Source of the DNA: Candidatus Krumholzibacteriia bacterium
GTDB taxonomy: Bacteria > Krumholzibacteriota > Krumholzibacteriia > WVZY01
Length of the DNA: 16,813 nucleotides
Direction: 5' to 3'
NCBI GenBank assembly: GCA_036478295.1
Contig: JAZGDW010000148.1
Location: 1 to 16,813, forward strand
Shown here: piece by piece, positions 1 to 16,813 of the stretch
Numbering within the stretch: the first letter of the stretch is position 1
Layout of the letters: every line of letters begins with the position of its first letter
Notes under the pieces: generated by a model
Seen by the model: only the letters and a program-made list of their open reading frames with translations
Told to the model about the DNA's origin: nothing
Database searches by the model: none
Position numbers and translations under genes: made by a program

Positions 1-510
1 GACGAACTCCTCGTGCAGGGGACGATCACGCGACCTGCCGTTGCCGGATCGCTGCCGCGGTTCACCGTCCTCTTCGGATGGCGGCGCGGGCGCCACCGCA
101 CCCGTGACGCCGTCCCACGAAAGAACGAGCGACCCCTGGTCCCACGTCTCGCCGCTCCGTTCCTCCTCGTACTCGCTGACGATGGCGCCTTCGTGCCTAA
201 CGACCGGCGCGACATAGCTCGTCGGATAAACGAGGATGGAACTCAAACCCGGGAAGTAGTCGGTGTCACGGTGGAGAAGCAGAACGCACGCCTGGGCAGC
301 GATAGTGAGACGGATTTCATCGGTAATGGGGAGACCCGCGCAACCCTCGAAGCGCTTTTCATGGAGAAAAACATGTACGTGCCCGTGCAGCTCCTCCCGG
401 TCGGCTTTCGGCAGCCGTCGATACAGCGGCACGGTCTTCTCGAGAAGGTGCCGCCACCCATCGGGAAAAGGGCGGGCGCGGAGTTTTGCTCTGTCCTTTT
501 TCTTGCTCAT
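1..510 (-). CDS. Zinc-dependent peptidase, M90 (MtfA-like) family; 3' end runs off the window
   Basis: Manual translation from the ATG at 510 is open to base 1: MSKKKDRAKLRARPFPDGWRHLLEKTVPLYRRLP...FLHEKRFEGCAGLPITDEIRLTIAAQACVLLLHRDTDYFPGLSSILVYPTSY...GETWDQGSLVLSWDGV. EKxFEGCxGL, IAAQACxLLL, ILVYP and GExW..GxxVLSW are M90 hallmarks. The HEXXH motif is not inside the window. Confidence 0.9.
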   Translation of the reverse strand, partial: MSKKKDRAKLRARPFPDGWRHLLEKTVPLYRRLPKADREELHGHVHVFLHEKRFEGCAGLPITDEIRLTIAAQACVLLLHRDTDYFPGLSSILVYPTSYVAPVVRHEGAIVSEYEEERSGETWDQGSLVLSWDGVTGAVAPAPPSEEDGEPRQRSGNGRSRDRPLHEEFV

Positions 511-558
511 GGACTTCCCGGTGGTATTCGCGTGAGGAAAGGGACCACACTCAGCCAC

Positions 559-587
559 GTTGTAGCACGGAAGGCGTATTCTGTCAA
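559..587 (-). promoter_or_regulatory. Sigma70-type promoter for the M90 peptidase gene
   Basis: Minus strand TTGACA (587-582), 17-bp spacer, TACAAC (564-559), preceded by an extended TGn. Confidence 0.65.
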
Positions 588-752
588 AGAGGCACGTCGA
601 CCGCTTTGGAACCGACACAGCCCCCCGGCGTCGATCACGTTCATTCCGTACGGGACTCGGTTGGTTACTTGAGCGGTCACCATACCCGCCTCGCCGAGGA
701 CTACGACGCGCCCCTTGCCATAGTCTAGGGCTAAACCACGAACTTCCGGAAC

Positions 753-781
753 TTGACCGCCATTCTAACAAAGCGTATGGT
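753..781 (+). promoter_or_regulatory. Possible sigma70-type promoter for the 900..1442 gene
   Basis: TTGACC, 17 bp, TATGGT in an AT-richer intergenic stretch. Confidence 0.4.
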
Positions 782-899
782 GTCCATAAAAGAGTAGTTC
801 TATGATATGAACAGTGGGCGGCCGAACGATTGATCTCACGCGCGGCGATGAAGCATCTAGGTCTTACGCCAACCGCTTGAAATCGAGGGGAAGAGGATA

Positions 900-1442
900 A
901 TGCAGAGGTTCAATCTCGGTTGCCGCCTGGAACGCGGACCCGCTCCGGACTACTTTTTCAGCCTGCGTGCCCCGTATCCGCAACGGAAGATCCTGCTCGT
1001 CACCCTGGTTGTTTTTCTCCCATGGCTTTTCTCGTGCGCGAGCACATCTCCCGAAGATCAGATTCTTGCCTGGGTGGACCGCGCTGTGCAGCGCGCCGAG
1101 GAACGTGATCTGCCATCGATGATGGATCTTGTATCCGACAACTACAGCGATGATGAGGGCAGGGACAAGAAAGTCATCCGGGGACTACTCCTCTATTATT
1201 TTCGCAGCAATCGTTCTGTTTACGTCTGGAAAAAGGTCAAGAGCCTACAGGTCGCCGATTCCGAAACGGCACAGCTCACGCTGGCGGTGGTTCTGGCGGG
1301 AAAACCTTTTGCAGAAGATATGAACTTGACCAAGTTCCAAGCCGACATGCTCCGTTTCGATTTTGTACTGGGGAAAGACGGCCGCGACTGGCGGATGATC
1401 GAGGCCACGTGGAAACCCGTCAAGTTCACCGAGTTCTTGTGA
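900..1442 (+). CDS. Putative lipoprotein with an NTF2/SnoaL-like fold
   Basis: Purine-rich SD (GAGGGGAAGAGG) before the ATG. Hydrophobic stretch ending LFSC (lipobox-like). AEERDLPSMMDLVSDNY..G and C-terminal DGRDWRMIEA fit NTF2-like proteins. Start is uncertain because the N-region is long. Confidence 0.7.
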   Translation: MQRFNLGCRLERGPAPDYFFSLRAPYPQRKILLVTLVVFLPWLFSCASTSPEDQILAWVDRAVQRAEERDLPSMMDLVSDNYSDDEGRDKKVIRGLLLYYFRSNRSVYVWKKVKSLQVADSETAQLTLAVVLAGKPFAEDMNLTKFQADMLRFDFVLGKDGRDWRMIEATWKPVKFTEFL

Positions 1443-1454
1443 TCCGGGTCTTTC

Positions 1455-1937
1455 CTAGTCGCCTTCGAAAAACTCAACTTCCAGAACTTCGAATTTCTTC
1501 GATCCACGAGGTAGCTGGACATCGACAACATCGCCCTGTTTGTGACTGAGAAGCGCCTTTGCCAGGGGAGATTGATAACTGATGATGCCTTTGTCGATGT
1601 CGGTTTCGCCCTCGCCCAGGATCGTGTATTCACGCTCGTCACCCGAATCGACGTCCTTGATTTTTACTCGTTTCCCCAGCGTGATGACGTCAGGGGCGAG
1701 GTCTTCTTTTCGGACGATCCTGGCTTTGCGAAATCGTTCCTGGAGCTGACCCAGCCGGCCCATATGCAGCGCCTGTTTCTCTTTTGCCGCCGCGTATTCG
1801 GCGTTTTCCCGTAGGTCGCCATGCTCGCGAGCCGTCGCGATTTCTTTGGCGATATCTCGCTTGATAAACTTTTCCAGCTTATCGATTTCGTCTCTGATTT
1901 TTTGATAGCCTTTTTCGGTAAAATAATACTCGGTCAT
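1455..1937 (-). CDS. greA: Transcription elongation factor GreA (160 aa)
   Basis: From the ATG at 1937: MTEYYFTEKGYQKIRDEI...AREHGDLRENAEYAAAKE...ISYQSPLAKALL. The ORF-track extension to 2063 spans the predicted promoter. Confidence 0.97.
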   Translation of the reverse strand: MTEYYFTEKGYQKIRDEIDKLEKFIKRDIAKEIATAREHGDLRENAEYAAAKEKQALHMGRLGQLQERFRKARIVRKEDLAPDVITLGKRVKIKDVDSGDEREYTILGEGETDIDKGIISYQSPLAKALLSHKQGDVVDVQLPRGSKKFEVLEVEFFEGD

Positions 1938-1957
1938 TTGGTCTCTTTTCGGGTCTA

Positions 1958-1985
1958 ATCGTACTGGATTAAGCGGGCAGGTCAA
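1958..1985 (-). promoter_or_regulatory. Sigma70-type promoter for greA
   Basis: Minus strand TTGACC (1985-1980), 16-bp spacer, TACGAT (1963-1958). Confidence 0.55.
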
Positions 1986-2057
1986 TGATACCCGGCCCGC
2001 GACAATCTGACCAGAGTTTCCCGGCTCCACCCTCCGACCCGGGTGGGCGTGGTTGCA

Positions 2058-2073
2058 TGGCATAGATCTTGCA
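2058..2073 (+). promoter_or_regulatory. Sigma54 (RpoN) -24/-12 promoter
   Basis: TGGCATAGATCTTGCA is a near-consensus TGGCAC-N5-TTGCW with exact GG-N10-GC spacing, ~90 bp upstream of the 2161 ATG. Confidence 0.7.
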
Positions 2074-2160
2074 CCCCCAAGCCTTCCCTAAACCGTTTTG
2101 ATGGTTTCCGTTTGGCAGACGGGAGCCACCGTGCCCACAAGATTACCGAGGTAATGGATC

Positions 2161-2961
2161 ATGACTGTCGATACGCCAACGATGACGGACCCCACGACAA
2201 CGAGCGAGTATGCGAGACTCAACGATCAGGTACGACGGCTCCTGGACTTCAAGAAGAGCAACGTAAAGGGTCGCAATCGGACGCCTTGCCCGGAGTGCGC
2301 CACAGCGGTTGACATCAATGCCAACAAGTGCCCTCAGTGCGCTTCCGACATCGCCGATCATACGGCGAACGTCCGCGCACACCTGGCCGAGCTCGATATA
2401 ATCACGAACGAGCTCGATCAGCTCCACAGCAAGTACATGGAATATCGTCAAGAGGAAGCTGCGATGCAGCCGCTTGGCGAGAGACTGCGGCGTGTGATCT
2501 CCGCACCGCAGATGGCAGCCGGATTCAAGACGGTACTTCCTTCGTTCCTGCTTTTCTTTGCGTTCATCGCGACCCTCCGGATCATTGGAAACGGCCCGCT
2601 GTTCTGGGCGGGGTCGATTGCCGCCGGGTTCGTCGCGTACTCTCTTCTCAAGAAGTCGGCCTTCACGCACTACGTCACCGTGGAACTGTACCGGGCCGCG
2701 CTCATCGTCGGCCTCATTATCATGATGAGTGGTGCTGCCGCGGCCCCGCTCTCCGGCTGGTCGATGTTCTCTGGTAATAGTGTGAAAGTTGTGCGTCCCG
2801 TGGCAAACATTCGAGAGTCGGCAACGACCGATTCACGAATCGTCACCACCGCCAACCAGGGGGACAAACTCACGGTTCTCGAAAGACGTGGGGCATGGTA
2901 CAAAGTCAAGACGAGCAATGGGCAAACCGGCTGGGTGTACTCCTCGCTCGTCAAGGACTGA
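2161..2961 (+). CDS. Zn-ribbon / coiled-coil / 3-TM / C-terminal SH3b-domain membrane protein (paralog A)
   Basis: CPEC-x10-CPQC, a heptad-like segment, three hydrophobic stretches, and an SH3b pattern ANIRESATTDSRIVTT...GDKLTVLERRGAWYKVKTSNGQTGWVYSSLV. GAGG upstream. Confidence 0.85.
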   Translation: MTVDTPTMTDPTTTSEYARLNDQVRRLLDFKKSNVKGRNRTPCPECATAVDINANKCPQCASDIADHTANVRAHLAELDIITNELDQLHSKYMEYRQEEAAMQPLGERLRRVISAPQMAAGFKTVLPSFLLFFAFIATLRIIGNGPLFWAGSIAAGFVAYSLLKKSAFTHYVTVELYRAALIVGLIIMMSGAAAAPLSGWSMFSGNSVKVVRPVANIRESATTDSRIVTTANQGDKLTVLERRGAWYKVKTSNGQTGWVYSSLVKD

Positions 2962-3020
2962 CACTTTTCGAGCCGGGACTTGCTTGAGCCCGGCGCCTGT
3001 ATCGCCCGTCTGATTTCACC

Positions 3021-3053
3021 AGGCGCCCCGTCTTATCGGGGCGTCTTGTTTTT
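3021..3053 (+). terminator. Rho-independent terminator
   Basis: AGGCGCCCCG-tcttat-CGGGGCGTCT stem (one G-U pair) followed by TGTTTTT. Confidence 0.8.
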
Positions 3054-3132
3054 CGCCCGCAGGACGCTTTGCGCATGTCCTCCACTGTGCGAACGAGAAC
3101 GTCTCTGGTGGGTTCATCGCCCGCGCTTGAAG

Positions 3133-3148
3133 TGGTACATATATTGCG
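3133..3148 (+). promoter_or_regulatory. Sigma54 -24/-12 promoter
   Basis: TGGTACATATATTGCG with GG-N10-GC spacing, ~85 bp upstream of the 3232 ATG. Confidence 0.6.
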
Positions 3149-3231
3149 CACACTAGCGCCGGGACGCAATAGTGGCCATGATCTGTGCGTGAATTACGGT
3201 CGCCAACGCCAAACCGAAGTTAGGAGTCACA

Positions 3232-4080
3232 ATGTCACTACGCTCGGCGACAGGAGCTACCCTCCTGCTCACACTGCTGGCGCTTGCTGCGGCGCCGGCA
3301 TGGTCTGCAACCTGGTACATAAAATCCGATGGAACCGGCGACGCTCCAACCATACAGGCGGGTATTACCACGTCGACCAATGGCGACACGGTCCTCGTGG
3401 CGGCGGGTACCTACACCGGCGTGGGAAACATCAACATCGATTTCCTGGGCAAGGCCGTCGTTTTGATATCCGAGAGCGGTCCGGATTTGGCCACCATAGA
3501 CTGCCAGTCCAACGGACGCGGCATTCTTTTCCAGAACGGCGAAGGTCCGGCAAGCGTCCTGTCCGGGTTCACCATCGCCAACGCCCTGGAGACAGGTACT
3601 GGCGGCGCCATCTTCTGTAACGCTGCCTCTCCCGAGATAACCAACAATATCCTCATCAACAACGACGCGGGCACCGGCGCGGGAATCTTCCTCAAACAAA
3701 GCACCGCCGATGTCCACCACAACACCCTCTACGGCAACACGAGCGGCATCTTCATCCAGCAAAATGCGCCGACGGTCCATCACAATATCATCGTCTTCAG
3801 CACCGCCGGTGAGGGTGTTTCCTGTATCGGCGGCACCAGCGCCGTGCTGTCGTTCAACGATATTTTTGGAAACATCGGCGGCGATGCGTTGTGTGCCGTA
3901 GACGGCGGTGGCAACATATCCGCGGCCCCGGAGTTTTGCGGCATCCCCGGCAGCGACAACTTCTACCTCCAGGGCGACTCCCCCTGCGCACCCGAACAGA
4001 TGGGGGCACTGCCCGTCTTGTGTGCGACCACGCCTGTCGAGAAGAAGTCCTGGGGGGCCACCAAAGCCCTCTACCGCTGA
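3232..4080 (+). CDS. Secreted right-handed parallel beta-helix (pectin-lyase-like fold) protein with a conserved C-terminal WGxxKALY tail
   Basis: SD AGGAG. Signal peptide ending AWSA. DGTGDAPTIQAGI..GDTVLVAAGTY, GFTIxN, Asn-ladder repeats and GNISAAPEFC. Ends TPVEKKSWGATKALYR. Confidence 0.85.
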   Translation: MSLRSATGATLLLTLLALAAAPAWSATWYIKSDGTGDAPTIQAGITTSTNGDTVLVAAGTYTGVGNINIDFLGKAVVLISESGPDLATIDCQSNGRGILFQNGEGPASVLSGFTIANALETGTGGAIFCNAASPEITNNILINNDAGTGAGIFLKQSTADVHHNTLYGNTSGIFIQQNAPTVHHNIIVFSTAGEGVSCIGGTSAVLSFNDIFGNIGGDALCAVDGGGNISAAPEFCGIPGSDNFYLQGDSPCAPEQMGALPVLCATTPVEKKSWGATKALYR

Positions 4081-4149
4081 GAATCGGCGCCAAGCGCTGC
4101 CTCGTTGCAAACGTTGAATCGTCATGCTCCTGGTCAACCACTCCAGCTC

Positions 4150-4178
4150 TTCCCGTAAGAGCCATCATCGTCTACAAT
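4150..4178 (+). promoter_or_regulatory. Possible sigma70-type promoter for the helicase gene
   Basis: TTCCCG, 17 bp, TACAAT. The -10 box overlaps the ORF-track ATG at 4177, which argues for a downstream start. Confidence 0.4.
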
Positions 4179-4242
4179 GCATCAGCGCCGACCGCGCCCG
4201 AATATCGAACCTCCCCCCTTCCCGAAAGGTGAGCCTGGAACC

Positions 4243-5541
4243 TTGCAGAACAAAACCGACATCGAAATCACTGAAGAGTACCGGAAGGTAGAGGCCCTCA
4301 TCGCCGCTGATGAGCCGTTAATCTTCGTCACCGGCAAGGCCGGCACAGGCAAATCTACGCTCATCCAATACCTGCGCGACACCGTTCGCGCTGATTGCGT
4401 CGTCCTCGCCCCGACCGGCGTGGCCGCAATGAACATCCAGGGCGCGACGATCCACTCGTTCTTCCGGTTCCCGCCGCGAATGCTGACCGACGCGGACGCG
4501 ACCGAAGTGGCGTTTAAGAAGCCGTACAAAAAACTCCGCCTGTTGATCCTCGACGAAATCTCCATGGTCCGCGCCGATGTGCTCGACGCCGTGGATCGCT
4601 TTCTGCGTCTCAACGGCCCCGATCGCGACCGGCCTTTCGGCGGTGTTCAGTTGCTCATGATCGGAGATCTGCACCAGCTGCCGCCGGTCGTTTCCAACCA
4701 GGATGAACGGCAGCGATTCGACACCGAGTACGAGACGCCGTTCTTCTTCAGCAGCCGTGCGCTGGCCGGCATCGAAATCGCGGCGCTGGAGCTCACCAAA
4801 GTGTTTCGCCAGCAAGACCCGCACTTCATCGAACTGTTGAATCAGGTCCGCCTCGGCGCCCCCACGTCGGACGCGCTAGGCCAGATCAACACGCGGGTCA
4901 CGCCGCACGCGGATGCCAACCGCGAAACCGTTCTCGCCACAACCAATCTGATTGCGGATCGCATCAACAAGCGACACCTGGCCTCCCTACCGACGGTCCG
5001 GCGTTCGTACCACGGCGAAACGCTCGGACTCTTCCCGACCGTCAACGAGCGGCTTCCCTCACCCATGGAACTGATGCTCAAAAAAGACACACGGGTAATG
5101 TTCACGAAGAACGACAGCCAGGCGAGGTGGGTCAACGGCAGCCTGGGAACGGTAATGAAGATGCATGATCACACGGTCATGGTGGAATTGGATGAAACCG
5201 GCAAGAAAGTGGAAGTGACCGAGGCCACGTGGTCAACCTACAAATACGAATACGATGAAGACGAACAACGAAACGTCCCTGTCGTATCGGGCTCGTTTAC
5301 CCAGCTGCCCCTCACTTTCGCCTGGGCCATCACCATTCACAAGAGCCAGGGCAAAACGCTATCCGCCACCCGCATCGACCTGGGGCGCAGCGCGTTCGCA
5401 CCCGGCCAGGTGTATGTGGCCCTAAGTCGCTGCCGCCGGCTAAAAGACCTGTCGCTATCCCGCCAGATCTCTCCCCACGACGTGTTCTGCGACCAACGGG
5501 TGAAAGCGTTTTACGAATCTTTGTTTGCTGCCGCTCGCTAG
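4243..5541 (+). CDS. PIF1/RecD-like superfamily 1B DNA helicase
   Basis: Motifs GKAGTGKS (I), APTG (Ia), TIHSFF, DEISM (II), GDLHQLPPV (III), FRQ (IV), AITIHKSQG (V), YVALSR (VI). Start set at the in-frame TTG 4243 behind AAAGGTGAG; ATG 4177 is the alternative. Confidence 0.92.
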   Translation: MQNKTDIEITEEYRKVEALIAADEPLIFVTGKAGTGKSTLIQYLRDTVRADCVVLAPTGVAAMNIQGATIHSFFRFPPRMLTDADATEVAFKKPYKKLRLLILDEISMVRADVLDAVDRFLRLNGPDRDRPFGGVQLLMIGDLHQLPPVVSNQDERQRFDTEYETPFFFSSRALAGIEIAALELTKVFRQQDPHFIELLNQVRLGAPTSDALGQINTRVTPHADANRETVLATTNLIADRINKRHLASLPTVRRSYHGETLGLFPTVNERLPSPMELMLKKDTRVMFTKNDSQARWVNGSLGTVMKMHDHTVMVELDETGKKVEVTEATWSTYKYEYDEDEQRNVPVVSGSFTQLPLTFAWAITIHKSQGKTLSATRIDLGRSAFAPGQVYVALSRCRRLKDLSLSRQISPHDVFCDQRVKAFYESLFAAAR

Positions 5542-5700
5542 GACCGATGGCAGTGAGGTTGGCGAACTTTGTAAAGACTGAATCATGCACCCCGCGACCA
5601 CTTGATCCACGATCTCGACGTCGAGAACGACAAGCTGGCCCGGGAGATTGCCAAGAAGCCTTGGAAAAGACGGCCGCTCACTTCTGCGCGGCGCGTATTT

Positions 5701-5716
5701 CGGAACGAGAGTTGCT
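5701..5716 (+). promoter_or_regulatory. Possible sigma54 -24/-12 promoter
   Basis: CGGAACGAGAGTTGCT, GG-N10-GC. Predicted transcription start ~5727, just before ATG 5730, which has no SD. Confidence 0.4.
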
Positions 5717-5729
5717 TCACTTTAGCGCC

Positions 5730-6359
5730 ATGCCAAGCACACTCGTCATTGTCGCTATCGTCTTCGCCGCCTTGAGTTTGGGCTTGCTGATCGCCAGCCT
5801 CTCGGCCGGACGGAGGGGCCGGGCCGTTGGGGCGGTGTTCGGTATGCTGGCGGCCCTCCTTTTCCTGGCGCTTTCGGCACTCTGTGCGACCATAACGCTT
5901 GCGACCCAGGGCTACCGTGCTCTGACCCGTGAGGAGGTGGCGGCGAGGGTCACCGTCAACCGTCTCACCCCCAATCGATTCAGCGCCCGTTTCGCCTTTG
6001 CCGACGGTCGCGAGGAAGTCTTCACACTGGCCGGCGACGAATTCTACGTCGACGCCCACATCCTCAAATGGAAACCGGTCGTGAATGTTCTGGGCCTGCA
6101 CACGGTCTACGAACTCGACCGCGTCGCCGGACGCTACATAAAGGTGGAGGACGAACAATCTCTCAGGCGGACAGTCTACCCCCTCGCCCATGAGAAACCT
6201 CTCGACATGTACGACCTGCGCTCGCGCTTTGCGCTGTTCTCGCCACTCGTCGATGCGGAATACGGGTCGGCGACGTTCATCGCCGTGAAGGATTGGGCAG
6301 AATTCGAAGTCCGCGTGTCGACAACCGGCCTCTTGATACGGAAGGTCGACGGCGAGTAG
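5730..6359 (+). CDS. Hypothetical membrane protein (2 N-terminal TM helices plus a soluble beta-rich domain)
   Basis: From the ATG at 5730: two long hydrophobic segments, then YRALTREE...GDEFYVDAHILKWK..LGLHTVYELDRVAGRY...LVDAEYGSATF. The ORF-track extension to 5547 looks non-coding. Confidence 0.75.
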   Translation: MPSTLVIVAIVFAALSLGLLIASLSAGRRGRAVGAVFGMLAALLFLALSALCATITLATQGYRALTREEVAARVTVNRLTPNRFSARFAFADGREEVFTLAGDEFYVDAHILKWKPVVNVLGLHTVYELDRVAGRYIKVEDEQSLRRTVYPLAHEKPLDMYDLRSRFALFSPLVDAEYGSATFIAVKDWAEFEVRVSTTGLLIRKVDGE

Positions 6360-6447
6360 CCGCGAACGCCGCACTAAGAGAAACGCCGCCAACACCGAAG
6401 CAATCGTTGTTCCCCGTGACGGTCAACGGGTGCCCGCGTCGTTCTCG

Positions 6448-6972
6448 CTAATCTCTCAGGAAATGACAGTGGTAGCCGCCGGGGTTTTTCTGCAGATAAT
6501 CCTGGTGGTACTGCTCCGCCGAATAGAACGGCCCCGCTGGTACGACTTCCGTCACAACCGCATCCGGCCATTTACCGGAACGGTCAACGCGGTTTTTTAC
6601 TTTGAGTGCGGTGTCTTTTTGCTCTTCGCTCCGGTAGAAGATCGCCGACCGATACTGGGTACCGCGGTCGTTTCCCTGCCGGTTTTTCGTGGTCGGGTCG
6701 TGGAGCCTGAAGAAGTAGTCCAGCACTTGCTCGTACGAGATCTTCCCGGGATCGAACACGACCTGCACCGCCTCTGCATGCCCGGTGTCTCCCGTTATCA
6801 CGTCCTCGTAGGTGGGATCGCGAAAGGAACCCCCCGCATACCCGACCTCAGTATCGAGGACGCCGTTGATCTCGCGGAAGATGCCTTCGACCCCCCAGAA
6901 GCAGCCGGCAGCGAGGATCGCGACCTCGGTCCTCTCGCCGTCGGGCGTCGTATTGCTCTTGTCGTTCGTCAT
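6448..6972 (-). CDS. msrA: Peptide-methionine (S)-S-oxide reductase MsrA
   Basis: Catalytic GCFWG, PTYEDV, TGHAEAV, HDPT..NRQGND.GTQYRSAIF, AEQYHQDYL.KNPGGYHCH. GAGAGG upstream. Confidence 0.97.
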   Translation of the reverse strand: MTNDKSNTTPDGERTEVAILAAGCFWGVEGIFREINGVLDTEVGYAGGSFRDPTYEDVITGDTGHAEAVQVVFDPGKISYEQVLDYFFRLHDPTTKNRQGNDRGTQYRSAIFYRSEEQKDTALKVKNRVDRSGKWPDAVVTEVVPAGPFYSAEQYHQDYLQKNPGGYHCHFLRD

Positions 6973-7005
6973 GTTCGCCCGGCCTCTCTATCGAAACAGT
7001 GCCAG

Positions 7006-7032
7006 ATTATACTGCATCTTGACATTTGTCAA
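7006..7032 (-). promoter_or_regulatory. msrA promoter overlapped by the palindrome TTGAC-N4-GTCAA
   Basis: Minus strand TTGACA (7032-7027), 15-bp spacer, TATAAT (7011-7006). 7019-7032 reads TTGACATTTGTCAA. Confidence 0.65.
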
Positions 7033-7089
7033 TTATGGCGGCCGGCAGTACGAGCGCGGCACAGGTGGCGCCTTGCGCGATCCGCTACA

Positions 7090-7231
7090 CCACTCCCGTG
7101 CGGGACCAACTTTCGGTGGTGAAACCAGCCGCCACTCCCGCAGCGGGACCAACTTTCGGTGGTGAAAGCAGCCGCCCCTCCCACAGCGGGAGCGCGCTGC
7201 CTTAGAAACGACAGGCCACTCCCGCTGCGGG
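7090..7231. repeat. Intergenic tandem repeat, period 41-43 bp, with a hairpin core
   Basis: Cores at 7090 (CCACTCCCGTGCGGG), 7132 (CCACTCCCGCAGCGGG), 7175 (CCCCTCCCACAGCGGG) and 7216 (CCACTCCCGCTGCGGG). Units 1 and 2 also share ACCAACTTTCGGTGGTGAAA(C/G)CAGCCG. Confidence 0.85.
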
Positions 7232-7277
7232 TTATCCGATCGTAGTCACCAGCGTATCACGACGGTTTCTACGATCA

Positions 7278-8531
7278 TTACGGCGTCAAACAGCTCTCGT
7301 TGACGCGATAACTGTTGCGACCGTTCGTAGAGACCATCAACGACGTCAACACCCGCTCCACACCTCCATCCTGCGGTGCGATCTGCTTGGTGCTGAACAT
7401 CACACTCTCCATGTCGCCGCTGATCAGGCCTTCTTGAAAGTCGATCGTGCGCACTTGAAACGACTCGCCTATGGGCACAGGCGGCTGCTGCGTGATGTCC
7501 AGCGGTGTCGCCGTCAGGTGCCCCGAAATCCGCGAGTGGTAGAGATAGTGGCCCGATGGGTTGACCCCCGCGGTCTTGCTGAGCTCCACCGGTCCCTGTA
7601 CGAGAAAGAAATCGGAGGGGCCGCCGATGCAAAACGGCTTGGGGATGACCTGGTTGAACTCGATGACGAGCGACTCGGTTGTTTCCGCCGCCATCACCGG
7701 TGTACTACCCACAAGATGCAGAATCGTCGCCGTGCCAGCGGATGGAATCGGCACCGCGGGATCCATCGTGGAACCTGGCGGTAGTCCACACGCCACCTTG
7801 AGAGCGTCCGGCACCCCGTTGTATATGGCCGCCGGGATACTCCGGTAGGTCGGCGTTTCGTTGATGATACCAGTGGCCGCCGGTGGCACGGGGTCAATCA
7901 GCCCGCTTCGGATCATGTCCACAATGACGAGCTGCTCGGCCAGTTGCCAACAGATGACCTGGTGCTCGGGCGTGCCCGGGATCGCTATCTCGAAATGCGC
8001 GCCGCCAAGCGTCCACGTGCCATCTGTCCCGAAGCGTTGCCCCGAGGAAAAGAAGCGCAAGTGCACGCGAACGGGCGCGTAGGATCCCAGTTGCAACTGA
8101 ACAACGCTCCCGGACCAGCCGCCACCTTCGCTGTATGCGGTCTGGACATTTCCGATGGCTTCGGACCACGTCGCATTAAACGGATGCGTGTTCGGAAAAC
8201 CGAACGCTGTCCGGTCCCCGTCGAGCGCCATCAGCGCCGCCCGGATCTGGAGCGGTTCGGCCTCACCCACAAAGATGAGATTGATCGGATCCTTCGGAAC
8301 TCCGCCGAAATCCGTCCCCGTGTAGGGCCAGAAGCTCAACTGCTCCCCTGCCCAGGTGACTTCGACGAGTCCTGGTGGCGGATCCGAGGTATTCTTCGAC
8401 AGTGTTACGACACCGAGTTCACCGGCGGACGGCTCCTCGCCCACGGCGGGGTTGTCGCCGGAACACCCTCCCAGTGCGATCGCCGCACCGCTGAACACGA
8501 TGAGAATGGCAGAAAACGGATTAACACGCAT
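7278..8531 (-). CDS. Hypothetical lipoprotein (417 aa)
   Basis: Strong SD AAGGAGG. Signal peptide with lipobox LGGC. Globular, Gly/Pro/beta-rich mature part; no family confidently recognised. Confidence 0.8.
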   Translation of the reverse strand: MRVNPFSAILIVFSGAAIALGGCSGDNPAVGEEPSAGELGVVTLSKNTSDPPPGLVEVTWAGEQLSFWPYTGTDFGGVPKDPINLIFVGEAEPLQIRAALMALDGDRTAFGFPNTHPFNATWSEAIGNVQTAYSEGGGWSGSVVQLQLGSYAPVRVHLRFFSSGQRFGTDGTWTLGGAHFEIAIPGTPEHQVICWQLAEQLVIVDMIRSGLIDPVPPAATGIINETPTYRSIPAAIYNGVPDALKVACGLPPGSTMDPAVPIPSAGTATILHLVGSTPVMAAETTESLVIEFNQVIPKPFCIGGPSDFFLVQGPVELSKTAGVNPSGHYLYHSRISGHLTATPLDITQQPPVPIGESFQVRTIDFQEGLISGDMESVMFSTKQIAPQDGGVERVLTSLMVSTNGRNSYRVNESCLTP

Positions 8532-8646
8532 GGCAGACCTCCTTGCGGTGATTAGACTTACTCCAACTTCGCCGACCCTAGCACGGGGCCGGGCGGCGCC
8601 CGACCCGGCTTTGTCGCCTGGAGCATCGAGGCAAGGATGTGAGAAT

Positions 8647-8707
8647 ATCTGAGTTTGTGCTCACATTACGACACTATGTATATGAGCTATTACTCACATT
8701 TTGTCAA
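8647..8707. promoter_or_regulatory. Tandem palindromic operator-like sites upstream of the lipoprotein gene
   Basis: ATCTGAGtttgtgCTCACATT (8647-8667) and ATATGAGctattaCTCACATT (8680-8700), 33 bp apart, next to a minus-strand TTGACA at 8707-8702. Confidence 0.65.
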
Positions 8708-8867
8708 GGGGCCTTTTTGCGCTGGCCAGGCCACGGTCAAGTAACCCACATATTTGCAATGGGATCAGTATCAAGGCGCAGGCTGATGGCTTCGACTGGA
8801 CAGGTGAGACGGCCCCACTCGCCCCTACCGCTCTGCGAGACCGGCTGCCCTTTTGGCGGGGCTGTCT

Positions 8868-10569
8868 TTATTTCACCAAGACCATCTTCCGGGTCTTCGA
8901 AAACCCGGGTCCCTGAAGCCGATAGAAATAGATGCCTGAGGCGACACGCCTGCCGCGGGTGTTCCTTCCATCCCACATCACTTGCCGCTCGCCGGGTGTC
9001 CGCACGTTTGCGTCGACGAGGGTGCGTACGAGCCGCCCGCCGGCATCGTAGATTCTGAGGCTCACACGACCACCCCCGGCCGGCACGTCAAAGCGAATCA
9101 CCGTTACCGGGTTGAACGGATTGGGCAGGTTCTGATGCAGAACGGCCGCGCGCGACGGCGAGTCTTCTCTGCCATCGCCAGTGGGCGCGCCCCCGGTTGA
9201 ATCACACGAATGTGGTCGTAGGCCTCAAACCTCGCCTCGCCCACCAAGCCCGTGATCTTGAGTTCAATGTCGTCACCGACATCGAGAATATCCTGAACGG
9301 CTTCTCTGGAAAACTTGACCATGAGATCCGGCGTGCCGTCGCCGTCCTCGTCCCCCACCGAGGCGGGATTACTCTGGGCGGGCACGGCGTCGTTCAGCAT
9401 GATCGAACTCACGTCCACGTCGGCGGCGGAGCACTCACATTCGCCGGTAACTTCAATATAGGCGCTTATCCAACGCCCGCTCGACTTCAGGTTCAAGGTG
9501 CGAGGACGGACCTCGACCGTCGCCGATACGAAAATACCGGAGAAGTCCGGAGTCACGGAAATCTCGTTCGAGAAGGGACTCTCGCCCTCGCCGTCGACGG
9601 CGGTCACCCGAAAGTAGAGCGTGGTCCCCGCCGCAAAACCAAGTACCTCAAACGTGCTCTCGCTCGTCCGGCCCGCCAGCTCGGCCGGATTCGGCGCCTG
9701 CCCCCAATAGATATTGTAGCCCTCGACAGCTTCATCCCCGAACTTTGTAAAGTGTAGCCTTAGGCTCTGGTTCTTGGTTTCCGCCCACAGGTACGGCGCA
9801 GCCGCTACGCCTGCCCACTCGAAACGAAACGACCGGTAGCTGGCTGTTTCTTGAAATCGAGCACGAAGCCGCCGGGAGCTTTCTGGAAATACACCGGGAA
9901 CCCCGTGTTGCCCAGAATCATCATGTACGGTGTGCCCGGAGGAGTACCGGGAAAGGTGAAGTTGGAAAGAAAAATGTGCCCAGGTGCGGGGTTGTCCGTC
10001 GTCGTAATCGTTATGTCCGGAAAATCGGACGGCAGCTAGAAAGTGCCGGGCAAGACGTTTTTTGACAGCTTCTGCGGCTTCTCCTCCGGATAATCTCCCG
10101 TGCGCCTTCCCGGAAGCGCGGCCCCAAGCCCGACGCAGTCGCACAACTCGGTGACGGGTTCTCTTGCCGGCCACGCCGTCTTGGGTGAGATCGTGAAGCT
10201 GAACGCGAAGTCCCCCGTCGAGCGGCCACCGCCGCGTGATTCTCCAACCGTAACGCGGACGACCTCACCCGGTACGAATTCCCGATACGGTTTGAAGATC
10301 ACGGTTCTCGAGTCCCTGGCGGTGACCCACTCGCCATGGTGCACGCCGCTCCGGGCACCCGAGACGGTGACTCCGCCCGTCCAGTCGCTTCGCGACGCTT
10401 TGAACCCCGCGGTGGGCCGAAAGATAACCGTCGTTTGCCTGGACACAAGCTCCGCACCAGGGAGTGGCGACAGGTAATAAAAGGGCCCTTCCTGTGTCTT
10501 GGCAGAAGGGCCGCCGGCAAACAACGCTACAAACGCGATGGACACTGCGAGATATGTCAGCCTTCGCAT
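8868..10569 (-). pseudogene. Decayed paralog of the aryl-sulfate sulfotransferase-like gene at 11593..14091
   Basis: Colinear with the intact copy (GPFYYLSPLPGA, YMMIL.NTG, DFKKQP, SYR.FRFEW, GESPFSNEI, TLNLKS.GRWI, QNxPNPFNP, GIYFYRL). Lesions: in-frame TAG at 10038-10036 where the paralog has Glu; DFKKQP fused out of frame to SYRSFRF at ~9841; frameshift at ~9186-9194. Confidence 0.9.
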
Positions 10570-10909
10570 ACCTGGTTCCTCCGTCTTGTCAAGCAGTTAC
10601 AGCAGGCCGCTAATACTTCAGCCCCGGCTCGCGAGGCATTCAAGCCGTCGGTCCGGTCCCCAGAGGGTGTTCACTATAACACAGGGTCCGCGTGACGACC
10701 ACTGACGGGGTCGATCCCGGTGCGCGAAGGCTGATCCAACCACCTGTTCCATACACGGTTACGCTCGTGTGCGGAATTGAGAATTGTCAACTAAATGACC
10801 GATTCCAAGATCCGTTGATTTCGCTTTATAGACGCCCGATTTTGTTATATGATCCCGCTCCTAAATTGAAGGCGTTGTGGAGTCGGCATTCAGACAAAGG
10901 AGTTCGCAG

Positions 10910-11551
10910 ATGAGAATTGCTAAGGTATTTCTCGTTACCCTTGTCGCGCTGACCGTGGTCGGAGCGTCTCTTGCAAGCGCACAAACGCCTTACATCGGCG
11001 TGTTCTTCGAGGTCACACCGGATTTCAACGGCAAAGGAGAAACGGCGATCCCGCCGGGCGCGGGAGGGGAGATTGATTCGGTCTTTTTTGTCGCGTACAA
11101 CTTGAACTGCCTTGTAACGGGGTTTCAGTTCGCGGTGGATTACGGACCGTGCCTGACGCTCATCGCAGACCTGGATGTGCCCGCGCTGCCCGTGGCTGGC
11201 CCCGGTGTAACCTTCGGTACTACTGCCACCGGCATTTCAATCGTATACTCCGCAGGGAATGTACGCTTCGGGGTTCTGCCCAACTTCAAGGATGGAACGA
11301 AGAACGTGCACATTGCGACGTCAATCGTTCAGTGGAGCACAACGGGTGCATGTCGGAATTGTTCGGTAACAGACAGGCCAGTGATCGTCAAGGAGAACAT
11401 TTTCTTCGGCAACCCGACTCCCGTGTATCTCTGTTTCGCGACGGGGGTTAATGTTTTTCATCCAGCCGAGGGTCTCACCGCGCTCATTTGCGCCACCGTG
11501 CCGGTTGAAGAGAGTACGTGGGGCAAAGTGAAGGCGTTGTACACGCGGTAG
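10910..11551 (+). CDS. Secreted Cys-containing hypothetical protein (possibly cohesin-like beta-sandwich) with a conserved C-terminal WGxxKALY tail
   Basis: SD AAGGAG before ATG 10910. Signal peptide MRIAKVFLVTLVALTVVGASLASA. Beta-strand pattern with several Cys. Ends VPVEESTWGKVKALYTR. The fold assignment is a guess. Confidence 0.8.
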   Translation: MRIAKVFLVTLVALTVVGASLASAQTPYIGVFFEVTPDFNGKGETAIPPGAGGEIDSVFFVAYNLNCLVTGFQFAVDYGPCLTLIADLDVPALPVAGPGVTFGTTATGISIVYSAGNVRFGVLPNFKDGTKNVHIATSIVQWSTTGACRNCSVTDRPVIVKENIFFGNPTPVYLCFATGVNVFHPAEGLTALICATVPVEESTWGKVKALYTR

Positions 11552-11592
11552 ATCTGGTCAAGGGCAAGCGACATCCTGGGAAACGAGAACAA

Positions 11593-14091
11593 CTACTTCA
11601 GCAGAACCATCTTCCGGGTTTGCGAAAACCCGGGTCCCTGGAGCCTGTAGAAATAAATTCCTGACGCGACGCGCGTACCGCGGGCGTCCGTGCTATCCCA
11701 CGTCACTTCCCCGTGGTGCGGGCGGGCGATATCCTCATCGACGAGGGTGCGTACGAGCCGGCCGCCGGTATCGTATATCCGTAACGTGACACGGCCACTC
11801 CCCGCGGGGAGATCATAGCGAATAACGGTCGACGGGTTGAACGGGTTGGGCCGGTTCTGTTGCAAAACAGTTTGCTGCGGCCTGCGATCTCTCTCCCCAT
11901 CTTCTGCAAGCGTGCCCGGCCGGATCACGCGAATGTAATCGATCGCCTCGAACGGAGCGCCACTCACCGATCCCGTGACCTTGAGCGCCACGTCCTCTCC
12001 AACATCGAGAATCTCCGCGATGGCTTGTCTGTCAAACTTCACCATGAGATCCGGCGTTCCGTCGCCGTCCGCGTCCCCCACAGTGGCCGGATGGTTGTCC
12101 GCGGGTACGGCGTCATTTAGCAGCAGCGAACTCACGTCGACCTCGGCTGCGGAGCGCTCGCAATCGCCGCCAAACTCGAGATACGCTGTGATCCACCGCC
12201 CTTTCGATTTCAGGTTCAAGGTACGCGGGTGAAACTCGACGGTCGCGGACGCCTCGATGTCCGTCAAGTCCGGGGTGACGCAAATCTCATTCGAAAAAGG
12301 ACTCTCGCCTTCTTCATCCACAGCAGTCACCCGGAAGTACAGCGGCACCCCCCCGGTAAAGCAGTGAACGTCGAACCGGTTTTCACTCGTTCTACCCGCC
12401 AGCTCGGTCGGATTCGGTGTGTCCCCTCGATAGACGTTGTAGGTCCGGACATCCCGGTCACCGAACTTGGTGAAGTGTAGCGTCAGGGTCTCGGTCTCCG
12501 TCTTCGCCCACAGGTACGGCGCCGCCGCCACGGCTTCCCATTCAAAGCGAAACGCGCGGTAACTGAACACCTTGTCGGCAAACTCCATCTCGAATGCCTT
12601 CTCGCCGTCCGGGCGAACCTCCGTCACGCCCGGGTGTGTGCTGCCCCAACCGATGACCGAATTTCCGTTCGCAAGCCTCTGTATATTGCCCATCGCGATG
12701 CCGAGCGTCGCCGGGTCGTTGCGAAACTGCCAGACGCGGGTGGCGGTCTTGTTCACCTCGTCGACCTCGTACTCGATCACCCGGGACTCCGGCGGGTCGT
12801 GGAAGTTGCCGTTGTCGTACAGCGTTATCGTACCGCTATCCAGGCGCCTGCACGAATGCTGGTACGAAAACCACAGCGTGTCGCCCACCAGGGTAAACTC
12901 GTTGTTCTTGCCGCCCATGCGCCAGATGATGTCGCCGGTGTCGCGGTTGATCTTGGTGATCTCATCGAGGTGCCGCGAGGAGAGCAGCAGATGCCCGTCG
13001 CGGTCGAGTTCGATTGAATTGGGGTGCACGTAATCGATGCTCGAGCGCGTGAAGTCCAGCTGCGTGGCGTCGAGAATGTCAAAATGGTCCCAGCTCCGCC
13101 ACTGAAAGACCACGTTCTTGTCCGGGTCCACTTCCTGAATGATGAGTCCGAAGACCGTGGCGTTCGGGTCGCCTCCGGTGACAATCTGGCTCATGTCGAT
13201 CTTCTGGTCGTCCACGCCCATCAGCAGCGCGTTTCCGTCCGGCAGGATCTGCAGGTCGTGTACGTCCGTGCCAAAACCCTGCGCCCAGAAGCTGTCGACA
13301 ACGGTGTAGGTATTGTCCATCAGGAAATACTTGCTCCCCCAGACCATGTAAGACAATCGCTCGTCCGGCTGCTTCTTGAAATCCATCGTGAAGCGGCCGG
13401 CGGCCTTCTGGAAAAAGATGGGAGCGCCCGTGTTGTCCAGGATCATCATGTAATGACTGTTGGGGGGGTCATCCCGGAAGGTCAAACTGGAGACGAAAAT
13501 GTATCCGGGCGACGGATTGTCCAGCGTCGTGACCGTTCTATCCGGAAACCCTGCCGGCAGTTCGATATTCCCGGGCATGACGTGTCTGGACAACTTCTGG
13601 GGCTTTTCCAGCGGGTAGTCTCCGCGGCGCGATCCTGAAAACGCCGGTTCGACACAGTCACAGAGCTTGGTAACCGTTTCCCTTTCCAGTCCCGCCACCT
13701 TCGGTGAGATCGTGAACGTAAATGCGAAGGTCCCCGTCGACCAGCGACCGCCTGGCGATTCGCCCACGGTGACACGCACGCGCTCACCCGGTTCGAATTC
13801 CCGGTGCGGTTTGAAGATCACGGTCTTCGAGTCCCGGGCGAACACCCAGTCGCCATCGTGAACCCCACTCCGGGTGCCCGTGACGGTGACTCCGCTTGTC
13901 CACCCCCCCTGCCCCGCCTTGAACGCTGCAGTCGGCCGAAAGATCAGTGTCGCTTGTGTGGAAACAAGGTCCGCCCCCGGCAGTGGCGACAGGTAGTAAA
14001 ACGGTCCTTCGTCCGTTCTGGCAGAAGGACCGCTGAGGAAAAAAAGCGTGGAAACTCCGATAAATGCCACGAGGGATGCAATTCTTCTCAT
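11593..14091 (-). CDS. Secreted aryl-sulfate sulfotransferase (ASST)-like protein with N-terminal Ig-like, FN3-like, DxDxDG-containing and C-terminal FlgD-Ig/T9SS-like domains (832 aa)
   Basis: Start ATG 14091 behind AAAGGA. ASST-type motifs DVHDLQILPDG, DYVHPNSIELD, LLLSSRH, IIWRMGG, SYQH, LYDNG, GNIQRLANGN.VIGWG. FN3-like YNVYRG...YFRVTAVD..GESPFSNE. C-terminus QNRPNPFNPST.IRY...IYD..GRLVRTL...GIYFYRL...TRKMVLLK. Confidence 0.88.
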   Translation of the reverse strand: MRRIASLVAFIGVSTLFFLSGPSARTDEGPFYYLSPLPGADLVSTQATLIFRPTAAFKAGQGGWTSGVTVTGTRSGVHDGDWVFARDSKTVIFKPHREFEPGERVRVTVGESPGGRWSTGTFAFTFTISPKVAGLERETVTKLCDCVEPAFSGSRRGDYPLEKPQKLSRHVMPGNIELPAGFPDRTVTTLDNPSPGYIFVSSLTFRDDPPNSHYMMILDNTGAPIFFQKAAGRFTMDFKKQPDERLSYMVWGSKYFLMDNTYTVVDSFWAQGFGTDVHDLQILPDGNALLMGVDDQKIDMSQIVTGGDPNATVFGLIIQEVDPDKNVVFQWRSWDHFDILDATQLDFTRSSIDYVHPNSIELDRDGHLLLSSRHLDEITKINRDTGDIIWRMGGKNNEFTLVGDTLWFSYQHSCRRLDSGTITLYDNGNFHDPPESRVIEYEVDEVNKTATRVWQFRNDPATLGIAMGNIQRLANGNSVIGWGSTHPGVTEVRPDGEKAFEMEFADKVFSYRAFRFEWEAVAAAPYLWAKTETETLTLHFTKFGDRDVRTYNVYRGDTPNPTELAGRTSENRFDVHCFTGGVPLYFRVTAVDEEGESPFSNEICVTPDLTDIEASATVEFHPRTLNLKSKGRWITAYLEFGGDCERSAAEVDVSSLLLNDAVPADNHPATVGDADGDGTPDLMVKFDRQAIAEILDVGEDVALKVTGSVSGAPFEAIDYIRVIRPGTLAEDGERDRRPQQTVLQQNRPNPFNPSTVIRYDLPAGSGRVTLRIYDTGGRLVRTLVDEDIARPHHGEVTWDSTDARGTRVASGIYFYRLQGPGFSQTRKMVLLK

Positions 14092-14230
14092 CCTGGGTTC
14101 CTTTTGCTTGCTGCGCCGCAGGGGCAGCCGGGTCCGAAGAGGCTCCAGACGCCGGTTCGATGCCCGGCGCCACTCTAGTATACCATGCCGGGCGTGCAAT
14201 ACCTGCCGCCGTCTGCAAATCACCGGCAAT

Positions 14231-14246
14231 TGGAGCAGATTTTGCA
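14231..14246 (+). promoter_or_regulatory. Sigma54 -24/-12 promoter
   Basis: TGGAGCAGATTTTGCA, GG-N10-GC. It mirrors the site upstream of paralog A (both read TGGnnnAGATYTTGCA). Confidence 0.6.
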
Positions 14247-14360
14247 GACAGATACGGTTCGGGTCAGTCTGTCATGAATTCTTGCGCCCAGACGTCAAGT
14301 TTCTGGCCAGCCTATATGAATTTTTGCCATGCACGGCTCAAACCGAACGAGGTGGAAAAA

Positions 14361-15263
14361 ATGACCAAAGATCACGAGGCGCCAACCAAGAACGAGTCCG
14401 CCGCCGACGCGGCGGACTCATCGATCGACGAAGCGCCTGTGCAGGAATCGCCGATTAACCAGCCCGTCGCAGAGGCGTTTCCGAGCAGCCCGAGCCCGCC
14501 GGATCAGGTTGACCGCTCCAGCCTGCACGCCGAGGCCGAACGGCTGACAGCGTTCAAGAACGCGAAACTCAAGAAAAACAACCAGACGCCGTGTCCTGCG
14601 TGTGCCACCCTGGTTCATATCGACGAGAACCTGTGTCCACACTGCAACACGGACATCGCCGCGAACAATGCCCTCGTGCGCGAGTCCGTGCGCCGGCTCA
14701 AGGACATCAACTCCCAACTGGGGAGCATCCGCGGGCAGGCGTGGCGCAGTCGTTTGAAGCGCATAATCTGGCCGATATGGCAGCGGGTCCAGGGCTTCTT
14801 TCTCGATCCCACGCGGCGAGACGACCTGAGGGTGATGATTCCTTCGCTCGCCGGGTTCTTAGCGGTGGTCATCGTCGTGCGCGTGACCGGCAATACGCTG
14901 CTCTTCTGGTCGGTCTCGATCATCGGCGGCGTCGTTGCCTATTACCTGCTCGGCAGATCCCGTACGCGACGATACGTCACGATGGACTTCTACCGCATGG
15001 CGCTCGTCTTCGGATTGATGCTTGTCATGACCACGTCAGTCGTCGGGCCCACGTCGTTCTCCGGCGGCACGGCCAGGGCGATGGTCACCGTGCAGTCGGC
15101 GAAGGTGAACATCCGCAGGTCCGCCACCACGGACTCGCGCATCGTGACCACGGTGCAGGAGGGCGATCAGCTGGCCTTACTCAAGCGCGGAGACGCCTGG
15201 TACAAGGTCAGGACACCCGATGGAAAAACTGGCTGGGTGTTCGCAAACCTGGTGAAGGAATAA
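14361..15263 (+). CDS. Zn-ribbon / coiled-coil / 3-TM / C-terminal SH3b-domain membrane protein (paralog B)
   Basis: SD GAGGTGG before ATG 14361. Acidic/Pro-rich N-terminus, CPAC-x10-CPHC, three hydrophobic segments, VNIRRSATTDSRIVTT...WYKVRTPDGKTGWVFANLV. Confidence 0.85.
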   Translation: MTKDHEAPTKNESAADAADSSIDEAPVQESPINQPVAEAFPSSPSPPDQVDRSSLHAEAERLTAFKNAKLKKNNQTPCPACATLVHIDENLCPHCNTDIAANNALVRESVRRLKDINSQLGSIRGQAWRSRLKRIIWPIWQRVQGFFLDPTRRDDLRVMIPSLAGFLAVVIVVRVTGNTLLFWSVSIIGGVVAYYLLGRSRTRRYVTMDFYRMALVFGLMLVMTTSVVGPTSFSGGTARAMVTVQSAKVNIRRSATTDSRIVTTVQEGDQLALLKRGDAWYKVRTPDGKTGWVFANLVKE

Positions 15264-15293
15264 ACACGCGGGTTACATTTGTAGAACGGCGCC

Positions 15294-15337
15294 ACAGGAG
15301 ACAGGCCTGATGACATCTCATCAGGCCTGTCTCTTGT
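15294..15337. terminator. Long hairpin between convergent genes; probable bidirectional terminator
   Basis: ACAGGAGACAGGCCTGATGA-catc-TCATCAGGCCTGTCTCTTGT: 20-bp stem with 19 Watson-Crick pairs and one G-U. Confidence 0.7.
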
Positions 15338-15388
15338 CACACTCCCGCTACCGTCTGCCACTCCCACGGTGTACTAGAGCGCGGGTGG

Positions 15389-16462
15389 CTAGTTCTGTGC
15401 GCGCTTCCCCGCCTCTTCTTTCGCCTTCCTGAATTTCTTCACCTGGTCGGTGAAGTACGCGTCGTCCGTTTCCTTGCTCGCGGCCTCCACGCCGATTGAA
15501 ATCGCCTTGTCGTACTGGCCCATGGCATAATAGAGCTCCGCCAGCGTGTCGAGATTGCCCGGGGCTCGCCCGCTTAGCTCAACGGCCTTGAGCGCAATCG
15601 GCAGCGCTTCGTCGAAACCGACCTTCCTGGTCGCGCAAAACCACGCGAAGGAATTCAACGCTTTCGGGTCGTCGGGATGGCGATTGACGTACGACATATA
15701 GGTCGAGATGCACTTCACGCGGTTCCCCGCCTTGTGGTGGGCGCGGGCGAGGCGGGTGAGAGTGACGTCAATCCAGTCTTCGTCGGAGAACTCCTTTATT
15801 GCCGCTTCGTACGCCCGCACGGCTTTGTCGTACGACTCGCCCTGGTAGTGGGTTTCGGCGATCGTGTAGAGCATCTCACCCTTGTCGTCGCCGGCCACGT
15901 CCGGATCGAGCTCGAGGTACTTGTCCAGCGCCGCGACGCTCTCCTTCAGACGGCCCGCGTCGGCGTACTTCGTCCCCAGCGTCTTCCACGTAGCGGCGTC
16001 GGCCGGGTTTTTCTTCGCTCGCTGCTCGAAGTCCGCGATAGTGCCGACTCCGTTCTGGTATTCCTTCATGATACGGAGAAAGTCGCTGGCATTCAAAAAC
16101 CCGACGTAACGATCGATCTCCTTACCGTCCGGACCGAGGAGGACCAACGTGGGGTACACGCTGATACGGAACTTCTTCGCCACTTCGAGGCCCGCGCCTT
16201 TTTCGGCGTCGTACTTCACCGGCACCATTCCGTTAAGAAAACCCGACACGCCCTTCTCTGCGTAGGTTTCCTTGTCCATTGTCTTGCACGGCCCGCACCA
16301 CGTCGTGAAGAAATCGATGAACACATACTTGTTCTCCGACTTCGCCGTCTTCAGAATTGTTTTCCAGGATTCATTGGACCATGCGACCTCGGCAAGGGCG
16401 CCACGCGCCATCAATGCACAGAGGCACAGCCCAGCTGCGATGATACTTGGCAAGCGTCTCAT
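15389..16462 (-). CDS. Exported thioredoxin-family protein with TPR repeats (357 aa)
   Basis: SD AGGAGG before ATG 16462. Signal peptide ending ALA. VFIDFFTTWCGPCK, KYDAEKG, YPTLVLL, then TPR-like helices (TWKTLGTKY, NLDTLAELYYAMGQYDKAI). Confidence 0.88.
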   Translation of the reverse strand: MRRLPSIIAAGLCLCALMARGALAEVAWSNESWKTILKTAKSENKYVFIDFFTTWCGPCKTMDKETYAEKGVSGFLNGMVPVKYDAEKGAGLEVAKKFRISVYPTLVLLGPDGKEIDRYVGFLNASDFLRIMKEYQNGVGTIADFEQRAKKNPADAATWKTLGTKYADAGRLKESVAALDKYLELDPDVAGDDKGEMLYTIAETHYQGESYDKAVRAYEAAIKEFSDEDWIDVTLTRLARAHHKAGNRVKCISTYMSYVNRHPDDPKALNSFAWFCATRKVGFDEALPIALKAVELSGRAPGNLDTLAELYYAMGQYDKAISIGVEAASKETDDAYFTDQVKKFRKAKEEAGKRAQN

Positions 16463-16594
16463 TACCAGAACCCTCCTGCGTCGTGTTGTCGTACCCGGCG
16501 GTAGCCAAAGCGGCACGCGCCAATCAAGTGGTACCTGCGTTCCACGCCCGAGCGGCCCACAAGCAGCCCGCAGCGTGGACCATGTAGCCGTAAT

Positions 16595-16813
16595 CTAGTA
16601 CACGTTGTCCGTCGGCGCAAACCCGAACATCTCGTCGGGTGCTCCGGCCTCTCCGCCCCACGACCTGCGTCTGTCCACCGCGTAGGCACCCAGAATCAGC
16701 AGCACCATCATGACGGCCATCACGTACACCCAGTTGGGCAGCGTCGGCGCGTCCCCCTGCGCGTACGAGTGGAGACCCGAGAGAAAATAATTCACTCCGA
16801 AATACGTCATACC
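16595..16813 (-). CDS. ccsA: Cytochrome c biogenesis protein CcsA/ResC (System II), C-terminal fragment
   Basis: MTYFGVNYFLSGLHSYA is the conserved CcsA C-terminal heme-ligand motif, followed by a final TM helix. The 5' part lies outside the window. Confidence 0.9.
   Translation of the reverse strand, partial: GMTYFGVNYFLSGLHSYAQGDAPTLPNWVYVMAVMMVLLILGAYAVDRRRSWGGEAGAPDEMFGFAPTDNVY

Follow-up and report, generated by a model that had tools for sequence, protein, structure and literature searches.

A short C-terminal tail on small exported proteins of Krumholzibacteriia as a candidate type IX secretion signal

Among the closest described counterparts of the element considered here are C-terminal type IX secretion system (T9SS) signals. 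T9SS signals known to date fold into beta structures 43-88 residues long, and their fold is considered to need to be intact (PMC11969387, PMC11285876). The type A domain (TIGR04183/PF18962), which is served by the PorV shuttle and the PorU sortase, is a beta-sandwich of 67-88 residues. Prevotella intermedia has shortened signals of 43-55 residues, built as a three-stranded sheet with motifs B, D and E, that are still cleaved and glycosylated (PMC11969387). Type B domains, with cognate PorP/SprF shuttles, form a second signal class, recognised by dedicated partners whose genes adjoin some of the cargo genes (PMC12618676). Signals such as LPXTG, PEP-CTERM, GlyGly-CTERM and MYXO-CTERM are short portable tags found on many unrelated exported proteins.

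Within a 16,813-nucleotide stretch of DNA from a Candidatus Krumholzibacteriia bacterium (the window), we find a tail of about 17 residues with the consensus [VT]-[PAGS]-[VT]-E-x-x-[ST]-W-G-x-[IV]-K-x-L-[YF] that resembles each of these signals in part. Like the type A domain, it is a putative C-terminal signal on proteins with a predicted Sec signal peptide and has no transmembrane helix. Unlike that domain, it is very short, strongly conserved in sequence, without a match to TIGR04183 or PF18962, and predicted only at low confidence (pLDDT about 51-55 in an AlphaFold model) to form a helix. Its length is less than half that of the P. intermedia signals, and its predicted structure differs from theirs as well. 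The tail also departs from type B domains, given that it has no TIGR04131 match and that its conserved neighbour encodes a PorU paralogue rather than a barrel. With the tripartite signals it shares portability and a candidate peptidase gene adjoining the flagship cargo, but it has neither the transmembrane helix nor the basic residues of LPXTG, PEP-CTERM, IPTL-CTERM, GlyGly and MYXO signals, and its candidate enzyme is a C25 peptidase.

The two tail proteins of the window (Table 1) can be aligned over their last 20 residues only, where 12 of 20 positions are identical (E 9e-7; remaining segments E>1), which bears out the initial annotation's claim of one tail on two otherwise unrelated proteins. 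Both N-termini resemble signal peptides, as had also been proposed, judging from their sequence and a hydrophobicity heuristic. The third protein listed scores 22.9 bits with the type A model TIGR04183, just below the cut-off of 23, and its long FlgD-Ig-type domain represents the other sorting class of this genome.

Table 1. Positions of the tail copies and of the proteins discussed, numbered from the first letter of the window
Feature	Position	Strand	Evidence or detail
282-aa right-handed beta-helix protein with tail	3232..4080	+	ORF; Pfam Beta_helix E 6e-8
Signal peptide of the 282-aa protein	about 3232-3309	+	signal-peptide-like N-terminus
Tail copy 1	4021..4080	+	CATTPVEKKSWGATKALYR, then stop (4078-4080); W at 4051, K at 4063, Y at 4072
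213-aa protein: signal peptide, predicted cohesin-fold domain, tail	10910..11551	+	AlphaFold, Foldseek, VIA-align
Signal peptide of the 213-aa protein	about 10910-10981	+	signal-peptide-like N-terminus
Tail copy 2	11489..11551	+	CATVPVEESTWGKVKALYTR, then stop
Arylsulfotransferase-like protein with a FlgD-Ig / T9SS type-A-like domain at its C-terminus	11593..14088	-	Pfam Arylsulfotran_2 and FlgD_ig

A wider motif scan, as the initial annotation had suggested, shows that the tail is not restricted to these two proteins. The pattern [ST]WG.[IVLTMAF]K has 48 matches among the 49,853 stop-to-stop frames of the genome, 37 of them no more than 15 residues from the stop, and 37 proteins of the genome end in the tail. 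A scan of GTDB DNA with a pattern set that carried no stop requirement placed 105 of 129 matches within 8 codons of a stop. Because the matches of both scans cluster near stops, the tail occurs above chance. Its carriers are mostly small proteins of unrelated folds, with a median frame of 233 aa compared with 725 aa for cargo of the long C-terminal domain. By the same heuristic, which underlies all of these counts, 32 of the 37 begin with a signal-peptide-like segment, as do 45 of 52 proteins with the long domain and 565 of 1907 long frames taken as background. One cohesin-like family accounts for 15 carriers; the other 22 include cytochrome c, CHRD, LTD, NHL, beta-helix, Temptin_C and Rax2 domains, and DUF7450 is likewise found among the cargo. 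As a motif, the tail is portable, C-terminal and associated with signal peptides, and it has no transmembrane helix.

The claim that it is too polar for a membrane anchor also held, since the best 15-residue hydropathy mean within the last 30 residues stays below 1.5 in 36 of the 37 proteins, and the tail contains Glu and Lys and has no basic cluster. Its description as an amphipathic helix fared less well: a helix is predicted, but the helical hydrophobic moment (0.37) barely exceeds that of shuffled sequences (0.31). No Pfam or NCBIfam model matches the tail, and ESM Atlas returned unnamed clusters only. The tail is not described in the literature searched on C-terminal sorting in Krumholzibacteriota, on type IX secretion in Krumholzibacteria, or on T9SS in general, a search that covered the main text of papers open without subscription. 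Searches for literal motif strings and for T9SS distribution in Rhodothermus and Ignavibacterium likewise found no published tail, although supplementary cargo tables outside that search might include the single-copy protein discussed below.

Several observations connect the tail with T9SS. The tail and the long T9SS-type C-terminal domain never occur together (0 of 37 carriers), and three carriers, with CHRD or beta-helix cargo, have a paralogue in which the long domain starts at the identical junction. Paralogues of the window's beta-helix domain are among them, carrying a FlgD-Ig T9SS-type domain where the tail would stand. A profile built on positions -7 to -3 of the tail did not score the 63 pre-domain linkers significantly above shuffles (p 0.62) or upstream windows (p 0.06). 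Genes for SprA, PorV and two homologues of the PorU sortase are present in the genome, and we call the second homologue PorU-B. The genome also has four C25 and 85 FlgD-Ig matches. GldN was not found in this 91%-complete genome with a model that detects it in 51 of 201 Bacteroidota.

PorU-B appears from its sequence to be a PorU homologue with an intact catalytic dyad and its own C-terminal domain. It has a Peptidase C25 domain (PF01364, E 1.6e-52) and FlgD_ig, all 46 sequences compared keep the catalytic His and Cys, and PorU (6ZA2) is its sole PDB match; it scores below the cut-offs of NF033707 (193 bits against 420) and NF052324 (92 against 450). We used a catalytic-region tree of PorU homologues qualitatively only, because it includes three mis-picked frames (L060, L062 and L087). 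PorU-B has tail genes directly upstream, on its own strand and no more than 5 kb away, in 43 of 48 genomes, and one of the five misses has no upstream DNA. The corresponding counts are 0 of 12 for PorU-PorV loci, 2.5% for random positions and one of two loci (L085) for a third C25 clade; porV was absent from every PorU-B locus viewed. In Eisenbacteria, 4 of 12 tail arrays lie 3-6 kb upstream of PorU-B, whereas starting from PorU-B the tail was detected within 5 kb upstream at none of four loci and at 5-7 kb at two. None of six tail arrays in Fermentibacteria is near PorU-B. A co-fold of PorU-B (residues 22-960) and a 32-residue tail, made for this pair alone, scored 0.02 against a mark of 0.32 and counts neither way.

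We also considered a dedicated PorV-family barrel. The genome has 11 NF033709 matches, and none of the seven non-porV neighbourhoods viewed holds a tail gene, so this candidate was rejected. Several of the non-porV barrels come after cargo with modified long domains.

The 213-aa protein is no orphan. It belongs to a conserved family, being a paralogue of tail genes in the PorU-B operon, with 52% identity to the C48 operon gene product, and it is predicted to have a cohesin beta-sandwich fold. In the AlphaFold model (pLDDT 80), residues 25-196 form a domain whose best Foldseek matches are cohesins (E about 1e-5), and all top 15 VIA-align rows are cohesins (Z 11.8, rmsd 2.3 over 119 residues). 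Identity to solved cohesins is 8-14%, and the Pfam cohesin model has no match to the protein. The operon tail genes follow a first gene whose product carries a twin calcium-loop repeat at its C-terminal end and lie upstream of PorU-B; we call this product dockerin-like on the strength of the motif, which has no significant Pfam match. The predicted cohesin fold and this repeat recall cohesin-dockerin scaffolds, both cellulosomal and non-cellulosomal, but the operon proteins are single-domain rather than scaffoldins. The operon is one inherited locus, and the link to PorU-B might belong to the cohesin family instead of the tail.

Of the 121 genomes sampled from the phylum, 120 have the tail. 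It spans four phyla, cultured Rhodothermus (R. profundi), Roseithermus (R. sacchariphilus) and Hymenobacter included. In Bacteroidota it ends a single-copy Ig-domain protein, and all 131 short representatives retain it with W, G, K and F invariant. Like a type A signal, this protein is confined to PorU-positive genomes of the sample (72 of 145, against 0 of 56 PorU-negative), a profile that is confounded by lineage. Unlike such a signal, it is enriched in genomes that yielded no GldN (70 of 105, compared with 2 of 40). The protein's Ig domain has further matches among the Ig domains of long proteins, and many of those proteins terminate in a type-A-like domain. Directly upstream of the tail core is a [TS]-[AGS]-[VI] linker that resembles cleavage sites measured for T9SS cargo, among them T/GI and T/SL (PMC11969387). 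Among 30 loci with 1.5-kb flanks we saw no conserved T9SS neighbour; the adjacent genes are presumably fur, pyrR, tmk, maf and SpoIID-like genes. NCBIfam PorU2 (NF052324) was rejected as the tail enzyme in Bacteroidota, where just 3 of 27 genomes above its cut-off have the tail protein.

The initial annotation proposed a tag for secretion, processing or surface attachment and left its machinery open. The general proposal is supported, and none of the outcomes that the annotation had listed as refuting it was observed. The evidence here points to T9SS and, in this phylum, to PorU-B. We consider a link between the tail and T9SS probable, and are modestly confident that the tail is an undescribed address tag that takes small exported proteins to this system for surface attachment. 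Tail proteins would be exported by Sec and fold in the periplasm, after which a T9SS component would bind the W-G-x-[IV]-K-x-x-[YF] core and SprA would pass the cargo to the surface. A PorU-type C25 peptidase would then cut within the [TSV]-[AGSP]-[VIT] linker and link the cargo to a surface glycolipid. PorU-B may be this enzyme in the window's phylum, a role to which we give slightly less than an even chance, with PorU acting where PorU-B is not found. The operon might additionally provide a surface scaffold in which cohesin-fold proteins bind the dockerin-like partner. Against this reading, known signals are considered to need their beta fold, and a tail predicted as a 17-residue helix cannot bind PorV as they do. 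The linker comparison, the Fermentibacteria arrays, the PorU-B loci of Eisenbacteria, the low PorU2 count, the tail genes at a locus of the third C25 clade and the negative GldN search speak against it too, as do the frequent Pro at the expected cut site and the internal tail copy taken up below.

Other readings account for part of the same evidence. The tail could be an uncleaved docking peptide that holds small proteins on a scaffold or carrier, or lets them piggy-back out. That role could fall to a PorV-family barrel, to a periplasmic protein or to PorU-B, acting as a platform. This would fit a variable linker next to W, G, K and a final aromatic residue that do not vary, the frequent Pro at the expected cut site (33 of the 37 tails, where a small residue is preferred) and the one internal tail-like copy, which sits in a loop of an NTF2-like lipoprotein without a free C-terminus. 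We nevertheless regard it as rather unlikely, given that the tail is nearly always terminal, exchanges with a cleavable signal type and adjoins a catalytically intact peptidase. It seems less probable still that the tail works on its own, as a helix binding membrane lipid or LPS independently of T9SS, with the PorU association due to shared ancestry of these lineages. A helix is indeed predicted, its Trp, Lys and terminal aromatic residues are of the kind suited to a membrane interface, and the PorU profile is lineage-confounded, but the hydrophobic moment hardly differs from that of shuffles and the PorU-B gene order recurs in two phyla. Moreover, near-invariance across 131 divergent proteins argues for a protein partner.

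We give very little credence to the idea that the tail serves a transmembrane sortase-type enzyme of the exosortase, rhombosortase or myxosortase class, for instance as a relative of IPTL-CTERM. IPTL-CTERM carries a WG motif, and CHRD, LTD, NHL and DUF7450 domains are also typical of PEP-CTERM proteins, but the tail has no transmembrane helix or basic cluster, the 91%-complete genome yielded no exosortase, and NCBIfam gave a single chance match (E 0.11) for 88 tails. It is equally improbable that the tail has no sorting role and merely results from gene duplication or forms the structural end of one protein family. The size of the cohesin-like family speaks for this view, as does the 91% DNA identity between the window gene and its C48 paralogue across the last 82 bases. 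Against it stand the diverse domains of the remaining carriers, the occurrence in four phyla and the better conservation of the tail than of the domain preceding it.

Returning to the address-tag reading, we can extend it tentatively, to a scenario that we think possible but would not yet expect to hold. The tail may be an ancestral, peptide-sized T9SS signal, read by motor-less machines that lack PorKLMN and processed by PorU-B, that builds a cohesin-dockerin surface layer in Krumholzibacteria/Eisenbacteria-type bacteria. In Rhodothermus, Ignavibacteria-type genomes and Hymenobacter it would persist on a single, extremely conserved substrate. Because the cultured, non-pathogenic Rhodothermus, Roseithermus and Hymenobacter hold a single conserved copy, the question can be tested without culturing the window's phylum. 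To our knowledge, every T9SS signal described so far is a folded beta domain, and if a 17-residue peptide does the same job, the view of cargo recognition would change. Many unannotated surface proteins would then join the predicted secretomes of several uncultured phyla, the so far unexplained PorU-B would gain a role, and the tail might act as a very short surface-display tag.

The C-terminal tail of about 17 residues ([VT]-[PAGS]-[VT]-E-x-x-[ST]-W-G-x-[IV]-K-x-L-[YF]) is terminal and portable. Both copies that the initial annotation placed at 4021-4080 and 11489-11551 are present there, and the similarity between their carriers is indeed confined to the tail, with none elsewhere. In the window's genome (3.5 Mb, 91% complete), the proteome scan proposed at that stage, run with the pattern [ST]WG.[IVLTMAF]K, yielded 48 matches in a total of 49,853 stop-to-stop frames; in 37 cases a stop follows within 15 residues. 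A profile built from these 37 scores its members at 33-52, one internal copy at 28.5 and the next site at 14, a gap that exists partly by construction given the origin of the profile. The expected enrichment for signal peptides is also seen, with a simple heuristic accepting 32 of the 37 tail proteins versus 565 of 1907 long frames; three of the five failures are truncated frames or fragments. A lipobox-like match occurs in one tail protein, upstream of its likely start. The carriers include cytochrome c, CHRD, LTD, NHL, BACON, DUF7450, Temptin_C, Rax2 and beta-helix domains, and one cohesin-like family accounts for 15 of the 37. In the comparison with Pfam and NCBIfam that the annotation had also named, the tail falls within no existing model. 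Tail-like sequence is found within a loop of two NTF2-like lipoproteins of this genome (L008:2609-4156 on contig C45, and C54:11692-12393), one copy clear and one degenerate; two paralogues carry a different loop.

The tail excludes, and exchanges with, the long FlgD-Ig or T9SS-type C-terminal domain that forms the other sorting class of this genome. It is present on none of the 66 proteins bearing the long domain, and the median frame is 233 aa for tail proteins versus 725 aa for long-domain proteins. A homologue among the 66 long-domain proteins exists for 17 of the 37 tail proteins. In three of these 17, namely two CHRD proteins and the beta-helix protein of the window, tail and long domain start at the same junction. 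The genome's repertoire comprises SprA, PorV, four C25 peptidase hits and 85 FlgD-Ig matches; neither exosortase nor GldN was found in the 91% recovered. The C25 hits seem to represent a PorU with porV behind it, a second homologue (PorU-B) and a gingipain-like protein; PorU and PorU-B are each interrupted by a contig end. On five contigs (C218, C203, C190, C265 and C139), genes for PorV-family barrels lie directly 3' of those for proteins with modified FlgD-Ig C-terminal domains, which suggests dedicated cargo-barrel pairs.

In two phyla, the tail and an intact PorU paralogue are connected by gene order. Contig C48 has a dockerin-like gene and four tail genes immediately 5' of PorU-B. Of the 120 genomes with a match, 48 were chosen for long contigs and across families, and the best PorU-B locus of each was examined. 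Same-strand tail genes lie within 5 kb upstream at 43 of these loci, against a background of 2.5%; of the other five loci, four are rearranged and one lacks upstream DNA. Five of five further loci agree, although they were picked partly for tails already seen. No tail genes lie upstream of PorU-porV at 12 loci, one with little upstream DNA. In the usual order, a dockerin-like gene precedes the cohesin-like tail genes, which number one to five, and PorU-B comes after them. Because the loci are kin, these counts show a conserved operon rather than independent events. PorU-B matches PF01364 and PorU 6ZA2, falls under the NCBIfam cut-offs of both PorU and PorU2, and keeps the catalytic His and Cys in all 46 aligned copies. 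Upstream of the dockerin-like gene is mostly what we take to be mltG, and PorU-B is followed by presumed peptidoglycan-recycling genes (murQ-, anmK-, spoIID- and nagZ-like, with a sugar ABC transporter, at loci L036-L083).

In the Eisenbacteria phylum, four of 12 tail arrays (three of the 12 views being short) lie 3-6 kb upstream of PorU-B, one of the four with the dockerin-like gene; viewed from PorU-B outward, two of four loci have tails 5-7 kb upstream. Counting against the link, PorU-B is near none of six Fermentibacteria tail arrays, and a third C25 clade has upstream tails at one of two loci. In one Fermentibacteria genome (L273), two PorU homologues, both full-length, lie almost in tandem. 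At four loci of that phylum (L329-L332), tail proteins of 200 aa are encoded in tandem arrays of four to six, beside a gene that we take to be uvrB-like.

The 213-aa window protein is paralogous to the products of the operon's tail genes. Its model (pLDDT 80) has a signal helix, a beta-sandwich and a low-confidence helix across the tail, and both Foldseek and VIA-align rank cohesins first. The protein is predicted to adopt a cohesin fold, with the operon's dockerin-like protein as candidate partner.

Coordinates of window features
Feature	Position	Strand	Remarks
Membrane protein, paralogue 1	2161-2961	+	zinc ribbon, hydrophobic segments, C-terminal SH3 domain
Beta-helix tail protein	3232-4080	+	
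Stand-alone PIF1-like helicase	4177-5541	+	directly 3' of beta-helix gene
Broken paralogue of arylsulfotransferase-like gene (11593-14088)	8871-10566	-	60-65% identical
213-aa tail protein	10910-11551	+	
Membrane protein, paralogue 2	about 14480-15263	+	zinc ribbon, hydrophobic segments, C-terminal SH3 domain

Elsewhere in the window, the two membrane proteins are 39% identical to each other, and the broken arylsulfotransferase-like paralogue lacks residues 242-467 and is spread across three reading frames.

The tail alignment matches 120 of 121 sampled genomes of the window's phylum, and in the exception the PorU-B locus holds three tails that have diverged. With a second alignment, matches were obtained in 59 of 61 genomes from the Eisenbacteria phylum and in 25 of 41 from the Fermentibacteria phylum. 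Scanning GTDB DNA gave at least 129 matches, two of them counted twice in overlapping loci, with at least 105 within 8 codons of the stop; the records listed are largely titled Eisenbacteria, Krumholzibacteria, Latescibacterota and Fermentibacteria. The tail also terminates a gene on each of five IMG/VR contigs (L101-L105); these may represent phage-borne cargo or host DNA.

The scan also matched Roseithermus sacchariphilus, Hymenobacter artigasi and a record titled Melioribacter sp., in which it stands at the end of a roughly 135-aa protein with a signal peptide and a single Ig-like domain; Rhodothermus profundi encodes this protein as well. Roseithermus, Hymenobacter and Rhodothermus are cultured and could serve as a model. 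At least 72 of 201 Bacteroidota genomes have one full-length copy among the 150 matches listed, a count that may omit weaker copies. Within this sample the tail is confined to PorU-positive genomes: the profiling against peptidase genes suggested by the annotation places the protein, among the matches listed, in 72 of 145 PorU-type-positive and 0 of 56 negative genomes, and in 70 of 105 PorU-positive genomes without GldN versus 2 of 40 with it, both comparisons being confounded by lineage. NCBIfam PorU2 was rejected as a correlate, with the protein in 3 of 27 PorU2 genomes among the matches listed. The tail is retained in all 131 short representatives that a library search gave; its W, G, K and F do not vary, and more than 90% of the representatives have [TS]-[AGS]-[VI] at positions -6 to -4. 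A presumed SpoIID-like gene lies 3' of the single-copy tail gene at 4 of 30 Bacteroidota loci.

The tail is a real motif, and we infer that it works like a T9SS C-terminal signal, even though it belongs to none of the type A, short and type B domains, nor to the transmembrane sortase signals. A T9SS component would recognise it, tailed cargo would pass through SprA, and the tail would be cleaved at a putative site and the cargo attached to the surface. The main rival explanation is that the tail is an uncleaved docking peptide. At T9SS cleavage sites that have been measured, position +1 holds a small residue and, in P. intermedia, position +2 holds Ile (PMC11969387). The Bacteroidota tail linker fits the sites given there, but the corresponding position in the window's genome is mostly Pro (33 of 37 tails), and a profile test for likeness of the tail linker to the long-domain linkers of that genome failed. 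Known T9SS signals require folded beta structure, as described in PMC11285876, and the tail would therefore need a different receptor. We found no description of the tail in the literature searched, including passages of PMC12365241, PMC11969387, PMC12618676 and PMC11285876.

Among the tail carriers of the window's genome is a multiheme cytochrome c (L022:3775-4545, contig C129). If the tail confers surface display, this protein could be an outer-surface electron carrier.
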